A stretch of 64,000 nucleotides of DNA from Spirochaetales bacterium (GTDB lineage Bacteria > Spirochaetota > Spirochaetia > JABEVK01), in contig JBAXAI010000008.1 of NCBI GenBank assembly GCA_037142615.1, forward strand, positions 32,001 through 96,000. The letters run 5' to 3'. Positions 1 to 64,000 of this stretch are shown in pieces; the first letter of the stretch is position 1; each line of letters begins with the position of its first letter. Made by a program: the position numbers and the translations under genes. The notes beneath the pieces were generated by a model that was given only the letters and a program-made list of their open reading frames with translations, made no database searches and was not told the origin of the DNA.

Positions 1-908
1 GCGGCGGCGGTGTTCGTCACCAGGAAGGCCGAACCAGCCAGACCGTTGGCGGCCACTGCCGACCCGGCGTTGAAGCCGAACCACCCCACCCACAGCATAC
101 CGGCACCGATGAAGGTGAACCCGATGTTGTTGGGAATGATCGAATCCTTGCCGTAGCGAACCCGGGGCCCGAGCAGAAGAGCCAGAACCAGTGCCGAGAC
201 ACCGGAGCTGATGTGCACCACCAAACCACCGGCAAAGTCGAGCGTGTTGCTCTTGGGAACGCCGAACAGCGCACCGATCGAGCTTTGCGAGTCAAACACG
301 CTCAGCCAACCGCCGCCCCAAACCATGTGGGCCAACGGAGCATAGACCACGAGCGACCAAAGAGCCGAGAAGAGGATCCAGGCCGTGATGCTCATGCGTT
401 CCACCACAGCACCCGAAATCAGGGCGACGGTGATGATGGCAAACATCAGCTGGAACATCGAAAAGACATTCTCAGGAATCAGATACCACGTCGAGTCGCG
501 CGTCACCCCGTTCAGGAAGAGCTTCGAAAAGTCCCCCAAAATACCCGGAATGATTTCCTTGGCGCTGAAGGCCATGGAGTATTGCGCCACCACCCAGACG
601 ATGCTCACCACGACGGCAGAAGCCATCGAGTAATACATCGTCGACAGGATGTTCTTGCGGCGGACCATGCCACCGTAGAACAAGGCCAAGCCGGGTACAG
701 TCATGAGCAGAACCAACGCCGCCGAAGTCAACATCCAGGCGGTGTCACCCGCTCCGTGTGCCGAGGTGATCGAGGCCTTCAGTCCGTCGAGATCTGCGTT
801 GGTCAGCGCTGCGACCGCCGCAGGGTCAGGCTTGGCGTCCTGTGCGAAACCCAAGAGCGGGGTTCCTACCAGGGCTGCCACCAGCACCAGTTTTAACAAT
901 CGTTTCAT
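1..908 (-). CDS. amtB: Ammonium transporter (Amt family), 3'-truncated at window edge
   Basis: Not in the ORF track because it runs off the edge. Manual translation from ATG at 908 (SD AAGGAGGAGG) gives a signal-like N-terminus, then [55 protein letters not shown] and [11 protein letters not shown], which are Amt hallmark motifs. Confidence 0.96.
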
Positions 909-1215
909 TTCCTCCTCCTTAGGTAGGTCTGGCATCAACATACCAAGAGTTCGTTCCCTGCGAAATACCAAAATGTCGCAATCATATCAGCAGGACCTCA
1001 CTTACTACATATTTGTACTATTTCCCGTGCATTCTTCCTCTTGGAAGTAATCCCAGCCGAATCGACCCACAGTTCTTTTTGGAATAACAACTTAGTTGAA
1101 GTTCGTTTTCGGTCGGGCAACACACTTTGGAAGCTTCTGAGCGGAAATACCCTTGAAATACGTATACATCCGTTGGTGGTTTTTCGCGGAAGTTTTTTGG
1201 GTGGGGGGCTTTTCC

Positions 1216-1244
1216 TTGAATTGCCGGGAGGTCAGGGCTACACT
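1216..1244 (+). promoter_or_regulatory. Sigma70-like promoter, probably leaderless
   Basis: TTGAAT-17 nt-TACACT; ATG at 1253 lies 8 nt after the -10 box with no SD between. Confidence 0.55.
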
Positions 1245-1252
1245 GTAGACCT

Positions 1253-2140
1253 ATGATCAAGGGTTTTACCAATCGAGAACCACAGGACGGCAAACTGGCT
1301 CTCACCAACGGGGGATCGTTGTCCCTGTTCTTTCTGGGGGTCGGCGGCGCGTTCTCGAAGCGTCACTACCAGACCAACCTCTTGGTGGTGAAGGGCGAAG
1401 ACCACTTGATGGTGGATTGCGGCACCAAAACCCCCCAGGCCTTCTTTGAGCTCGGGCTTCCCATCGCCCACGTCAAAAACTTCTTCCTGACGCATTCGCA
1501 CGCTGACCACATCGGCGGCCTCGAAGAAGTGATGCTCATCGCCCGCTACGGAACCAACACCCGACCCCACGTGTGGATCACCGAGGCCTATCAATCTTCG
1601 CTGTGGGACATGAGCCTTCGCGGAGGGAGCGCCTTCAACGAGGAGACGGCAGGCAAGAACCTCACCTTTGGCGACATGTGGCAGGTCCACCGCCCTGGAT
1701 GGCTCAAGAACTACCCCCGGGAAACCTGGGAGTTCGACGTTGGTGGTATCAACTTCAAGGCCTTTCGCACCATGCACTTTCCGGGCAATTCCTCCAGTTG
1801 GGTCGATAGCGCCTGGAGTACCGGCCTGGTGATCGACAACCGGATCTTCTATTCGGGCGATACCAAGTTTGACCGGGATCTTGTGCTGAGTTTCGACGCA
1901 CTGTTCCCCATCGAGACTTACTTCCACGACTGTCAGTTCTTGCCGCCGGGGGGAGTTCACGCGTCCATCGAGGAACTCAAGACGCTGCCACCCAAGATCA
2001 AGGCGAAGATGGTGTTGATGCACTACGGGGACGACTGGGAGAAGAAGGAGTCACTGGTGGCTGACTACGGTTTCCGGGGCCTCGCCCGCCAGTGGTCCTG
2101 GTATGACTACGCCAAGGCAAGCAAGGCCGGCAAGGCGTAA
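1253..2140 (+). CDS. MBL-fold metallo-hydrolase (RNase Z/phosphodiesterase-like)
   Basis: LGVGGAF, VDCG, THSHADHIGG, YSGDT and LMHY motifs. Confidence 0.88.
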   Translation: MIKGFTNREPQDGKLALTNGGSLSLFFLGVGGAFSKRHYQTNLLVVKGEDHLMVDCGTKTPQAFFELGLPIAHVKNFFLTHSHADHIGGLEEVMLIARYGTNTRPHVWITEAYQSSLWDMSLRGGSAFNEETAGKNLTFGDMWQVHRPGWLKNYPRETWEFDVGGINFKAFRTMHFPGNSSSWVDSAWSTGLVIDNRIFYSGDTKFDRDLVLSFDALFPIETYFHDCQFLPPGGVHASIEELKTLPPKIKAKMVLMHYGDDWEKKESLVADYGFRGLARQWSWYDYAKASKAGKA

Positions 2141-2760
2141 ACATCGTCCATCGATTCCACCAAGACGCCACCTGAGCCCCGCGAAACCGGCACTTCGAGG
2201 TCGACAGGGTAGCGATCACCGATGGCCACCACTTGGGTCGGAGCCAGGTCGAGCGCGCTGTAGGCCAGGTCGAACGCCCGAGGGTGCGGCTTCGAGTGCC
2301 CGCTCTCGTCCAACCCGATGATGCGCGGAAAGTACTTTTCGACTCCGAGCGCCACCAAGGTTCGCCGGGCGATATCGGCGGGGTTGTTCGTCACCAGCAC
2401 CAGTTTGGCCCGGGATTCCAGCTGTTCCAAAGCGGCGATGAGCCGTTCGTCGCGCACCAGGTAGTCTTCCGGCCGAATGGCGCGGCGCCGCAGTTCTACA
2501 CTTTGGGCAATAGGCACGCCAAGCGCGCCCAGCAGCGTGTTCCCGAAACTGGGCTTTTTGCCAGCGTTGGCAGCGCGGAAGTCCGCGTCCCAGGCGTCGA
2601 TCGCGGTTTCGAGGTCAGCAACGGTTCGGCCGAGGTCTTGGGCCAGCAGCACAACTTGATTTTTGAGCTGGGAAGAATAATAGTCGTCGTGGCGATAGAG
2701 CGTGAGGTCCATGTCGAAGATCAGGCCGCGTACGGCGGCGCCGAGGTTGTAGGTAACCAT
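2107..2760 (-). CDS. HAD-superfamily hydrolase
   Basis: FDMDLTL (motif I), VTNN, SKPHP and IGDRYPVD motifs. Confidence 0.9.
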   Translation of the reverse strand: MVTYNLGAAVRGLIFDMDLTLYRHDDYYSSQLKNQVVLLAQDLGRTVADLETAIDAWDADFRAANAGKKPSFGNTLLGALGVPIAQSVELRRRAIRPEDYLVRDERLIAALEQLESRAKLVLVTNNPADIARRTLVALGVEKYFPRIIGLDESGHSKPHPRAFDLAYSALDLAPTQVVAIGDRYPVDLEVPVSRGSGGVLVESMDDVYALPALLALA

Positions 2761-2761
2761 T

Positions 2762-3760
2762 GTGAATTCCGAATTTCATTACTATACGACGTGGTTCCTG
2801 GCGGTCAAGGCAGGGTTTTCGGACCCGGAAGCAGCTCGACTGTCGTGGGCTTGTCAGTATACCGACCACCACAACCGCGCAGTGGTTATCCGCCACCCCC
2901 GAGGTGTGCTGGAGTCGCGGCCTTCGCAAAACTACTCCTTTTGGGAAGATTCGGTGATTCAGGAGGCCTACCTACCGTTCCACTTCTTCCCCTCGTGGGA
3001 GCCGATGTCCAGCGTTCGTATTGACGGGCTGGTCTCGCCGCGCGATGTGCGGCCCAACAGTCCGGGCGTGAAGGCATTGCTGGTCGCCGCGCTGCGCACC
3101 CGAAATCTGGAACGGATCGGCATCGCCCTGCATACTTTTGCCGACAGTTGGGCCCATCAGAACTTCACCGCGTGGGCTGAGGACTTCAACCGCCTGCCGA
3201 CCGGCGCACGGGTGGACCCGTCGCAGGGCCTGCCGGCCCCCGGTCATTCGCAGGCCGGCTGGCAACCCGACGAGTGGCTTACCGAGTGGACGGACTCCCG
3301 CTTGAACGAGAGCCGGATTGTCAACCGCGTTCGCTATCTGGACTGCGCAGGGAAGATTTACCGCTACCTGTGCGTGTTTCGGGGTCGCGAGTTTGCCGAT
3401 CAAAGCGCCGTACTGGCCGAGCTCGAGACCTACATTCTGGCCGGACGCGGGCGCGATACAACGGCCGAGCGTATGCTAGATCTGGTTATTGCTTGCAGCA
3501 TGGAACCTTACGACCGGGATGGTCCGGTCGGGCGCGCCGTCGAGTTGCCTGTGGAAGACGAAAGCCCGTTGCCTGCGCTCGACCACATCCGTCACCTCGG
3601 CCGGGAATTGTGGAACCGTACCGGTCTGGCGGCCCCGAGAGAACTGACGGCCAAGCCCGGCTTCGAGGACAGCGCTTACGCGTCTTGGCTGCGCGCGGCT
3701 GACGAGCATCGGTCGTTGGCGCTCGGTCTGGTGCGGGAAAACTCGGGGTCGATTCTATGA
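2762..3760 (+). CDS. DUF6765-like protein with possible Zn-binding PLC/P1-like motif
   Basis: N-terminal EFHYY..A..AGF..A..QY.D, PFHFFP and GIALHTFADSWAHQNF motifs; GTG start. Confidence 0.65.
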   Translation: MNSEFHYYTTWFLAVKAGFSDPEAARLSWACQYTDHHNRAVVIRHPRGVLESRPSQNYSFWEDSVIQEAYLPFHFFPSWEPMSSVRIDGLVSPRDVRPNSPGVKALLVAALRTRNLERIGIALHTFADSWAHQNFTAWAEDFNRLPTGARVDPSQGLPAPGHSQAGWQPDEWLTEWTDSRLNESRIVNRVRYLDCAGKIYRYLCVFRGREFADQSAVLAELETYILAGRGRDTTAERMLDLVIACSMEPYDRDGPVGRAVELPVEDESPLPALDHIRHLGRELWNRTGLAAPRELTAKPGFEDSAYASWLRAADEHRSLALGLVRENSGSIL

Positions 3761-5094
3761 TCAAACTGCTGCTGCTTCTGCTGACCCTGTCCTCACCTCT
3801 CCTGGAGGCTCAGTCGTCGCTGGAAACAGGACTGGTCCTGCCCGAGGGCTTTCAGGGGCTCGTTCCGCTGCCGCCAAGCCAAGGAAATTATCGGCTGGAG
3901 GTGCTCTCGGGGCCGGGGCTCATTCCCGAGGCTCACGTCGAACGCTCCCTTCCAGAGGGCTGGCTCGCAGTGGCCGGCAACACCCGGCCCGACGGGTCCC
4001 GCCAGTCCAGGATCGACTTGACGGCGCGGGGAGAGACCTTGCGCGTTCGTTTTCCGACAGCGCTCAGGGCGCAGGCTACGCTGACCTGGCGTCCCTTGGG
4101 TTTTGCGACACTCCAGAGTCAACTCCAGGAAACCTTTTCGGGAGCACTCGCGCAGACCACAGCCCTCAGAGCCCGCGTCTTGTCGGTTCCGCCCGTCTTT
4201 TCGCTCGCTCGCACCGTTCTGGATGCGCAGGGCTCCGCGTGGACGGTACTCGCGTCGGCGGACCGGCGAAGCGTTCAACTGTGGTCCCCCAACCGGGGCT
4301 CAGCGATCGGTGACCCGCTTTTTGCCCCCCAGGGCTGGACAGAAATGAAACTGACCTTGGATGCCGAAGGACGGCTCCTGTTGTTGTTGGAGGCGCCTGC
4401 TGGAGCTTCCAACAGCAGCCTGTTCACCTGGACCGGGTCGGCTTGGGCCGCCGAAGCTTTTCCTGCGGCCTGGACGGGACCCTTTTCGTGGACCAAAGGC
4501 CCGACCCTTTGGGGAATAGCGGGCACAGCAACGGGCCGAAGTGTACGGCTGGAATCGGCGCGCTGGTTGTCGCCGGGTTGGGGGCGTATCCGGAGTGAGG
4601 CGGAACTCAGCACCCCCGCGTACCGCTTGGCAGAAACCGCTCAGGCGCTGTTTCTCGCTCTGCCGGGCCCCAGCGGGGGAATCTCGCGCCGCCTGACGGC
4701 CCCAAACTCGGTGTGGACAGCTCTCGGTGGACCGCAGTTCGCTTCCCTGCCGCTGCTGGGAACGCTGGACGAGGCTTTGGCAGTGCTTGGTCAGGGCACG
4801 GGCAATGGGATGCAGATCTGGTCGACCGCAGGCTGGCAAACCTTCGACCTTCCTTCCCGCCCGTTGCGGCTCTCGAACGGACCGGGGGTCCTGTTAGGCT
4901 GGACGGAAAGCCGGGATCTGCTTCAATTCGATGGTGTCGGTTGGAGGACGCCACTGGCGCTGTCCTCTCTGACCCCTGCGCCCGGTCCTTGGGAGGCCGA
5001 GTTCCTGCCTCCGGAGCCGGGGGCAAAGTCAGGAACCCTGGTGCTTTCCAGGGCTACCGAGACGCGGCGCCTCGACCTCTACGACTTGCCTTAA
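3757..5094 (+). CDS. Exported hypothetical protein (Trp/Gly-rich, possible beta-propeller)
   Basis: Signal peptide MIKLLLLLLTLSSPLLEA; ATGA overlap with the upstream gene; recurring W-x-G-x-x-W motifs. Confidence 0.65.
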   Translation: MIKLLLLLLTLSSPLLEAQSSLETGLVLPEGFQGLVPLPPSQGNYRLEVLSGPGLIPEAHVERSLPEGWLAVAGNTRPDGSRQSRIDLTARGETLRVRFPTALRAQATLTWRPLGFATLQSQLQETFSGALAQTTALRARVLSVPPVFSLARTVLDAQGSAWTVLASADRRSVQLWSPNRGSAIGDPLFAPQGWTEMKLTLDAEGRLLLLLEAPAGASNSSLFTWTGSAWAAEAFPAAWTGPFSWTKGPTLWGIAGTATGRSVRLESARWLSPGWGRIRSEAELSTPAYRLAETAQALFLALPGPSGGISRRLTAPNSVWTALGGPQFASLPLLGTLDEALAVLGQGTGNGMQIWSTAGWQTFDLPSRPLRLSNGPGVLLGWTESRDLLQFDGVGWRTPLALSSLTPAPGPWEAEFLPPEPGAKSGTLVLSRATETRRLDLYDLP

Positions 5095-5122
5095 CCGGCC
5101 CTCCGGGGTACACTCCGTTCCC

Positions 5123-6757
5123 ATGATCACCGCCACCAACATTTCTCTGGCCTTCGGCAAACGCTTTCTGTTCAAAGAAGTTAACCTCAAGTTCACTCCC
5201 GGCAACTGCTACGGGCTGATCGGAGCCAACGGCGCCGGCAAGTCAACCTTCCTGAAAATTCTCTCGGGGGAGATCGAGCCGGACTCGGGCGAGGTGACCA
5301 TTCCTCCCAACTACCGGCTGGCGGTGCTGGGTCAGGACCAGTTCGCGTACGACGAATACACGGTGCTCAATACCGTGATCGTGGGTCACGCGAAGCTCTG
5401 GTCAGTCATGCAGGAACGCGAGGCCCTGTACGCCAAGGATGACCTGAACGACGACGAGGGCATGCGGGTGGCCGAGCTCGAAGGTGAGTTTGCCGAGATG
5501 GGCGGTTGGGAAGCCGAAAGTGAGGCCGGAACCCTGCTCGACGGCCTGGGAATTTCCGAAAACTCACACGCCAAGCTGATGCGCGATCTTGACCCCAGCG
5601 AAAAAGTGCGGGTGCTTCTGGCTCAGGCGCTGTTTGGCAACCCCGATGTGCTGCTGCTCGACGAACCCACCAACCACCTTGACCTCGAGTCGATCACCTG
5701 GCTCAACAACTTCCTTGAGAACTTTCCCAACACCGTGATCGTGGTCAGCCACGACCGGCACTTCCTCAACCAGGTGTGCACGCACATTGCCGACGTCGAT
5801 TACGGCGCGATCAACCTTTACGTGGGCAACTACGACTTCTGGTACCAAATGAGCCAAATGCTGGTCCGGCAAAAGAAAGAAGAAAAGAGGCGCTCGGAAG
5901 ACAAGGCTGCGGAGCTCAAGGCCTTCATCGCCCGCTTTGCTTCGAACGCTTCCAAAGCGAGGCAAGCGACAAGCCGTCAGAAACTGCTGGAGAAGCTGGA
6001 CCTAGACAGTCTCAAGCCGTCGAGCCGCAAGTTCCCCTACATTGGCTTCAAGGCCGAGCGAGAGTGCGGCAAGGTGATCGTCACCGTGAAAAACCTTTGC
6101 AAGACCATCGAAGGCGTCAAGGTGCTCGACAACATCAGTTTCACCATCGAAACCGGCGAAAAGGCCGCCTTTCTGGGTGACAGCCAGAAGAAGACCGCCC
6201 TGTTTGAGATTCTTGGCGGCGAGCTGGCAGCCGACTCCGGGACCATTGAGTGGGGCCAAACGATTCTCAAGACGTACTTTCCCAACGACAACAGCCGGTA
6301 CTTCCAGAGCGACATGAGCCTGGTCGAATGGCTGGCTCAGTACAGCAAGGAGCAGGACGAGACCTACCTCCGTGGTTTCCTGGGGCGCATGCTGTTTTCG
6401 GGCGACGAGGCCCTCAAGCCTGTCAACGTGCTCTCGGGGGGCGAAAAGGTTCGCTGCATGATGAGCAAGATGATGATGGTGGGCGCCAACCTGCTGATTC
6501 TCGACGAGCCGACCAACCACCTTGACCTCGAATCGATCACCACCCTCAACACCGCCATGAACGAGTTCACCGAGGTCATTCTGTTCACCAGCCACGACCA
6601 CGAACTCAACGCCACGGCGGCCAACCGCATCATCGAGTTCACGCCCATGGGCATGATCGACCGCAAGATCACCTTCGAAGAGTACTTGGCCAGCGCCGAG
6701 GTGCGTAAACTCCGCGACACTCATTACCATGGACACGTGCGGTTGACGCTGGACTGA
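5123..6757 (+). CDS. ABC-F family ATP-binding protein (YbiT/YkpA-like)
   Basis: Two ABC domains (GANGAGKST; LLDEPTNHLD twice), linker, no TM segments; TTGCCT-17-TACACT promoter at 5086-5114. Confidence 0.93.
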   Translation: MITATNISLAFGKRFLFKEVNLKFTPGNCYGLIGANGAGKSTFLKILSGEIEPDSGEVTIPPNYRLAVLGQDQFAYDEYTVLNTVIVGHAKLWSVMQEREALYAKDDLNDDEGMRVAELEGEFAEMGGWEAESEAGTLLDGLGISENSHAKLMRDLDPSEKVRVLLAQALFGNPDVLLLDEPTNHLDLESITWLNNFLENFPNTVIVVSHDRHFLNQVCTHIADVDYGAINLYVGNYDFWYQMSQMLVRQKKEEKRRSEDKAAELKAFIARFASNASKARQATSRQKLLEKLDLDSLKPSSRKFPYIGFKAERECGKVIVTVKNLCKTIEGVKVLDNISFTIETGEKAAFLGDSQKKTALFEILGGELAADSGTIEWGQTILKTYFPNDNSRYFQSDMSLVEWLAQYSKEQDETYLRGFLGRMLFSGDEALKPVNVLSGGEKVRCMMSKMMMVGANLLILDEPTNHLDLESITTLNTAMNEFTEVILFTSHDHELNATAANRIIEFTPMGMIDRKITFEEYLASAEVRKLRDTHYHGHVRLTLD

Positions 6758-6766
6758 GTTGGAAGG

Positions 6767-8758
6767 CTACACTTCGGCGAAAGTGAGCACTTCCCGGCGC
6801 GCGTCGGCGGCGACGACCTTGAGGGTCAGCGCGCCGCCGAGGGGGTGCTTGCGGGTGAGTTTGACCAAAGCGCGGTAACCCAAATCGGTCAGCAGGACCT
6901 GTGCTTGCGCTTCGTCGTCGCGGAACCACCCGACGATGACCGCCGGCCAGGTCTTTCCTTTTTGGCGGGCCAAATACTCGGTGATCCAGTAGCGGTCGGC
7001 GTTGCGCTCCAGACGGGCAGACTGCGCGTTCAAAGGATCGAGTTCAGCGGCCAAGGTGGCCAACGCTTCCGAGTCCAACGGGGGAACTTCACCTGCGGCC
7101 GCGGCCTTGAGCTGCCGGTGTACGGCCAAGTCGCCGTAGCGCCGGATGGGACTGGTCGCCTGAACGTAGCTCGGTAGGCCAAGGCCCGCGTGGGGACCGG
7201 CTTCCTGCGACAACAACGAACGCGTCATCGTCACGATCTTGCCAAACTCGCGGGCGGGTCCTTCGGGCAGGTGGCTCACGTCGACCGGGTCACCGGCGCG
7301 TTGCACCCGGTACAGCACGGGAATCTGTTTTTCCGCCGCAAAACGGGCTGCCGCTTCACCGGCCAGCACCATGAACTCGGCCACCCAATCCCGGGCAGCC
7401 TCGGCGGCGTAAACACCTACGTTTACCGTTCCTGCAGACAGATCAACTTTCACTTCCGACTCGGGGAGGTGGATCATCACCGCGCCCTGAGCGATTCGCC
7501 ACGCCTCACGCAAGCGGGCTGCGGTGGCGAGCGCGACGAGCAGTGGGTCACCCGCCGAAGCGAGCTCCTGGGCCTGCTGGTAGTTCAACCTGCGGTCGAC
7601 GCGGATGGTACTCGCCTCCACGGTGAGGTCGATCAACGCCCCGTCGGCGCCCAGCACACAACCGAAGCTCAGCGCGGCGCTTTCGACACCTGGCCTGAGG
7701 CTGAAAGGACCTTCGGCAAGGACAGGGGGAAACATGGTGAATCGGCCCGAGGGCAAGTACACCGTGGTGCCCCGACGGCGGGCTTCCAGGTCGAGAGCCG
7801 AATCGCGGGCAACCCAGTGTCCGGGGTCCGCAATGTGGATCCAGTACTTCAGCCTGCCGTCAGATAGCGTCTCAAGCGCCAAGGCGTCGTCCACCTCGGT
7901 CGTGGTGTCGTCGTCGATGGTCAGGCTGGCAAGGGCTGTCAGGTCGATCCGCGAACCGGAGTCCGGCGGTGCCCGGAGCAAAGACAACGCGGCAGCCTCC
8001 AACTCGGGTTCGAAGGCCGGGCTGAGACCCGCTCGAAGCACATCGAGGTTCTCGTGACGGTGCCAAAGCCCGAGGTCCACCAAAAACTGAAGGGCCGAGG
8101 CTTCGGTTTGAGGCCGGCCGGCCAGCTTGAGCAGATCCAGAGCGGCGTGCTTGTCCGCAGCCTCTTCGCCGAACAAAGCCAGCTTCTTCACGGCCTCGAA
8201 GCGTTCCAAGTCCTGGGGCTCCAGGTGGGAAGTTTTGTCGGCAAGGCGTGCTTCGAGGCGGCCGGCCAGTTCGGCCTGCAGCTTCTCTTTGGAGGCCAAG
8301 GCCGACTGTTGCTTGCGCAATTCCTCAACCTGACCAGCGGAACGGGCCTCAAAGCGCCCGCCTTTTTCCTTGAAAAACAACCGGTCGGCCTCAAGACTGG
8401 TGAAAAGTGCCCACGCCCGCTCGCCGGTGAGCGAATCCCACAGACAGCCGCCCAAAACCTCCAGCGAATACGGTCCTGGACCATCCGTCGAGAGGAGCTC
8501 CCAAACGGTAGCCAGATCCACGTCGCCCAGACAACCCTTGGCCTTCGTGGCCCAATCGTTCAGGCCCGAAGCGGTGACCCAAGGTTTGGGGTCGAGTTTC
8601 CATTCAGTCGTTGAGAACACGATATCGCGCTGTGCGACGGTGAGGCTGTTGCCAAAAGTGTCGGTAACGCGAAGCGAGTTCTTGCCTTCGGGACCCTCCA
8701 CGACGGCGAGACGTGGATGACCCTTGACAGGAAAAGAAACTACCGCGCCTTTTTCCAT
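6767..8758 (-). CDS. Ribonuclease II / RNB-domain exoribonuclease
   Basis: TIDDDTTTEVDDAL catalytic region, HIAD, TVYLP, HAGLG and ATSPIRRYGDL motifs. Confidence 0.9.
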   Translation of the reverse strand: MEKGAVVSFPVKGHPRLAVVEGPEGKNSLRVTDTFGNSLTVAQRDIVFSTTEWKLDPKPWVTASGLNDWATKAKGCLGDVDLATVWELLSTDGPGPYSLEVLGGCLWDSLTGERAWALFTSLEADRLFFKEKGGRFEARSAGQVEELRKQQSALASKEKLQAELAGRLEARLADKTSHLEPQDLERFEAVKKLALFGEEAADKHAALDLLKLAGRPQTEASALQFLVDLGLWHRHENLDVLRAGLSPAFEPELEAAALSLLRAPPDSGSRIDLTALASLTIDDDTTTEVDDALALETLSDGRLKYWIHIADPGHWVARDSALDLEARRRGTTVYLPSGRFTMFPPVLAEGPFSLRPGVESAALSFGCVLGADGALIDLTVEASTIRVDRRLNYQQAQELASAGDPLLVALATAARLREAWRIAQGAVMIHLPESEVKVDLSAGTVNVGVYAAEAARDWVAEFMVLAGEAAARFAAEKQIPVLYRVQRAGDPVDVSHLPEGPAREFGKIVTMTRSLLSQEAGPHAGLGLPSYVQATSPIRRYGDLAVHRQLKAAAAGEVPPLDSEALATLAAELDPLNAQSARLERNADRYWITEYLARQKGKTWPAVIVGWFRDDEAQAQVLLTDLGYRALVKLTRKHPLGGALTLKVVAADARREVLTFAEV

Positions 8759-9408
8759 TTCACTTTCGGGTCAACCATGAGATAGGCGTACCCAGTGGAC
8801 ATATCTTCGTTGTGGATCAGCACGCCCTTGATCCCGTCGGGGACCCTGAGTTTGACACTGGCGAAGTTCAAGACCTTTTTCACTCCGGCCAGCAGCACCT
8901 TGGTGCAGATCTCCTGAGCCTCGTGGGGTGGCACGGAGAGAATGGCAATTGTCACGGGATTCTTGCCCAGGAAGGGAGTCAGTTCGTCGATGTCACGCAC
9001 TTTGATGCCGTGGTATTTTTTGCCGACTTTGACCGGGTCGTTGTCGAACGCAGCGACGATGTTGAGGCCGTTCATGCGGAACTCGGCGTAGCCCAGCAAG
9101 GCGGTGCCCAGGTTTCCGCAGCCGATGATGATGGCGGGGTTGGTCTGATCCCAGCGAAGGAATCGCTCCAGGGCGGCGATCAGGTCTTTGACCACGTAGC
9201 CGACGCGTGGCTTTCCGACGATTCCGGTCACGGCAAGGTCTTTTCGCACCTGAATGGGCTCCAGGATGAGCTCTTCGGCGATCGTGGTTCCCGAAATGAC
9301 TAGAACTCCGTCCTTTTCGGCCTGCCGGACAATCTGCAGGTACGCAGGCAGTCGGAGGGTGGTGGGTTTGCTCGTCGCTTCCCTGTCTACGGTTCTGGAT
9401 CGTTTCAT
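8740..9408 (-). CDS. rex: Redox-sensing transcriptional repressor Rex
   Basis: RLPAYL, QVRKDL, G.P.VGY and Rossmann GCGNLG motifs. Confidence 0.92.
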   Translation of the reverse strand: MKRSRTVDREATSKPTTLRLPAYLQIVRQAEKDGVLVISGTTIAEELILEPIQVRKDLAVTGIVGKPRVGYVVKDLIAALERFLRWDQTNPAIIIGCGNLGTALLGYAEFRMNGLNIVAAFDNDPVKVGKKYHGIKVRDIDELTPFLGKNPVTIAILSVPPHEAQEICTKVLLAGVKKVLNFASVKLRVPDGIKGVLIHNEDMSTGYAYLMVDPKVKWKKAR

Positions 9409-9435
9409 GATTCTTTCACTTCCCTCCTACTAGAT

Positions 9436-10680
9436 TTAAAGGTTTAGCTCGATCTTGGCAAGGAGTTTCCGGGCAACCTCGGCCTTGCTTGCTTTGTCGA
9501 GACGTTCATGGTTCCCCTTGGCGTCGACAACCAGCAGTGAATTGGTGTCGGTACCAAACCCTTCTCCCGGCTTGCTGTCGTCGTTGGCAGCGATAAGGTC
9601 ACCCCCGGCCTGCGCCAACCGCGAAGTGGCGTCGGTCAGGAGGTCGGCTTCCGAGAGCCCGCTTTGAGCCCGGAAGACCACCAGATAGGTTGCTTTGTTC
9701 CAGCCCTTCACCTGATCGACGATTTTGGGCGTGGGCCGAAACTCGACCACCAGGTTGCCCGAACTGGTAGGGAGCTTCGTGGCCGAAGGGGCTACCGGCG
9801 TCCAGTCGCCCACGGCGGCGCAAGCGATGAACACTCGGGGACGCTCGGCTTCGACCAGCTTTCGGCAGGCGGCTTCCATGGCGGCAGAGGTTTCGGCGAC
9901 GACCAGTTCGACACCTGGGGGAACCGGAACCGAGAGCTTCCCCGAGACCACGATGACCCGCGCCCCCAAACGGAGCGCCGCCTCGGCAAGAGCCAGCCCC
10001 ATCCGGCCCGTCGAGTTGTTGGTGACAACCCGGATCGGATCGAGGTACTCGACAGTGCGCCCGGCGGTGATGATGACGGTTTGCCCCGCGAGTTTTCCGC
10101 TGGCAGGAACAAGGGCCTCCCGCACGGCCTGCAGAATCTCATCGTTGTCGGCGATCTTGGCCTTGCCTTCTTCCACCCGGGGGCCCAGCACGCGGATGCC
10201 GGCGCCTTCCAGACGCGCCAGGTTCGCCACCACGAAAGGGTGGGCATACATCGACTGGTGCATCGCCGGCACTACCAGCACGGGAAGGCCTTCGCCAAAG
10301 GCGGTGGTCACAAAAGTTGTCACCGGGGTGTCGTCGATGCCCGAAGCGATCTTGCCGACCGTGTTGGCGGTGGCCGGCGCGATCAAGAGCAAGTCTGCGT
10401 GCACCTTGACGTTTCCCACCAGGCTGACATGTTCAATCTGGCCGGTCAATTCGGTGATGGGCTTGTGGCCCGTGGCCCATTCCAGCAAGTTGGGATGGAC
10501 AAGCTGCGTGGCTGCGTGGCTCATTACGGGGTAAACTTGGGCGCCGTGGCGCATCAGCAGGCGGGCGAGGTCGACGCTTCGCACCGCAGCTACCGAACCG
10601 GTCACACCGAGCACGATGGTCTTGCCGGCGAGGCTTTGGCTCAGCGACCCGACAATATCGACCGAAGGGTGTTCGTTCAT
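9436..10680 (-). CDS. coaBC: Bifunctional phosphopantothenoylcysteine decarboxylase/synthetase, archaeal-like
   Basis: GVTGSVAA, APATANT, PAMH, TAGRTVEYLDPIR.VTNNSTG.MG motifs; the N-terminal HPS.DI.GS.S..L.GK and ELTGQIEHV segments resemble archaeal CoaBC. Confidence 0.95.
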   Translation of the reverse strand: MNEHPSVDIVGSLSQSLAGKTIVLGVTGSVAAVRSVDLARLLMRHGAQVYPVMSHAATQLVHPNLLEWATGHKPITELTGQIEHVSLVGNVKVHADLLLIAPATANTVGKIASGIDDTPVTTFVTTAFGEGLPVLVVPAMHQSMYAHPFVVANLARLEGAGIRVLGPRVEEGKAKIADNDEILQAVREALVPASGKLAGQTVIITAGRTVEYLDPIRVVTNNSTGRMGLALAEAALRLGARVIVVSGKLSVPVPPGVELVVAETSAAMEAACRKLVEAERPRVFIACAAVGDWTPVAPSATKLPTSSGNLVVEFRPTPKIVDQVKGWNKATYLVVFRAQSGLSEADLLTDATSRLAQAGGDLIAANDDSKPGEGFGTDTNSLLVVDAKGNHERLDKASKAEVARKLLAKIELNL

Positions 10681-11822
10681 CCAGCTACCTCCTGCAGGTC
10701 AGCGAGAAACTCTTTGAGAACACTCCGGGTCACGTGCGGCATGACAACAACGCGGAAACTATGCTGCCAGGTCGACAGCGCCCATCCTTTTTCGCGCAGC
10801 GAGGCCACCAGCAGAGGCGTCGGCATGTGCGTGCTGCGAACCCCGACCACGTTCACCTGGGGTTCGGCCAGCACCGGCTCCACACCCGAAATCTGGGTAA
10901 GGGCCTGCGTGAGGAAGCGCGAGAGTTCCATGGCTTCGGCGACGATGGCCGTGTAGCCGGGCACCCCGAGGTGTTTCATGACGGCCCAGACCGCTGCAAC
11001 CGCCGCCCCGGAGCGGGTGCCAACGAGGGTGTTTTGGCGCAATCGCCCGCCGGAAAGGTACTGAACGTCGGTCGCCGCCGTCCGTGCCAGCGTAGCATCC
11101 TTCCACAGGATCATGCCCGAGGGAATGGGCCCGCGCCCCATTTTGTGGGGGTCGGCCGTCAGGCTGCTCAGGCCCTCGGGCCACGAATACAACTCCGAGG
11201 CTCGGTTTTCAGGCAAAAAAGGAAGCACGAAGCCGCCGAACGAGGCGTCGAGATGAAAATACAACCCGTGGCGAAGGGCTAACGCGGCCAAGGCACCAAT
11301 GTCGTCGATGGCTCCCCACGCCGTCGTCCCGGCGATGCCGATCACGGCCAGGGTCTGGGGTGTGATGGCAGCTTCCATGCGGTCGAGGCGAACCCGGCCC
11401 CGGTCGTCGACGGGAACTCTCACGAGGTTGAGACCCATGAACGACGCGGCTTTGTCGAACGAATAGTGGGCCGAGGCCGGCAGAAGCACCTCGCGCTTAC
11501 CGGGCGACAACAGTCTCGCGGTCCAGAGGGCCAACAGGTTGGCCTCGGTTCCTCCGGTGACAATGCGTCCCGCCGCCAAGGGGTTGCCCCACCAAGTGCC
11601 CAGCAGTGAGCAGGCTTCGCGCTCCAGTTCAGCCAGACCGGGCACCAGCCCTTCGTCACCGATGTTGGTCTCGAGGGCCCGCATAAAGGCCTGTTCGGCC
11701 ACCGGGTGTGGCCGCGAGCACATCGATCCCAGAATCTTGCCCGAGGCGAAGGTCCAATCCCCGGCAAGCCTCCGGTCGAGTTCTTCCAGCACGGCTCGCG
11801 AAGAGTCCGCTCCGAGGCTAAT
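10677..11822 (-). CDS. mfnA: MfnA-like group II PLP-dependent decarboxylase (probable aspartate 1-decarboxylase making beta-alanine)
   Basis: ILGSMC, TNIGD.GL, TGGTEAN, SAHYSFDK, HLDASFGGF, DPHKMG (PLP Lys) and GTRSG motifs. Start is uncertain: ATT at 11822 behind AAGGAG, or GTG at 11792. Confidence 0.85.
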   Translation of the reverse strand: MSLGADSSRAVLEELDRRLAGDWTFASGKILGSMCSRPHPVAEQAFMRALETNIGDEGLVPGLAELEREACSLLGTWWGNPLAAGRIVTGGTEANLLALWTARLLSPGKREVLLPASAHYSFDKAASFMGLNLVRVPVDDRGRVRLDRMEAAITPQTLAVIGIAGTTAWGAIDDIGALAALALRHGLYFHLDASFGGFVLPFLPENRASELYSWPEGLSSLTADPHKMGRGPIPSGMILWKDATLARTAATDVQYLSGGRLRQNTLVGTRSGAAVAAVWAVMKHLGVPGYTAIVAEAMELSRFLTQALTQISGVEPVLAEPQVNVVGVRSTHMPTPLLVASLREKGWALSTWQHSFRVVVMPHVTRSVLKEFLADLQEVAG

Positions 11823-12603
11823 GATAGGACTCCTTGTCGGCTGGGTACGTCCCCGAGCGCACGTCGGCCGAAAACTCGCCCAAAACCGACTTGATGGCGT
11901 CACCCACATGGAGGTAGCGATCGGGAACAAACTTGGCCTTGCGGTGACTGTTGAGGTGCAGCAGGTCGTGGAACACCAGAACCTGGCCGCTGGTGTGCGC
12001 TCCGGCCCCGATGCCAATCGTCGGCAGACCAAGACCCCGCGTCACCGACTCTCCGAGCGACAGAGGAACACATTCCAGCACCACCGAAAAGCAACCCGCC
12101 GCGGCAAGGTCACGGGCGTCGGCGTCGATCGCGGCAGCGTCGGCAGCGTCTTTGCCCTGCACCTTGAACGAACCTGCCGTCTGGGGCAACAAACCCAAGT
12201 GACCCATCACCGGGATTCCGCTGGCGAGGATAGCCCTGGCGATGCCTGGAGCATTGCCCTCAAACTTGACCGCATCGGCCCCGCTGGCCATCAGCAGCTT
12301 GGACGACTCCACGGCCGCCTCGGGGGTATCGTAGGAGTGCAAGGGAAGGTCGGCGACAATCGGGATCACTTTGCGCCCCCGCGCGGCCATCCGGGTGTGG
12401 TACATCATGTGCTCGAGTGTCACGGCCGAGGTGGAATCGCGGCCCTGCTCGACCATGCCGAGGCTGTCACCCACCAGGATCAGGTCGGCGCCGGCGGCTT
12501 CGACCAGCTCGGCCTGCCACGCGTCGTAGGCGGTCAGAACGACGAGCTTGTGACCGGCCTTCCAGGCGTCCAGAAACGGCTGCAAACGCGGTGTAGAAAT
12601 CAC
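11818..12603 (-). CDS. panB: 3-methyl-2-oxobutanoate hydroxymethyltransferase
   Basis: LTAYD, LVGDSLGM, VMGHLGLLPQ, IGIGAG and GQVLV.HD motifs; GTG at 12603 with GGAG SD, GTGA overlap with the upstream stop. Confidence 0.96.
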   Translation of the reverse strand: MISTPRLQPFLDAWKAGHKLVVLTAYDAWQAELVEAAGADLILVGDSLGMVEQGRDSTSAVTLEHMMYHTRMAARGRKVIPIVADLPLHSYDTPEAAVESSKLLMASGADAVKFEGNAPGIARAILASGIPVMGHLGLLPQTAGSFKVQGKDAADAAAIDADARDLAAAGCFSVVLECVPLSLGESVTRGLGLPTIGIGAGAHTSGQVLVFHDLLHLNSHRKAKFVPDRYLHVGDAIKSVLGEFSADVRSGTYPADKESYH

Positions 12604-13370
12604 TTTTGTTCTCCTGCCAGGGCGTAGAGCCGGTCGGCCATGAACTTCAGGGCTTTTGCGAGATTGGCCCGGTTGTCCCAGGCACCCCAAAGTGCCTCAA
12701 GCTCGCCCCGGGGCCGGTTCTTGAGAGCCCCCGCTTCGCTGACCAGCAGAGGCAGCGCCCGCAGGATGTTGTCGACGATGGTCAAGTGCGACATCTTCGA
12801 GGTACGCGAAAGCGGGTTCAGGTCGATGGTCAGCACCGTCTTGCCGAGCTTGACCAGAGCCTCGGTTCGGTCCCCGTCTTCCAGCGGCACCAACACGGTG
12901 TCGGCGATGAGAATTCCTCGCGGCGACACGATGCGACGCGCGTGCTGAAGCTCATCGATCACAGCGCTGGCGTCGTCACCCACCCCGAGCACCTCGGTGG
13001 CCCCGGCGGCCCGCAGCGCGGCCTCGACCGCTTCTTCCCGTCCAGGCTTGCGGTAGAACAGGTTGACCTCGAGCCGGGCACCGGTGACTTTGGAAAGCTC
13101 AACGAGTTCGGCGGCCACCAGAGCGGCGGCGTTGCCGTTCACCGAGATGACAGGATGGGACGAGAGCAGCAGTTTCGCGGCAGCGGCGCGGCACGCTTCG
13201 CGGCCAAAATCGGCCGTTGCTTCACCCAAAAAGTAGTCCAGCGACTCACCCCTTCCGTGAGCGATCAGACCGGATTCGGTGACGACCAGGGAATGCAGTC
13301 CCTCGACGATCTTTTCGCGGCTCATCAACGAGGCGTAGCGCGGATGGCTGGTCGGAATCTCAATCAGCAT
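12600..13370 (-). CDS. Archaeal-type 4-phosphopantoate--beta-alanine ligase (phosphopantothenate synthetase, PPS; COG1701/DUF137)
   Basis: IP.SHPRY.SL..RE, GLIAHGRGE..DY..GE, PVISVNGN, EVNLFYR, VLVPLEDGDR.EAL and IDLNPLSRT motifs, all characteristic of archaeal PPS. Confidence 0.94.
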   Translation of the reverse strand: MLIEIPTSHPRYASLMSREKIVEGLHSLVVTESGLIAHGRGESLDYFLGEATADFGREACRAAAAKLLLSSHPVISVNGNAAALVAAELVELSKVTGARLEVNLFYRKPGREEAVEAALRAAGATEVLGVGDDASAVIDELQHARRIVSPRGILIADTVLVPLEDGDRTEALVKLGKTVLTIDLNPLSRTSKMSHLTIVDNILRALPLLVSEAGALKNRPRGELEALWGAWDNRANLAKALKFMADRLYALAGEQK

Positions 13371-14256
13371 GCAAAAGCCTCCCGCCCTGCAAGTCGAGCT
13401 GCGAAGAAAAAACGGTGCCTGAGCCCAACAAACGGAACGCCGCGAGCGCGCGCTCGGCGTCGAAACTCTCTACGAGGGTAAACAACCCATCGCCGAACAT
13501 CAGCATGGGAGCGGTGAACCCTTTGTCGGCGAGCAGGGTCTGGCAGCCGGTCAGCCGACCGCTGACGAGCTGCGTCTGGCGGCCAAAGCGAACCGAGAGT
13601 TCCAAGAAATGTTTCCACGACGGAGCGTCGAGCAGGGCCTGCCGAAAGGCCTCGCCTTCCCTGTTGACCGCCTCGCGGATGGCAGGGTTTCCCAGCATGG
13701 CCGAGGTGGCCAGCGGGCCCAAAACCAGGAAGACGGCGGTCAGACCGTCCGGAGTGGGCAGCGGTTGCACACGCCCCACCCCGGGTGCCCCTGGCTCGAG
13801 ACTGGCCTTGAAGCCGCCGTGGGCTTCACCCAGAACGGTTCCCAGGCCGGTTCCGCATTCAATTTCGGCCAGATGGGCCAGAGCCCCGGCCTGATCGGTC
13901 GAAAGTGGAGACCCCGCCAGGCCGTTGAGAGCCAGCGCAAGCGACAGCGCTCCGGCTCCCGAAGTGCCAAAACCGCAACCCACGGGGAGCGTCGTTTGGT
14001 GCTCGATGGCCACCGGTTGCGTCCAATTGGCCCTGGAGCGAAACAGGCGCAACACTGCGAGGGAAACCGGCGCATCGTCGAGAGTCTTGCCGCCAAGCTT
14101 CACAGAATCGGATTCTGCCGAAAAGACTTGGGTCTCAACCCCGAGGGCAAGGCTGAACCCCGCGCCGAGCGAACCGTGGTGAAGGGGGTCCGAATGGGGT
14201 CGAATCGAGAAGAACCCCGTGACATGACCGGGAGAAAAGGCGCGGGAAGAATGCAT
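13360..14256 (-). CDS. Archaeal-type pantoate kinase (PoK; GHMP kinase, COG1829)
   Basis: AFSPGHVTGFF, GSLGAG, GHMP loop PVGCGFGTSGA, AH.AEI...TGLG.V, PGAPG and MFG motifs; start placed at ATG 14256; overlaps PPS by 11 nt. Confidence 0.9.
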   Translation of the reverse strand: MHSSRAFSPGHVTGFFSIRPHSDPLHHGSLGAGFSLALGVETQVFSAESDSVKLGGKTLDDAPVSLAVLRLFRSRANWTQPVAIEHQTTLPVGCGFGTSGAGALSLALALNGLAGSPLSTDQAGALAHLAEIECGTGLGTVLGEAHGGFKASLEPGAPGVGRVQPLPTPDGLTAVFLVLGPLATSAMLGNPAIREAVNREGEAFRQALLDAPSWKHFLELSVRFGRQTQLVSGRLTGCQTLLADKGFTAPMLMFGDGLFTLVESFDAERALAAFRLLGSGTVFSSQLDLQGGRLLHAD

Positions 14257-14340
14257 GTAGTACCTTGGAACCCATGGTATTGTAAAAAGTTCCGTTTGAG
14301 AAGTGCGGGATTTTGCCGAAACTGGGAACAGGAGTCCTGT

Positions 14341-14856
14341 ATGAACCGTATGCTGGCCGTTGTGGTGTTTGTCGGGTGCAGCCTTTCCCCGCTGGCTTCC
14401 CAAGACTTGCCCGCCTCAGACCCGACCACCCTCACCGTGGCGCCGTCGGATCAGGTGAAGTACCCCGAAGCAAAGGACATCCTCAACCCCCTGCCTCCCC
14501 CGGCGCCCAAGGTAGTACCCAAAGCGGCACCCAAAGCAGCCGACAAACCCGTGGTCCCGGTGGTCAAGGTGGTTCCCGGTGGTCCGCTGCTGGCTTCGGC
14601 TCCGATTCCGGCCGTGGCTCCCGTGGCCGCCAAACCCGTGCCGCTTCATGGCTGGTTCATCGTGTGGTCGCTTTCGGGCTCCGCCGAGGCCGTGCAGACC
14701 TGGGTGGAGGGACTCCAAGCCGCCGTGCCCGCGTTGCCTGTGAAGGTTTCCGGCAAAGGTGCGGCGTGGACCGTAGAACTCGGTCCTGTCGATGCTCAAT
14801 CGCTCGACGCCGCGTGGGCCGTTCCGGGAGCTCGTCCCCGCCTCATCAAGAAGTAG
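14341..14856 (+). CDS. Exported hypothetical protein (Pro/Ala/Lys linker, SPOR-like C-terminus)
   Basis: ATG at 14341 with AGGAG SD; signal-like N-terminus; low-complexity linker. Confidence 0.6.
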   Translation: MNRMLAVVVFVGCSLSPLASQDLPASDPTTLTVAPSDQVKYPEAKDILNPLPPPAPKVVPKAAPKAADKPVVPVVKVVPGGPLLASAPIPAVAPVAAKPVPLHGWFIVWSLSGSAEAVQTWVEGLQAAVPALPVKVSGKGAAWTVELGPVDAQSLDAAWAVPGARPRLIKK

Positions 14857-15325
14857 AGGAACCTCGCCGGCTGGTCAAACGGACGAGTGTCATGAAAGTG
14901 GCGTCGAAGGTTCGGACAAAACGGTCCCACTCCTTTTTTCCGTAGACCGCCGTCGATTCCGGTTTGAGCCCTGCCGCGTTCAAGCCCGCCATAAAATCCC
15001 TCACGGACAGGCGCTCACGGATGTTTTCGGCCGTATAAAGCGCGCCCCGGTCGTTAAGAACGGCCACACCCAGTTCCACCAACCGCGAAGCCAGGGGAAT
15101 GTCGCGGGTGACAACGAGGTCGCCCGGTAGAGCCCTCGCAACCAGGGCGTCGTCGGCCGCGCCTTCGGTAGCCGCCACGACTTCCATCGTAATCGCGAGG
15201 TCCGCACGAAACGGAATGGGCCGGTTGGCAAAGCAGGTCACGGGCACCCCTTCGCGGCGACCAGCCTTGGCAACGACCTCGCGTACCGCGCGTGGGCAAC
15301 TGTCCCCATCAATCAGAACTTGCAT
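14846..15325 (-). CDS. YaiI/YqxD (DUF188) family protein
   Basis: IDGDSCP, AADD, GDLVVTRDIPLA and G..YT..NI.ERL..RD motifs. Confidence 0.9.
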   Translation of the reverse strand: MQVLIDGDSCPRAVREVVAKAGRREGVPVTCFANRPIPFRADLAITMEVVAATEGAADDALVARALPGDLVVTRDIPLASRLVELGVAVLNDRGALYTAENIRERLSVRDFMAGLNAAGLKPESTAVYGKKEWDRFVRTFDATFMTLVRLTSRRGSSTS

Positions 15326-15400
15326 ACGTCATCCTACGTTCGAGGCAAGACCTTGGCCAACCCCCTTTCTTTTTGGTGCGAGGGCCGTTAGCATGGCGAC

Positions 15401-17488
15401 ATGGATTTGGAAGCCTTTCGTCAGGCCTACCCTGCCCTCACCGACCTGCGCGAAGCGACCGAGTTTCTGCTCGCTTTTTCGGAAGACGCGATGCAGGACT
15501 GCCCGGACGACTTGGCGCCCTTGGTAGAGGCTGCCAGGCTCTCGTGCCGTTCGGCTGGTCTTGTGGGCCTGGCCGCTCTGTGTGACCGCCTGCTGGGCTG
15601 GTTCGACGTTGACCGTTCCGACTACCCCTCGGCCCTGATAAGGTTTGAAAGGGCTCAGGGTGACTTTTTGGCCTTGGGTGACGAAGCGGGGCGCCTCAAG
15701 GCGCTGAACGGTATCGCCAGCGTGCATAGCGCCCAAGGACGGTTCGAGGCTGCTATCTCTATCTATCGAGAGGCTTTAGCCTTGGCCGAGCAAAGCGGGG
15801 ACCGTCATCAGGCTGTGCTGCTCACTGCCAATCTGGGCTCGTCGCTCAACGATTTGGGCCAGCACGCCGAGGCCGAACCCTACCTGCACCAGGCCGCATT
15901 TTCGGGCTTGCTGTCGCGCCTCAACGAGGCCCTGATCCTTACCGAGTTGGCCAAGTCCTGCCGCAAGCAAGGAAAGCGTGACGAGGCGCAGACTCTCCTG
16001 ATCCGCTCGGTGACGGCCTCGAGGGAAGGGCATTTCCAGTCCACCTTGGCCATTGCGCTGGGTCTGCTCGGCGAATTGATGGTCGAAGCCGGCGAGGCTG
16101 GTGCTACCTCACTGCTCGAAGAGGCCCGCCTGGTCGCGCTCGCAGCTGGCGACCGGGCCGCCGAAACCATGGCCACCCTCGCCCTCGGGCGCAACGAACT
16201 GACGGCTCGGCCCTTGATAGCCCTCGGGCTGTTTGAGCTTTCCTTGGCAACCAGTCTGGAAATTGGGGCCCGCCACCTGGAAATCGAGGCGTACGAGGGC
16301 CTGGCTGCCGCCAACAAGGCCTTGGGCCGCTGGAAGAAGGCCTTCAGCGCTTATGAGGCCTTCCACGCGCTTTCCAAGCTGCTTCGTGACGACAACGTGC
16401 TCAAACAGCTCGACCATCTGAAGGCCGACCAGGCCCGCAAAGAAACGGAACTCTACCAGGAACAGCTTCGCGTCATGGGACTTCTGGGTGAGATTGGCCA
16501 GAAGATCAGCGCCACCCTCGACCTGGAGTCCATTCTTCACATTGTCGATGAGTCGATCGGTTCGCTGATGTCGGCCGATGTGTTTGGTATGGGCCTGTAC
16601 GACGAAGCAAGCGATACCATTGACTACCAGCTGTTCCGCGAGGCCGGCCGCCCGGTCAAACCGTTCCGCTCTCCCGTCAACGGCGACTCGTTTTCTTCGT
16701 GGTGCATCCGGCACCGCGAAGACATCCTCATGGGTGACATGGAAAAAGAACACGGCCGTTACACCAAGGTGCTGACTTTTCCCATTGCGACAGCCGAAGC
16801 CACCGGCAAGTTGACGCGCTCGGGACTCTTCCTCCCGCTGATCGCCGAAGGCCGGGTGGTCGGTGTTCTTTCCGCCCAAAGTTACCAACTCAATGCGTAT
16901 ACCGAGCGCGAGTTGGCGGCGCTCAAGACGCTGGCGGCCTCGATCGCGATCGCGATTGAAAACGCCCGGCTGTTCAAGCAGGTAAACCAGTTGGCCACGG
17001 TAGACTCGTTGACCGGGGCTTCGACCCGCCGCTACCTGTTTTCGCGCACTGAACAGGAGTTTCAGGGCTACCTGAGGCAACAACAGCCCCTGGCGCTGGT
17101 GATGATTGACCTCGACCACTTCAAGAGCCTCAACGACACTTGGGGCCATGCGGTAGGCGATCAGGTGCTGGCCGCCTTTGGCGCCCTGGTGATGACCAGC
17201 AAGAGACCCCACGATATCTTCGGGCGCTACGGGGGTGAGGAGTTCGCCCTGGTCCAAACCGGAACCACGCTCGAAGGTGCCCGCAAGTCGGCCGAGCGCC
17301 TGTGCCGCCAAGTTCGTCAGATGCCACTGGAGCCGGCCAAAGGGCAGGCTCTCAAGGTAACCGCCAGCTTCGGTGTGACAGCCTTCCATCCCGATGACGC
17401 CGACGTCACTTTGGTATTCAGCCGGGCGGACGAGGCCCTGTACGAGGCCAAACAGACCGGGCGCAACCGTGTCGCTGTCCGTCCTTGA
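15401..17488 (+). CDS. Diguanylate cyclase with TPR and GAF domains
   Basis: TPR-like helices, GAF (PLI.EGRVVGVLSAQS), DLDHFK..ND.WGH..GD, I-site RPHD and GGEEF. Confidence 0.92.
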   Translation: MDLEAFRQAYPALTDLREATEFLLAFSEDAMQDCPDDLAPLVEAARLSCRSAGLVGLAALCDRLLGWFDVDRSDYPSALIRFERAQGDFLALGDEAGRLKALNGIASVHSAQGRFEAAISIYREALALAEQSGDRHQAVLLTANLGSSLNDLGQHAEAEPYLHQAAFSGLLSRLNEALILTELAKSCRKQGKRDEAQTLLIRSVTASREGHFQSTLAIALGLLGELMVEAGEAGATSLLEEARLVALAAGDRAAETMATLALGRNELTARPLIALGLFELSLATSLEIGARHLEIEAYEGLAAANKALGRWKKAFSAYEAFHALSKLLRDDNVLKQLDHLKADQARKETELYQEQLRVMGLLGEIGQKISATLDLESILHIVDESIGSLMSADVFGMGLYDEASDTIDYQLFREAGRPVKPFRSPVNGDSFSSWCIRHREDILMGDMEKEHGRYTKVLTFPIATAEATGKLTRSGLFLPLIAEGRVVGVLSAQSYQLNAYTERELAALKTLAASIAIAIENARLFKQVNQLATVDSLTGASTRRYLFSRTEQEFQGYLRQQQPLALVMIDLDHFKSLNDTWGHAVGDQVLAAFGALVMTSKRPHDIFGRYGGEEFALVQTGTTLEGARKSAERLCRQVRQMPLEPAKGQALKVTASFGVTAFHPDDADVTLVFSRADEALYEAKQTGRNRVAVRP

Positions 17489-17514
17489 CCCAGCGGTGTT
17501 GAACTCCGTATGAT
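17485..17514 (+). promoter_or_regulatory. Sigma70-like promoter for pfp
   Basis: TTGACC-18 nt-TATGAT; AAGGAG SD before ATG 17551. Confidence 0.55.
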
Positions 17515-17550
17515 TATGCGTCTGAAACCCCCGTTATCAAGGAGAATCTG

Positions 17551-19215
17551 ATGTCCCAGTCTGCCCTTCAAAAGGCCCGTTACGCCTACCAGCCCAAGCT
17601 GCCCCCCGCCCTGCGCGGTGAGGTGAACAGCATCGCCGTCAAGCTCGGCGCCGCCACCACTTCGGTGGCCAACCAGAAGGAACTGAAAGACCTTTTCCCC
17701 CACACCTATGGTGCGCCCTTGGCTCAGGTGGGTGCGGGAACGAACGCTGGAGCGTCCAAGAAGCTGACTCTTGCGGTGGTGCTCTCCGGCGGCCAGGCTC
17801 CCGGTGGCCATAATGTCATCGCAGGGGTGTATGACGGCCTCAAGAAGGGCAACAAGGCGAGTCGGTTGTTGGGCGCCCAGGGTGGCCCCAAGGGCCTGAT
17901 CGACGGCAAGTTCACGGAAATCACCGACAAGTTCATGGACGAATACCGCAACACCGGCGGCTTTGACATGATCGGCTCAGGCCGCGACAAGATTGAAAAG
18001 CCCGAGGATCTGGAAAAAGTGGTGGCCGTGATCAAGGCCAATGCCATCGACGGCGTCGTGGTGATCGGCGGCGACGACAGCAACACCAATGCCGCCGTGC
18101 TGGCCGAGTACTTCCGCGCCAACAAAGTGAGCGCCAGCGTGGTCGGTTGCCCCAAGACCATCGACGGAGACCTGAAAAACGAGCACATCGAAACCAGCTT
18201 CGGCTTCGACACCGCCTGCAAAACCTACAGCGAACTCATCGGCAACATCGGCCGCGACGCCAATTCCGCCAAAAAGTACTGGCACTTCATCAAGCTCATG
18301 GGCCGCAGCGCGAGCCACATCACCCTGGAGTGCGGTCTGCAGACGCAAGCCAACCTGACGCTGATAGGTGAAGAAGTCGCCGCCAACAAAAGTACCCTCG
18401 ATGCCATCATCGAGCAGGTAGCGGGCGTCGTCGCCAAACGCGCCGAAAAGGGCAACAACTTCGGCATGGTCCTCATTCCCGAAGGGCTCATCGAGTTCAT
18501 TCCCGAAGTCGGGGCACTGATCTCGCAGCTTAGCGACGTGCTGGCCCACGACCATGATGGGGCCAACGAGTTCGAGAAGGCGCCCAATCTCGGCGCTCAG
18601 CTTGGGTGGCTCGAGAAGAAGCTGACCAACGCCAACATGGGCGTGTTGGCGTCGCTTCCGGCCGATATCCAGCGCCAACTGTTCTTGGACCGCGATAGCC
18701 ACGGCAATGTGCAGGTGAGCCTCATCGAAACCGAAAAACTGGTCATCGAAATGGTCAAGCGGAAACTCAAAGTTTGGTCAGCCGAGGGCAAGTATAAGGG
18801 CAAGTTCGCAGCCCTGAGCCATTTCTTCGGGTACGAAGGGCGCTGCGCGTTCCCGTCGAACTTCGACGCCGACTACTGCTACAGCCTGGGCTTCAACGCC
18901 TTCGTGCTTTTCAGCGCCGGGCTCACCGGCTACCTGAGCTCGGTGAAGAACACCCACAAGAGCGCCGACCAATGGACCTGCGGCGGGGTGCCGATCACGA
19001 TGATGATGAACCTCGAGCAACGCCACGGCAAACCCAAGCCGGTCATCAAGAAGGCTCTGGTGGAACTGGATGGTAAACCCTTCCTGTACCTGAAGAAGCA
19101 CCGCGAAGCGTGGGCCACCGAGACCTCCTACCTCTTCCCGGGGGCCATCCAGTACTACGGCCCGCCCGAAGTGTGCGACCAGCCTACCAAGACCCTTTTG
19201 CTGGAACAGAACTAG
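17551..19215 (+). CDS. pfp: PPi-dependent phosphofructokinase (long clade)
   Basis: SGGQAPGGHNV, GGDDSNTNA (Asp indicates PPi specificity), PKTIDGD and MGRSASH motifs; 554 aa. Confidence 0.95.
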   Translation: MSQSALQKARYAYQPKLPPALRGEVNSIAVKLGAATTSVANQKELKDLFPHTYGAPLAQVGAGTNAGASKKLTLAVVLSGGQAPGGHNVIAGVYDGLKKGNKASRLLGAQGGPKGLIDGKFTEITDKFMDEYRNTGGFDMIGSGRDKIEKPEDLEKVVAVIKANAIDGVVVIGGDDSNTNAAVLAEYFRANKVSASVVGCPKTIDGDLKNEHIETSFGFDTACKTYSELIGNIGRDANSAKKYWHFIKLMGRSASHITLECGLQTQANLTLIGEEVAANKSTLDAIIEQVAGVVAKRAEKGNNFGMVLIPEGLIEFIPEVGALISQLSDVLAHDHDGANEFEKAPNLGAQLGWLEKKLTNANMGVLASLPADIQRQLFLDRDSHGNVQVSLIETEKLVIEMVKRKLKVWSAEGKYKGKFAALSHFFGYEGRCAFPSNFDADYCYSLGFNAFVLFSAGLTGYLSSVKNTHKSADQWTCGGVPITMMMNLEQRHGKPKPVIKKALVELDGKPFLYLKKHREAWATETSYLFPGAIQYYGPPEVCDQPTKTLLLEQN

Positions 19216-19232
19216 GACGAAGGATCACGGTC

Positions 19233-19886
19233 GTGCTGGAATACATCCACCGCCAGAATATTGACGACCGTGTCCTGAAACGGGCGGTGCGGGTCCTCCG
19301 CGAAGGGGGACTCGTCGCCTTCCCCACCGATACCAGTTGGAGTGTGGCCTGCGACATCAAGTCGCGGGCCGGGGTGGAAAAACTCCGCAAGCTCAAAAAC
19401 ACCAACGACTTCACGCCCACCGTGATGACCACCGGCTTCACCCAGTGGAATGAGTACGTGGACTTGGACAATCGGGCCTACCGGCTGGTCAAGGACTACG
19501 CGCCGGGGCCTTTTGTGTTTGTTTTTCCGGCCAAGCCCCACTTGAAGAACCACTTGGGGCCCAAAAGGTTGGAAGTGGGGTTGCGCATCCCCGACCACCC
19601 CGTTCCGCTGGCGCTGGTGTCGGCGCTCGAAAATCCGCTGCTGAGCATCACCTGCACCCGCAAGTTCTCGCAGCCCGGCTGGTGGGACGACGCCTTTGCG
19701 CAGGAGTACCTGTTCGAGTCGGGCAACGAGCTCGACGACATCACCGCCATCGACCTGATTCTCGATACCGGCGAGCTGCTTCCCATGGTGCTGGCAACGG
19801 TCGTCGACATGACGGGAGCTGAACCCTTGGTCCTCCGTCGAGGCGTCGGCGAGATCGACTTGGAGCTGGCCTCGCCTGCCTCCTGA
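19233..19886 (+). CDS. Sua5/YciO/YrdC family protein (YciO-like)
   Basis: GGLVAFPTDT, PGPF and VGLRIPDHP motifs; start placed at GTG 19233. Confidence 0.82.
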   Translation: MLEYIHRQNIDDRVLKRAVRVLREGGLVAFPTDTSWSVACDIKSRAGVEKLRKLKNTNDFTPTVMTTGFTQWNEYVDLDNRAYRLVKDYAPGPFVFVFPAKPHLKNHLGPKRLEVGLRIPDHPVPLALVSALENPLLSITCTRKFSQPGWWDDAFAQEYLFESGNELDDITAIDLILDTGELLPMVLATVVDMTGAEPLVLRRGVGEIDLELASPAS

Positions 19887-19895
19887 AAAAGAGGC

Positions 19896-19924
19896 TTGAC
19901 TTTTCATAGCCACTAGCCGATATT
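19896..19924 (+). promoter_or_regulatory. Sigma70-like promoter of an orphan small transcript
   Basis: TTGACT-17 nt-GATATT, predicting a TSS near 19930. Confidence 0.5.
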
Positions 19925-19929
19925 GGTAA

Positions 19930-20076
19930 ATGGAACGAGAAAAAGGATCATCAGGCTGGGCGGAAAGCGAGAATGACCTGGAATGATCTTTTGTAGAACG
20001 ATTCGCACCTGAGGTCTTTTTCTTTTTCCAGGACTAACCGCCATCCCCCGAAAGGGCCGTGAGGCGGTTTTTTTTT
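19930..20076 (+). ncRNA. Candidate structured small RNA (family not recognised)
   Basis: Own promoter and terminator; 5' end (TGGAA..AGAAAAAGGATC..TCAGG..GCGGA) is complementary to 20002-20030; no long ORF. Confidence 0.5.
20036..20076 (+). terminator. Intrinsic terminator
   Basis: AACCGCC...GGCGGTT stem with inner CCC-GAAA-GGG hairpin, followed by a T9 run. Confidence 0.75.
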
Positions 20077-20099
20077 GCCCTGCGACTGAAGGCTCAGCC

Positions 20100-20807
20100 T
20101 CAGTTTCCACTTTCGTAAGTGACGAGTTCCAGCGTGCGCAGGGGCGACCCTGGGCCACCCAAGGGGCCTTCGCTGCGGATCAGCAGGTGTGGTGCCGCTG
20201 CGGCAAACCACAGCCTGGTTTTGCCCACAAACGGTCCATAAATGCCGGTCAGGCCGACTTCCACCGGCAGACAGTCCCACGACTTGCCTCCCACCGTGAC
20301 TTTCTGCACCGCGAGGACGTTGAGCTCGAGCGAGTAATCGCCGCTCGACGCGTTGGCACCCAAAAACACCAAGCGCGCGTGTGACACCCGCTCGAAGGGA
20401 AAACCCCGCAGCGCAAAGACGAGCGACGAAAGATCAGCAATCACGAGTTCATCGCTGGCGGCGCTGTGCAGATTCTGCAGGAACTCCGTCTGCCGGCGAA
20501 TCACGGCGTCTTTGGTTCGGGTGGTGGCGTCGATGGCAACCGGGAACAAGGTCTTCGGTTCAAAGCGGACGGCCGTGTCGCCTTCTGCTGCTTTGGTTGT
20601 CCATTCAAGCCAGCTTTTTCCGGAGTCGGAACGGCGTTTGAGCGCCATTTCTACGGTGTTCGTCGTTTTGTTCACCTGCTCGCGATAAACCATGCGCTCG
20701 CTTGCCGGAAAGCCGGGGTCCGACAGGGTGATTTCGGCAAAAGCGGGGGCAACGAGGCAGGAAGTAACAAGGCAAGCCAACAGAACAACGCGGCGAACAA
20801 GTTTCAT
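20100..20807 (-). CDS. Exported hypothetical protein (DUF3108-like beta-rich fold)
   Basis: Signal peptide ending AFA; C-terminal VTVGG..WDC..V....LWF......L.R pattern. Confidence 0.6.
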   Translation of the reverse strand: MKLVRRVVLLACLVTSCLVAPAFAEITLSDPGFPASERMVYREQVNKTTNTVEMALKRRSDSGKSWLEWTTKAAEGDTAVRFEPKTLFPVAIDATTRTKDAVIRRQTEFLQNLHSAASDELVIADLSSLVFALRGFPFERVSHARLVFLGANASSGDYSLELNVLAVQKVTVGGKSWDCLPVEVGLTGIYGPFVGKTRLWFAAAAPHLLIRSEGPLGGPGSPLRTLELVTYESGN

Positions 20808-20827
20808 CCCTGCAAGATCGCTTCGGA

Positions 20828-22792
20828 TCAGGGCGAGGTCAAGACCCGGAAGGTCAGATTCGCCGGGCGAAACACAACCGTGTAGGTGACGCCGGGCGTG
20901 GTGGCGAGTTGGAAGTTATCGTCGGAGGTGCCGTCACTGACAACCGAGGCCGACGCTGCAAGCGTGGACCCCGCAGGAACGGGCGTCGAGGCGTCGTAGG
21001 TGGCGCTGGCAAAGGGCCACGCGGTCGTCCAGCCCTGGGAACCAAACTTGAACGTGACCCACCCCCCCGCCGGAGCAACAAAAGACCGTGAAAGGGTTCC
21101 CGTGCCGTCGTCGGCCAGCAACTGAGAGTCATCCCAGGGTTTTGTGGTCATCGACCCGCGCAAGTACAGCGGCCCGTCAGTGGCACGCTCTACCAACGCC
21201 CCGGGCGTATCGAGCGCGTAAACGCGCAGGGCATACGGCGGCAGGTTGCGCACGGTCAGGGTGCCCGCGCCCGCCACCTTGTCGTCGGTCCCGAACACCG
21301 TCGTGACGGAAACAAAGCCTCCGGGAACTGTGAGGAGCGGCGAGGCCAAATTGCCTAGATTGGCCACGACCAGCGCCCGAGCCCCGGTGCAACCCGTGAG
21401 GAGAAACGCCACAATATCGGCGGCCGAGCTCACGGTTACCCCTTGGATGGCCGGGTCGGTGTACGCTCCCAGCGCGGTGCGCAGGTGAAGCAGTTGACTG
21501 TGCCAGGTCCACAGCGAGTCGGAGGCCAACGCTTGGGCGACTTCGGAGGACCAATTGAACGCCTGCCGAAGGTTGAGGTCGTTGCCGGCCGCCCCGGTCA
21601 TCCCGATCTCGTTGCCGTAGTACACGATCGGCGTCCCCCGCCCCAAGATTGACAAAGCGGCGGCGAGTTGGGCTTTTTCGGGCTGGCCGGCCCACAGGGT
21701 AGCGGGCCGGTCAACCACATTGTCGTGGTTCGACTGGAACACACCGAAGGCGCTGCCGGCCGGCAGCGACGCATTGTCGTCCACCAGGTGACTCAGCAGC
21801 GCCGACGCGCCTCCCGAGGTCAAGTTGTCGCGCAGGGTGTAGGGCCAAATAAAGTCGAGCGCCACATGGAACTCGGGAACACCCCCATTGTTGAGGTAGC
21901 TGCGCACGTTGTTCAGGTCGCCGTCCCAGTTTTCGGCCATCATGAACTTGGCGTAGCCCTGGCTCGTGTACGAGTCCAGGAGTGACCTCAGGTTGTCGAA
22001 AAACGTGTGGGTTTCGGGCTGGTCTTTGAAGTCGCCGTTGGGACCTTCCACCAGGTACTTCACGGCGTCGATGCGCAGGCCGTCGAAGCCAAAGTTCAGC
22101 CATCGGGTGACCACATTGCGCATTTCGGTGACGACCTCGGTATTGCGGTAGTCTAGGTCTGGCATAGAGTTGCTGAACAGGCCGTAGTAGTAGGGCCCCG
22201 CTCCCCACCAGGGGCCGCCCGAAGCGAACGCCGTCCAGCCCGAGGGCTTGGTGGTGCGCCAAACGTACCAGTCCTTGTGGGTCGTGAACCACGGTGACTG
22301 GTTGCTGGTGTGGTTGGGCACAAAGTCAAAAAGCACCCGCAGTCCCTTCGCGTGCGCCGCCAGCAGCAAGTGAGCCAGGTCGTCCCGGGTTCCGAACAGC
22401 GGGGCCACGGTGTCATAGTCAAGGGTATCGTAGCCGTGTTTGTTCCCGCTGCCGGTCGTCAGTGTGGTTGCCTTGAAGATCGGCGACAGCCAAAGCGTGT
22501 TGACGCCCAGGCTGGCGAAATACCCTGCGTTGACCTTGGCCGTCAGGCCGTTGAGGTCGCCGGTGCCGTCGCCGTTGCTGTCGGCAAACGAGGCCACCCA
22601 CAGGTGGTAAATGGCCGTGTTGGAGCGCTCCCAGCCCGCAGCGGCTCCCAGTGATTGACTCGCGGGAGTCAACGCGGGGTCGGGAACCACGGGTTCGGTC
22701 GACGTGGGTAAGTTCCCAGCGGGAACAGGCGCCCCGCAGGACGCGAACATCAGCCACAGCAACAGTACGAACGTGAAGCGCAACAGGTTCAT
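20828..22792 (-). CDS. GH13 alpha-amylase family lipoprotein with C-terminal starch-binding-like module
   Basis: Lipobox FASC; FADSNGDG.GD, HGYD, DFVPNH, GLRIDAVK (nucleophile), AENW (acid/base) and SNHD motifs; C-terminal LYLRGS..WD..FKF. Confidence 0.9.
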   Translation of the reverse strand: MNLLRFTFVLLLWLMFASCGAPVPAGNLPTSTEPVVPDPALTPASQSLGAAAGWERSNTAIYHLWVASFADSNGDGTGDLNGLTAKVNAGYFASLGVNTLWLSPIFKATTLTTGSGNKHGYDTLDYDTVAPLFGTRDDLAHLLLAAHAKGLRVLFDFVPNHTSNQSPWFTTHKDWYVWRTTKPSGWTAFASGGPWWGAGPYYYGLFSNSMPDLDYRNTEVVTEMRNVVTRWLNFGFDGLRIDAVKYLVEGPNGDFKDQPETHTFFDNLRSLLDSYTSQGYAKFMMAENWDGDLNNVRSYLNNGGVPEFHVALDFIWPYTLRDNLTSGGASALLSHLVDDNASLPAGSAFGVFQSNHDNVVDRPATLWAGQPEKAQLAAALSILGRGTPIVYYGNEIGMTGAAGNDLNLRQAFNWSSEVAQALASDSLWTWHSQLLHLRTALGAYTDPAIQGVTVSSAADIVAFLLTGCTGARALVVANLGNLASPLLTVPGGFVSVTTVFGTDDKVAGAGTLTVRNLPPYALRVYALDTPGALVERATDGPLYLRGSMTTKPWDDSQLLADDGTGTLSRSFVAPAGGWVTFKFGSQGWTTAWPFASATYDASTPVPAGSTLAASASVVSDGTSDDNFQLATTPGVTYTVVFRPANLTFRVLTSP

Positions 22793-22835
22793 CGGGTTAC
22801 CACCGGCCCTAAACTACGCCCGACAGGCACCGAAG

Positions 22836-22925
22836 TTCAACCGGTTTAGACAACTTTGGAGAATTTGCCTGCGCGCTGCCGAAAGTCGTGTTTTCATGAT
22901 TCAACCGGTTTATTAAATCGGTTCA
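22836..22925. promoter_or_regulatory. Three LacI-like operator sites in the divergent promoter region
   Basis: TTCAACCGGTTTA at 22836-22848 and 22900-22912 (exact repeat, palindromic AACCGGTT core), plus variant TTAAATCGGTTCA at 22913-22925. Confidence 0.65.
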
Positions 22926-22966
22926 CGGGCGAGCTGCTTACGAAGCTTGCTCTTTCGGAGGAATAT

Positions 22967-24961
22967 GTGATCAGACGAGCGAGCTTGACAACTCTCTGCC
23001 TATTGATGGCGGGGTTGCTGTTTGCCGAGGTCCGCATCAAGGACCTGGACGGGACCAACGTGGAAATCACGTTTACCTACAAGGATGACAAAGCCTCGGA
23101 AATGGGAGTCATCGGCAGTCTTGATAACTGGACCGTTCCCGGCGAAGCGATGGAAAAGAACGCCGATGGCCTGTGGGAAAAGACCATCAAGGCCTTGGCG
23201 ACCGATGAGATCCAGTACAAGTTTTACTCCAAGGGCTCGTGGATCTTCGACGAAAAGTCCCCCGACAAAAAAGACGATGGGTACGGCGCGTTCAACGGCC
23301 TCATCGTGGTGGCCGACATCCTCAGTGGCGTCACCCCGGCAGTACCGGGCGCCGCGCCAGTCACTGTGGCAGGCGTCGCGGTGGTCAACACCTACCCCAG
23401 CAAGCTCAGCTTCGGCATGACAGCCGTCGTCGGTTCAAAAACAACTTTCGCCACCCAGGGCATGGTCGACAAGACCGTCAAAGGCCTGGAAACCGACACC
23501 ACAGGCCTGTACGGGCGAATGACCTGGAACTTCAACGGTACGCTGATGCCGGGCATGACTGTGTTCTTCAATGGAACGGCCTTTGACAAGTACGTTCCCT
23601 TGTGGCAACAGGATTCCACCGGTTTGGTGTCGCCGACGCTGGACCAGAGTGTGGCAGCCCTGGTGAGCGGCCTGTTGGCCAACCCGATCAACTACCTGGG
23701 CGGTGCCAACCCGTCGCTCACTTCGCTCAAAACCGGTATCGAGACACCGCTGCTCAAAATCGAAACCGGTACCGGACAGGCTGCGCCGACCAAGCACAAC
23801 CCGGTGCTGTGGGACACCTTGACCTCGACCAACGCCAACGACGGCTACCTGCGCTTCGACTTGGGGTCAGACCTGCGCAAATGGGGCCCCTTGACCCTTG
23901 ATGCCAACCTCACGCCGAATCGCATCCAGGGCAATCTGGCGGCTTTTGGCTGGATCACTGCGAACGTGGAAAGCTCCACGGTAGACTTCACCTACGCCGC
24001 AAAATCGGCCACCTCGACCGATGTCGCCGCTTTTTTCGACAAAGTCTACGCGCAGGACTTTGCTGCGGGGGTCAAGTCCAGCTTGTTTGGCATTGACCTT
24101 TGGGCCCAGGGCTTGGTGAACGTGTTCAGCGAAAGCCCGTTCGACCCCCTCACGCAATCGGCCGGTGAAGTGAAGCTGGGCTGGAACGGTCCCAAAGACA
24201 TTCTCGATGTCAGCGCCGCCTACCGCTATACGGGCACCATGGCCACCATGATCTTTGGCAACAACAACGATGGCACGGGAACCCAGGGCACCCAGCGCGT
24301 GGCTGTCACCCTGTTCAGCAAGCCGCTCGACAACCTGAAACTGGGTGTCGATGGCAACGGAGTTCTCACCACCGCCAAACTGGCCCAGAACGCGGTCGAG
24401 TTTTACGCCAAGCCCTACTTGGAGCTTCAACTGGCACCCTACCTGGGCAAGACTGCGACCTTAAACGCCTACGCTAAAATGAATTACAACTTGACCGACG
24501 GTGCCACCTACGTTGAAAAGGGGTCGGCGGGACCGTTCATCCTGGGCGAAGGTGGAGCCAAGTTCTGGTTCGCCGACCCGATTCCGGGGGTCTTTACCGG
24601 CGTAGACACCTTTTTGGGCGTGAACAACTGGGACAAGACCAAGGTGTTCACCTCGCTGGTCACCAGCTGGAAACTGCCGGGCAATGGCGAGATCGATGTG
24701 GGAACGGGCCTGCGAACCGTGCGCGACACGGCAGCAGCCTCGGTGTCTACGGCCAACAATGCGGTTGGGTTCGCCTTGGGCGGCTCACTCAAGTTGCCGT
24801 TTCCGGAACTCAAGAGTCCGTTGCTCTACGGAGCCTTCACCTGGAACATGGACCCCTTCGGCGAAGGGTATTACAGCCTGAGCGATTACATCACCAGCGG
24901 GGGCGCTGCCCAAAGCGACGGCAAGTCGCAACTGCGCGCCTTCCTCAAGTGGGAGTTCTAA
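22967..24961 (+). CDS. Exported protein: N-terminal CBM48/AMPK-like glycogen-binding domain plus putative outer-membrane beta-barrel (copy A)
   Basis: GTG with GGAGG SD; signal peptide; V.G..DNW....M.K...G.W.......YKF...G.W..D motif; amphipathic beta-strands; C-terminal FLKWEF. Confidence 0.75.
   Translation: MIRRASLTTLCLLMAGLLFAEVRIKDLDGTNVEITFTYKDDKASEMGVIGSLDNWTVPGEAMEKNADGLWEKTIKALATDEIQYKFYSKGSWIFDEKSPDKKDDGYGAFNGLIVVADILSGVTPAVPGAAPVTVAGVAVVNTYPSKLSFGMTAVVGSKTTFATQGMVDKTVKGLETDTTGLYGRMTWNFNGTLMPGMTVFFNGTAFDKYVPLWQQDSTGLVSPTLDQSVAALVSGLLANPINYLGGANPSLTSLKTGIETPLLKIETGTGQAAPTKHNPVLWDTLTSTNANDGYLRFDLGSDLRKWGPLTLDANLTPNRIQGNLAAFGWITANVESSTVDFTYAAKSATSTDVAAFFDKVYAQDFAAGVKSSLFGIDLWAQGLVNVFSESPFDPLTQSAGEVKLGWNGPKDILDVSAAYRYTGTMATMIFGNNNDGTGTQGTQRVAVTLFSKPLDNLKLGVDGNGVLTTAKLAQNAVEFYAKPYLELQLAPYLGKTATLNAYAKMNYNLTDGATYVEKGSAGPFILGEGGAKFWFADPIPGVFTGVDTFLGVNNWDKTKVFTSLVTSWKLPGNGEIDVGTGLRTVRDTAAASVSTANNAVGFALGGSLKLPFPELKSPLLYGAFTWNMDPFGEGYYSLSDYITSGGAAQSDGKSQLRAFLKWEF
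23060..23350 (+). repeat. 291-bp duplicated CBM48 domain, copy 1 (copy 2 at 25562-25852)
   Basis: 91 of 97 aa identical between copies by manual comparison, with many synonymous differences. Confidence 0.9.
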
Positions 24962-24965
24962 CAAG

Positions 24966-25454
24966 ATGAAATCAAAAACGCATTTTCTGGCGGGGTGGGC
25001 CACCCTGCTTCTGACCTTGGGGCTGCTGACCAGCTGCGACCACGTGCTCCACAACGGCACTTCGATGGCGATCAGCCAGGTCAAGCTCATCGGGCTGCCG
25101 TCGTCGCCCTACGCGGCCGGCACCTCGATGGTGTTCAGCTACAACACCGGCAACGGCTGGATTCATGACCAGGATTCGACGTTCACCGATGCCAAGTACT
25201 CGGCGAAAGTTCTGGCGGACGGCTCGTGGACTCTGAACTTCAGCCCGGCGTTGCTCCTGACGGCTTCGCAACTGCAATACCTGCTGATCGACGCGGGCAA
25301 AAACTGGAACACGATGAAAATCACCAAAAAGATCAGTGGCCAAAGCGGAATCGGCGACGACGGCTTGATGGATAACCTTTGGTCTGGTGCCAGCGCGCCT
25401 ACCTCGCTGGTCGGAACCGTCAGCGGCAGCGACGTGACGTGGGTGTGGCAGTGA
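24966..25454 (+). CDS. Small lipoprotein, putative carbohydrate-binding
   Basis: Lipobox LTSC; Trp-containing beta-rich domain; 4 nt after the barrel A stop. Confidence 0.7.
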   Translation: MKSKTHFLAGWATLLLTLGLLTSCDHVLHNGTSMAISQVKLIGLPSSPYAAGTSMVFSYNTGNGWIHDQDSTFTDAKYSAKVLADGSWTLNFSPALLLTASQLQYLLIDAGKNWNTMKITKKISGQSGIGDDGLMDNLWSGASAPTSLVGTVSGSDVTWVWQ

Positions 25455-25468
25455 GAAGGAACATGACC

Positions 25469-27436
25469 ATGAAGAAACTGATTCTGATGTTGGGAGCCAC
25501 CCTGATGGTTGGCGGTTTGGCCACAGCCGAAATCGCGCTCAAGGACAAGGGCAGCGGCCAGGTGGAAATCACCTTTACCTACAAAGACGACAAAGCCAGC
25601 GAAATGGGTGTGATCGGCACCCTGGACAACTGGACAGTTCCCGGTGAGGCCATGGAACGCAATGCTGCCGGTCTGTGGGAAAAAACCATCACCGCGCTCG
25701 CCACCGACGAGATCCAGTACAAGTTCTATTCCAAGGGCAGCTGGATTTTTGACGAAAGGGCCCCCGACAAAAAGGACGACGGCTACGGTGCGTTCAATGG
25801 GTTGATCGTGGTGGCCGACATTTTGTCGGGCGTTACCCCGGCCGTTCCCGGTACGGCACCCGTTGTTGTCGCCAAGGCCAAGGGCAAGCCTGGTCGACCC
25901 AAGGCGTCCTTTGGTACCCAAACTTGGGTGGCCAGCGACACGCAGTTCGACACCACGGGCGGCTTTGCGCCGACGGTGTCTGCTCTCGATGCCTACTCAC
26001 TATGGAAGTTCCAGGGAGACCTGATTCCGAACGTGCCTGGTTACTTGGAGTTGACAGCGTTCAACGGCGCTCCACAGCTTTACAATTCGGGAACCGCTGC
26101 TGGTTCGACAAAACTGGAATGGCTGGACGGCCTCAAGAATCTGGCGACCGGTGTGGGCTTCAACCCGTTTTATTACCTAGGCGGCAATGCGCGGCCCCAC
26201 CTCGACAAGTTCCGGATCGGCATCGAAACACCGTGGGTGAATTACGAGACCGGTTACAAGGGAACGATTCTGCCGGGTCACCAGTCAGTCTTGTGGGAGA
26301 CGGTTGGTGCCCCTGTTGCAGACAGCGGCTACACGCAGCTTTCCCTGGGAAAAAGCCTTCAGACCTGGGGAGACCTGGAGTTGAGTGGCGGCGTCCTGCC
26401 GAACTTCAGCTCGAGTGTCATCGGCAAGTTTGGCTTGTTCAGTTGGCTGTCGGCCTCGTTCGAAGGGTTCACTGCCGATGTCGCCTATGAACTGCGATCA
26501 CTTTCCGGCACCGATCCGACCCAGTTTCTGGTGGATCCTGCCCGTCAGGACTGGATTGTTGGCGGTTCCGCTGTGGCAGACGGTTGGTCACTGAAGTTCA
26601 ACGGCCTGTATTCGCTCTACATTCCCGGCACGACGGTTGATCTTCAAGCGTTCAATCTCAAGTCGGCCTTTCAAGTCGAAGGCGGGTATACCGACTACTA
26701 CGGCGACTCACAAACCCTCGTGGGCCTTTCGTATCGCGGAAGCAGCGCCGCCAACATGCTGTATGTGGCCAACAATGCGGTGCTTGGCCTGCCTGGATCT
26801 GCCATGGTCAGCGTCAAGGGCTTTCAAAACTTCGGCTACGAGGCAACGGTTAACTACGATGCCAGCGTTGTTACGGCGGTAACCAACATCGCAAGCAACA
26901 ACATCGGCCTCACGCTGACACCCGATCTCAGGCTGAACCTGGACGTTCTGACCTCAAACGCCCTGAAGTGGAAACTCGACCTATACGCCCAGTTGGCGTC
27001 GAATACGAAGGGTGCCTTGGTCTCGTTGCCCGTGGCAGGGCTCGTGGCCCACTCCGACGAAATTGACTTGTACTACCGCTGGGATGCTTCCGATACCACA
27101 AACAACGTGCTGTTCAACTCGGTGTTAGGGCAAGTTCGTTTTGGGCCGCTGGCCTTGCAGTTGGGTGGTGCACTGCGTACCGGCGCGAGTTCGGGCAGCC
27201 CCTTCGGTGCCACCGCAGGGCTCACGTTCAACGTGGATGCCCCAGCTGCCAAGAATCCCGTGCTCTACAGCAACTTTGTGTATGGCATGGACCCGTATGC
27301 CTCGAGTTCCACTGCAAGCAGCTTCAACCTCACCAACTACGGCATTCCCGGTGGCCCGAACCAAAGCATCGACAGCAACTGGGCAACGTCCAAGACCACC
27401 AGCGCACTCCGCATTGGCTTGTCTTGGAACTTCTAG
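25469..27436 (+). CDS. Exported protein: CBM48 plus putative outer-membrane beta-barrel (copy B)
   Basis: ATG 25469 with AAGGA SD; same CBM48 as copy A; C-terminal IGLSWNF. Confidence 0.75.
   Translation: MKKLILMLGATLMVGGLATAEIALKDKGSGQVEITFTYKDDKASEMGVIGTLDNWTVPGEAMERNAAGLWEKTITALATDEIQYKFYSKGSWIFDERAPDKKDDGYGAFNGLIVVADILSGVTPAVPGTAPVVVAKAKGKPGRPKASFGTQTWVASDTQFDTTGGFAPTVSALDAYSLWKFQGDLIPNVPGYLELTAFNGAPQLYNSGTAAGSTKLEWLDGLKNLATGVGFNPFYYLGGNARPHLDKFRIGIETPWVNYETGYKGTILPGHQSVLWETVGAPVADSGYTQLSLGKSLQTWGDLELSGGVLPNFSSSVIGKFGLFSWLSASFEGFTADVAYELRSLSGTDPTQFLVDPARQDWIVGGSAVADGWSLKFNGLYSLYIPGTTVDLQAFNLKSAFQVEGGYTDYYGDSQTLVGLSYRGSSAANMLYVANNAVLGLPGSAMVSVKGFQNFGYEATVNYDASVVTAVTNIASNNIGLTLTPDLRLNLDVLTSNALKWKLDLYAQLASNTKGALVSLPVAGLVAHSDEIDLYYRWDASDTTNNVLFNSVLGQVRFGPLALQLGGALRTGASSGSPFGATAGLTFNVDAPAAKNPVLYSNFVYGMDPYASSSTASSFNLTNYGIPGGPNQSIDSNWATSKTTSALRIGLSWNF
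25562..25852 (+). repeat. Duplicated CBM48 domain, copy 2
   Basis: See copy 1 at 23060-23350. Confidence 0.9.
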
Positions 27437-27448
27437 AGTCTTTGAAAC

Positions 27449-27512
27449 CATGACTGGGGTACACCGGGCCTTGTCCGGTGTCCAGCATGAAACTCCCGCA
27501 CAACCTGCGGGA
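27449..27512 (+). other. Two intercistronic stem-loops
   Basis: CATG.CTGG...ACACCGG/CCGGTGT-CCAG-CATG (27449-27489) and TCCCGCA/TGCGGGA (27494-27512), just before the AGGAG SD. Confidence 0.55.
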
Positions 27513-27526
27513 TTCAGGAGCACGAT

Positions 27527-29082
27527 ATGAATCGTCTTTTCTTGGCTATGTTGTCGTTGCTGGCAGTCATTGGTCTGGCCAGTTGTGACCTTCTTGGTCC
27601 TGGTACTGACCCCGGTACCGGCGGCACCACAGATATTTTCTTGGGAACGGGAACCGGCGGTGGCACTTCCGGTTGGTGGATCAAGGGGAGCTTTGATGGC
27701 TGGGTTGGCGTGGATGACAAAGCTGTGATTGGCAGCAACACAGTCCATTTGCTTAGTGTTGACGCTGTCAACCCAAACCTCCTCAGTTTCGAGATGACAA
27801 AGGCTACTTTGGGCCTTCGCCAAGACGACTATAAGTTCGTCTTGATGGGTCCAGACCCTGCCGGTGTCGCTGCAGATCGGATCAAGTTCAACTTTGTGTT
27901 TGATGCAACAACGACAAAGTTTGCCGACAACACCGTTTACACTCTTGTTCCTTCAACAACAACGGGCACATCCGACATCGTGTTCACCGCGAGTGCCACG
28001 AGCTATACCATCTTGGTCGATACCACTGACCCGGCCGCCCCAAGAGTCAAGTTGATTCCTGGAAGCTCAGCATCGACTGCGTACACGGAACTGGAAATTG
28101 CGGACGGACTTAACCTCAAGGGCAGTGTTTTCGACGGTAGCTGGACCGCCCACACAACGGCCTCCGAAGCGGTTACTGGCACGAAAGACGCCGTATATGA
28201 TGCAACAGCCCATACGGTCACTTGGGACAACTTGAAGATTACCAAGGCCGGTGGAGCTTTCGGAATAGACTCCTTGAACGGCTGGCTCGTAGTTCCCGAC
28301 ACCGTTGCAAGCAGCTCAGCCGCTGTCGTGAATGTTATGACCGGAACTGGTAGCAATCCGACTCTCACAGGAACCCCGACTGATTTCTCCGATACGGTCT
28401 ATACCTTTGTCGTAACAATCGATTACACCAAAACCGTCGCACTTGGGCGTTACAGTCTATCGATTGCTGTCAAGACTCTCGGGACAACGGCATGGCCTGC
28501 GATCGATCCGTTGACCGTCACCATTGATATGACGAATGGTGCCGGAAACGGCGATTCTTGGGGAGCTCAACTGGGGCAAATCTCAACAGCGGTTTCCGGA
28601 TCGAACCTTTTGGTAAAAATAACGTTCGCCAAGAGAGACGCGGGTGGCGGTAACAACGTCTGGCTCTTGACAACGCGGATATAGCAACTGGAAGTACTGA
28701 TGTAACCAACGACGTATTTGCAGGTTGGGGAAATATCGGTATGACCACGAGCAGCAACCTGAACTATGATTTCATGGCTTGGGGTAGCAACGCTGGCAAA
28801 ACATCCCCTGGTTTTGGGTATGCTGGTGCAAAGACAATCATCACTGGCACGGCTACTGATGTGAAGTCGACTGTAGTGGTTGTTGAAGAGTCCGCAACAT
28901 CGACCCTTTGGTTCCAGATTCCCAAGACGGCACTCCAACTCGACGCGACACACAACCATCTGCAAGCAGTCGTGTTGTTTGGCCAAAACGGGGATATCCA
29001 TTCCATGATCCCGGCGACAACAAACGACGCCGCTTTCACTTCGTTTAGTACTGTCGCAACCCAAACAATTTCGGGCTTGTAG
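27527..29082 (+). pseudogene. Thr-rich multidomain lipoprotein (SusE/F-like), split by a one-base frameshift near 28654-28681
   Basis: Lipobox LASC; WWIKGSFDGW..YKF CBM-like motif; frame of 27527 stops at 28684 while the frame of the 28741 ORF is open from 28654 and continues DNADIATGSTD. Confidence 0.6.
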
Positions 29083-29089
29083 CACTCCC

Positions 29090-29159
29090 CCCGCCAGAGC
29101 GACTGGCGGGTTTCTCTGACTTTCGACCGGCAGGACAAGTTCCTGCCGGTCTTTTTTTT
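29090..29159 (+). terminator. Tandem intrinsic terminators
   Basis: CCCGCCAG/CTGGCGGG+TTTCTCT, then GACCGGCAGGA/TCCTGCCGGTC+T8. Confidence 0.85.
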
Positions 29160-29173
29160 CCTCGGCGCACTCC

Positions 29174-29207
29174 TTGACTTGGGGATATGTGCACACGTAT
29201 CCTGTGT
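29174..29207 (+). promoter_or_regulatory. TA promoter with overlapping inverted repeats (autorepression operator)
   Basis: TTGACT-18-TATCCT; TGTGCACA palindrome and ACAC-N7-GTGT; ATG 6 nt after the -10 box. Confidence 0.55.
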
Positions 29208-29209
29208 AA

Positions 29210-29434
29210 ATGAAGAACATCACGCTCTCTATCGACGATGACCTTTTGAAGTTGGGCCGCGAGTACGCGCGTACCCAGCACCAGTCTTTCAACGTGCTGG
29301 TTCGCAGGCTCCTGGAACAAACGGTTACCAAAAAGAGTTCGTCTTGGCTCGACGAAACCTTTGTCTACATCGACAAAAACATCGATTCCCGGGTCGGCAT
29401 CACGTGGTCACGGGACGAACTGTACCGTGGCTAA
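29210..29434 (+). CDS. Antitoxin, RHH/DUF6364-like (VapB-type)
   Basis: MKNITLSIDDDLL...REYA....S.N.LVR..L and C-terminal WSRDELY; overlaps the PIN gene. Confidence 0.82.
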   Translation: MKNITLSIDDDLLKLGREYARTQHQSFNVLVRRLLEQTVTKKSSSWLDETFVYIDKNIDSRVGITWSRDELYRG

Positions 29435-29867
29435 GGTCTTTCTTGATACCAACCTTCTGCTCTACACCGTCGACAAGCAAGATCCTGACAAGCACGAGCA
29501 AGCCCGCCGGGTGTTAAAGAGGATCACTTGCGACCACGTTGCGGTGATTTCAACGCAGGTGCTGCAAGAGTTCTATAGCGCCGCCACGTCGAAACTGAAG
29601 CTTGACAAGATGGTCGCCAAGCACTTGCTCCACAGCTTCGCAAACCTCGAAACCGTCGTGGCCGATCTCGCTCTGATTGAACAGGCCGTCGACATCAGTG
29701 CCCTGTTTCAACTTTCGTTTTGGGACTCTTTGGTAGTTGCCGCCGCTGAACGAGGCAACTGCTCGTATATGGTCACGGAAGACCTCAACGATGGGCAGAG
29801 TATTCGCGGCGTTCAGGTGGTGAATCCTTTCAAGAACCCAGACTTTGCCTTTGCCGACCGGAGGTGA
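29427..29867 (+). CDS. PIN-domain toxin (VapC-like)
   Basis: FLDTNLLLY, STQVLQEF, SFWDSL and TED motifs; GTG at 29427. Confidence 0.9.
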   Translation: MAKVFLDTNLLLYTVDKQDPDKHEQARRVLKRITCDHVAVISTQVLQEFYSAATSKLKLDKMVAKHLLHSFANLETVVADLALIEQAVDISALFQLSFWDSLVVAAAERGNCSYMVTEDLNDGQSIRGVQVVNPFKNPDFAFADRR

Positions 29868-29931
29868 GAAAATACCCGTGCTCCGGACGAAGCCAGCGCT
29901 ATCGCGGACGCCCGTGGACTATAATTGAGCC

Positions 29932-30939
29932 ATGCGACTCAAGATCAGCACCTTCAACGCTCAGAACCTCATCCTCCCCGGGGTGAACTTTTACGGTACC
30001 TCGCGTACCAGCCCCGACGACTACATGGCCAAGTGCCAATGGATCGCGGGCCAGCTCAACCGGATGGACGCCGATCTCGTCGGCTTTCAGGAAGTGTTTC
30101 ACCGCGCCGCGCTCGAAAACACCCTCCGAATCTCGGGCCAGTACGCCCACGCCGAGATTCTCACCGAGCCCGAAACCCAGCTGACTCCCCGCGTGGCGCT
30201 GGTCAGCCGCTTGCCGGTTCGACGTTTCGAATGGATCAGCGAGTTTCCGGCTGAAGCCCACCTCGACGCCCTCGGGGTGCCCCTGCCCTTCACGCGCTTC
30301 CACCGGCCCATTCTCAAGGCGTGGATCGCGCTACCGAACGGGGTCGACACCGTGGTCTTCGTGGTGCACCTCAAATCAAAGCGGCCCATGGTGCCCGAAG
30401 GACGACCGCGCCACGATCCGGCCGAAGAGGCCCGCGGCATGGCCCGGTCGCTGATTCTGCGGGCCTGCGAGGCGGCCGCGCTCCGGTTACTGGTTCTGGC
30501 CGAGATTCAAGACACCAACACACCGGTCATTCTGATGGGAGACCTCAACGACTCGACCCATTCGGTGACCAATGACATTCTGCAGGGCCGCATCCCGCAG
30601 CGGAACTTTCCCCAGGACGTGAAAAAGACCCTGTGGGACATCCTGCTGTACAGCTGCGCCGACCTGCAGGCCCGCAAGAGCTACAAAGACGTGTACTACA
30701 CCCACCTGCACGACAGCCATTACGAAAGCCTCGACCACATTTATGTCAGCCAGGAGTTCGTCAACGAGAACCCTGCCCACATCGGGTTTGTGGAGTACAT
30801 GCGCCTGTACAACGATCATTTGCTCGACCCGGCGCTCACCGACGAACCGGCCCCAGTGGAAATCAGCGACCACGGCCAACCCTTGGTTTGCATTCGCTTG
30901 CGCGAGGCCAAGGACCACCGGTTCGGACCCAAAAGCTAG
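29932..30939 (+). CDS. Endonuclease/exonuclease/phosphatase (EEP) family protein
   Basis: TFN..NL, GFQE, HLKSKR, GDLND, LDHI and SDHG motifs. Confidence 0.88.
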   Translation: MRLKISTFNAQNLILPGVNFYGTSRTSPDDYMAKCQWIAGQLNRMDADLVGFQEVFHRAALENTLRISGQYAHAEILTEPETQLTPRVALVSRLPVRRFEWISEFPAEAHLDALGVPLPFTRFHRPILKAWIALPNGVDTVVFVVHLKSKRPMVPEGRPRHDPAEEARGMARSLILRACEAAALRLLVLAEIQDTNTPVILMGDLNDSTHSVTNDILQGRIPQRNFPQDVKKTLWDILLYSCADLQARKSYKDVYYTHLHDSHYESLDHIYVSQEFVNENPAHIGFVEYMRLYNDHLLDPALTDEPAPVEISDHGQPLVCIRLREAKDHRFGPKS

Positions 30940-30975
30940 TTGCCGATCGGGCCCTAGCGCCGGTATACTGACGGA

Positions 30976-32271
30976 ATGGAATCGTACTTCAAGGAGAGCC
31001 GTGTCGGCATCGGATTCATCGACATCGCCGACTACACTTTTCTTTCCAAGTTCCTGAGCCCCCAGGAAAACCAGACCCTTCTCAACGGTCTGTATTCGGC
31101 CTTTCTCATCGTGCTCCAAAAGCACGGGGGCTCGCTGAACAAGATCGAGGGCGATTCCTTGATGTTCCAGTTCGACGACTTCAGCGACCCCGAGCTCGCC
31201 AACCTCGAAGAAGAAGATCGCCACAATCACATCGTCAAAAACCTGTTCTACACCTGCGTTGAGATGCAGCGGGTGTGCGTGCTGTTCAACAACGCCGAAA
31301 AGGCCTTTTTGGCCAACCATGCCGATCCGGGGATGGCGCTGGCGTTGCAGAGGGCCTTTGCCATCATCGAGGGCCTGCGCGGCCGCAACGAAGTGTCGAA
31401 CGCCATGCACGCGTTTTTTCAGGTGCGGGTGCGCATTGGTGCCAACTACGGCGAGGTCATGCTGGGCAACTTCGGCCCCGAAGGCTACAAACACTGGGAC
31501 GTGATCGGCATGCCCGTCATCGAAGCCAAGCGCATGGAGGCCACCGCCCCGGTGGGAGGCTTGCGCATCAGCGAAAGCTTTTACCACACGCTCGAGTCCA
31601 TCGGCACGGTGAACGACTACTTCGAACGCTTTCGGCGCGAGGCCAGGCTCACCGGCAGCGTGTACGCCAACATCCAAAAGGACGAACTGTTTGCCCGGCG
31701 CAAAGTGGTGATCAGCGAAAAAAAAGGGGCCACGTACTGGACCTACAGCGTGCAGGTGAACTACAAGCTGCCTGAGCACATTGTCGGCCAAGCCCGCAGC
31801 CTGCTTGCCCACGGTCCTTCCGGGGCCGATGGTGTCATCGAGCTGCTCAAGTATTACCGGGGTAACACCTACGTGATCGACGCCCTCGAGGCCCTGTTCC
31901 GCAGCGAAGGGATACGCGTGCGAAAGCACGACCTGCTGTCGTTGATGGCCCCCAAAAAGGCCGCTGAACTGACCGGCGACATCGACAGCCAGTTCAGTCT
32001 CGCCAAAATTCTTCACCTGATGAACCGTTTTCAGGACGGCATCAAGAAATACCGCGAAACGGCGCGAACCGGGCACTTCCTGGGCTACGAAATCACCATG
32101 GGCGAGCAGGAAAAACGCATCCGCGAAGAGTTTGAAGACCATCGCCGGAGCATGGTGAACCGGGCCGGGTTTTTCGAAGTGACCATTCCGTTGGTGTACC
32201 AAAGCATTCTTGCCTCGATCCTCGAGTACCAGACCGCCGACGAGGGCCTTGTCGAACTCGAAATGCTCTAG
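30976..32271 (+). CDS. Soluble class III adenylate/guanylate cyclase-domain protein
   Basis: FIDIADYT, KIEGD, VRIG...GEV..G..G, WDVIG..V..A.RME motifs. Confidence 0.8.
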   Translation: MESYFKESRVGIGFIDIADYTFLSKFLSPQENQTLLNGLYSAFLIVLQKHGGSLNKIEGDSLMFQFDDFSDPELANLEEEDRHNHIVKNLFYTCVEMQRVCVLFNNAEKAFLANHADPGMALALQRAFAIIEGLRGRNEVSNAMHAFFQVRVRIGANYGEVMLGNFGPEGYKHWDVIGMPVIEAKRMEATAPVGGLRISESFYHTLESIGTVNDYFERFRREARLTGSVYANIQKDELFARRKVVISEKKGATYWTYSVQVNYKLPEHIVGQARSLLAHGPSGADGVIELLKYYRGNTYVIDALEALFRSEGIRVRKHDLLSLMAPKKAAELTGDIDSQFSLAKILHLMNRFQDGIKKYRETARTGHFLGYEITMGEQEKRIREEFEDHRRSMVNRAGFFEVTIPLVYQSILASILEYQTADEGLVELEML

Positions 32272-32314
32272 CAGAACGTTTTCCTCGTTTCCAAATAAAT
32301 CGTACACAATACAG

Positions 32315-32375
32315 TTGACACCCGCTTTGTCAGGCAGTACTTTCGACCCATCGTTCGAATTACGGAACGTCGGTA
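32315..32375 (+). promoter_or_regulatory. Sigma70 promoter with candidate TetR operators
   Basis: TTGACA-17-TACTTT; inverted repeats TGACA-N7-TGTCA and TTCGA-N8-TCGAA; GAGGAGG SD. Confidence 0.6.
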
Positions 32376-32387
32376 CGAGGAGGACGC

Positions 32388-33017
32388 ATGACGGCGAAGA
32401 GCCGGACCACACGGCAAGAGACCGAACGCGGGCGAAAGTCGGCCGAGATCAAGGATGAGGCGCTGAGGCTGTTTGCCACCAAGGGCTACGAGGGCACCAC
32501 CCTCGAAGACATCGCGGTGGAACTCGGCTACGCCAAGACCTCGCTGTACTACTACTTCCCGAGCAAGGAAGCCATCGTCAAGGCGCTGATCAGCGACTCG
32601 ATGAACGAGGCCAGTGCGCGCATGGACCGCCTGTTTGAGCGTTCGACCAACCCGGTCGAAAACCTGCGCGACCTGATTGGCAACTACATCGACGACGCCG
32701 ATTCGCAGCGGTCGTTTTTTCAGATCCACCACCACGTGGGTCATTTTATGGACAGCATCCTTTCGGCCGAAGAACGGCTCGAAATGGCGCTCAAAATGCG
32801 CGAAATGAACGACAAGATCCTGGGGCTCGTCCGCCGGGGGATCGAAGACGGGCACTACTGGAGCATGGACCCGCAGGTACTGGCCGAAATGCTGCTGGGC
32901 ATGCTGGGCGGGCTGATGAGTCCGTCGGCGTTTGGTAAAGGCTTTGACCGTCAGGCTATGAAACAACAGATCATCACGATTCTGATCAACGGAATACTAA
33001 AGAGAGAGGGAATATGA
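32388..33017 (+). CDS. TetR/AcrR family regulator
   Basis: A.RLF..KGY..TTL.DIA..LG.AK.SLYYYFPSKE helix-turn-helix. Confidence 0.93.
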   Translation: MTAKSRTTRQETERGRKSAEIKDEALRLFATKGYEGTTLEDIAVELGYAKTSLYYYFPSKEAIVKALISDSMNEASARMDRLFERSTNPVENLRDLIGNYIDDADSQRSFFQIHHHVGHFMDSILSAEERLEMALKMREMNDKILGLVRRGIEDGHYWSMDPQVLAEMLLGMLGGLMSPSAFGKGFDRQAMKQQIITILINGILKREGI

Positions 33018-33718
33018 GCACTATCATCGAACTGGGCGACGTGAAGAAACACTACATGCTGGGAACCACGAAGGTCGAAGCCCTGCGGGGCGTCAGCTTC
33101 CAGATTACCCGTGGCGAGTTCACCGCCATCGCCGGGCCCTCGGGCTCAGGCAAGAGCACCATCCTCAACATGGTGGGCTGCATCGACAACCCGAGCTCGG
33201 GAACCATCATCATCGGTGGCGACGACGTGAGCGGCCTGAGCGACAAGCGGCTCACCAAGTACCGCCGCAGCACCATCAGCTTTATTTTTCAAAGCTTCAA
33301 CCTGATTCCCGTGCTCAACGTGTACGAAAACATCGAATTGCCCCTGTTGCTCGAAAAAGGCATGAACGAAGCCGACCGCAAGGCCCACGTGATGCAACTG
33401 ATCGAAGAAGTCGGCCTGACCGACCGCATCAAGAACAAGCCCAACCAGCTTTCGGGCGGTCAGCGCCAGCGGGTGGCCATTGCCCGCGCGCTGGTGACCA
33501 AACCGCTGGTGGTGCTCGCCGATGAACCCACAGCCAACCTCGACTCGGTGACGGGTGCCAAGATCCTCGAACTGATGGAAGACCTGAACAAGCGTCAGGG
33601 CACCACCTTCGTGTTCAGCACCCACGACCACACCATCATGGACAAGGCGCGGCGGGTCATTTCGATCCAGGACGGACTGATCACCAGTGACGTCAGCAAG
33701 GCCGGGTTGGCCGTATGA
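33014..33718 (+). CDS. ABC ATP-binding protein (LolD/MacB-like)
   Basis: GPSGSGKST, FQSFNL, LSGGQRQRVAIARAL and ADEPTANLD motifs. Confidence 0.93.
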   Translation: MSTIIELGDVKKHYMLGTTKVEALRGVSFQITRGEFTAIAGPSGSGKSTILNMVGCIDNPSSGTIIIGGDDVSGLSDKRLTKYRRSTISFIFQSFNLIPVLNVYENIELPLLLEKGMNEADRKAHVMQLIEEVGLTDRIKNKPNQLSGGQRQRVAIARALVTKPLVVLADEPTANLDSVTGAKILELMEDLNKRQGTTFVFSTHDHTIMDKARRVISIQDGLITSDVSKAGLAV

Positions 33719-35136
33719 GGGATCTGTTCAAACCCGCCGCGATCCGAATCGCACTGCGGTCCATCCTGCGGCGCAAGGTGCGGATGCTGCTCATCGGCAG
33801 CCTCGTCACCATCGGCACCTTCTTGATCGTGTTCGGCGGCACCTTCGCGTCGTCGGCCCAAAGCGAAAGCAAAAAGGCCATCGTCGGCTACTTCACCGGC
33901 GACCTGGAACTGTATTCCAACCGCTCGAAAGAAGTGCCCTCGCCCTTCAGCTTCACTACGCCCCTGCCGGTGGTCGAAGACTCGCGCAAAATCGAGGCGT
34001 GGCTCGATGGGAACCCCGACGTGCAGTCGTTCGTGTCGATCGGGCAGAACTACGGCTTGATCTCGATCGAAAAGGACGGCAACAAGCTCGATCTGCCGAT
34101 TTTGTTCTACGCCGTCGACACGGCCCGTTACCAGAAGACCTTCGATAACCTGCAAGTCACGACAGGGCAATACTTTGGCGCTGAAGGCTCAGCAACTTCG
34201 CAGGGCATTCTGCTCAGCGAGGCCCAAAAGAAGGCCTACCACGACAAGTACGGTGTGACGCTCGAACCAGGCCAAAAGGTGACCCTGCTCAGCCTCACCG
34301 GCGGCGGCAGCGTCAACGCAGTGCCCAGCCAAGTGCTCGGGTACTTTGCTCCCCGTCACTACAGCAACGTGTTCGACTACATCAATTTCATGGACATGCG
34401 CACGTACAGCAGCCTGTTCAACTTCACCGGGATCACCAGCGGCTCGTTGCCCACCTCGATGAATGACGCGTTTGCCGCCACCAGCGACGATGCCATCTTC
34501 GATTTGGCCGACACGGCCGCGTTTGACAAGCTCGATGTCGCGGCCCTTTCGAAGGAAGACCTCACCGGTTCGACGCAAATCGCCATCAAGCTCAAGGACT
34601 CGAGCCGCGCCGAGGCGTTTCTGAAGGACGTCGAGGCCCAGGGCTTCCAGGTGAAGTCGATTCCGTGGAACAAGGCCTCGAGCTTCTTTGCCAGCGTGGC
34701 CGACATTTTGCAGGCCGTCATCTATGGGGCCACGTTCCTGATCTTCCTCATCGTCGTGTTCATTCTGATGAACACCCTGATCATCAACATTTTGGAGCGC
34801 ACCGGCGAGATCGGCACGCTGCGGGCCATCGGTGCCGACAAGAGCTTCGTTTCTGCCATCTTCTTGTGGGAAAGTATCTTGCTGAATCTGTTCGCTGCGA
34901 TTGTGGGCATTGGCCTCAGCCTTCTGCTCATCGCCAGCTTTGGTTCCGGCGGCGTGAAACTGCCGGACATTGTCGCGCAGTACCTTGTCGGCGGCGGCGC
35001 CCTGAAGCTGGTGATCAGCCCCGTGCCCTTTTTGACCGGTGTCGGTCTGGTCCTCGTCGTTTCGTTCCTCGCCACGCTGTACCCCATCCGTGTCGCCGTG
35101 AACGTGTCGCCCCTCAAAGCCATGAGCGGGAACTAA
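33715..35136 (+). CDS. FtsX/MacB-like ABC permease
   Basis: TM1, large periplasmic domain, ERTGEIGTLRAIG and three C-terminal TMs. Confidence 0.88.
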   Translation: MRDLFKPAAIRIALRSILRRKVRMLLIGSLVTIGTFLIVFGGTFASSAQSESKKAIVGYFTGDLELYSNRSKEVPSPFSFTTPLPVVEDSRKIEAWLDGNPDVQSFVSIGQNYGLISIEKDGNKLDLPILFYAVDTARYQKTFDNLQVTTGQYFGAEGSATSQGILLSEAQKKAYHDKYGVTLEPGQKVTLLSLTGGGSVNAVPSQVLGYFAPRHYSNVFDYINFMDMRTYSSLFNFTGITSGSLPTSMNDAFAATSDDAIFDLADTAAFDKLDVAALSKEDLTGSTQIAIKLKDSSRAEAFLKDVEAQGFQVKSIPWNKASSFFASVADILQAVIYGATFLIFLIVVFILMNTLIINILERTGEIGTLRAIGADKSFVSAIFLWESILLNLFAAIVGIGLSLLLIASFGSGGVKLPDIVAQYLVGGGALKLVISPVPFLTGVGLVLVVSFLATLYPIRVAVNVSPLKAMSGN

Positions 35137-35145
35137 GGAGATTTC

Positions 35146-36468
35146 ATGCCCTACTACCTTTCCCTGGCGTTCAAGAACATCTTTCGCCAAAAAAAGCGCA
35201 GCTTCACCCTGGGAGTGAACTACTTCGTCGTCGCCATCCTCATGCTTCTTCTGTTGTCGTTTTCGGACGGCGTGAAAAAGAACTTTTCGGGCAACCTGAT
35301 CTCGGCCGCTGCCGGTCACCTGACGCTTTCGGGCGCCGTCGTCACCAAGGGCAAAACGCTGATCGGCGTTGCCGACTACCCCACCATCGTCAAGGTGATC
35401 GAAGCCGAGTACCCCGATGCCACCGTCCTGGCCCGCTACAAGCTTACCAGCACCGTGTACTACCTGGGCCAAAGCAAGAGCCTGAGCTTTCAGGGTATCG
35501 ATACCGCCAAAGACACCGCGCTCAAGGACCAACTGAGTTTCGTTGCCGGGAGCTGGGACGACTACGTGGCGCAAAATAACGGTGTGCTGATTTCGAAAGA
35601 CACCGCCGACTACCTCAAGCTGAAGCTAGACGACGAAGTGGTGATCAGCACCCGCACCCGGTTCGGGGCCTTCAACACAGGCACCATCCGCGTCAAGGGC
35701 ATCTACGAAAGCGCCAACTACTTCGTGCAGGGCATCGTGCTGTGCCATTTCGGCTTTTTGCAGGCCCTCGACCTGAACGACAAGCTTTCGGCGAGCAGCC
35801 TGTTTGTGTACTTCAAAAACACCGACGGCCTTGAGGCCAAGCGCGAGCATTTGCTCGGGGCGCTCGCCGACGCCGGGTACGTCACCTCGAAACCGGCCAG
35901 CAGTTCCGACGCGATTTCGGTCGTGGCGGCCGCCACACCCCAGTACAAGGTGGAAGGCGCCGACGTGAACGAATACCGCCTGACCATCGCTACCGTCAAC
36001 GAGGTCATCGCCATCCTGGCGCAGGTGCTCGACGCGGTGAACGCCGCCGGCGGTTTCCTGGCCGGTATCATGCTGTTCATCATCGCCATCTCGATTTTCA
36101 TCAACATGCGTATGACCATCAACGACCGCATGCAAGAGATCGGCACCCTGCGCGCCATCGGGACCGAGACCAAGGACATCGTGCTCATGCTGATCTTCGA
36201 GAACGTGTTCCTCAGCTTGCTGTTTGTGCTGGCCGGTTTGGCGACGGCGCTGCTGATCATCGCGTTCGTCAGCAACGTGCTCAGTCTGCCGCCGGCCGGA
36301 ATCCTCAGCCTCTTCCTCGACCAGGGGCATCTGGTGCTCATCCCGACCCTCGGCTCGCTGAGCCTGATTCTCGCGGTGGCCTTCGTGTTCACCGGCCTGT
36401 TCTCGTTCTTCCCGGCGCGCCACGGGGGCAAAGTCCGGGCGGCCGTCGCCCTGTCCAAAACCTACTGA
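35146..36468 (+). CDS. FtsX/MacB-like ABC permease
   Basis: Same topology; DRMQEIGTLRAIG motif. Confidence 0.88.
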   Translation: MPYYLSLAFKNIFRQKKRSFTLGVNYFVVAILMLLLLSFSDGVKKNFSGNLISAAAGHLTLSGAVVTKGKTLIGVADYPTIVKVIEAEYPDATVLARYKLTSTVYYLGQSKSLSFQGIDTAKDTALKDQLSFVAGSWDDYVAQNNGVLISKDTADYLKLKLDDEVVISTRTRFGAFNTGTIRVKGIYESANYFVQGIVLCHFGFLQALDLNDKLSASSLFVYFKNTDGLEAKREHLLGALADAGYVTSKPASSSDAISVVAAATPQYKVEGADVNEYRLTIATVNEVIAILAQVLDAVNAAGGFLAGIMLFIIAISIFINMRMTINDRMQEIGTLRAIGTETKDIVLMLIFENVFLSLLFVLAGLATALLIIAFVSNVLSLPPAGILSLFLDQGHLVLIPTLGSLSLILAVAFVFTGLFSFFPARHGGKVRAAVALSKTY

Positions 36469-36482
36469 TGCAAGGAGTTATC

Positions 36483-37247
36483 ATGAAATTCATTCTTACC
36501 GCAGGCTTCGGCCTGCTGTTGCTGACCTTCGGACCGGCCGCGATGGCCCAGGATGCCGGCGCCGAAGGCACCAAGCTCATCCTCGACGTGCAAGACAAGA
36601 TCAACACCGAGGCCCTCGACCTGACGAGCACCTTCACGCTGGTGCAAAAAAAGGAAGGCGAGGCCGACCGCGTGCTGCGCCTCAAGATCTTCCGCCGCGA
36701 CACGGCCAGCAAGTTCACCATTCTGTTCCAGTACCCCGACAGCGAAAAGGGCAAGGGGTACTACCGCGACGGTGACAACCTGTACTTGTACCTGCCCAGC
36801 ACCCGCGAGTTTGTGTTCCGCAACCGCAAAGACGACGTGGGCAGCACCGACGTGCGAACCGACCTGTTCGGCAAGCAGGACCTTTTGAGTCAGTACACGG
36901 CCAAGGTGGTCGGCAGCGAGAAGATCGCCAAGTTCGACACCACGGTGGTTCAGCTCGATGCAAAAACTCTCGACGTCAGTTTTCCGATCCAGAAGTGGTA
37001 TCTCAACAAGGCCAACAACCTGCCCGTCAAGGTCGAAAACTACTCGGCGAGCAAGACCTTGCTGCGCACCACCTACTACGTGGACTTCAAGGAAGTCGCC
37101 AAGGGCAAGTTCCTGTTCACCAAGCTCCTGGCCAAGAACAATCTCGAGAAGAACCAAAGTACGCTGCTGAGCAACGACGATATCGTCGTATCGAAGATCC
37201 CCGACTACACGTTCAGCCAGGCGTTCTTGGAAGAACAGTCCCGCTAA
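36483..37247 (+). CDS. Outer-membrane lipoprotein-sorting (LolA-like) protein
   Basis: Signal peptide; F.YP..EKGK.Y...GDNLYLYLP, GSTD...D pattern; AAGGAG SD before ATG 36483. Confidence 0.75.
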   Translation: MKFILTAGFGLLLLTFGPAAMAQDAGAEGTKLILDVQDKINTEALDLTSTFTLVQKKEGEADRVLRLKIFRRDTASKFTILFQYPDSEKGKGYYRDGDNLYLYLPSTREFVFRNRKDDVGSTDVRTDLFGKQDLLSQYTAKVVGSEKIAKFDTTVVQLDAKTLDVSFPIQKWYLNKANNLPVKVENYSASKTLLRTTYYVDFKEVAKGKFLFTKLLAKNNLEKNQSTLLSNDDIVVSKIPDYTFSQAFLEEQSR

Positions 37248-37256
37248 GGAGCCGCG

Positions 37257-38483
37257 ATGAAACCCTACCTTTCTTTTGTGACCGCGATGGCCCTCGCGGC
37301 CTCGCTGGTGGCCCAAGACGCGAGCGACGAGGATATTTTCGCCGAGGGGGCCTTTGACCAGGCGGTGACCACCAGCCAGGTCTCGGCAGAAGCGACAAAG
37401 CTGAGCTGGCTGGGGGGAGTTTCGGTGCAGTCCGACAACTCAATCATTGTGCCGGCCGATCATTCGATCTATGGGGCTCAGTCGCTGGTGGCGGGCAAGG
37501 CGTTCCTGAAGGCCGACAAACCCGACTTGGGGCAACTGTTTATCAGCTATGCCTTTAACCACACTTGGGCCACGTCGACCAACGACGCGGGCTTTCGCAC
37601 CGGCTTCTCGCAGGCGGCGCCCTCGCTCGATACGCCCAAGTTCCAACTGTCGGAGTTTCACCTGAGCTTCGACGCCAACAAGGTCGTCTTCTTCCGGCTG
37701 GGAAACCAGTTGGTCAATTGGGGCTCGGCGTTCTTTTGGAGTCCGGCCGACTTTGTGAACCAGAGGCCGGCCGATGCCCAGGCGGCCATCGACACCCGAA
37801 CAGGTAAGCCGGGGCTGAGGGTGCACGTGCCGTTCGCGGTGGGCAACTTCTTCGCATTTGCCGACCTTTCGCAGAGCCTCGACGCCAGCGGACTGCCGCA
37901 GGACCTGCTCGAAAAAGGCAGCGCGGCAGCGAGGGTCGACACCACGCTCTTGGGGTTCAACGTTGGTGTGCAAGGTTCGTACGGCAAGACGGCCAAACCT
38001 CAGGCCGGAGCCACCTTCAGCGGGCGACTGTTGGGCATCGACCTTTGGGGCGAATACGGCGCCACCCTGCCCGTCAATGATTTCACGTACAGTTGGGCGG
38101 CCAGCCTGGGCGGAGAAAAGACCTGGGAGGACTGGACCTTGCGGGGCGAGTACTTTGAAAACCCCGACGGGCACGTCGACGCCGAGTTGACCTTCCAACT
38201 GCTCAAGGACTTTACGCCGTTCCGTTGGGGCCAGCGCTACGCGTTTGCCTCGCTTTCCAAGGCGAAGTTGGTGGGGGACGCGATCGACGCCTCGGTGACC
38301 GGCATCGGCAATCTGACCGACGGCTCGTACACCGTGACCACGTCAGTGAGCACGCACTTTGCCAAAACCGTGCCGTTCAGCCTGAGCGCCCGCTACAACG
38401 GTGGCCCCGCCAAGCGTGAGTTCACGCTGCAGAATGGCACCGACGCGTGGACGTTCAGTCTCAAGAGTGTGCTGGAGTTTTAA
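37257..38483 (+). CDS. Putative outer-membrane beta-barrel protein
   Basis: Signal peptide; RLG.Q.V.WG.A.FWSP.D motif; C-terminal Phe (SVLEF). Confidence 0.7.
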   Translation: MKPYLSFVTAMALAASLVAQDASDEDIFAEGAFDQAVTTSQVSAEATKLSWLGGVSVQSDNSIIVPADHSIYGAQSLVAGKAFLKADKPDLGQLFISYAFNHTWATSTNDAGFRTGFSQAAPSLDTPKFQLSEFHLSFDANKVVFFRLGNQLVNWGSAFFWSPADFVNQRPADAQAAIDTRTGKPGLRVHVPFAVGNFFAFADLSQSLDASGLPQDLLEKGSAAARVDTTLLGFNVGVQGSYGKTAKPQAGATFSGRLLGIDLWGEYGATLPVNDFTYSWAASLGGEKTWEDWTLRGEYFENPDGHVDAELTFQLLKDFTPFRWGQRYAFASLSKAKLVGDAIDASVTGIGNLTDGSYTVTTSVSTHFAKTVPFSLSARYNGGPAKREFTLQNGTDAWTFSLKSVLEF

Positions 38484-39150
38484 AGTCGAGGTAGTGGGTC
38501 GTGGTCTTCGAGAGGTCCCAGTAGTACCCGCGCAACGCTGCCGGCATGAGGGCAGCGAGCTGGTACATCATCTCGTCGGCCATCGCCTGCCGGGCTTCCG
38601 AGGTCCATTTGCCACCTTCTGGTCGTTTGACGATGAACGGGAGGCCGACGCGCAGACCAACCACAGGTTTTCGCAGGTGGGCGAGCTGCCCAAAAATGCC
38701 CTGGCAGCCCCAGTTGGCAATCGGGTAGATCGGCACCTGCCGTTCACTGGCAAAGTACGTTGCGCCGGGCAGGGCACGCAACAGCACCCCGGTCTTGCTC
38801 CGCTTGCCTTCCGGGGCGATGCAAAGAAACTTTCGGTCGTCGAGTACCTTCCAGCTGCGGGCCATGGCCTGACGGTCGAGCCGTCCGCGATGCAACGGGA
38901 TGGCCTTCCACGCCTGCATGAGCATCCGTGTGGCGAAGAACTTCCACAGCTCAGCTTTGGCCATGGCGATGGTGGGGCGCGGGCGCATCATCACGTACAG
39001 CAAAGGCCCTTCCAGGTTCGACGTGTGGTTGGTGATGATGACGCCAGGGCCGACCGGCGGCAAGCGACGCATCCCCTGCACGTCGAGGCGGCAGAGCAAG
39101 CGGAACAAGTAAAAGATGACAAAATTGACGAGGGCTTCGCGGGGTTGCAT
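38461..39150 (-). CDS. Lysophospholipid acyltransferase (PlsC-like)
   Basis: NHTSNLE (HX4E variant), AK.EL, and APEG.RS motifs. Confidence 0.85.
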   Translation of the reverse strand: MQPREALVNFVIFYLFRLLCRLDVQGMRRLPPVGPGVIITNHTSNLEGPLLYVMMRPRPTIAMAKAELWKFFATRMLMQAWKAIPLHRGRLDRQAMARSWKVLDDRKFLCIAPEGKRSKTGVLLRALPGATYFASERQVPIYPIANWGCQGIFGQLAHLRKPVVGLRVGLPFIVKRPEGGKWTSEARQAMADEMMYQLAALMPAALRGYYWDLSKTTTHYLDFKTPAHS

Positions 39151-39818
39151 CAGAAGTAAATCTCCGTATGTATTCTAGCTTCCGCAACGCCTTTGTCTAC
39201 CAGAATCGGTAGTGCCTGCGCGATCATGCGTGCATTTCCGCACAGATAGGCCCGGTCGTAGGCGTTGGGCTCAAGTGCTTCCAACCAACCGGTGAGCCGG
39301 CCACTTCGCTGGGGGCCCCTGGGGGTCCATGGAGCAGACGGCGCCGACACGCACACCACCCGACGCTCGGCAGGGCAGAACTCGGCGGCAAAGTCATCCG
39401 CGAGGGTACGAACGCCGTGCACCAGAAAATAGTCCAATTCGGGGTTTGACCGCACAAAGGAACGGAAGGGCGCGACCCCGGTTCCGGTGGCCAAAAGAAG
39501 GAGCCGCTCGAGCGGGTGGGCCTTGGCGAGAGTAAAACGCCCTTTCGGCGCTTCGACGACCACCCGGTCGCCCGGCTCCAAGCGCGCCAGCCTCGGCGTA
39601 AGCTGCCCGCCTTCGACCCTCCGCACCAGAATCTCAAGCCAAGGATCGTCCTCACCGGAGTAGAGCGAATAGGCCCGGCTTTCGGTGCCCGGCAGGCTCA
39701 CCTGAAGATGACGCCCCGCCTTCACCGGGTCATTCCGTCGTTCCAACCGAAGAACAAAGGCATCTTCCGAAAGCAGTTGCTTGCCAAGAACCCGGCGGGG
39801 CAGAACGAGATCAAACAT
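39150..39818 (-). CDS. FAD/NAD(P)-binding oxidoreductase (ferredoxin-NADP reductase-like)
   Basis: RAYS, G.LT..L, ATGTGVAPF, YLCGN..MI motifs and C-terminal E.YF. Confidence 0.88.
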   Translation of the reverse strand: MFDLVLPRRVLGKQLLSEDAFVLRLERRNDPVKAGRHLQVSLPGTESRAYSLYSGEDDPWLEILVRRVEGGQLTPRLARLEPGDRVVVEAPKGRFTLAKAHPLERLLLLATGTGVAPFRSFVRSNPELDYFLVHGVRTLADDFAAEFCPAERRVVCVSAPSAPWTPRGPQRSGRLTGWLEALEPNAYDRAYLCGNARMIAQALPILVDKGVAEARIHTEIYF

Positions 39819-39861
39819 GGATTCTGAATCTACCCTTCTGCCCGCCCTTGATCAAGGTTCA

Positions 39862-39890
39862 TTGACAAATCCTGAGGGCAACTGTAGGCT
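39862..39890 (+). promoter_or_regulatory. Sigma70 promoter for cimA
   Basis: TTGACA-17 nt-TAGGCT. Confidence 0.6.
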
Positions 39891-39904
39891 TTTTCGGCGG
39901 CATT

Positions 39905-41536
39905 GTGTCCGCGAAGGCGGTCAGCGTGGACAAGGTTTTTCTTTTCGACACGACCCTGAGGGACGGGATGCAGGGAACCGGCATCAACTACACCCTCAAG
40001 GACAAGCTCGAAATTGCCCGGCGCCTCGACGAGACCGGAATGGATTACATCGAAGGGGGCTTCCCGCTCGCCAACGAGAAAGAGGCCGAGTTCTTCCGCA
40101 TCCTCAAAAGGGAGCCGCTGACCAAGGCGCGGCTGGCGGCCTTTGGCTCGACCCGCAAGCCAGGCAACAAGGCAGCCTCGGATCCCCACGTCCAGGCCCT
40201 GCTTGCCGCTGAAACGCCGGTGGTGGTGATTGTGGGAAAAGCGTGGATGCTGCACGTCGAGTCGGTGCTCGGCACCACGGCCGAAGAGAACTTGGCGATG
40301 ATCGACGATTCCATCCGCACGCTCAAGGCCGAAGGACGCGAAGTCATTTTCGATCTGGAGCACTTTTTCGACGGCTGGAAGGTTCACCCCGACTACAGCC
40401 GAACGGTGTTGCAAACGGCCCAGGACGCGGGCGCCGACTGGCTGGTGCCTTGCGATACCAACGGAGGCACGCTGGTGAGCGAAGTCGAGGCTATTTACCG
40501 GTCGCTGGCGGCCATGGCCGGGGCAAAGGGAAGGGCCTTGCGTTTGGGAGCGCACTTTCATAACGACTTGGGTGTGGGGGTAGCCAATTCTCTCACCGCC
40601 GTCGAACACGGGGCCCGACAAGTACAAGGCACCATCAACGGCTGGGGCGAACGCTGCGGCAACGCCAACCTGTGTTCCATCGCGCCCAGCCTGAGCCTCA
40701 AAATGCCCTACACGATCGCGCTCGACCTGGGCCGACTGACCGAGCTTTCCCGTTACGTGAGCGAAAAGGCCAACATGATCCCCGACCGGCGCCAACCCTT
40801 TGTCGGCGAAGCGGCCTTCAGCCACAAGGCGGGCCAGCACGCCGATGTGCTCCAAAAGGCCCAAGACCTGCAGAAGGCAGGCTTCACCCACGGCGGGATG
40901 ATGGAGCACATGGACCCCAGCCTGGTGGGCAACACCCGCCGTATCCTGCTGTCGGAACTCGCCGGCAAGTCCACCGTCGCGATGAAACTCGGAAAGTTCG
41001 GCGCCTTCGACAAGAGCAGCAAGGAAGTGGCCGAACTCACGAAGCTTCTCAAGGACAAAGAGAGCGCTGGTTACGAGTACGAGGCTGCCGAGGCGAGTTT
41101 TGAGCTGCTGGTGCTGAAAGTGCTCGGCCGGTATCAACAACTGTTCGAGCTCGACAACTACCATCTGGAAAGCTACAAAACCTGGGACCGCGACAGCCAG
41201 ACGGTCGGCCGGATTTTCCTGACCGCGCAGGGCAAGCGCTCCATGGGCGCCGCCGTGGGTGTTGGACCGGTAGGAGTGCTCGACAAAGCGCTGCGCAACG
41301 CCCTCGAGGCGAGCTTCCCTTTTGTGCAGTCGCTGTCGCTGACCGACTTCTCAGTGCGGGTGCTCAACGCCGATCAGGAAGCCAGCGACAGCCGGGTGCG
41401 GGTGTTCATCAGTTGGTCCGACGGTGAGCGCACCTGGGATACCGTGGGCGTGCACGAGAACATCATCGAGGCATCGTGGCAGGCGCTGGTCGACAGCTTC
41501 GAGTATTATTGGTTGGCTTTCATCCAACCGAGTTAA
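39905..41536 (+). CDS. cimA: Citramalate synthase
   Basis: DTTLRDG.Q, IEGG.P..N, AFGSTR, FD.EHFFDG, HFHND, GERCGNANL, SELAG and YE.A.ASFEL motifs. Confidence 0.88.
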   Translation: MSAKAVSVDKVFLFDTTLRDGMQGTGINYTLKDKLEIARRLDETGMDYIEGGFPLANEKEAEFFRILKREPLTKARLAAFGSTRKPGNKAASDPHVQALLAAETPVVVIVGKAWMLHVESVLGTTAEENLAMIDDSIRTLKAEGREVIFDLEHFFDGWKVHPDYSRTVLQTAQDAGADWLVPCDTNGGTLVSEVEAIYRSLAAMAGAKGRALRLGAHFHNDLGVGVANSLTAVEHGARQVQGTINGWGERCGNANLCSIAPSLSLKMPYTIALDLGRLTELSRYVSEKANMIPDRRQPFVGEAAFSHKAGQHADVLQKAQDLQKAGFTHGGMMEHMDPSLVGNTRRILLSELAGKSTVAMKLGKFGAFDKSSKEVAELTKLLKDKESAGYEYEAAEASFELLVLKVLGRYQQLFELDNYHLESYKTWDRDSQTVGRIFLTAQGKRSMGAAVGVGPVGVLDKALRNALEASFPFVQSLSLTDFSVRVLNADQEASDSRVRVFISWSDGERTWDTVGVHENIIEASWQALVDSFEYYWLAFIQPS

Positions 41537-42851
41537 CCATGGTCACCGGCTGACGGGTGGCCTCGATCACGTCGCGCCACAGGCTCCCCTTGGGATTCAC
41601 GTAATTCCGGTTCTTCGTGGCCATTTTGATGGGCACGTGAACAAACTTGTTGCTCCACAACGAGACCAGCATTTTGGTGCGCCCGGTCATCGCCGCATGA
41701 ACGGCGTTGGCGCCCAGGCGCGCGCAGTAGAGCGAGTCGTTCGGGTCGGCAGGAGCCGAGCGGATGATGTAGCTGGGGTCGATGTAGCGAAGGTTGACTT
41801 CCATCTTTTCGGCCTTGAAATACTCGCTGATCTTGTCGCGCAGGTAGACCCCGATGTCGGCCAGCTTCTTGTTGCCTGAGGCGTCCTTCTCGTCGGTCTC
41901 GGCCAGATACTTCTGACCGGCTCCTTCAGCGACAATGATGACCGCGTGCTTGCGGGCCAACAGTCGCTTCTTGAGCGCAGCCAGGAAGCCACTGGGCCCG
42001 TCGAGGTCAAAGTCGACCTCGGGAATCAGCACGAAATTGACCTCGGTGGAAGCCAGCGCGGTGTGGCTGGCGATGAAACCCGAGTCGCGGCCCATCACTT
42101 TGACCAAGCCGATGCCGTGAATGGCGGCGTCGGCCTCGACGTGGGCGCCAGTGACGACCTGAACAGCTTTGCTGACCGCCGTCTCAAAACCGAAAGACTT
42201 CTGGATGAAGCTGAGGTCGTTGTCGATGGTTTTGGGCACGCCGACAACGGCCACGCGCAGGTTGCGGCGCTCAATCTCTTCGGCCAGCGCGAGAGCGGCC
42301 TTCTGGGTGCCGTCGCCCCCGATGGTGAACAGCATGTTGAGGTTCATGCGCTCGATGGCATCAACCACGGCCGGGATGTCGCCGCCACCGCGGCTGGAGC
42401 CGAGCATGGTGCCGCCGATCTTGTGAATGTCGTCGACGATATCGGGATTCAGTTCCACCACCGGGAAATTGTACTCGGGCAAAAAGCCCTTGAGACCGTA
42501 CTGAATGCCGGTGATCCGGCGTACGCCATACCCGTACCACAGATTGCGCACCAGCGAGCGGATCACGTCGTTGAGGCCCGGGCACAGGCCGCCGCAAGTG
42601 ACAATCGCGGCGTGGACGTGGTTGGGGTTGAAGTAGATTTTTTGCCGCGGGCCGGCCTTTTCCATCATGGTGCCGACGCCCTGGGGTGGGTTTTCCCTGC
42701 CCTGAAAGGCATACACATCCCAAACGATGAACTCGCTGTCGGTGACGTAGTTGCTGTGCACCAGACCGGTGGAATTGGCGTACTGAAGCGGGTTGTTCAG
42801 CTTGCATTCGCCTAGCGCTTCGATGGAGAAATCCAGCTCGTGCTCAATCAT
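41520..42851 (-). CDS. pfk: ATP-dependent 6-phosphofructokinase (group X)
   Basis: AGPR..IYF, TCGGLCPGLND, GGDGT (Gly indicates ATP), PKTIDND and MGRDSGFIA motifs; start placed at ATG 42851. Confidence 0.92.
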   Translation of the reverse strand: MIEHELDFSIEALGECKLNNPLQYANSTGLVHSNYVTDSEFIVWDVYAFQGRENPPQGVGTMMEKAGPRQKIYFNPNHVHAAIVTCGGLCPGLNDVIRSLVRNLWYGYGVRRITGIQYGLKGFLPEYNFPVVELNPDIVDDIHKIGGTMLGSSRGGGDIPAVVDAIERMNLNMLFTIGGDGTQKAALALAEEIERRNLRVAVVGVPKTIDNDLSFIQKSFGFETAVSKAVQVVTGAHVEADAAIHGIGLVKVMGRDSGFIASHTALASTEVNFVLIPEVDFDLDGPSGFLAALKKRLLARKHAVIIVAEGAGQKYLAETDEKDASGNKKLADIGVYLRDKISEYFKAEKMEVNLRYIDPSYIIRSAPADPNDSLYCARLGANAVHAAMTGRTKMLVSLWSNKFVHVPIKMATKNRNYVNPKGSLWRDVIEATRQPVTMVNSVG

Positions 42852-42957
42852 CGGGGTCCCCTTGATCTCAGAGTTCACCCCCATTGTTCCCTGAAAGGGC
42901 ACCCGCACGCAAGAGGGCTGGCTTGCGCTGGTTCTCGTGCTGGGCGATAATGGGACG

Positions 42958-45060
42958 ATGATCCAGACTGAACCCGGAAGTCCTTACGTCCTTGGTGCGA
43001 CTCCCGGCGACCGAGGGTGCAACTTTGCTCTGTTTTCCAAAAACGCCACCGCCGTGGAACTGCTGCTTTTTCCGAAGGCCGAGAGCTCTCTTCCCAGCGA
43101 ACGCCTGATTTTCGACAGCGTGGTGAACAAAACGGGCGATATCTGGCATATGTTCGTGCCGACCGTCGCCCCGGGTCAGCTGTATGGGTATTCGCTCGAA
43201 GGCCCCTGGGAGCCCCTGACTTCGGGCCACCGCTTCAACGCCGAGAAACTGCTGCTCGACCCGTACGGCAAGGCCGTCGTTGGCGGCCACGATTGGAATC
43301 GGCCAGAAGCCTACGCCTACGACTGGAACGATCCTCGCGGAGACCTGAGCCTGTCGCGCGTCAACAACTTCGCGGCGGCGGCGAAATCAGCCGTCGTTTC
43401 TTCCGACGCGTTTGACTGGGAGCGCGACAAACCCCTGAACATTCCGCTCAAGGACGCGGTGATCTACGAGACTCATGTGCGCTCGCTTACACGGGATGCC
43501 TCGGCCGGCTGCCAGGCTCCTGGCTCGTACCTGGCGTTGCGTGAGAAGATTCCCTACCTCAAGGACCTGGGCATCAACTGCGTGGAGCTTATGCCCATTC
43601 ACGAGTTCAACCCGAGCGAGAACACCAAGACCAACCCCGAGACCGGAGAACCCCTGGTGAACTTCTGGGGCTACTCGACGATGAACTTCTTCAGCCCGGC
43701 GTCGTGGTACGCTTCGGACGGCGACGGACGGACAGCCGTGAGCGAGTTCAAGGCTCTGGTGAAGGACTTCCATGAGTCCGGAATCGAAGTGATCCTCGAC
43801 GTCGTGTACAACCACACGGCCGAGGGCAACGAATACGGCCCAACTTTTTGCTTCCGGGGTCTCGACAACTCGATTTACTACATGCTCGAAGACAACCGTT
43901 TCTACAAGAACTACTCGGGCTGCGGCAACACCCTCAACTGCAACCATCCGGTGGTCCGACGGCTTATCCTCGATAGCCTGCGCTACTGGGTGGTCGACAT
44001 GCACGTCGATGGCTTCCGCTTTGATCTTGCGGCGATTTTGGGCAGAGGCGAAGAAGGGGAATGGATTCCGAACTACTCGGTACTCAACGACATCGCCAAC
44101 GACCCCATTCTCAGCAACAGCAAGATCATCGCTGAAGGCTGGGACGCGGCGGGTCTGTTCAAGGTGGGGGCCTTTCCCCGTGGATGGGCAGAGTGGAACT
44201 CGCACTACCGCGATGACATGCGCTCGTTGGTCAAGTCGGACTTCGGAGTGGTGCCCCGGGCCGCCACGCGCCTTTCGGGTTCTTCCGACCTGTTTCATGT
44301 GGCCAGCCGCCGCCCTTGGCACAGCATCAACTTTATCACGGCGCACGACGGGTTCACTCTGGCCGACCTGGTGAGCTATAGCTCCAAGCACAACTGGGCC
44401 AACGCCGAACACAACCAAGACGGAAACTCGCACAACCTGAGTTGGAATTGCGGCGTGGAAGGCCTTTCCCGCGACCCCGGCATTCAAGAAACCCGTCGTC
44501 GCCAGCGCCGCAACCTGATGACCCTCTTGTTGGTTTCGCAAGGCACACCGATGCTACAGGGAGGCGACGAGCTCGGTGCCACCAAGTTCGGCAACAACAA
44601 TACCTACTGTCACGATAACCGCCTCAACTGGATGGACTGGAGCCTGCTCGAGACGCAGCCCGAGTTCCACGCCTTCACCCGCTTTCTCATCCACTTCCGC
44701 AAGAACCATCCGGCCCTTCGACGCGAAGCCTTCTTCCAGGGTGGCAGCGACATCGAGTGGCGAAACCCTGCCGGAGCCTCGCCAGACTGGAACGACGCAG
44801 GGCTCTGCCTTTCGGCTCTGTTGCACGGCCGACGCGAAGCCACCCTGGCGACCCACGATGACAACAACCTGTTTCTGGCGCTGAACTTCCACTGGGAGGC
44901 CCGCAGCTTTGTGTTGCCGGTACCTGCACAGGGAAGACGCTGGACCGAAGTCGTCAATACCGCCACCGAACCGGGATTTTCGGCCCCCGAGTCGGGCCCG
45001 ACGGTCAGCGGCTCTGTTCGTCTGGATGGACGAAGTATCGTTGTCCTTGTGGAGGCCTAG
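42958..45060 (+). CDS. glgX: Glycogen debranching enzyme / isoamylase
   Basis: NFALFS, LLDPY, IYE.HV, NFWGY, DVVYNHT, GFRFDLA and NFITAHDGFTL motifs; TTGCGC-17-GATAAT promoter. Confidence 0.95.
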   Translation: MIQTEPGSPYVLGATPGDRGCNFALFSKNATAVELLLFPKAESSLPSERLIFDSVVNKTGDIWHMFVPTVAPGQLYGYSLEGPWEPLTSGHRFNAEKLLLDPYGKAVVGGHDWNRPEAYAYDWNDPRGDLSLSRVNNFAAAAKSAVVSSDAFDWERDKPLNIPLKDAVIYETHVRSLTRDASAGCQAPGSYLALREKIPYLKDLGINCVELMPIHEFNPSENTKTNPETGEPLVNFWGYSTMNFFSPASWYASDGDGRTAVSEFKALVKDFHESGIEVILDVVYNHTAEGNEYGPTFCFRGLDNSIYYMLEDNRFYKNYSGCGNTLNCNHPVVRRLILDSLRYWVVDMHVDGFRFDLAAILGRGEEGEWIPNYSVLNDIANDPILSNSKIIAEGWDAAGLFKVGAFPRGWAEWNSHYRDDMRSLVKSDFGVVPRAATRLSGSSDLFHVASRRPWHSINFITAHDGFTLADLVSYSSKHNWANAEHNQDGNSHNLSWNCGVEGLSRDPGIQETRRRQRRNLMTLLLVSQGTPMLQGGDELGATKFGNNNTYCHDNRLNWMDWSLLETQPEFHAFTRFLIHFRKNHPALRREAFFQGGSDIEWRNPAGASPDWNDAGLCLSALLHGRREATLATHDDNNLFLALNFHWEARSFVLPVPAQGRRWTEVVNTATEPGFSAPESGPTVSGSVRLDGRSIVVLVEA

Positions 45061-45590
45061 TGATGCGTTCGATTTTGGCACTTCTTATGACCCTTGGCGC
45101 GGCCGGGCTCTCGGCCCAGGCCCTTGTGGTGAATCTGGGCCCGACCCATCCGGTCTTCCACTGGAAGACGACTTCGGGGGTCAGCAGCGTGACGCTACCC
45201 CCCGGCCAGGGGATGACTCTGGTCGGGGGCGAGCTGACCGTACCGGGTCTGGGCAACCTGCCGCTCGCCGACGGAGAGGTTCTGTACCAAGCCCGGATCG
45301 GTGGCCGCGATGTGCTCTACCGTCTGGGACCGCTGCAAACCTTGGTGGTGAATCAAAGCGGCAGGCCCCTTACCGTCCGTTTGGCTGGGGACCCCAAGAG
45401 CCAAGCTCTTGCCGCCGAGGGATTGTTGGCCAGTGGAAGTTTCGCTCTGGCCGAGTGGCCCGACGGGCTGCTGCTGTCGCTCGACTGGTCCGACGGCGCG
45501 GCCGACACGGGAACGAGCCTGCTCGAAGCCGGCCATCTGTACCGGCTCTTGCCCAAGGCTCCCGAATCGGAAGTCAGCCGCTGGGAATAG
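45060..45590 (+). CDS. Exported hypothetical protein
   Basis: Signal peptide; start abuts the glgX stop; GGAGG SD. Confidence 0.6.
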   Translation: MMRSILALLMTLGAAGLSAQALVVNLGPTHPVFHWKTTSGVSSVTLPPGQGMTLVGGELTVPGLGNLPLADGEVLYQARIGGRDVLYRLGPLQTLVVNQSGRPLTVRLAGDPKSQALAAEGLLASGSFALAEWPDGLLLSLDWSDGAADTGTSLLEAGHLYRLLPKAPESEVSRWE

Positions 45591-46143
45591 ACTCCTGGGC
45601 AAACAAACTCTGCTGCAGCGACAAAATGAGTTCCACCTCGCCTTGAGTGGCTCCCGTCAACGTGGCAATTTCGTTCGGACTTCGTCCAGCGGCGCGATAT
45701 TCGAGGACCTTCTGCTTGAGGGACTTGGGCGGCGGTGGCACCTCGACGCGGGCGATCGGCTCAGGAACAGGAACGGGAACGGGTTCCGGCACCACAGCAA
45801 CTTCGAGCGCGACAGCAGGGATTGACTCTGGCTCGGGCAAGGGACGGCGCATCTGGGCGTAGGTTTCGGTAGCCCGGTCGCGGCGGTCGAGCTCTCTCTG
45901 CAGGAGCATCACTTTTTGGTCGGCCTTGCCCAGCAGACCTTCCATTTCCGACAGGCGCTGTTCGAGCACACCGATGTTGCGCTCGGCCGAGAGATTGAGC
46001 TCGCGTACCATGGAATCAATCTCGGTCTGCACATTCTTCAGTAGGTCCGTGGCGTTCAGTTGCTGCTCGATGCGCCCACGCAGGTACAAAAACAACAGAA
46101 ACTGGACCGCCGTTGCCAGCAAAAGGGAAATCAGAAGATCCAT
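45574..46143 (-). CDS. Hypothetical membrane-anchored coiled-coil protein with C-terminal HTH-like end (flagellar operon tail)
   Basis: N-terminal TM, coiled coil, and EIA......GEVELIL.L C-terminus. Confidence 0.7.
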   Translation of the reverse strand: MDLLISLLLATAVQFLLFLYLRGRIEQQLNATDLLKNVQTEIDSMVRELNLSAERNIGVLEQRLSEMEGLLGKADQKVMLLQRELDRRDRATETYAQMRRPLPEPESIPAVALEVAVVPEPVPVPVPEPIARVEVPPPPKSLKQKVLEYRAAGRSPNEIATLTGATQGEVELILSLQQSLFAQESIPSG

Positions 46144-46145
46144 GG

Positions 46146-46481
46146 TCAGCCCTTCAGATCGATGTGACGGCCAAGTTCTGGGTCGGTGAAGCCTTCGGCC
46201 TTTTCGTCTTCGGTCTCTTCTTCCGTGCCGGTACCTTGGCCGGGGGCTTTTTTGCCACCCTTGCGGCCGCCGTCGCCGTGCACTTTGGTCGAATTGCCAT
46301 CCGAAGTCTCGGCTCCCGTTTCGGTGCGGTTCACGGTGTGGCGCATCGCCTCGTCTTCCTTGGTCAGTTTTTGGGCCTCGGCCAACTGCTGGTTGTGGAC
46401 CGCGTCGCGGGACTGAGCCGTTTCTTTGCCCACCTTGTCGAGGTTCATGTACAGCGTCTGGAGGTCAAGGGGCCGGATCAC
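46146..46481 (-). CDS. Conserved hypothetical protein following DUF342
   Basis: IRPLDLQT N-terminus and DP.LG.HID..G C-terminus; GTGA overlap with the upstream gene. Confidence 0.7.
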   Translation of the reverse strand: MIRPLDLQTLYMNLDKVGKETAQSRDAVHNQQLAEAQKLTKEDEAMRHTVNRTETGAETSDGNSTKVHGDGGRKGGKKAPGQGTGTEEETEDEKAEGFTDPELGRHIDLKG

Positions 46482-48415
46482 TGGAGGAACTCCTCTTCTT
46501 CGATCTCTTCGTACTTCACGGTGCGGATCAGGTTGCCGTCACGGACAAAGGTGACGCTGTTGTACTCGCGGATAATTTCGAGTTCGACATCGCGGATGAT
46601 GACGCGGGCACCGGGGTAGACCAACCCTGAGGAACAGATCTTTCCTTGGGTGGCCAATTCTTCCACTTCCTGACGGCGTTTCTCGAGCTGTTGGCTGACT
46701 TTGGAAAGCTGGGCCCTCAGTTGGGCCGCTTTGGCGGTGAGGTCCTTTTTCATCGCGAGTTTGTCGGGAGGCAGGATTTTGATCACCCGTTCCTGCTTGA
46801 GCAGCGACTGCAGGTTGAGGTTGACCTGGCTGTAGGCCTTGTTGGCTTCTTCGGTCTGCTCGTTGAGCTTCTCCATTTCCTCTTTGACGCTTGGATCGAT
46901 GCCGACCTCGAGGACCGTTTCGCCCGAGCCGATGGCGCCGAGGCTGCTGGCATTGATTTCTTCGGTGGCCCGCAGGTACCCTCCGACGATCTTGGCACGC
47001 TTTCCTTTGCAGAGAATCTTCTGGCCGGCGATGACGCGTGAGTGCAAAATACCGTCCGACACGATGACAAACATTCCCGCCTCGGCGGTGGCGTTTTGGA
47101 TGAACTTGGAATAGATGTTTTGACCGGCGTCGACGCGCCCTTCCCCGCCGCCGTTGATGCCCTGGTGGACGATGATGTCGGCGTGGGTTTCGAGGACCGA
47201 TTTGCCGACGTTGCCCAGCACCTCGATGTTGCCCACCGCCTTGACCGTAAACCCATCGGCCACGCTTCCCTTGACCAGGATGGAACCGAGGAAGTTGATG
47301 TTTCCAACGGAGTTGTCGACGTCGCCGGGGATAATCATGACGGTCTCGACCGTGATTTTGCCCTGCAGGACCATGACCTGGCCATCGGCGCCGCTCACCA
47401 CGCGCAGGCCGTCCTTCGACAAACCGACGTTGTTGCCGAGTTCAAACACGACGTCACGGCCATCCTTGGCGGGTAGTGCCCGCCCGGTGACGGTGCGGCC
47501 GGGAACACCCTTCTGTGCGGGGTCCTTCTTGGCGAGTTCCTCGCCCTTGAGCACGTTGCGTATCGCGTTGAGTTCTTTGAAGTCGACCCGACCATCGATC
47601 TCCTTGGGCCGCACTTTCATCTGCGTATCGAAGAAGTAGGTGATTCGGGCGTCATTGCCGTTCACGGCCCGCGTGCCCACGGCGACCACGATCTTCTGGT
47701 TGTAGACCGGCGAATCGACGAGAGCTTCCATTTCGGCGTCGAGCATGCCGTAGACCACGCCCTGGTTTTTGAGGTTGGCTTCGAGCTCTTCCACCGACAT
47801 ATCGGCCCCACCGGGCCCGCGCGGCCCGAGCGTCACAGTGGCCTGCATGTCGCCGTCCTGCAAGTCGATGTTCACCACGGTGTCGTTCATCGGGTTGTGG
47901 GCGTAGTCCGAAACCTTTCCGTAGGTCCCAGTTTGCAGTTTGACGGCGCCGCGCACCACCTGCCGGTTGATCTCCTTGACGCCATGGCTGTGTAGCTCCT
48001 GGAGCGCCATTTCCTCGCTGACCGGCTCGCCGGAACCAAGGGGAGCCGTCACCTTGAGGAAGACGCCCTCGGGCCACATCCGGACGAAGGCCCGTCCCGG
48101 TTCGATTTGCACCGCTGTGCCTTCCATACCGTCCAGGTCGGGCAGATAGCTCTCGTCGGTATCGCCCTTGAGTTTGCCCTTCTTTGCCGCCTCGTACGCC
48201 AGGATCGTCCAAGTCTTGCGACCCACGCCCAGCACCCCCGGGGCGCCTTTCTGCACGATGTCAAACTCGACCCTTTTGACGGGAACGGCCAATTCGAGGG
48301 CAGCCGAAGCCAGAGCATCCTCGAGGGAAGCTGCGCTCACCGACACCGACCTGATATTCCGGTCGTCCTCGGCCTTTTGGCGCATAAACTCCTTCAACTG
48401 TTCCAGGGTGACCAT
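46478..48415 (-). CDS. FapA family (DUF342) protein with Jag_N-like N-terminus
   Basis: G.VDFKEL, GDVD.S.GNI.F.GS..V.GSV.DGF.V.A.G and VYPG motifs. Confidence 0.85.
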   Translation of the reverse strand: MVTLEQLKEFMRQKAEDDRNIRSVSVSAASLEDALASAALELAVPVKRVEFDIVQKGAPGVLGVGRKTWTILAYEAAKKGKLKGDTDESYLPDLDGMEGTAVQIEPGRAFVRMWPEGVFLKVTAPLGSGEPVSEEMALQELHSHGVKEINRQVVRGAVKLQTGTYGKVSDYAHNPMNDTVVNIDLQDGDMQATVTLGPRGPGGADMSVEELEANLKNQGVVYGMLDAEMEALVDSPVYNQKIVVAVGTRAVNGNDARITYFFDTQMKVRPKEIDGRVDFKELNAIRNVLKGEELAKKDPAQKGVPGRTVTGRALPAKDGRDVVFELGNNVGLSKDGLRVVSGADGQVMVLQGKITVETVMIIPGDVDNSVGNINFLGSILVKGSVADGFTVKAVGNIEVLGNVGKSVLETHADIIVHQGINGGGEGRVDAGQNIYSKFIQNATAEAGMFVIVSDGILHSRVIAGQKILCKGKRAKIVGGYLRATEEINASSLGAIGSGETVLEVGIDPSVKEEMEKLNEQTEEANKAYSQVNLNLQSLLKQERVIKILPPDKLAMKKDLTAKAAQLRAQLSKVSQQLEKRRQEVEELATQGKICSSGLVYPGARVIIRDVELEIIREYNSVTFVRDGNLIRTVKYEEIEEEEFLQ

Positions 48416-48424
48416 TTCGGCTCC

Positions 48425-49213
48425 TTAGAAAATGCCCTTTCGGGCATTCATGAGGCGGGCCCGAAGGCGTGCTATGGCCTTGGTGTGCAACTGCGAAACC
48501 CGTGACTCGGTGACTTCGAGCACCTTGCCGATTTCTTTCAAGGTCAGGTCTTCGTAATAGTAGAGGACGAGAACCTTCTTCTCTTTGTCGGGAAGCTCGG
48601 ACATGGCTTCGATGATCACTTTTTTGATGGCCTCGCGCTCAACGAGGTTATCGGGGTTCATCGCCTGCGGCGACTCGATGCTTTCGACGATGCTGACCTT
48701 GTCGTTCTCGTCGCCGGTGTACCAGACATCGTTGAGACTGAGGACCGACGTTCCACTGATCTTGAGCATGGTGTCGTTGAAGTCGTCTTCGCTCATGCCC
48801 ATTTCTCCGGCGATTTCCTTGTCGGAAACCTGACGGCCCAGTTTGCTCTCGAGGTGCACAATGGCTTCCTCGACCTCGCGCGACTTTTGGCGCACCGAGC
48901 GCGGTACCCAGTCGATGGCGCGAAGTTCGTCGAAAATCGCGCCACGGATGCGGGTCACGGCGTAGGTTTTGAACTTGACGTGCTTGGCCGGGTCGAACTT
49001 GTCGATGGCGTCGATCAGGCCGAACACACCGAAGCCCACCAGGTCATCGTAGTCCACACTTTGGGGAAGACCCATGGCGACCTTGCCTGCGACGTAGCGA
49101 ACCAGGGGAGCGTACTGCTTGATGAAGTTCTCGCGAAGTTTCGGGCTTCGCGTCTTTTTGTACTCCAGCCAAAGGTCGAGTTCCGACTTTTCATCCACCA
49201 CGTTATCTGCCAT
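48425..49213 (-). CDS. whiG: Flagellar sigma factor sigma28 (FliA/WhiG)
   Basis: YAPLV.YVAG, FKTYA..RIRGAI.DELR..DW.PRSVR and LTLKEIG.VL.VTESRVSQLH motifs. Confidence 0.95.
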   Translation of the reverse strand: MADNVVDEKSELDLWLEYKKTRSPKLRENFIKQYAPLVRYVAGKVAMGLPQSVDYDDLVGFGVFGLIDAIDKFDPAKHVKFKTYAVTRIRGAIFDELRAIDWVPRSVRQKSREVEEAIVHLESKLGRQVSDKEIAGEMGMSEDDFNDTMLKISGTSVLSLNDVWYTGDENDKVSIVESIESPQAMNPDNLVEREAIKKVIIEAMSELPDKEKKVLVLYYYEDLTLKEIGKVLEVTESRVSQLHTKAIARLRARLMNARKGIF

Positions 49214-49225
49214 GTGCCTCGTTCC

Positions 49226-49876
49226 TCATGTTTTGTTCATCACGGACTTGACCGCTTTGGCGAGAATGGCAGGGTCCTGCTCCATCCCCTCCAAATCAGC
49301 GCCCCGGGAAGGCGCATAGACACTCGATGGTTCCGAAGGCCCCGATCCCCCGGATTCTGGCACATATTCCTCAATTCCCGGCGACTGGCCTCCAGCCGCA
49401 ACCTCTTCACCACCCTCATCCCCTTCCGCCTGAGGGCGGAACGAGTTCAAGAACGAGCCGATCTCCTGCAGCGGTTCCTCGCCTGACGGTGCCGAGGCAG
49501 GGGCAGCTGCCGCCATTCCTGGCGTCGCCGGGATGAACGCCGGAGGCAACTCCTGGGGCGCATCATCGGCCGACTGCTCGTGAATTTCCTCCACGAAGGG
49601 TGCAGGCATGCTTTCGTCGTCGAGCACAATGTTCACCGACTCACCGAGCGAAGACGCCGCCTGCTGCTCCTCGGTCGCGGGGGCTGCCGGCTCAAACAAA
49701 TCCGGAAGCTGACTGCGCAACAGGGCCTCGGCGCCGAGCGTCGCGCCTCCGAACACCACGCCCCACAAAAGGGCCCGAAGGAACACGTCCAAAAGAGGGA
49801 TGCCCGAAACAAGGGCCACCAAAAAAGACAGCACGAAGCCAACGAGGGCGCCAATTCCGGCGGTCTGAAAGTTCAC
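49226..49876 (-). CDS. Hypothetical membrane protein between flhG and whiG
   Basis: Two N-terminal TMs, acidic linker, C-terminal DP..LAKAV. Confidence 0.7.
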   Translation of the reverse strand: MNFQTAGIGALVGFVLSFLVALVSGIPLLDVFLRALLWGVVFGGATLGAEALLRSQLPDLFEPAAPATEEQQAASSLGESVNIVLDDESMPAPFVEEIHEQSADDAPQELPPAFIPATPGMAAAAPASAPSGEEPLQEIGSFLNSFRPQAEGDEGGEEVAAGGQSPGIEEYVPESGGSGPSEPSSVYAPSRGADLEGMEQDPAILAKAVKSVMNKT

Positions 49877-49926
49877 GTGCTGGTCCCCCCATTGTCCCTA
49901 TAGATTAGTCTCACCTCGATAGGGGG

Positions 49927-50817
49927 TCAACTCCCGAGCCGACCCAACAAACGGTTCAAGAACGTTCCTAGGCCGCTTCCTTCCTTGTATTCGACCTTTT
50001 CGAGACGACTGGCCAGGTTCATCAGGCTCTGAGCCGCCTTACCCTTGGGATCCACCGCCACAAAGGGTCGCTGCTTGAGCACCGAACTCTGCACCAACGG
50101 GTCCTCGTAAATGAAGCCGAGGTAGTCGACTTTGATGTTCAGGAACTGGCTGGCGATGCTGATCACGCGCTCGGCGACTTTTTTTCCTTCGATGACAGAG
50201 TCGACGCGGTTAACCACCAGTTTAAGGCCCATGTTCGTGGTGTTGAACTCGGTGGCGATGATCTTGATGATCCCATAGGCGTCGGTGATGGCGGTTGGTT
50301 CGGGTGTGGTGATGATCAGGGTATCGTCGGCGGCGGCCACGAAATCGAGCACGTTGCGGCTCACCCCCGCCGAGGTGTCGATGATGAGGATGTCGGCGTC
50401 CTGCAACGTCATCAGTTCCTCGATGAAGGTCTTTCGTTCTTCGTCGTTCAGGTTGGCAATCTTGGTGAACCCCGAGGCACCGGCCACAAAACGGATGCCG
50501 TAGTCGGTCTCGGTGATGATTTCGCGCATCGTCTTCTGCTGGCGGATCATGTGGTAGAGCGTGTACTTGGGAATCACGCCCAGGATGACGTTGACGTTGG
50601 CCAAGCCGAGGTCAGCGTCGAGCAAGGTCACTTTCTTGCCCAGTTTGGCGAAGCTCAACGCGAGGTTGACCGCCATGTTGGTTTTTCCGACGCCACCCTT
50701 GCCGCTGGTGATGGTGATGATGCGGGTCTTCTTGGCTTCGCCGGAAACCGGAGCTTCGGTGGGTGTTCCCGGGTTGGACTTTACCAACTCGCGGAGTTTT
50801 TCTGCTTGATCAGCCAT
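49927..50817 (-). CDS. flhG: Flagellar number regulator FlhG (MinD-like ATPase)
   Basis: SGKGGVGKT, DADLGLAN, DTSAG and PEPTAITDAY motifs; follows flhF. Confidence 0.92.
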   Translation of the reverse strand: MADQAEKLRELVKSNPGTPTEAPVSGEAKKTRIITITSGKGGVGKTNMAVNLALSFAKLGKKVTLLDADLGLANVNVILGVIPKYTLYHMIRQQKTMREIITETDYGIRFVAGASGFTKIANLNDEERKTFIEELMTLQDADILIIDTSAGVSRNVLDFVAAADDTLIITTPEPTAITDAYGIIKIIATEFNTTNMGLKLVVNRVDSVIEGKKVAERVISIASQFLNIKVDYLGFIYEDPLVQSSVLKQRPFVAVDPKGKAAQSLMNLASRLEKVEYKEGSGLGTFLNRLLGRLGS

Positions 50818-52036
50818 GGTTTTCTTCCTTCAAGGCCTGTTTAAGATGTTCCGGCGAGAAGCCCACCAGAGGTTTAAGCAGCTTTTCCTTGCTGGCACGG
50901 TGGATGTCCTGGGGGACCGACTGACCGTCGGTCAGAAACGAAACGGGTTTCTGTTTCTCCCACAACAACGAAAGGAGGTTTCCCACCACCGAGGTCTCGT
51001 CGAGTTTGGTCAGAACGACCGACTGATAGGCAAAGGGCTCAAACTGCTGGAAAATGTCGCGGATGTCCTTGGTCTTGGTGGTCGCGCTCACGGCCAGATG
51101 CACCTCGCTCGAACGCCCGGTGCCTTCGAGCAGGCGTCGCATCTCGGCCAGCTTGACGAAGTCCTTCGGGCTCTTGCCGATGGTATCGATGAGGATCATG
51201 TCTTTGTCACTGTCGAGTTCGATGCGTTGGCGCAGCGCATCGTAGCTTTCGATGCACGTTACCGGGATGCCCATGATCTCGCCGTAGCTTTCGATCTGCA
51301 TTTTGGCTCCGATGCGATAGTTGTCGATGGTGATCAGGCTGAGCTTTTGGCGCTCGTTGCCCCCGAAGCCGAGCCCGTAAACCGCTGCCAGTTTGGCAAT
51401 CGTGGTTGTTTTTCCCACGCCGGTCGGGCCGACAAGAATGAACACGCGGGGCTTGCCGGCCTTTCGCTCCTGATGGATCTGAATGCCTTCGGCAATCCAG
51501 CCCAAGACCGTGGGTTCAACCAGCCCGGACTGCTCCAGTTGGTCCATGGTGAACTCTTTTTTGACCCGGTCGAGGATCATGCGCACGTAGGCAGGCGAGA
51601 ACTCGTTGTCCTCGAGCAACGCCGTCAGGGCCACAATGGTGGGATGTTCCAGAAGTTTCGCTTGAGACTCGGCCGGGCTGATGCGGTCGGGAAGCTGTTC
51701 AATCTGGCTCTTGAGCGCCTTGAACTCCTCGAGCACGGCCTTCATCGAGTCGTCTTTCTTCTCGTCGGCCTGCGCCTGACTCTTGGCCTTGGCGGTGGCG
51801 AGGGCGAGGATTTTCTGCTTTTCGTCCTCGAGCCGAGCCTTGTCGGCCGCCGTAGGACCGGTTTCATGCTTGATGTAGCCCGACACTTCGATCTCTTCGC
51901 GTTGGAAGAATCCGAGAAACCCGCCCGTGGCGACGGTACGCTGACCGAGAATCTGGGCCTTGTCGCCGTAGCGGGCCTTTACCTTTTCGACGGTCTCCTG
52001 AAAGCTGTCACCGTTTTCCGTGAAGTACTGGTACAT
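50810..52036 (-). CDS. flhF: Flagellar biosynthesis GTPase FlhF
   Basis: GPTGVGKTTTIAKLAA, D.YRIGA, DTIG, TKLDET and GQ.VP.DI motifs. Confidence 0.95.
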   Translation of the reverse strand: MYQYFTENGDSFQETVEKVKARYGDKAQILGQRTVATGGFLGFFQREEIEVSGYIKHETGPTAADKARLEDEKQKILALATAKAKSQAQADEKKDDSMKAVLEEFKALKSQIEQLPDRISPAESQAKLLEHPTIVALTALLEDNEFSPAYVRMILDRVKKEFTMDQLEQSGLVEPTVLGWIAEGIQIHQERKAGKPRVFILVGPTGVGKTTTIAKLAAVYGLGFGGNERQKLSLITIDNYRIGAKMQIESYGEIMGIPVTCIESYDALRQRIELDSDKDMILIDTIGKSPKDFVKLAEMRRLLEGTGRSSEVHLAVSATTKTKDIRDIFQQFEPFAYQSVVLTKLDETSVVGNLLSLLWEKQKPVSFLTDGQSVPQDIHRASKEKLLKPLVGFSPEHLKQALKEENHG

Positions 52037-54150
52037 TACTCAAGCCCCTCAATCCGCACGACGCCCACCGATTCGACCTGGATTCCCGGTGCGATTTCGG
52101 GGACCGAAAGCACCACCAGATCGGGGAGATCGCGCAAAGTACTGTTTTTGATCAGCGGACGGGCCGCTTCGCTGGCCAGGATCATGGGGTAGTACCCCAA
52201 GTTCTGAACGCCTCGGAAGGAGTTGCTCACGGCGTTGATCCACTTGCGCATGAGCTCGGGCTCGAGTGCCGCCACCGGGCCGGTCACCTGGTCGTGGCGG
52301 CTCTCGATGATCTTCTGTTCCAGGGTCGGGTCGAGGGTGAGTACGTGGAGTGTTTTGGTGTCATCGGCGTATTGCAGGCAAATTTGGCGTGAAAGCCCCT
52401 GCCGAACCTTTTCGATGAGGAAGGCCGCGTCTTTGGTCATGCCGCCGTAGTCGCCGAGGGTTTCGAGGATCACCACCATGTTGCGGATCGACACCTGTTC
52501 GAGCAACAGTCCCTGCAACACTTTCTGCAGTTCGCCGGTGCTGAACAGCTTGGTGACCTCGTCGACCACGGCCGGGTAGTCGGCCTTGACGCTTTCGAGC
52601 AGGCTCTGCACTTCCTGACGGCCGAGAATCTCACCGGAATGCTTCTTGATGACTTCAGTGAGGTGGGTGGCGATGATGCTGGGGCTGTCGACCACGGTAT
52701 AGCCCGCGCGCTCGGCCTTGTCGCGGTTCTCGTCGGTGATCCACAACGCCGGAAGTCCGAAGGCAGGGTCCTTGGTGGCCTCGCCGGGGATTTCCTCGCG
52801 CTCGCCCCCGGGGTTGATGGCCATGTAGTGGCCCATGCGGATGCTGCCCTTGCCGACTTCCATGCCCTTGATCTTGAGGCTGTATTCGGACGGTTCGAGG
52901 CGCATGTTGTCGATGATGCGGATGCGAGGCACCACCAAACCCAGTTCGAGCGCCGTTTCGCTGCGGATGCGGGTGACGCGCTCGAGCAACTCGGCGCCCT
53001 GTTCCTTATCGACCAAGGGAATCAAGCCGTAGCCCAGTTCGAGCGAAAGCGGATCCAGAGGCGCCACCGAAACCGGCCCCTTGCTGGCATCAGCCTTGGT
53101 GTCGGCCGACTTGCCGCTGGCGGCGGCTGTCGCATCGGCGGTGGCCTGCTGGTCCTTGCGGCTCAGGCTATAGCCGACGTAGGCCATCAGCGCGGCCATG
53201 GGCAGCAAAATGTACCACGGAAACCCCGGGATGAGCCCCAGTACGACCAGAAAGCCGGCCGCGATCCAGTAGATTCGCCCTTGCGCCGTGAATTGCTTCA
53301 GCGCGTCGCTGCCGATGCTCTGTCCCGACGAACTGCGGGTAACCAGCAAGCCCGTGGCAAAACTGATCATCAGGCTGGGCAACTGGCTGACCAAGCCGTC
53401 GCCGATGGTCAGGCTGGTGTAGGTCGTGATGGCCGTGGCAAAGGGCTCCCCGTGGAACGTCATCCCCACAACCAAGCCGGCGATGATGTTCACAAAGGTG
53501 ATCAAAAGGCCGATCTGCACGTTGCCCTGCACGAACTTCGAGGCACCGTCCATGGCACCGAAAAAGTCGACTTCCTGCTGCAGCTCGCTCTTGCGCTTGA
53601 GCGCCTCTTCCTCGGTGATCGAGCCGCTGGAAAAGCTGTTGTCGATGGTCATCTGCTTGGCAGGGAGGCCGTCGAGGGTGAAGCGCGCCGCGACTTCGGC
53701 GACACGGGTGGCGCCCTTGGTGATGACCAGGAACTGCACCGCCACGAGGATGATGAAAATGACGATACCGATGACCAGGTTGATCGGCGTCACCTTGTCG
53801 GCAGTCGCCCCCACCACAAAGGTGGCGAAGGCCTTGATCACGGCTCCGTCAAAATCACCGCCCTTGGCGAGGATAAGCCGCGTGGTGCTGATGTTGAGTG
53901 CCAGGCCAAACACTGTCGTCACAAGGAGTAACGTTGGGAACAGCGTGAAGTCGAGAACGCGCCGGGAGTAGATGACCACCAGCAAAATCAGGATCGACAA
54001 GAGCAGGTTGAACGACAGGAGCACGTCGAGCAACAGCGTCGGCAACGGAATGAGCAGGGCCAGAATCACGCCGACCACACCGGCCGCGACAAAAGCGTCG
54101 GTTCGGTTGCCGGTGAAGGCCGTACGGAACACGCCGGTAAAATCACTCAT
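52036..54150 (-). CDS. flhA: Flagellar export protein FlhA
   Basis: FPTLLL, RVAEVAARFTLDG.P.KQM.ID, FFGAMDGASKFV and IGDGLVSQ motifs. Confidence 0.97.
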   Translation of the reverse strand: MSDFTGVFRTAFTGNRTDAFVAAGVVGVILALLIPLPTLLLDVLLSFNLLLSILILLVVIYSRRVLDFTLFPTLLLVTTVFGLALNISTTRLILAKGGDFDGAVIKAFATFVVGATADKVTPINLVIGIVIFIILVAVQFLVITKGATRVAEVAARFTLDGLPAKQMTIDNSFSSGSITEEEALKRKSELQQEVDFFGAMDGASKFVQGNVQIGLLITFVNIIAGLVVGMTFHGEPFATAITTYTSLTIGDGLVSQLPSLMISFATGLLVTRSSSGQSIGSDALKQFTAQGRIYWIAAGFLVVLGLIPGFPWYILLPMAALMAYVGYSLSRKDQQATADATAAASGKSADTKADASKGPVSVAPLDPLSLELGYGLIPLVDKEQGAELLERVTRIRSETALELGLVVPRIRIIDNMRLEPSEYSLKIKGMEVGKGSIRMGHYMAINPGGEREEIPGEATKDPAFGLPALWITDENRDKAERAGYTVVDSPSIIATHLTEVIKKHSGEILGRQEVQSLLESVKADYPAVVDEVTKLFSTGELQKVLQGLLLEQVSIRNMVVILETLGDYGGMTKDAAFLIEKVRQGLSRQICLQYADDTKTLHVLTLDPTLEQKIIESRHDQVTGPVAALEPELMRKWINAVSNSFRGVQNLGYYPMILASEAARPLIKNSTLRDLPDLVVLSVPEIAPGIQVESVGVVRIEGLE

Positions 54151-55331
54151 GACACCACCGCCTTGGCTTTTCCGTTCACGCGGTAGATTTCCGCGAGGAT
54201 GCGACTGACCAATTCCCAGTACTCCTGGGGAATCTGGTCACCGATTTCAACGGCCGCGTACAGGGCCCGCGCCAGGGGCTTATTCTCGACAACAGGAACC
54301 CCGGCTTCGGCCGCGACTTCCTTGATCCGCTGGGCGATCAGGTCCTGGCCCTTGGCAATGACGAGGGGGGCCGTCATGGTCGAGGAGTCCCATTGGAGTC
54401 CGATCGCGTAGTGGGTCGGGTTGGTGATGATCACGTCAGCCTTGGGCACGTTTTGCATCATGTTCCGCTTCAGGATTTCGCGCATCCGCTCGCGCAGGCG
54501 GCTGCGGATAAGGGGGTCACCTTCCTGCTGCTTGCGCTCTTCTTTGACTTCCTGAAGCGACATTTTGAGAGATTCGCGATGCTGATAACGCTGAAACAGA
54601 TAGTCGGGAACCGCGAGAAGCAACATGACCACGGCACTCTGGATGATGATGTTGAGCGCGATCTTGAACAGCAGATCGACCGCGAGGGCGAAGGCAACGT
54701 GAATGGTGTTGACCAGGTGCACCCACTCGCCCGAAATATTCACCCAAGCCACGGCAGCCAGGATGACCACCTTGACGATTTGCTTGAGGATGTTGAACAG
54801 CGCCTCGGTCGAAAACAACGAACGCTTCAGCCACTGCCCGAACTTTGGCATGATGCGGGTGAAGTCCGGAATGATGGGCTTGAGGGTGAACAGAAGGCCT
54901 ACCTGCAGCAGGTTGGCCGCCGCAGCCGCCACGAAGGCGACGCCCAGCACCGGCAGCAGCAGGCGAGCCATGTACTGGTAGAACGTACCCGCCAGCACCT
55001 GACCGCCGGTAATGGGATCGAGCGTCATCGCTTGATTCAGGTAGTAGTGCATCATCTCGACCAGAGTCTGCCAGATGCTGGCCGCCAAAAATGCGACGGC
55101 AACGATCGGAACCAGCAACACCACGGCAGCCGTGATGTCCTGACTCTTGGCGACCTTGCCTTCCTCGCGGGCCTTGCGGATCTTGGCTTCGGTCGGATCC
55201 TCGGTACGCCCTTCGTCTTCGGCAGCGAACCTCTGGAGGTCCCACGCGAAGCGCGTATCGGGCAGCGTCTGCCACGGGAACACCCTTTCGGGGAAGGGCA
55301 CGGCAGCAAACAGGTCGGGCGTTCGCGTCAT
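54147..55331 (-). CDS. flhB: Flagellar export protein FlhB
   Basis: TE.PT..K...AREEG.VAKS and NPTH autocleavage motifs. Confidence 0.96.
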   Translation of the reverse strand: MTRTPDLFAAVPFPERVFPWQTLPDTRFAWDLQRFAAEDEGRTEDPTEAKIRKAREEGKVAKSQDITAAVVLLVPIVAVAFLAASIWQTLVEMMHYYLNQAMTLDPITGGQVLAGTFYQYMARLLLPVLGVAFVAAAAANLLQVGLLFTLKPIIPDFTRIMPKFGQWLKRSLFSTEALFNILKQIVKVVILAAVAWVNISGEWVHLVNTIHVAFALAVDLLFKIALNIIIQSAVVMLLLAVPDYLFQRYQHRESLKMSLQEVKEERKQQEGDPLIRSRLRERMREILKRNMMQNVPKADVIITNPTHYAIGLQWDSSTMTAPLVIAKGQDLIAQRIKEVAAEAGVPVVENKPLARALYAAVEIGDQIPQEYWELVSRILAEIYRVNGKAKAVVS

Positions 55332-56137
55332 GGAAGTGCCCCTCTCAGGCCTGGGGGGGAAACGGCCTTGAAGAGGTCCTCGATGCTGTTGAAGCCGTTG
55401 TTGATCACCGACCCAAACGCCTCGATCAGGAAAGGCATGGCCAGCATCATCACCACGAAACCGAAACCGATGCTGATCGGGAAGCCCATCATCATCAGGT
55501 TCATCTGGGGTGCCGCTTTGCCGATAAGGCCGAGGGCCAGCGTGAGCAACAACAAGATGCCAAAAATCGGAAGGCTGAGCAGGAAAGAACGCTGGAACAT
55601 CTCAGACAGGCCGTTGAGAAGTGTTGTGTTGACAAGTCCAGGCTGGGAAAGGAAATCGACCGCGCGAAGCGCCTTGAACGACTCCCAGACATTCACCAGG
55701 AACACCTGTTGGAAGCCCCCCGCTGAGATAAAAACCAGCATGGCCGAAAGGTTGAGGAACTGGCCCAGCACCGGCAATTCGATCTGCGCCAGCGGGTCGT
55801 ACACTTCCGAGGCATTGAAGCCCATCTGCTGGGCGATGAACGTGCCTGACATCTGAAAGGCCGAATACACGAGCACGAGGAAGAAGCCTTGAAGCAGACC
55901 CAGCAGCGCCTCGCCGATCAGAAGGCCCACGAAAGCCAGCCCGTTTTCGGGAATGGGATACCCGGACACTTGCATCCAGGGAAAAATCACCACCGACGTG
56001 AAGAACGCCAAACCGATGCGCACGGCGTCGGGCATGGCTTCGCTCGAAAACAACGGGGTCACTGCCAGCATGGCAAAAACCCGCACCAGAATGAGAAAGA
56101 AAAGATTCGCGTTCTGGGCAATGCTTTCGAGAAACAC
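55328..56137 (-). CDS. fliR: Flagellar export protein FliR
   Basis: Multi-TM; G......QMG, KAAPQMN....GFP motifs; GTG 56137 with GGAGG SD. Confidence 0.93.
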   Translation of the reverse strand: MFLESIAQNANLFFLILVRVFAMLAVTPLFSSEAMPDAVRIGLAFFTSVVIFPWMQVSGYPIPENGLAFVGLLIGEALLGLLQGFFLVLVYSAFQMSGTFIAQQMGFNASEVYDPLAQIELPVLGQFLNLSAMLVFISAGGFQQVFLVNVWESFKALRAVDFLSQPGLVNTTLLNGLSEMFQRSFLLSLPIFGILLLLTLALGLIGKAAPQMNLMMMGFPISIGFGFVVMMLAMPFLIEAFGSVINNGFNSIEDLFKAVSPPGLRGALP

Positions 56138-56150
56138 CCGACCTCCCGTT

Positions 56151-56420
56151 CTATTTGACCATGTTCGGAATCTGGTTGAAGATCCCGATGGTATAGGTTC
56201 GCAGCAGCGTGAACATCCAGGGCCCAAACACGACGAGGGCCCCGAAAATCGACAGGATCTTGGGAACAAACGACAACGTCTGGTCTTGAATTTGCGTCGT
56301 TGCCTGTAAAATCGAGATTATCAACCCAACGATGGTGCCCACGATCAGCACTGGCGCGACCAGCAGCAAGGTCTGGATGATGGCCCCGTTCATCAGCGAT
56401 ACGGCTTCTCCGACACTCAT
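56151..56420 (-). CDS. fliQ: Flagellar export protein FliQ
   Basis: QATTQIQDQTLSFVPK motif. Confidence 0.96.
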   Translation of the reverse strand: MSVGEAVSLMNGAIIQTLLLVAPVLIVGTIVGLIISILQATTQIQDQTLSFVPKILSIFGALVVFGPWMFTLLRTYTIGIFNQIPNMVK

Positions 56421-57211
56421 AGATTGAAACTCCTCACAAGGCCGGAAGTCAGCAGGGTCCAGCCGTCGATCATGACAAAGAGGATGAGCTTGAAAGGCAT
56501 CGAGATCATTACCGGTGGCAACATGATCATCCCCATCGCCATCAGCACCGAGGCCACCACCATGTCGATGATGATAAACGGAATGAAGATGAGGATGCCG
56601 ATTTTGAAGGCCACGGTCATTTCATGGAGAATGAACGCGGGAACCAGCACGTAGGTGGGCACATCGGCCAGGTTGTTGGGCTTGGGGAGCGAGGACAGCC
56701 GCATAAAAAGCTTGATGTCGTCGTGGTTGTTGCTCTGCATCTGCTTGTACATGAACAGCCTCAGCGGACTTTCTGCTTTTTGCAGGAACTCTGTGGTGTT
56801 CGCTTTTCCTTCTGAGTAAGGAACATACGCCTCGTTATAGATGCGCTGGAACACCGGCCACATGATGAACAACGTCATGAACAGGGCGATGCCGAGCATC
56901 ACCTGGTTGGGAGGCGCCTGCTGCAACCCCAGGGCACGCTTGACGAAGTCGAGCACGATGCTGATGCGCAGAAAGCTCGTCATCAGGATGAGCAACGACG
57001 GCGCGAGGCTGAGGACGGTGAGCAAGACAAGAAGCTGAACGGAAAGGGCCGTTTCCTGCTGGTTCTGGGCCGGTCGAAGCGCGATGTCGACAAACGGCAG
57101 ATTCAGGCCGTTGGTCGTTTGGACCACCCGCTGTTGCGCGGCCAGCTCAGGTACGGCGCCCCCCCCCAGGAGCAAGCCGACAGCCAGCACGACGAGTAAT
57201 TTCTTTTTCAT
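56417..57211 (-). CDS. fliP: Flagellar export protein FliP
   Basis: LTVLSLAP, PPNQV, PAF, DMVVASVLMAMGM.MLPP and PFKL motifs. Confidence 0.97.
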   Translation of the reverse strand: MKKKLLVVLAVGLLLGGGAVPELAAQQRVVQTTNGLNLPFVDIALRPAQNQQETALSVQLLVLLTVLSLAPSLLILMTSFLRISIVLDFVKRALGLQQAPPNQVMLGIALFMTLFIMWPVFQRIYNEAYVPYSEGKANTTEFLQKAESPLRLFMYKQMQSNNHDDIKLFMRLSSLPKPNNLADVPTYVLVPAFILHEMTVAFKIGILIFIPFIIIDMVVASVLMAMGMIMLPPVMISMPFKLILFVMIDGWTLLTSGLVRSFNL

Positions 57212-57295
57212 TCCCCCCCCAGGTATTGAAAAAAAAACTCACATCAATTGTTTCAATCGAAGTATGGTTCTCTGACGGGCATTGTAACCCGGAAA

Positions 57296-57955
57296 TTAGA
57301 GATTCTTCAACCGTTCCCTTTGCTTTTTGATGAAATCCGTCGAATTCTCGACCGGTTCGTCAATTTTCGGACGAATTTTCTCACGTTGACCCAACATTGT
57401 GCCGATAATGGCGGCGAAACTACCTTGCAGGGGGACAGCCTTCTTTTCGGAGGCGGCCAACCTCAACGCATCCACTGTCTCGGCGTCGGTGATTTGTTTC
57501 ACCAGATTGACGCTGCCCTCGGCGCTTCCGACCAGCAGGATCTCGTTGCCAACCTCGATGAGCAACAGCGCTCGGTTGCCTGCCAAAGTGTGATTATGCA
57601 GAACTTTAATGGGGCTTTCGACCAGGCTTCCCTGCCCCGAAATCTTGCGCAGGAACCAGACCACACCGAGGATCATGCCGATCACCAGAACCAAAAGGAA
57701 GACCATCTTGACGTAGTCCCAGATGGTGACGTCGCCGGAAGGCTGGGCGGTATTGGCGGCCGCCGCGGGGGTGCCCGTATTGGCGGCGGGATCAGCGGCA
57801 GTGGTGTCGCCGCCGGTGATGCCCAAGGCCTTTTCGTCCGGGGCAACCACGGTCGCGGCGGTCGCCGGTGCCGGGGTGGCAGCGGGCTTTGGCGTCTGGG
57901 CCACCAAGGTGGCCGACGCGAGCAGTAGCACAGCGAACAGGGTGCGGATTTTCAC
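57296..57955 (-). CDS. fliO: Flagellar biogenesis protein FliO (spirochete FliZ)
   Basis: Signal/TM segments, L.GNR.L.L.EVG...L.VG motif; directly upstream of fliP. Confidence 0.82.
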   Translation of the reverse strand: MKIRTLFAVLLLASATLVAQTPKPAATPAPATAATVVAPDEKALGITGGDTTAADPAANTGTPAAAANTAQPSGDVTIWDYVKMVFLLVLVIGMILGVVWFLRKISGQGSLVESPIKVLHNHTLAGNRALLLIEVGNEILLVGSAEGSVNLVKQITDAETVDALRLAASEKKAVPLQGSFAAIIGTMLGQREKIRPKIDEPVENSTDFIKKQRERLKNL

Positions 57956-58028
57956 GGCGGCCCTCCCACCTACAACCTACCAAATTATCAGGCGGCGGAA
58001 AAGAGCCGAGGCGGTGACTTTCTGAGCC

Positions 58029-61000
58029 CTACTCTTGCCAGGTAAGGGCGTCGCCCACCCCGGCCCGCCCCGGCTCGCCCGTGGTCGTCGTGCTGCCCGA
58101 AGCCGCCAGCCGGTTGGAGGCAGGCTCCGGGCCCAGGCCAACTTGCGACGCGAAACTTGCGATCCTGGTCGAGCCTGGGTTGGAAGAAGTCGCGCTGGAC
58201 AGCCACGCGGCAGCCTCTTCGCGCTTCTGGGATTTGAGGCTGAGCGCCGCCAGATTCAGGTACGCGGTAACGTAGGTAGGATCCTTCTGAACGACGGCTT
58301 TCAGCGTCGCGACCGCCAAGGCGTTCTCGAGGAACTTGGACTGCCACTGGGCCAGCCGGTTCATCGTCTTGGACCACGCGGAACCAGTCTGGGTCCTGGC
58401 CTCGGCTTCCAGCGCCTTCAAGATCGGGGTGAATTGACTGTCGCGAAGGTCGCGCGCGCCGCGGGCCTGAACTTCAGTCTGGGTAAGGCTGTCGGCCTGG
58501 GGCGCGGGAAGCGTAGAGGGCGGGAGCGGAAGCGCGGGGTACGTGGCCCGTTGGTCAGCGACAACCACCATCTCGAAGTCCCGGGTCAGCTGGTACTTCG
58601 CCACCAAGGCCGAGGCCGCCTTCCACGAGGCGGTGAACCCATTCTGCAGGTCGGTGGACTCCAGGGGAATCCAAAGCGTGCCATGTGCCTTGAGGACGGC
58701 CAGACCGGGGGGGAACATCCAGCCGTTAGCTTCGGGTTCCTGCGAGTCGAAGGCCAGGAACACGTGACCCGGTGTGGTCAGAATCGCGGTCCCCAGGCCG
58801 GAAGCTTCGAGCAGCGAAGCCAAGAGCGCCGTCGTGTCATCGCAGTCACCCCCCTGGTAGGCCAGCGTCATGCGGGGGAACCTCACGGTGTCGACCAGGC
58901 CCGGGTCGGCTGACACCAGGCTGAACGACGACCGCGGATCCGGTACGTACCGTAGTGGCAACGCTCCCAACGCGGCGCATACTGCCGAAGCCCGGGCCAC
59001 CGCGCCCGAAAAAACCGGCTCACCGTCGGCGATGCGCAGCATCCGGAACGCTGCCTTGGCCACAGTGTCCTCATTGGGCGTCACAAAACTCGCCAACTTG
59101 GCGGTGTCGCTCCACGTGAGCGCGGTGCGTCGGTACAAGGTCAGAGGGCGCAGAAACTGGAACGATCGGGGCCCCTGCGAATCGGCGAACCTAACCGTGA
59201 TCTGCACCTGCAGCGGCAAGTCCTCTTCGACGTTGAGGACCTGGTCGTTGAGCAGCACCTGGAGAGGCAAAGTAGCCTCGTGGCCCGGCTCCAACGTAGC
59301 GGTGGTGGCCCCGGCCGAGGGAAAGTCCATGAAGTGCGGCAGGTAGACCTCGACGCGCAAGTCTTTCAGGGCCTCGCCAAGGGTATTCTGAAGCACAAGC
59401 GTACCGGCGCGGCGGGTCCGGTAGGCCTGCAGCAGCGACGGGAACAAGGCTGCCAGGTCAAACTGGCGGACCTCAGGCAACGGAGCTTCGGTCGCGGGAC
59501 GGTCGTCAGCCTTGCCCCAATCGGTGCGCAGGGACAAGATTCGGCGGGTCACCTCCTGGTCCTGCGGGGCCAGCGAGCGCAACCGCTCCAGCACTTTCAT
59601 GGCCCGGCTGTAGGCCTCCCGGGCCGACTCAGGGCCGAGGCGCGCCAACAGGTCGCGAGTGGACTTTTCGGCGGCGGCGGCCCGAGTCTTGAGAAGTGAG
59701 GTTTGCAGGCTTGCCTTGCGGTCGCTCGCGGAAGCATCCATCGGACGCAGTTCCAGGTACCGGTCCAGCACCACCCGCTCGGCTTCGTCAGCCCCCTGGG
59801 AACGGTAGGCTTCGGCCAGGGCCTTGTGCGTTTCGGGCTTGCTCGGCTGCGCCAGAGTCTTTTGGTAGGCGCTGGCAATGGTTGCCAAGTCTACCGGGAG
59901 CTTGGAAGGGTCTTCGGAAAAGCGCAGGATGCGGTGCCCTGCGTAGTCGTTGACAAAATACACTCCGTCGGAGCCTCGCACCACATCGGTCAACGTTGAG
60001 AAGGTCAGCGTCAGGCCCTCAGACTTGCCGTTCCACAGCCATAGCAAGTTTCCCCGGGCGTCAAAGTGGCGGAGGTCTTGCAGGGTCACAGCCAGGTAAG
60101 AACCATCGGGGAGCAGCGTCATCTTGTAGAGCGCCTGACCGGCGTCCAGTTCCGGGTAGATGATGTCGCGCACATCCCCTTCGGGCGAAACGATGCGGAT
60201 GGAGCCCTTGCTCTGATCGAACAGACACAGGCTGTTGTCCGGGCCCGGACAAGCCGCAGAGTAATAAGCGTCGGGTGGCAGCGGAAGGTCCACCGGACCA
60301 CCAGGACGAAAGAGGCGGGCGGACTTCGGCTGGAGCGAGATGGCGAAAGGAACGCCCTCGCCCAGAAGACCGAAAAGCGATCCCGGAGACAGGTCGACCC
60401 TTAGCTTCTGAAAGCTGAAGGAACCTTCGACGAAAGACCATAGCCCGGTACCATCGGAAGAGCGTACGTAGAGGGTTCCCGCCGGAGTGACGGCCAGGCC
60501 GAACGCGAAGTTCACCTGCCCTTCCTCGGTCAACGCCTGAGCCGGTAGACCGACGACCTGCCACCGCTGATCGAGTTCGAGAACCGTGTTGATGCAGGCC
60601 ACCAGCAGGTGACCGCTACGGCTCTGCGCCAGACCATACGGCGACAAGTACGAGGTTCCGAGGGGAAGATCCAGTCCCTGCAGGTCCTGCAAAGAAAACT
60701 GGTCGATCAACCGCGGCGTCACCCCCGAAACCTTCGCCTGAGCGGGCCGAAGGAGCGCCTCGAGGGCACGCGCAAGCTCCAGCGGCAGCGAGGGAGTGAC
60801 CGAGGCAAACTGCAGGTATTTCGTGCGCGGGTTCGGGGACTGGTCCCCTTCCAGCTTCAGGATGAGAGTGAAAGAACCTGCCGTGCCAACCAGCATCGAA
60901 GTCACTTTGACGCCCGACTCCGTGGCCATCAGGGGCATATCATCCTGGAGGCGATCGAGTGCCCGCGCCCAAACGGTCGCCATGGCCTTGGCGGTGGCCG

Positions 61001-61121
61001 CGTCGACAAGGTTCCAGGTCGGTGGTGGAGCCAACTCGGCCGCATCGACGGTTTGCGCTGAAGTGGCGGCAACCAAGCCCAAGGGGAGCAGCAGCAGTCC
61101 GAACAGCGCAAGACCTTTCAT
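58029..61121 (-). CDS. Large exported protein: NHL-like propeller, TPR and transglutaminase-like domains
   Basis: ATG 61121 with GGAGG SD; signal peptide; P.GLA repeats; GGDCDD...PGHVF...WIPLEST; C-terminal TPR. Confidence 0.72.
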   Translation of the reverse strand: MKGLALFGLLLLPLGLVAATSAQTVDAAELAPPPTWNLVDAATAKAMATVWARALDRLQDDMPLMATESGVKVTSMLVGTAGSFTLILKLEGDQSPNPRTKYLQFASVTPSLPLELARALEALLRPAQAKVSGVTPRLIDQFSLQDLQGLDLPLGTSYLSPYGLAQSRSGHLLVACINTVLELDQRWQVVGLPAQALTEEGQVNFAFGLAVTPAGTLYVRSSDGTGLWSFVEGSFSFQKLRVDLSPGSLFGLLGEGVPFAISLQPKSARLFRPGGPVDLPLPPDAYYSAACPGPDNSLCLFDQSKGSIRIVSPEGDVRDIIYPELDAGQALYKMTLLPDGSYLAVTLQDLRHFDARGNLLWLWNGKSEGLTLTFSTLTDVVRGSDGVYFVNDYAGHRILRFSEDPSKLPVDLATIASAYQKTLAQPSKPETHKALAEAYRSQGADEAERVVLDRYLELRPMDASASDRKASLQTSLLKTRAAAAEKSTRDLLARLGPESAREAYSRAMKVLERLRSLAPQDQEVTRRILSLRTDWGKADDRPATEAPLPEVRQFDLAALFPSLLQAYRTRRAGTLVLQNTLGEALKDLRVEVYLPHFMDFPSAGATTATLEPGHEATLPLQVLLNDQVLNVEEDLPLQVQITVRFADSQGPRSFQFLRPLTLYRRTALTWSDTAKLASFVTPNEDTVAKAAFRMLRIADGEPVFSGAVARASAVCAALGALPLRYVPDPRSSFSLVSADPGLVDTVRFPRMTLAYQGGDCDDTTALLASLLEASGLGTAILTTPGHVFLAFDSQEPEANGWMFPPGLAVLKAHGTLWIPLESTDLQNGFTASWKAASALVAKYQLTRDFEMVVVADQRATYPALPLPPSTLPAPQADSLTQTEVQARGARDLRDSQFTPILKALEAEARTQTGSAWSKTMNRLAQWQSKFLENALAVATLKAVVQKDPTYVTAYLNLAALSLKSQKREEAAAWLSSATSSNPGSTRIASFASQVGLGPEPASNRLAASGSTTTTGEPGRAGVGDALTWQE

Positions 61122-62065
61122 TTCGCCTCCCAGGTTCTCGGGCGGGTGAACACCAGCACCTGGTTGCGCATTTCGCGCGGTAGGATACCCCGGGCCAGGT
61201 CGGGCCGTTCGGTGCGGACAAAGCCTTCCGGGTTCGCGTACAGTTCGGGGTCGCCGGTAGCACCAGGGACCAGACTCCCCAGCACGATGTACACCTGCGT
61301 CGAGGCCCGGGCAAGGATGGCTTTTTCCCAAGAGTTGCCCGGGTCGGGCCAGCAACTGATGACCACCGGTGGGGCGTACTTTTCCAGGGCTGCCTGCGCG
61401 TCGAGCGATTCCACTTCGGAAGGATAGTCGATCACCGACGACCAACTATGGTTGTCGGTAGCGTGAACGGAGCATCCAGCCTGGGTCAGCAAACGGCTCA
61501 AGGTACCGTCGCCTGCCCCCACTTCCACGCACGGCAAGCCGGCGATCAACCGCCGCAATCCTGTGATCAGCGACCGACCGTAGAAGCAGTAGAGGCCCTT
61601 CTTGTTCACCAGAGGCATCAGGAAGGCTTTCTGGGTGACCAGTGGCCACACCAGCGTGTGGTGCCAGCCGCTGACGGCCTTTCGCCGAAACCCGGGGCCC
61701 TCAAACAGGAGGTTTTGCAACAGGAAGGCGTTCCACCGGTTGAAGCGGACTGCGCCCGTGGTTTTTGTCTGGGCGGCCAAGGTGTAGTTCTTCAAGGCCA
61801 GCGTCATCATGCGCGAGCGTAGAAGCACCGGAAAAAACACCGCCAGAACCTGCGGGTTGTACCCGCTCTTGACGATGCGCTCGAGCGCGGCCCGTGAATC
61901 CTTGGCGGCTTGAACCACCGCCGGAACACCACCGGAGGCTAACAGCAAGCGCAGTTCGCGGTCGCTGCGTTCCCAGTCGCCGGGGTAGCCCGCGATGAGG
62001 GCCTTCAGGGTCGACTGACCCTTCAGAAACTCATCGAGAGCCGCCCGGCTGTAGTCGGGGCTCAG
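61118..62065 (-). CDS. Class I SAM-dependent methyltransferase-like protein
   Basis: VEVGAGDG motif I, ATD, and ISCWP motifs. Frame is open to 62065 (CTG overlapping the fliY stop); the ORF track start is 61948. Confidence 0.7.
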
Positions 62066-63270
62066 TTTTCGAGGGCCTTGTCGGGATTACTGACGATTTC
62101 GGTGACGCGCACGCCGAAGTTTTCATCGATGACCACGACTTCACCCTTGGCGATCAACTTGTGGTTGACCAGGATGTCGACCGCTTCGCCGGCGAGTTTG
62201 TCGAGCGCGATGATGGTGCCTTCGCCCATCGACAGGATCTCTTTGATCTGCTTCTTGGCGCGGCCGAGCTCGACCGTCACTTCCATGGTGACGTCCATCA
62301 GCAGGCCAATATTTCCTTGCTCTCCCGAGGAATAGCCGGCATTCAGGTTGGGCAGTTGTACCCCCTGGACGTTGGGGTACATGCCGGGTGGCGGCGCGTA
62401 GCCCTGCGGCGGGTAACCGGGGGGAGGATAGCCACCCTGTTGCGGATACCCTTGCGGCGGGTAGCCGCCCTGCTGAGGGTAACCCTGCTGAGGGGGGTAA
62501 CCACCCTGCTGGGGAAAGCCCTGCTGAGGGTAGCCTTGCTGGGGCGGGTAGCCACCCTGTTGAGGCTGGCCAAAGTTTTGCATGGGCATTCCCGCGTTGC
62601 CCTGCTGGGCGCCGCCACCCTGCGCGGGCGAGCCGCCGCCGGGGGTAGTCAGCGTGCGCAAGAAGTTCGCATCAAAGGCTTCGATGATCTTGTACGAATC
62701 GGTGTCGGCCATCATCGTCCACGTCGCTGTGATGATCTGGTCGGTACTCGGCTGGATCATGGCCTTGACGGTTTTTTGGCCCTGCACCGGACCAGGAGAA
62801 AACTCCTGACTGGCTTTGCGGCTCAACGAGGTGACGAGCGAGCCCGACAGCATCGAGGCAAGTTCCTCGAGGGCGCCAATGCCGGTTTCGTTGAGTTCGA
62901 CCTCGGCTTGCCCCATGATGGCGCCTGCCATCTGCGCGGCGTCTTCGGGGTCGATGTAAAACGCATGGTCGGCACTCAGGTCGCCCACGAAGTCGGCACG
63001 GAGTTCCACCACTTCCTGGCTGAGGTTGTCCAGAAGGCCGTCTTTGTCGACCAGTTCGAAGGTTGGCGGGTTGAGGGTGATCTTCTTGCCGGTGATCATG
63101 CCGCCGATGGAGTTCGTCAGCCCAGGGACGGCATCCTTGAACAGGGCCTTGAGCGCGGATTCTTCGGCAGCCGCGAGCGACTTCTTGGAGGACTTGGACG
63201 AACCGCCGCCTCCTCCACCACCCATGAGCAGCGCGTCGATTTCGTCCTGGGACAGGGTCAGGTCACTCAT
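62062..63270 (-). CDS. fliY: Flagellar motor switch protein FliY/FliN
   Basis: [10 protein letters not shown], CheC-like middle domain, and SpoA C-terminus (LLMDV...VTVELGR...[17 protein letters not shown]). Confidence 0.93.
62374..62562 (-). repeat. Coding tandem repeat (Q)QG(G)YP(P) in the FliY linker
   Basis: About ten imperfect G[YF]P-type units over ~63 codons. Confidence 0.85.
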
Positions 63271-63273
63271 GGT

Positions 63274-64000
63274 TCAATCCTCTCCTTCATCGGTCAGTTC
63301 CTCAAAATCCATCTGCTGAAGATCCTCGAGCACCTTGGTGATCTGGACGGCCACACGGTTGCCCATGAGGCCAGGGCGGCAATGGAACTTTTTGCGGTTG
63401 CCGATGGTGAAAACCAGCGGGTCTTCGATGTTTGTATTCGAAAGCCTGATGATGTCGCCGGGCTTGAGGCTCGCGACATCGCGCATCGGCAGGTTGATCT
63501 TGCCGATTTCGGCGACCATGTTGACGGTAATGCCCGCCAAACGGTCGCGGATGGTGTTGAGGTTTTCGGTGGTGCCGCCGCGGCGCACCGACGAATACCA
63601 GTACTGCGCGCTCAGCTTGCTGATGATGGGTTCGATGGTCAGGTACGGGATACAGAAGTTCATCATGCCTTCGACATCGCCGAGCTTGGTTTCGAGGGTA
63701 ACGAGCACCACCATTTCGGTGGGGGGAACGATCTGGGCGAACTGCGGATTCACCTCGATCTGGCCCAAGCGCGGCCGCAGGTCGATGACCGACGCCCAGG
63801 CTTCGCGCATGTTGCCCAAAATGCGCACGATGATGCCTTCCATGACCGACATTTCGATTTCAGTGAGGTCGCGGGTGACCTTGACGCCCTCGCCGGGGCC
63901 ACCAAACAGGCGGTCGATGATGCTGAACGTGACCGCAGGGTCGATCTCGAGGATGGCCGACCCCTTGAGCGGGTCCATGTTGATGACGGCCAGCGTCGTC
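63274..64000 (-). CDS. fliM: Flagellar motor switch protein FliM, 5'-truncated at window edge
   Basis: MDPLKG, IDRLFGG, R.LT.IE, E.NPQFAQIVPP and N.CIPY..IEP motifs. Confidence 0.95.
   Translation of the reverse strand, partial: TTLAVINMDPLKGSAILEIDPAVTFSIIDRLFGGPGEGVKVTRDLTEIEMSVMEGIIVRILGNMREAWASVIDLRPRLGQIEVNPQFAQIVPPTEMVVLVTLETKLGDVEGMMNFCIPYLTIEPIISKLSAQYWYSSVRRGGTTENLNTIRDRLAGITVNMVAEIGKINLPMRDVASLKPGDIIRLSNTNIEDPLVFTIGNRKKFHCRPGLMGNRVAVQITKVLEDLQQMDFEELTDEGED

Follow-up and report, generated by a model that had tools for sequence, protein, structure and literature searches.

A freshwater spirochaete appears to build the precursor of coenzyme A with an operon of archaeal-type enzymes

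In place of the usual bacterial set of enzymes, a freshwater spirochaete (Spirochaetales bacterium, GCA_037142615.1) appears to rely on archaeal-type enzymes, encoded in one operon, to make its coenzyme A (CoA) precursor. Other bacteria have PanC and PanK at the place held here by the PoK/PPS route. The operon lies in a window of 64,000 nt (contig JBAXAI010000008.1, positions 32,001-96,000), where five co-directional minus-strand ORFs occupy positions 9436-14403; from their likely starts the genes cover 9436-14256 (Table 1). We consider it likely that these genes make 4'-phosphopantetheine in the archaeal order of reactions, and that their core came once from an archaeon and was then passed on vertically. 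PanB would form ketopantoate, which a reductase, probably IlvC, would convert to pantoate. The GHMP kinase would phosphorylate pantoate, and PPS would join beta-alanine, supplied from aspartate by the MfnA-type decarboxylase, to 4-phosphopantoate. CoaBC would then add cysteine and carry out a decarboxylation, and bacterial CoaD and CoaE, encoded elsewhere, would complete CoA. The PoK-PPS(-PanB)-CoaBC core would go back to a single old transfer into an ancestor within the source genome's spirochaete class, where it would have stood in for PanC and PanK ever since, with MfnA as a variable addition.

Table 1. Features of the operon and its surroundings (positions within the window)
Feature	Position	Strand	Remarks
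PoK-like GHMP kinase	13360..14256	-	298 aa from ATG 14256; ORF extends to 14403
PPS, 4-phosphopantoate--beta-alanine ligase	12600..13370	-	256 aa, ATG 13370
PanB, ketopantoate hydroxymethyltransferase	11818..12603	-	261 aa from GTG 12603; ORF 11818-12690
MfnA-type group II PLP decarboxylase	10677..11792	-	371 aa from GTG 11792; ORF 10677-12032
CoaBC, bifunctional PPCS/PPCDC	9436..10680	-	414 aa, ATG 10680
Rex-like regulator	8740..9408	-	PF02629 and PF06971 matches
RNase II	6767-8758		operon neighbour
YaiI/DUF188	14846-15325		operon neighbour
Divergent intergenic region, presumed promoter region	14257..14340	.	84 nt upstream of PoK

The sequence-only reading had described five same-strand genes with overlapping starts and stops. 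The shared strand was borne out, and three of the four junctions overlap (PoK/PPS by 11 nt, PPS/PanB as GTGA, MfnA/CoaBC as ATGA); the exception is PanB/MfnA, with a 25-nt gap if MfnA starts at GTG 11792, an uncertain start without a Shine-Dalgarno sequence. Upstream of the starts of PPS, PanB and CoaBC we found GGGAGG, AGGAG and AGGAGG, respectively. The intergenic region upstream of PoK is bounded by the PoK start codon on one side and on the other by position 14341, where a plus-strand ORF begins, and its 84 nt contain neither a sigma-70 consensus match nor an Rfam family. The neighbours rex, RNase II and yaiI had been named correctly. The Rex-like gene follows CoaBC after 27 nt on the same strand, and no terminator-like site was found between the two. 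It is possibly co-transcribed with the operon, while lying outside the pathway, and a Rex-like gene also follows the operon in loci of family f1 (L009/L131, L010/L132, L011, L133, L135 and L015).

The host genome is a draft of 76 contigs (96.74% complete, contamination estimate 2.24%), and the operon might owe its presence to a chimeric assembly or to a contig from a contaminating archaeon that was binned with a spirochaete. However, the operon sits between spirochaete-type genes on a contig no shorter than 96 kb, and the arrangement YaiI-operon-Rex-RNase II is kept in relatives (L009/L131, L010/L132, L011 and L133). Independent metagenome contigs of runs X1, X2 and X3, which come from three studies, cover the operon at 99% identity or more and span both junctions, rex/CoaBC and PoK/upstream. 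The operon also recurs in complete single-contig genomes, among them G520, G599 and G689. As far as present data reach, the conserved flanks, bridging contigs and complete genomes refute this explanation, to which we assign a practically negligible probability.

HMM and PDB matches confirmed the presence of the archaeal-type PoK-like, PPS and MfnA-type genes. The GHMP kinase matches PF00288 with 36.6 bits, and its best NCBIfam models are two pantoate-kinase models, both scoring below their cut-offs (NF040725, 114 vs 380; NF041122, 102.6 vs 500). Its sole PDB match at E<=0.01 is the T. kodakarensis pantoate kinase 6jbc (E 3.8e-29), with residues 5-271 aligned to residues 4-273 of the structure. 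PPS scores 228.3 bits against PF02006 (cut-off 26.4) and 333.4 against NF010324 (cut-off 227), and falls slightly below the cut-off of the equivalog NF041123 (292.6 vs 300). It aligns over its full length with the T. kodakarensis PPS structure 3wdk (E 1.6e-71) and is 60-62% identical to Thermogladius/Desulfurococcaceae PPS. Both proteins hence belong to the same families as the T. kodakarensis enzymes (TK2141/TK1686 type), although the spirochaete PoK is divergent. In particular, all 11 spirochaete PoK proteins aligned carry Thr at the position of T. kodakarensis PoK Asp143 (GLGD), a residue that probably matters.

Since the activities of PoK and PPS are predicted from sequence, archaeal-type enzymes might also work in the bacterial order, with PPS making pantothenate and the kinase phosphorylating it or acting on another substrate. 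The sub-cut-off HMM scores and the Thr variant would fit such a scheme. On the contrary, the only structural relative of the kinase is a pantoate kinase, PPS aligns end to end with a solved 4-phosphopantoate ligase, and the same Thr occurs in Micrarchaeia and Nitrosocosmicus PoK that adjoin PPS (L013, L014). Furthermore, the characterised archaeal homologues act in the order PoK, then PPS, as stated in two sources (PMC6650551, PMC7883664). We therefore regard the bacterial order as quite improbable.

The remaining operon proteins scored above the cut-offs of their family models. PanB matches PF02548 (275.6 bits) and TIGR00222 (242.4, cut-off 207.55), and CoaBC, the sole CoaBC match in the host genome, contains both Pfam domains and reaches 354.7 bits with TIGR00521 (cut-off 219.7). 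The MfnA-type protein scores 373.8 bits with TIGR03812 (cut-off 299.4), and in the PDB it comes closest to MfnA (3f9t) and to the L-tyrosine/L-aspartate decarboxylase 6jy1 (E about 5e-63); its DPHKMG lysine block lines up with theirs. Its named non-spirochaete neighbours are Bathyarchaeota and a Hydrothermota bacterium (48-49% identity). We presume that it is an aspartate decarboxylase giving beta-alanine.

As expected, panC, panD and coaA/coaX were not found in the 96.7%-complete host genome: PanC, PanD and CoaX gave no match, and CoaA, with a cut-off of 235, reached 23.8 bits. CoaX was likewise found in none of five other PPS-bearing genomes. The negative result for pantothenate kinases covers CoaA and CoaX, since the control in the search for type II PanK matched nowhere. 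A PanE-type (ApbA_C-type) reductase was not found in the host genome, and KARI (IlvC) is present. As in the archaeal PoK/PPS route, an MfnA/GAD-type PLP decarboxylase replaces the pyruvoyl PanD. Unlike in archaea, the last steps fall to bacterial CoaD (169.7 bits) and CoaE (71.1 bits), and not to archaeal PPAT and a GTP-dependent DPCK.

The operon, first noticed in a single spirochaete, is not peculiar to it. We used one sample of 401 genomes across the phylum and a separate one of 401 genomes of the source genome's class. PPS was found in 7 genomes of the phylum sample, all from this class, compared to 276 with PanC. Within the class sample, PPS without PanC was found in 58 genomes (about one in seven; 28 of 156 genera) and PanC without PPS in 56; the other 287 have neither, and none has both. 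Among 40 further spirochaete loci, 39 have PoK adjoining PPS, mostly in the same operon, and the order PoK-PPS-PanB-MfnA-CoaBC was seen in 24 of 49 distinct loci. At one of the further loci CoaBC matches a protein named Sediminispirochaeta by its source. MfnA is a variable insert. Neither MfnA nor PanD was found in 12 of the 16 PPS-bearing genomes without operon MfnA, and hence beta-alanine supply is not uniform.

A concatenated PoK+PPS+CoaBC tree gathers 35 spirochaete operons in a single clade (SH-aLRT 98), whose branching follows the host family codes; f1 (96), f6 (100), f68 (95) and f9 (92) are each monophyletic. The sister group of the whole clade is made up of five archaeal operons in the order PoK-PPS-PanB-CoaBC (91). 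The PoK tree likewise unites 48 spirochaete rows (87) and joins them to seven archaeal PoK (95). In the PPS tree (79 rows) the spirochaetes are not a single clade in the best tree, and the starred branches permit one. One could argue that this bacterial lineage had PoK and PPS from its ancestors, without acquiring them from archaea, and retained them vertically: the operon tree follows the host families, the PoK and PPS trees have no outgroup root, and the composition is fully host-like (at 0.0128 the tetranucleotide distance is below the median of 0.0139, and 62% of random windows lie farther from the genome mean), in agreement with the codon style remarked on earlier. We consider this very improbable, since within the phylum sample PPS is confined to one class, the spirochaete PoK and concatenated operons group with one archaeal subset and not outside all archaea, and the CoaBC tree, for which bacterial sequences can provide a root, places the spirochaete proteins within archaeal CoaBC.

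Transfer from an archaeon leaves the question of how much of the operon came at once. The genes might have been assembled piecemeal, with only PoK-PPS, and perhaps MfnA, of archaeal origin and PanB and/or CoaBC recruited from bacteria in the spirochaete. PanB points in this direction. Operon-linked PanB falls into two clades and is not placed with archaea; family f6 has the order PoK-PPS-CoaBC-PanB and a PanB clade of its own; and f3 genomes have PoK-PPS alone, with PanB and PanD 6 kb off and PanB grouping weakly with bacterial PanB. An AU test on an 81-row CoaBC tree also failed to reject archaeal monophyly (p 0.372). CoaBC itself argues otherwise. The CoaBC of 40 PPS-linked operons group in a single clade, which a split with support of 99-100 places with archaea and apart from the E. 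coli protein and 29 further CoaBC of Spirochaetota. In our most careful tree, non-PPS bacteria separate from the rest (100/99), the spirochaete clade (97/98) lies within archaeal CoaBC (99/95), and archaea are monophyletic in none of 200 bootstrap trees. Identities of the operon CoaBC are 33-45% to archaeal and 27-37% to Spirochaetota CoaBC (91-genome sample). CoaBC thus looks archaeal, as had been suspected, and a piecemeal bacterial origin for it is unlikely.

The archaeal sample comprised one phylum and a few named matches, with Euryarchaeota and Poribacteria outside it, and in it PoK, PPS, PanB and CoaBC stand co-directionally in this order in 7 of 22 loci examined. With this sampling the donor is narrowed down to no particular archaeal group, and a step from one bacterium to another may have intervened. 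Given the archaeal gene order, the operon was probably not assembled in the bacterium, as the sequence-only reading had it, and we judge piecemeal assembly as a whole to be unlikely. The transfer of a nearly whole pathway between domains probably holds for PoK, PPS and CoaBC, may include PanB, and does not extend to the bacterial CoaD and CoaE. The archaeal clusters (L014, a Candidatus Nitrosocosmicus record, and L043-L048), sister to the spirochaete operons in the PoK and concatenated trees, are identical to them in order and direction apart from the MfnA that usually stands between PanB and CoaBC in spirochaetes. Identities between the two are modest (PoK 25-35%, CoaBC 33-45%, PPS 46-60%).

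Use of the archaeal route by bacteria has a published precedent in Entoporibacteria, which have PoK and PPS without PanC/PanK, a bacterial DPCK, and KARI but no classical KPR (Thomes and Lescure, 2020, Genome Biol Evol, PMC7883664). The spirochaete host is similar in its PoK and PPS, bacterial CoaE and KARI, and in that PanC, CoaX and classical KPR were not found in its genome. It differs in belonging to another phylum, where the trait occurs widely within a class, one of whose genera is cultured and named, and in having the genes in one operon with MfnA and a CoaBC of archaeal affinity, while poribacterial CoaBC was reported to be a homologue of the E. coli protein (PMC7883664). So far, the precedent in print for such a swap comes only from these sponge-symbiont Poribacteria. 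A mirror image is offered by Picrophilus torridus/Thermoplasmatales, archaea that have a bacterial-type PanK according to PMC7883664 and PMC6650551; their CoA pathway is likewise a cross-domain mosaic, with the replacement in the opposite direction.

Five consecutive open reading frames on the minus strand fill window 9436-14403. The genome that holds the window (G000; 4.27 Mb in 76 contigs; window at C8:32001-96000) is rated 96.74% complete and 2.24% contaminated. The sequence-only reading had described five same-strand genes with overlapping starts and stops, and the ORF map, the HMM matches and an inspection of the start codons bore this out. PoK and PPS overlap by 11 nt, PPS and PanB meet in GTGA and the MfnA and CoaBC genes in ATGA, and the gap between PanB and the MfnA gene is 25 nt, provided that GTG 11792 is the MfnA start.

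Coordinates of the operon genes, neighbouring and related features, and metagenome contigs (window positions unless a genome or locus is named)
Feature	Position	Strand	Basis
PoK	start ATG 14256	-	start-codon inspection
PPS	start ATG 13370	-	start-codon inspection
PanB	start GTG 12603	-	start-codon inspection
MfnA-type decarboxylase	start GTG 11792, uncertain	-	start-codon inspection
CoaBC	start ATG 10680	-	start-codon inspection
Rex-like redox regulator	8740-9408	-	
171-aa predicted ORF	14341-14856	+	
KARI ORF	G000:C26:41995-42807		
PPS match in two pieces	L014 6001-6733		
Run X1 contigs	8600-10216, 10531-12968, 12970-15400		
Run X2 contigs	9360-12573, 13685-15400		
Run X3 contigs	9025-10415, 12246-14284		

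In the HMM search suggested by the sequence-only reading, PPS and the MfnA-type decarboxylase scored above the model cut-offs, and pantoate-kinase models were the best for PoK, though below their cut-offs. PPS reached 228.3 bits with PF02006 (cut-off 26.4) and 333.4 with NF010324 (cut-off 227), and fell just under the cut-off of 300 of the narrower archaeal equivalog NF041123 (292.6 bits). It aligned end to end with the Thermococcus kodakarensis 4-phosphopantoate--beta-alanine ligase 3wdk (E 1.6e-71; residues 3-254 against 2-252) and also matched a second solved structure, 4mb0 (E 7.7e-70). The protein is predicted to ligate 4-phosphopantoate and beta-alanine in an ATP-dependent reaction. PoK scored 114 bits with NF040725 and 102.6 with NF041122, which require 380 and 500 bits, respectively. 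These were still its two best NCBIfam models, and the mevalonate, shikimate and homoserine kinase models gave at most 26 bits. Furthermore, its sole PDB relative at E<=0.01 was the T. kodakarensis pantoate kinase 6jbc/6jbd (E 3.8e-29), aligned over nearly the full length (residues 5-271 against 4-273 of 6jbc). PoK adjoins PPS in the window and in all but one of 40 further spirochaete loci; among the archaeal loci it lay inside the fetched stretch in 22 of 22, often adjoining PPS. This GHMP kinase scores below the current pantoate-kinase cut-offs and probably goes unnamed in the annotation of these genomes. Public annotation does name some of the operon genes in Spirochaetales MAGs, as '4-phosphopantoate--beta-alanine ligase' and 'tyrosine decarboxylase MfnA'.

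The catalytic residues of T. kodakarensis PoK are, as we assume, Ser104, Glu134 and Asp143. In the alignment the spirochaete PoK proteins kept the Ser of the GFGxS motif and the Glu, and the position of Asp143 (GLGD) was occupied by Thr (GLGT) in all 11 spirochaete sequences aligned. The same Thr was found in the PPS-adjacent PoK of two archaeal records, L014 (Candidatus Nitrosocosmicus) and L013 (Micrarchaeia); most other archaeal PoK aligned kept the Asp. In L014 the PPS match is split into two pieces (residues 3-60 and 66-244), as is the MfnA match of the spirochaete locus L116 (genome G595), and both splits may reflect a frameshift, an insertion or a sequencing error.

The remaining three proteins were identified with models above their cut-offs. 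PanB matched TIGR00222 with 242.4 bits (cut-off 207.55) and NF001452 with 274.7 (cut-off 272). The group II PLP decarboxylase matched the MfnA equivalog TIGR03812 over model positions 2-375 (373.8 bits, cut-off 299.4). Its closest PDB entries were MfnA 3f9t and the L-tyrosine/L-aspartate decarboxylase 6jy1 (E ~5e-63), and the PLP-lysine block DPHKMG was aligned. Since 24 of 49 loci have the gene between those of PanB and CoaBC, and PanD gave no match here, we infer from this context that the enzyme decarboxylates aspartate to beta-alanine. CoaBC, matched only once in G000, scored 354.7 bits with TIGR00521 (cut-off 219.7), with PF02441 at residues 20-189 and PF04127 at residues 197-384. A database protein of 724 aa (P0240), 51% identical to the window CoaBC, carries both CoaBC domains (PF04127, PF02441) together with PF02006 and looks like a CoaBC-PPS fusion.

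We then consider the rest of the pathway in G000. Profile searches of this nearly complete assembly gave no match for PanC, PanD or type III PanK (CoaX), and the best match for type I PanK (CoaA) reached just 23.8 bits against a cut-off of 235; the absence of panC, panD and coaA/coaX that the sequence-only reading had proposed to check is thus borne out at these cut-offs. The search for type II PanK (PF03630), also without a match, carries no weight, since its control matched in 0 of 14 genomes. Elsewhere the genome encodes bacterial CoaE and CoaD, matched with 71.1 and 169.7 bits, respectively. The archaeal-type operon stands together with these bacterial enzymes, and PanC, PanD and PanK of types I and III gave no match above cut-off; we conclude that the CoA pathway is a mosaic whose early steps are archaeal-type and encoded in one operon and whose final steps are bacterial. 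The activities of the enzymes and the order of their reactions are those predicted from sequence. No PanE-type ketopantoate reductase (ApbA_C) was found in G000, and ketol-acid reductoisomerase (KARI, IlvC) was present (KARI_C, 71.3 bits) and is its presumed stand-in. At 495 aa and with two matches to KARI_C, the KARI ORF is of the long, class II-like type.

Close relatives of the window PPS came from records titled Spirochaetales, Spirochaetes or Spirochaetaceae bacterium. Among 401 genomes across the phylum Spirochaetota, PPS was found in 7, all of them in the window's class Spirochaetia, and PanC in 276. A sample of 401 genomes of the class contained PPS in 58 (44 of 306 high-quality genomes; 28 of 156 genera) and PanC in 56, and this breadth of the archaeal-type route is new. 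The two enzymes never occurred together: 58 genomes had PPS only, 56 PanC only and 287 neither, which adds weight to a published remark that the two routes are not seen together. Type III PanK was absent from all five other PPS carriers searched. By family code the occurrence of PPS was nearly all-or-none, with 10 of 11 genomes plus the window in f1, 3 of 3 in f3, 6 of 6 in f9 and 15 of 17 in f68; f6 had 11 of 20, and several smaller families also carry PPS. The CoaBC of one operon locus (L111) is contained in a database protein (P0219) named Sediminispirochaeta by its source, and therefore the five-gene operon seems to be present in a cultured, named genus, which may open it to direct biochemistry and genetics.

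Gene order was compared by mapping the five proteins onto the PPS surroundings of 6 and a further 40 genomes, which together with the window and named MAG loci gave 49 distinct loci.

Order of the five genes at 49 spirochaete PPS loci
Order	Loci	Family codes
PoK-PPS-PanB-MfnA-CoaBC	24	f1, f9, f68, f87, f90
PoK-PPS-PanB-CoaBC	3	
PoK-PPS-CoaBC-PanB	9	all f6
PoK-PPS-MfnA(-CoaBC)	3	f101
PoK-PPS(-PanB)-MfnA	4	f107
(PoK-)PPS-CoaBC	2	
PoK-PPS alone	3	f3
Cut by end of fetched stretch	1	

Beta-alanine supply varied among the carriers. None of the 16 carriers without an operon MfnA had an MfnA match above cut-off. Pyruvoyl PanD was found in four of these 16 (f3 3/3, f97 1/1), and neither enzyme in the other 12 (G524, G564, G599, G668, G689, G675, G612, G659, G624, G579, G647 and G405). 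An MfnA-like decarboxylase with 138 bits is present in G524. This range of supply (MfnA, PanD, neither) raises a concrete question about the source of beta-alanine. The f3 genomes combine PoK and PPS of archaeal type with a bacterial PanD. In two of them (L016 and L017, from G094 and G030) PanB, a CoaC-like stretch and then pyruvoyl PanD lie in this order about 6 kb from PoK-PPS; the match of this CoaC-like stretch to the window CoaBC has two TGA codons and a weak CoaB part.

Where the operon came from was addressed with identities and trees. The window PPS is 60-62% identical to that of Thermogladius/Desulfurococcaceae and 46-60% across 22 archaeal loci. Seven of these 22 (L014, L043-L048) carry a co-directional PoK-PPS-PanB-CoaBC, the window order minus MfnA. 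CoaBC is 33-45% identical to archaeal CoaBC and 27-37% to Spirochaetota CoaBC from a 91-genome sample. Rows with stops, or with tblastn matches below 70% (first batch) or 80% (second batch) query coverage, were removed from the trees, a filter that also drops split CoaB/CoaC genes, the L043 CoaBC and the L014 PPS. Duplicates were removed as well (L090, equal to L017, and L091, equal to L016), and the concatenated tree omits L131 and L132, which duplicate L009 and L010. In a quick CoaBC tree of 81 rows, 40 operon-linked spirochaete sequences formed one clade (SH-aLRT 96). A careful tree of 42 rows, built without the long-branch L052 and L078 and without every second bacterial row, split 13 other Spirochaetota and E. 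coli from all else (100/99) and placed the spirochaete-operon clade (97/98) within archaeal CoaBC (99/95). None of the 200 bootstrap trees of this data set recovered the archaea as monophyletic; an AU test on the quick tree, however, did not reject their monophyly (p 0.372). In these trees CoaBC groups with archaeal CoaBC, in line with the archaeal look that the sequence-only reading had ascribed to it.

The PoK tree placed 48 spirochaete rows in one clade (87), joined to seven archaeal PoK from operons of the same gene order (95). Concatenation of PoK, PPS and CoaBC likewise gave one clade of 35 spirochaete operons (98), whose sister was a group of five archaeal operons of the same order (91) and in which four family codes were each monophyletic (f1 96, f6 100, f68 95, f9 92). 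Of the phylogenies proposed earlier for all five proteins, those of CoaBC and PoK, like the concatenation, place the spirochaete sequences with archaeal ones, but PPS, PanB and MfnA give no clear origin. A 58-row PPS tree has one branch with a support of 97 that parts spirochaetes and unnamed rows from archaea; with 79 rows the backbone collapses, and PPS alone names no donor. Neither the 54-row nor the 86-row PanB tree settled its origin, and operon-linked PanB fell into two clades. The nearest named outsiders of MfnA were Bathyarchaeota and one Hydrothermota bacterium (48-49% identity). In a FastTree analysis of 150 top hits without outgroup, spirochaete MfnA was mixed with a clade that holds two named Bathyarchaeota and one Hydrothermota bacterium, and no direction was readable.

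The trees and the same-order archaeal operons indicate that the inter-domain transfer proposed by the sequence-only reading is largely right. A ready-made archaeal operon including CoaBC may have moved, beyond just two enzymes. The scheme would comprise a single ancient transfer in which a PoK-PPS(-PanB)-CoaBC operon passed from an archaeon to a spirochaete, and vertical descent thereafter; the operon would later have been rearranged in f6 and partly lost in f3, and MfnA gained or lost. The archaeal sample behind this scheme, one phylum and a few named hits, includes no Euryarchaeota or Asgard genomes and does not fix the donor, and the bacterial rows include no Poribacteria. We give slightly better than even odds to a reading in which a whole archaeal PoK-PPS-PanB-CoaBC operon entered an early spirochaete of the class in a single event and became the sole phosphopantetheine route of a large, ecologically diverse and partly cultured clade, whose families plugged in differing beta-alanine sources (MfnA, PanD or other).

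The data at hand speak against an assembly chimera. Both operon ends are bridged by contigs of three metagenome studies that match at >=99% identity, and the flanking order YaiI-operon-Rex-RNase II recurs in f1 relatives. One of the bridging runs may be the source sample of G000. Ten studies have freshwater and lake metagenome runs in which the operon stretch as such was found. Composition is close to that of the host, as the sequence-only reading had noted for codon style: the operon lies at a tetranucleotide distance of 0.0128 from the genome mean, below the random-window median of 0.0139 (62% of windows are farther), and its GC content, 0.640 where the genome has 0.608, is reached by 10% of random 4.8-kb windows. 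A metatranscriptome run (X16, same sample as X1) yielded six contigs of 156-254 nt within rex, MfnA, PanB, PPS and PoK, compatible with transcription of the operon and also with DNA carry-over; stretches without a contig are uninformative.

PoK and PPS have long been treated as archaeon-specific markers, and one passage of a published account calls them unique to archaea (PMC6650551). One bacterial exception is in print, the Entoporibacteria, uncultured sponge symbionts with PoK and PPS for which transfer from archaea was proposed (Thomes and Lescure, PMC7883664). They resemble G000 in having both enzymes and lacking PanC and PanK (in G000, PanK of types I and III), and also in keeping bacterial DPCK and PPAT, with KARI and no classical KPR (PMC7883664). 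The interpretation by the sequence-only reading, that of CoaBC too, stands in large part, and the feature itself is real; a bacterial precedent exists. The route has been known in bacteria since 2020, and the spirochaetes are a second, much larger and partly cultured bacterial group. In the open-access literature searched, no paper joined pantoate kinase to spirochaetes or mentioned COG1701 or COG1829, and none of the related papers dealt with spirochaetes, judged by titles and the starts of abstracts. If the single-transfer reading is true, this would be the largest bacterial lineage known to run archaeal chemistry, and with cultured strains the mutual exclusion of the routes and the site of CoA feedback without PanK would become testable in bacteria.

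The operon is surrounded by genes for a Rex-like regulator, RNase II, YaiI/DUF188 and a GGDEF protein, the first three of which the sequence-only reading had correctly named as bacterial neighbors. A scan of the operon region was uninformative, with no promoter-like and four terminator-like sites (shuffle mean 7.5), and an Rfam search of the region returned only a chance snoRNA match (E 0.75). The Rex-like gene begins 27 nt after CoaBC, a place kept in f1 relatives, and the terminator scan found no terminator-like site between the two; through this gene, redox sensing and CoA synthesis could be linked. Divergent from PoK at 84 nt lies a predicted ORF of 171 aa without a Pfam match. It has GGAG upstream and a lipoprotein-signal-like N-terminus (Cys after a hydrophobic stretch), and shares 11 nt with the end of yaiI.
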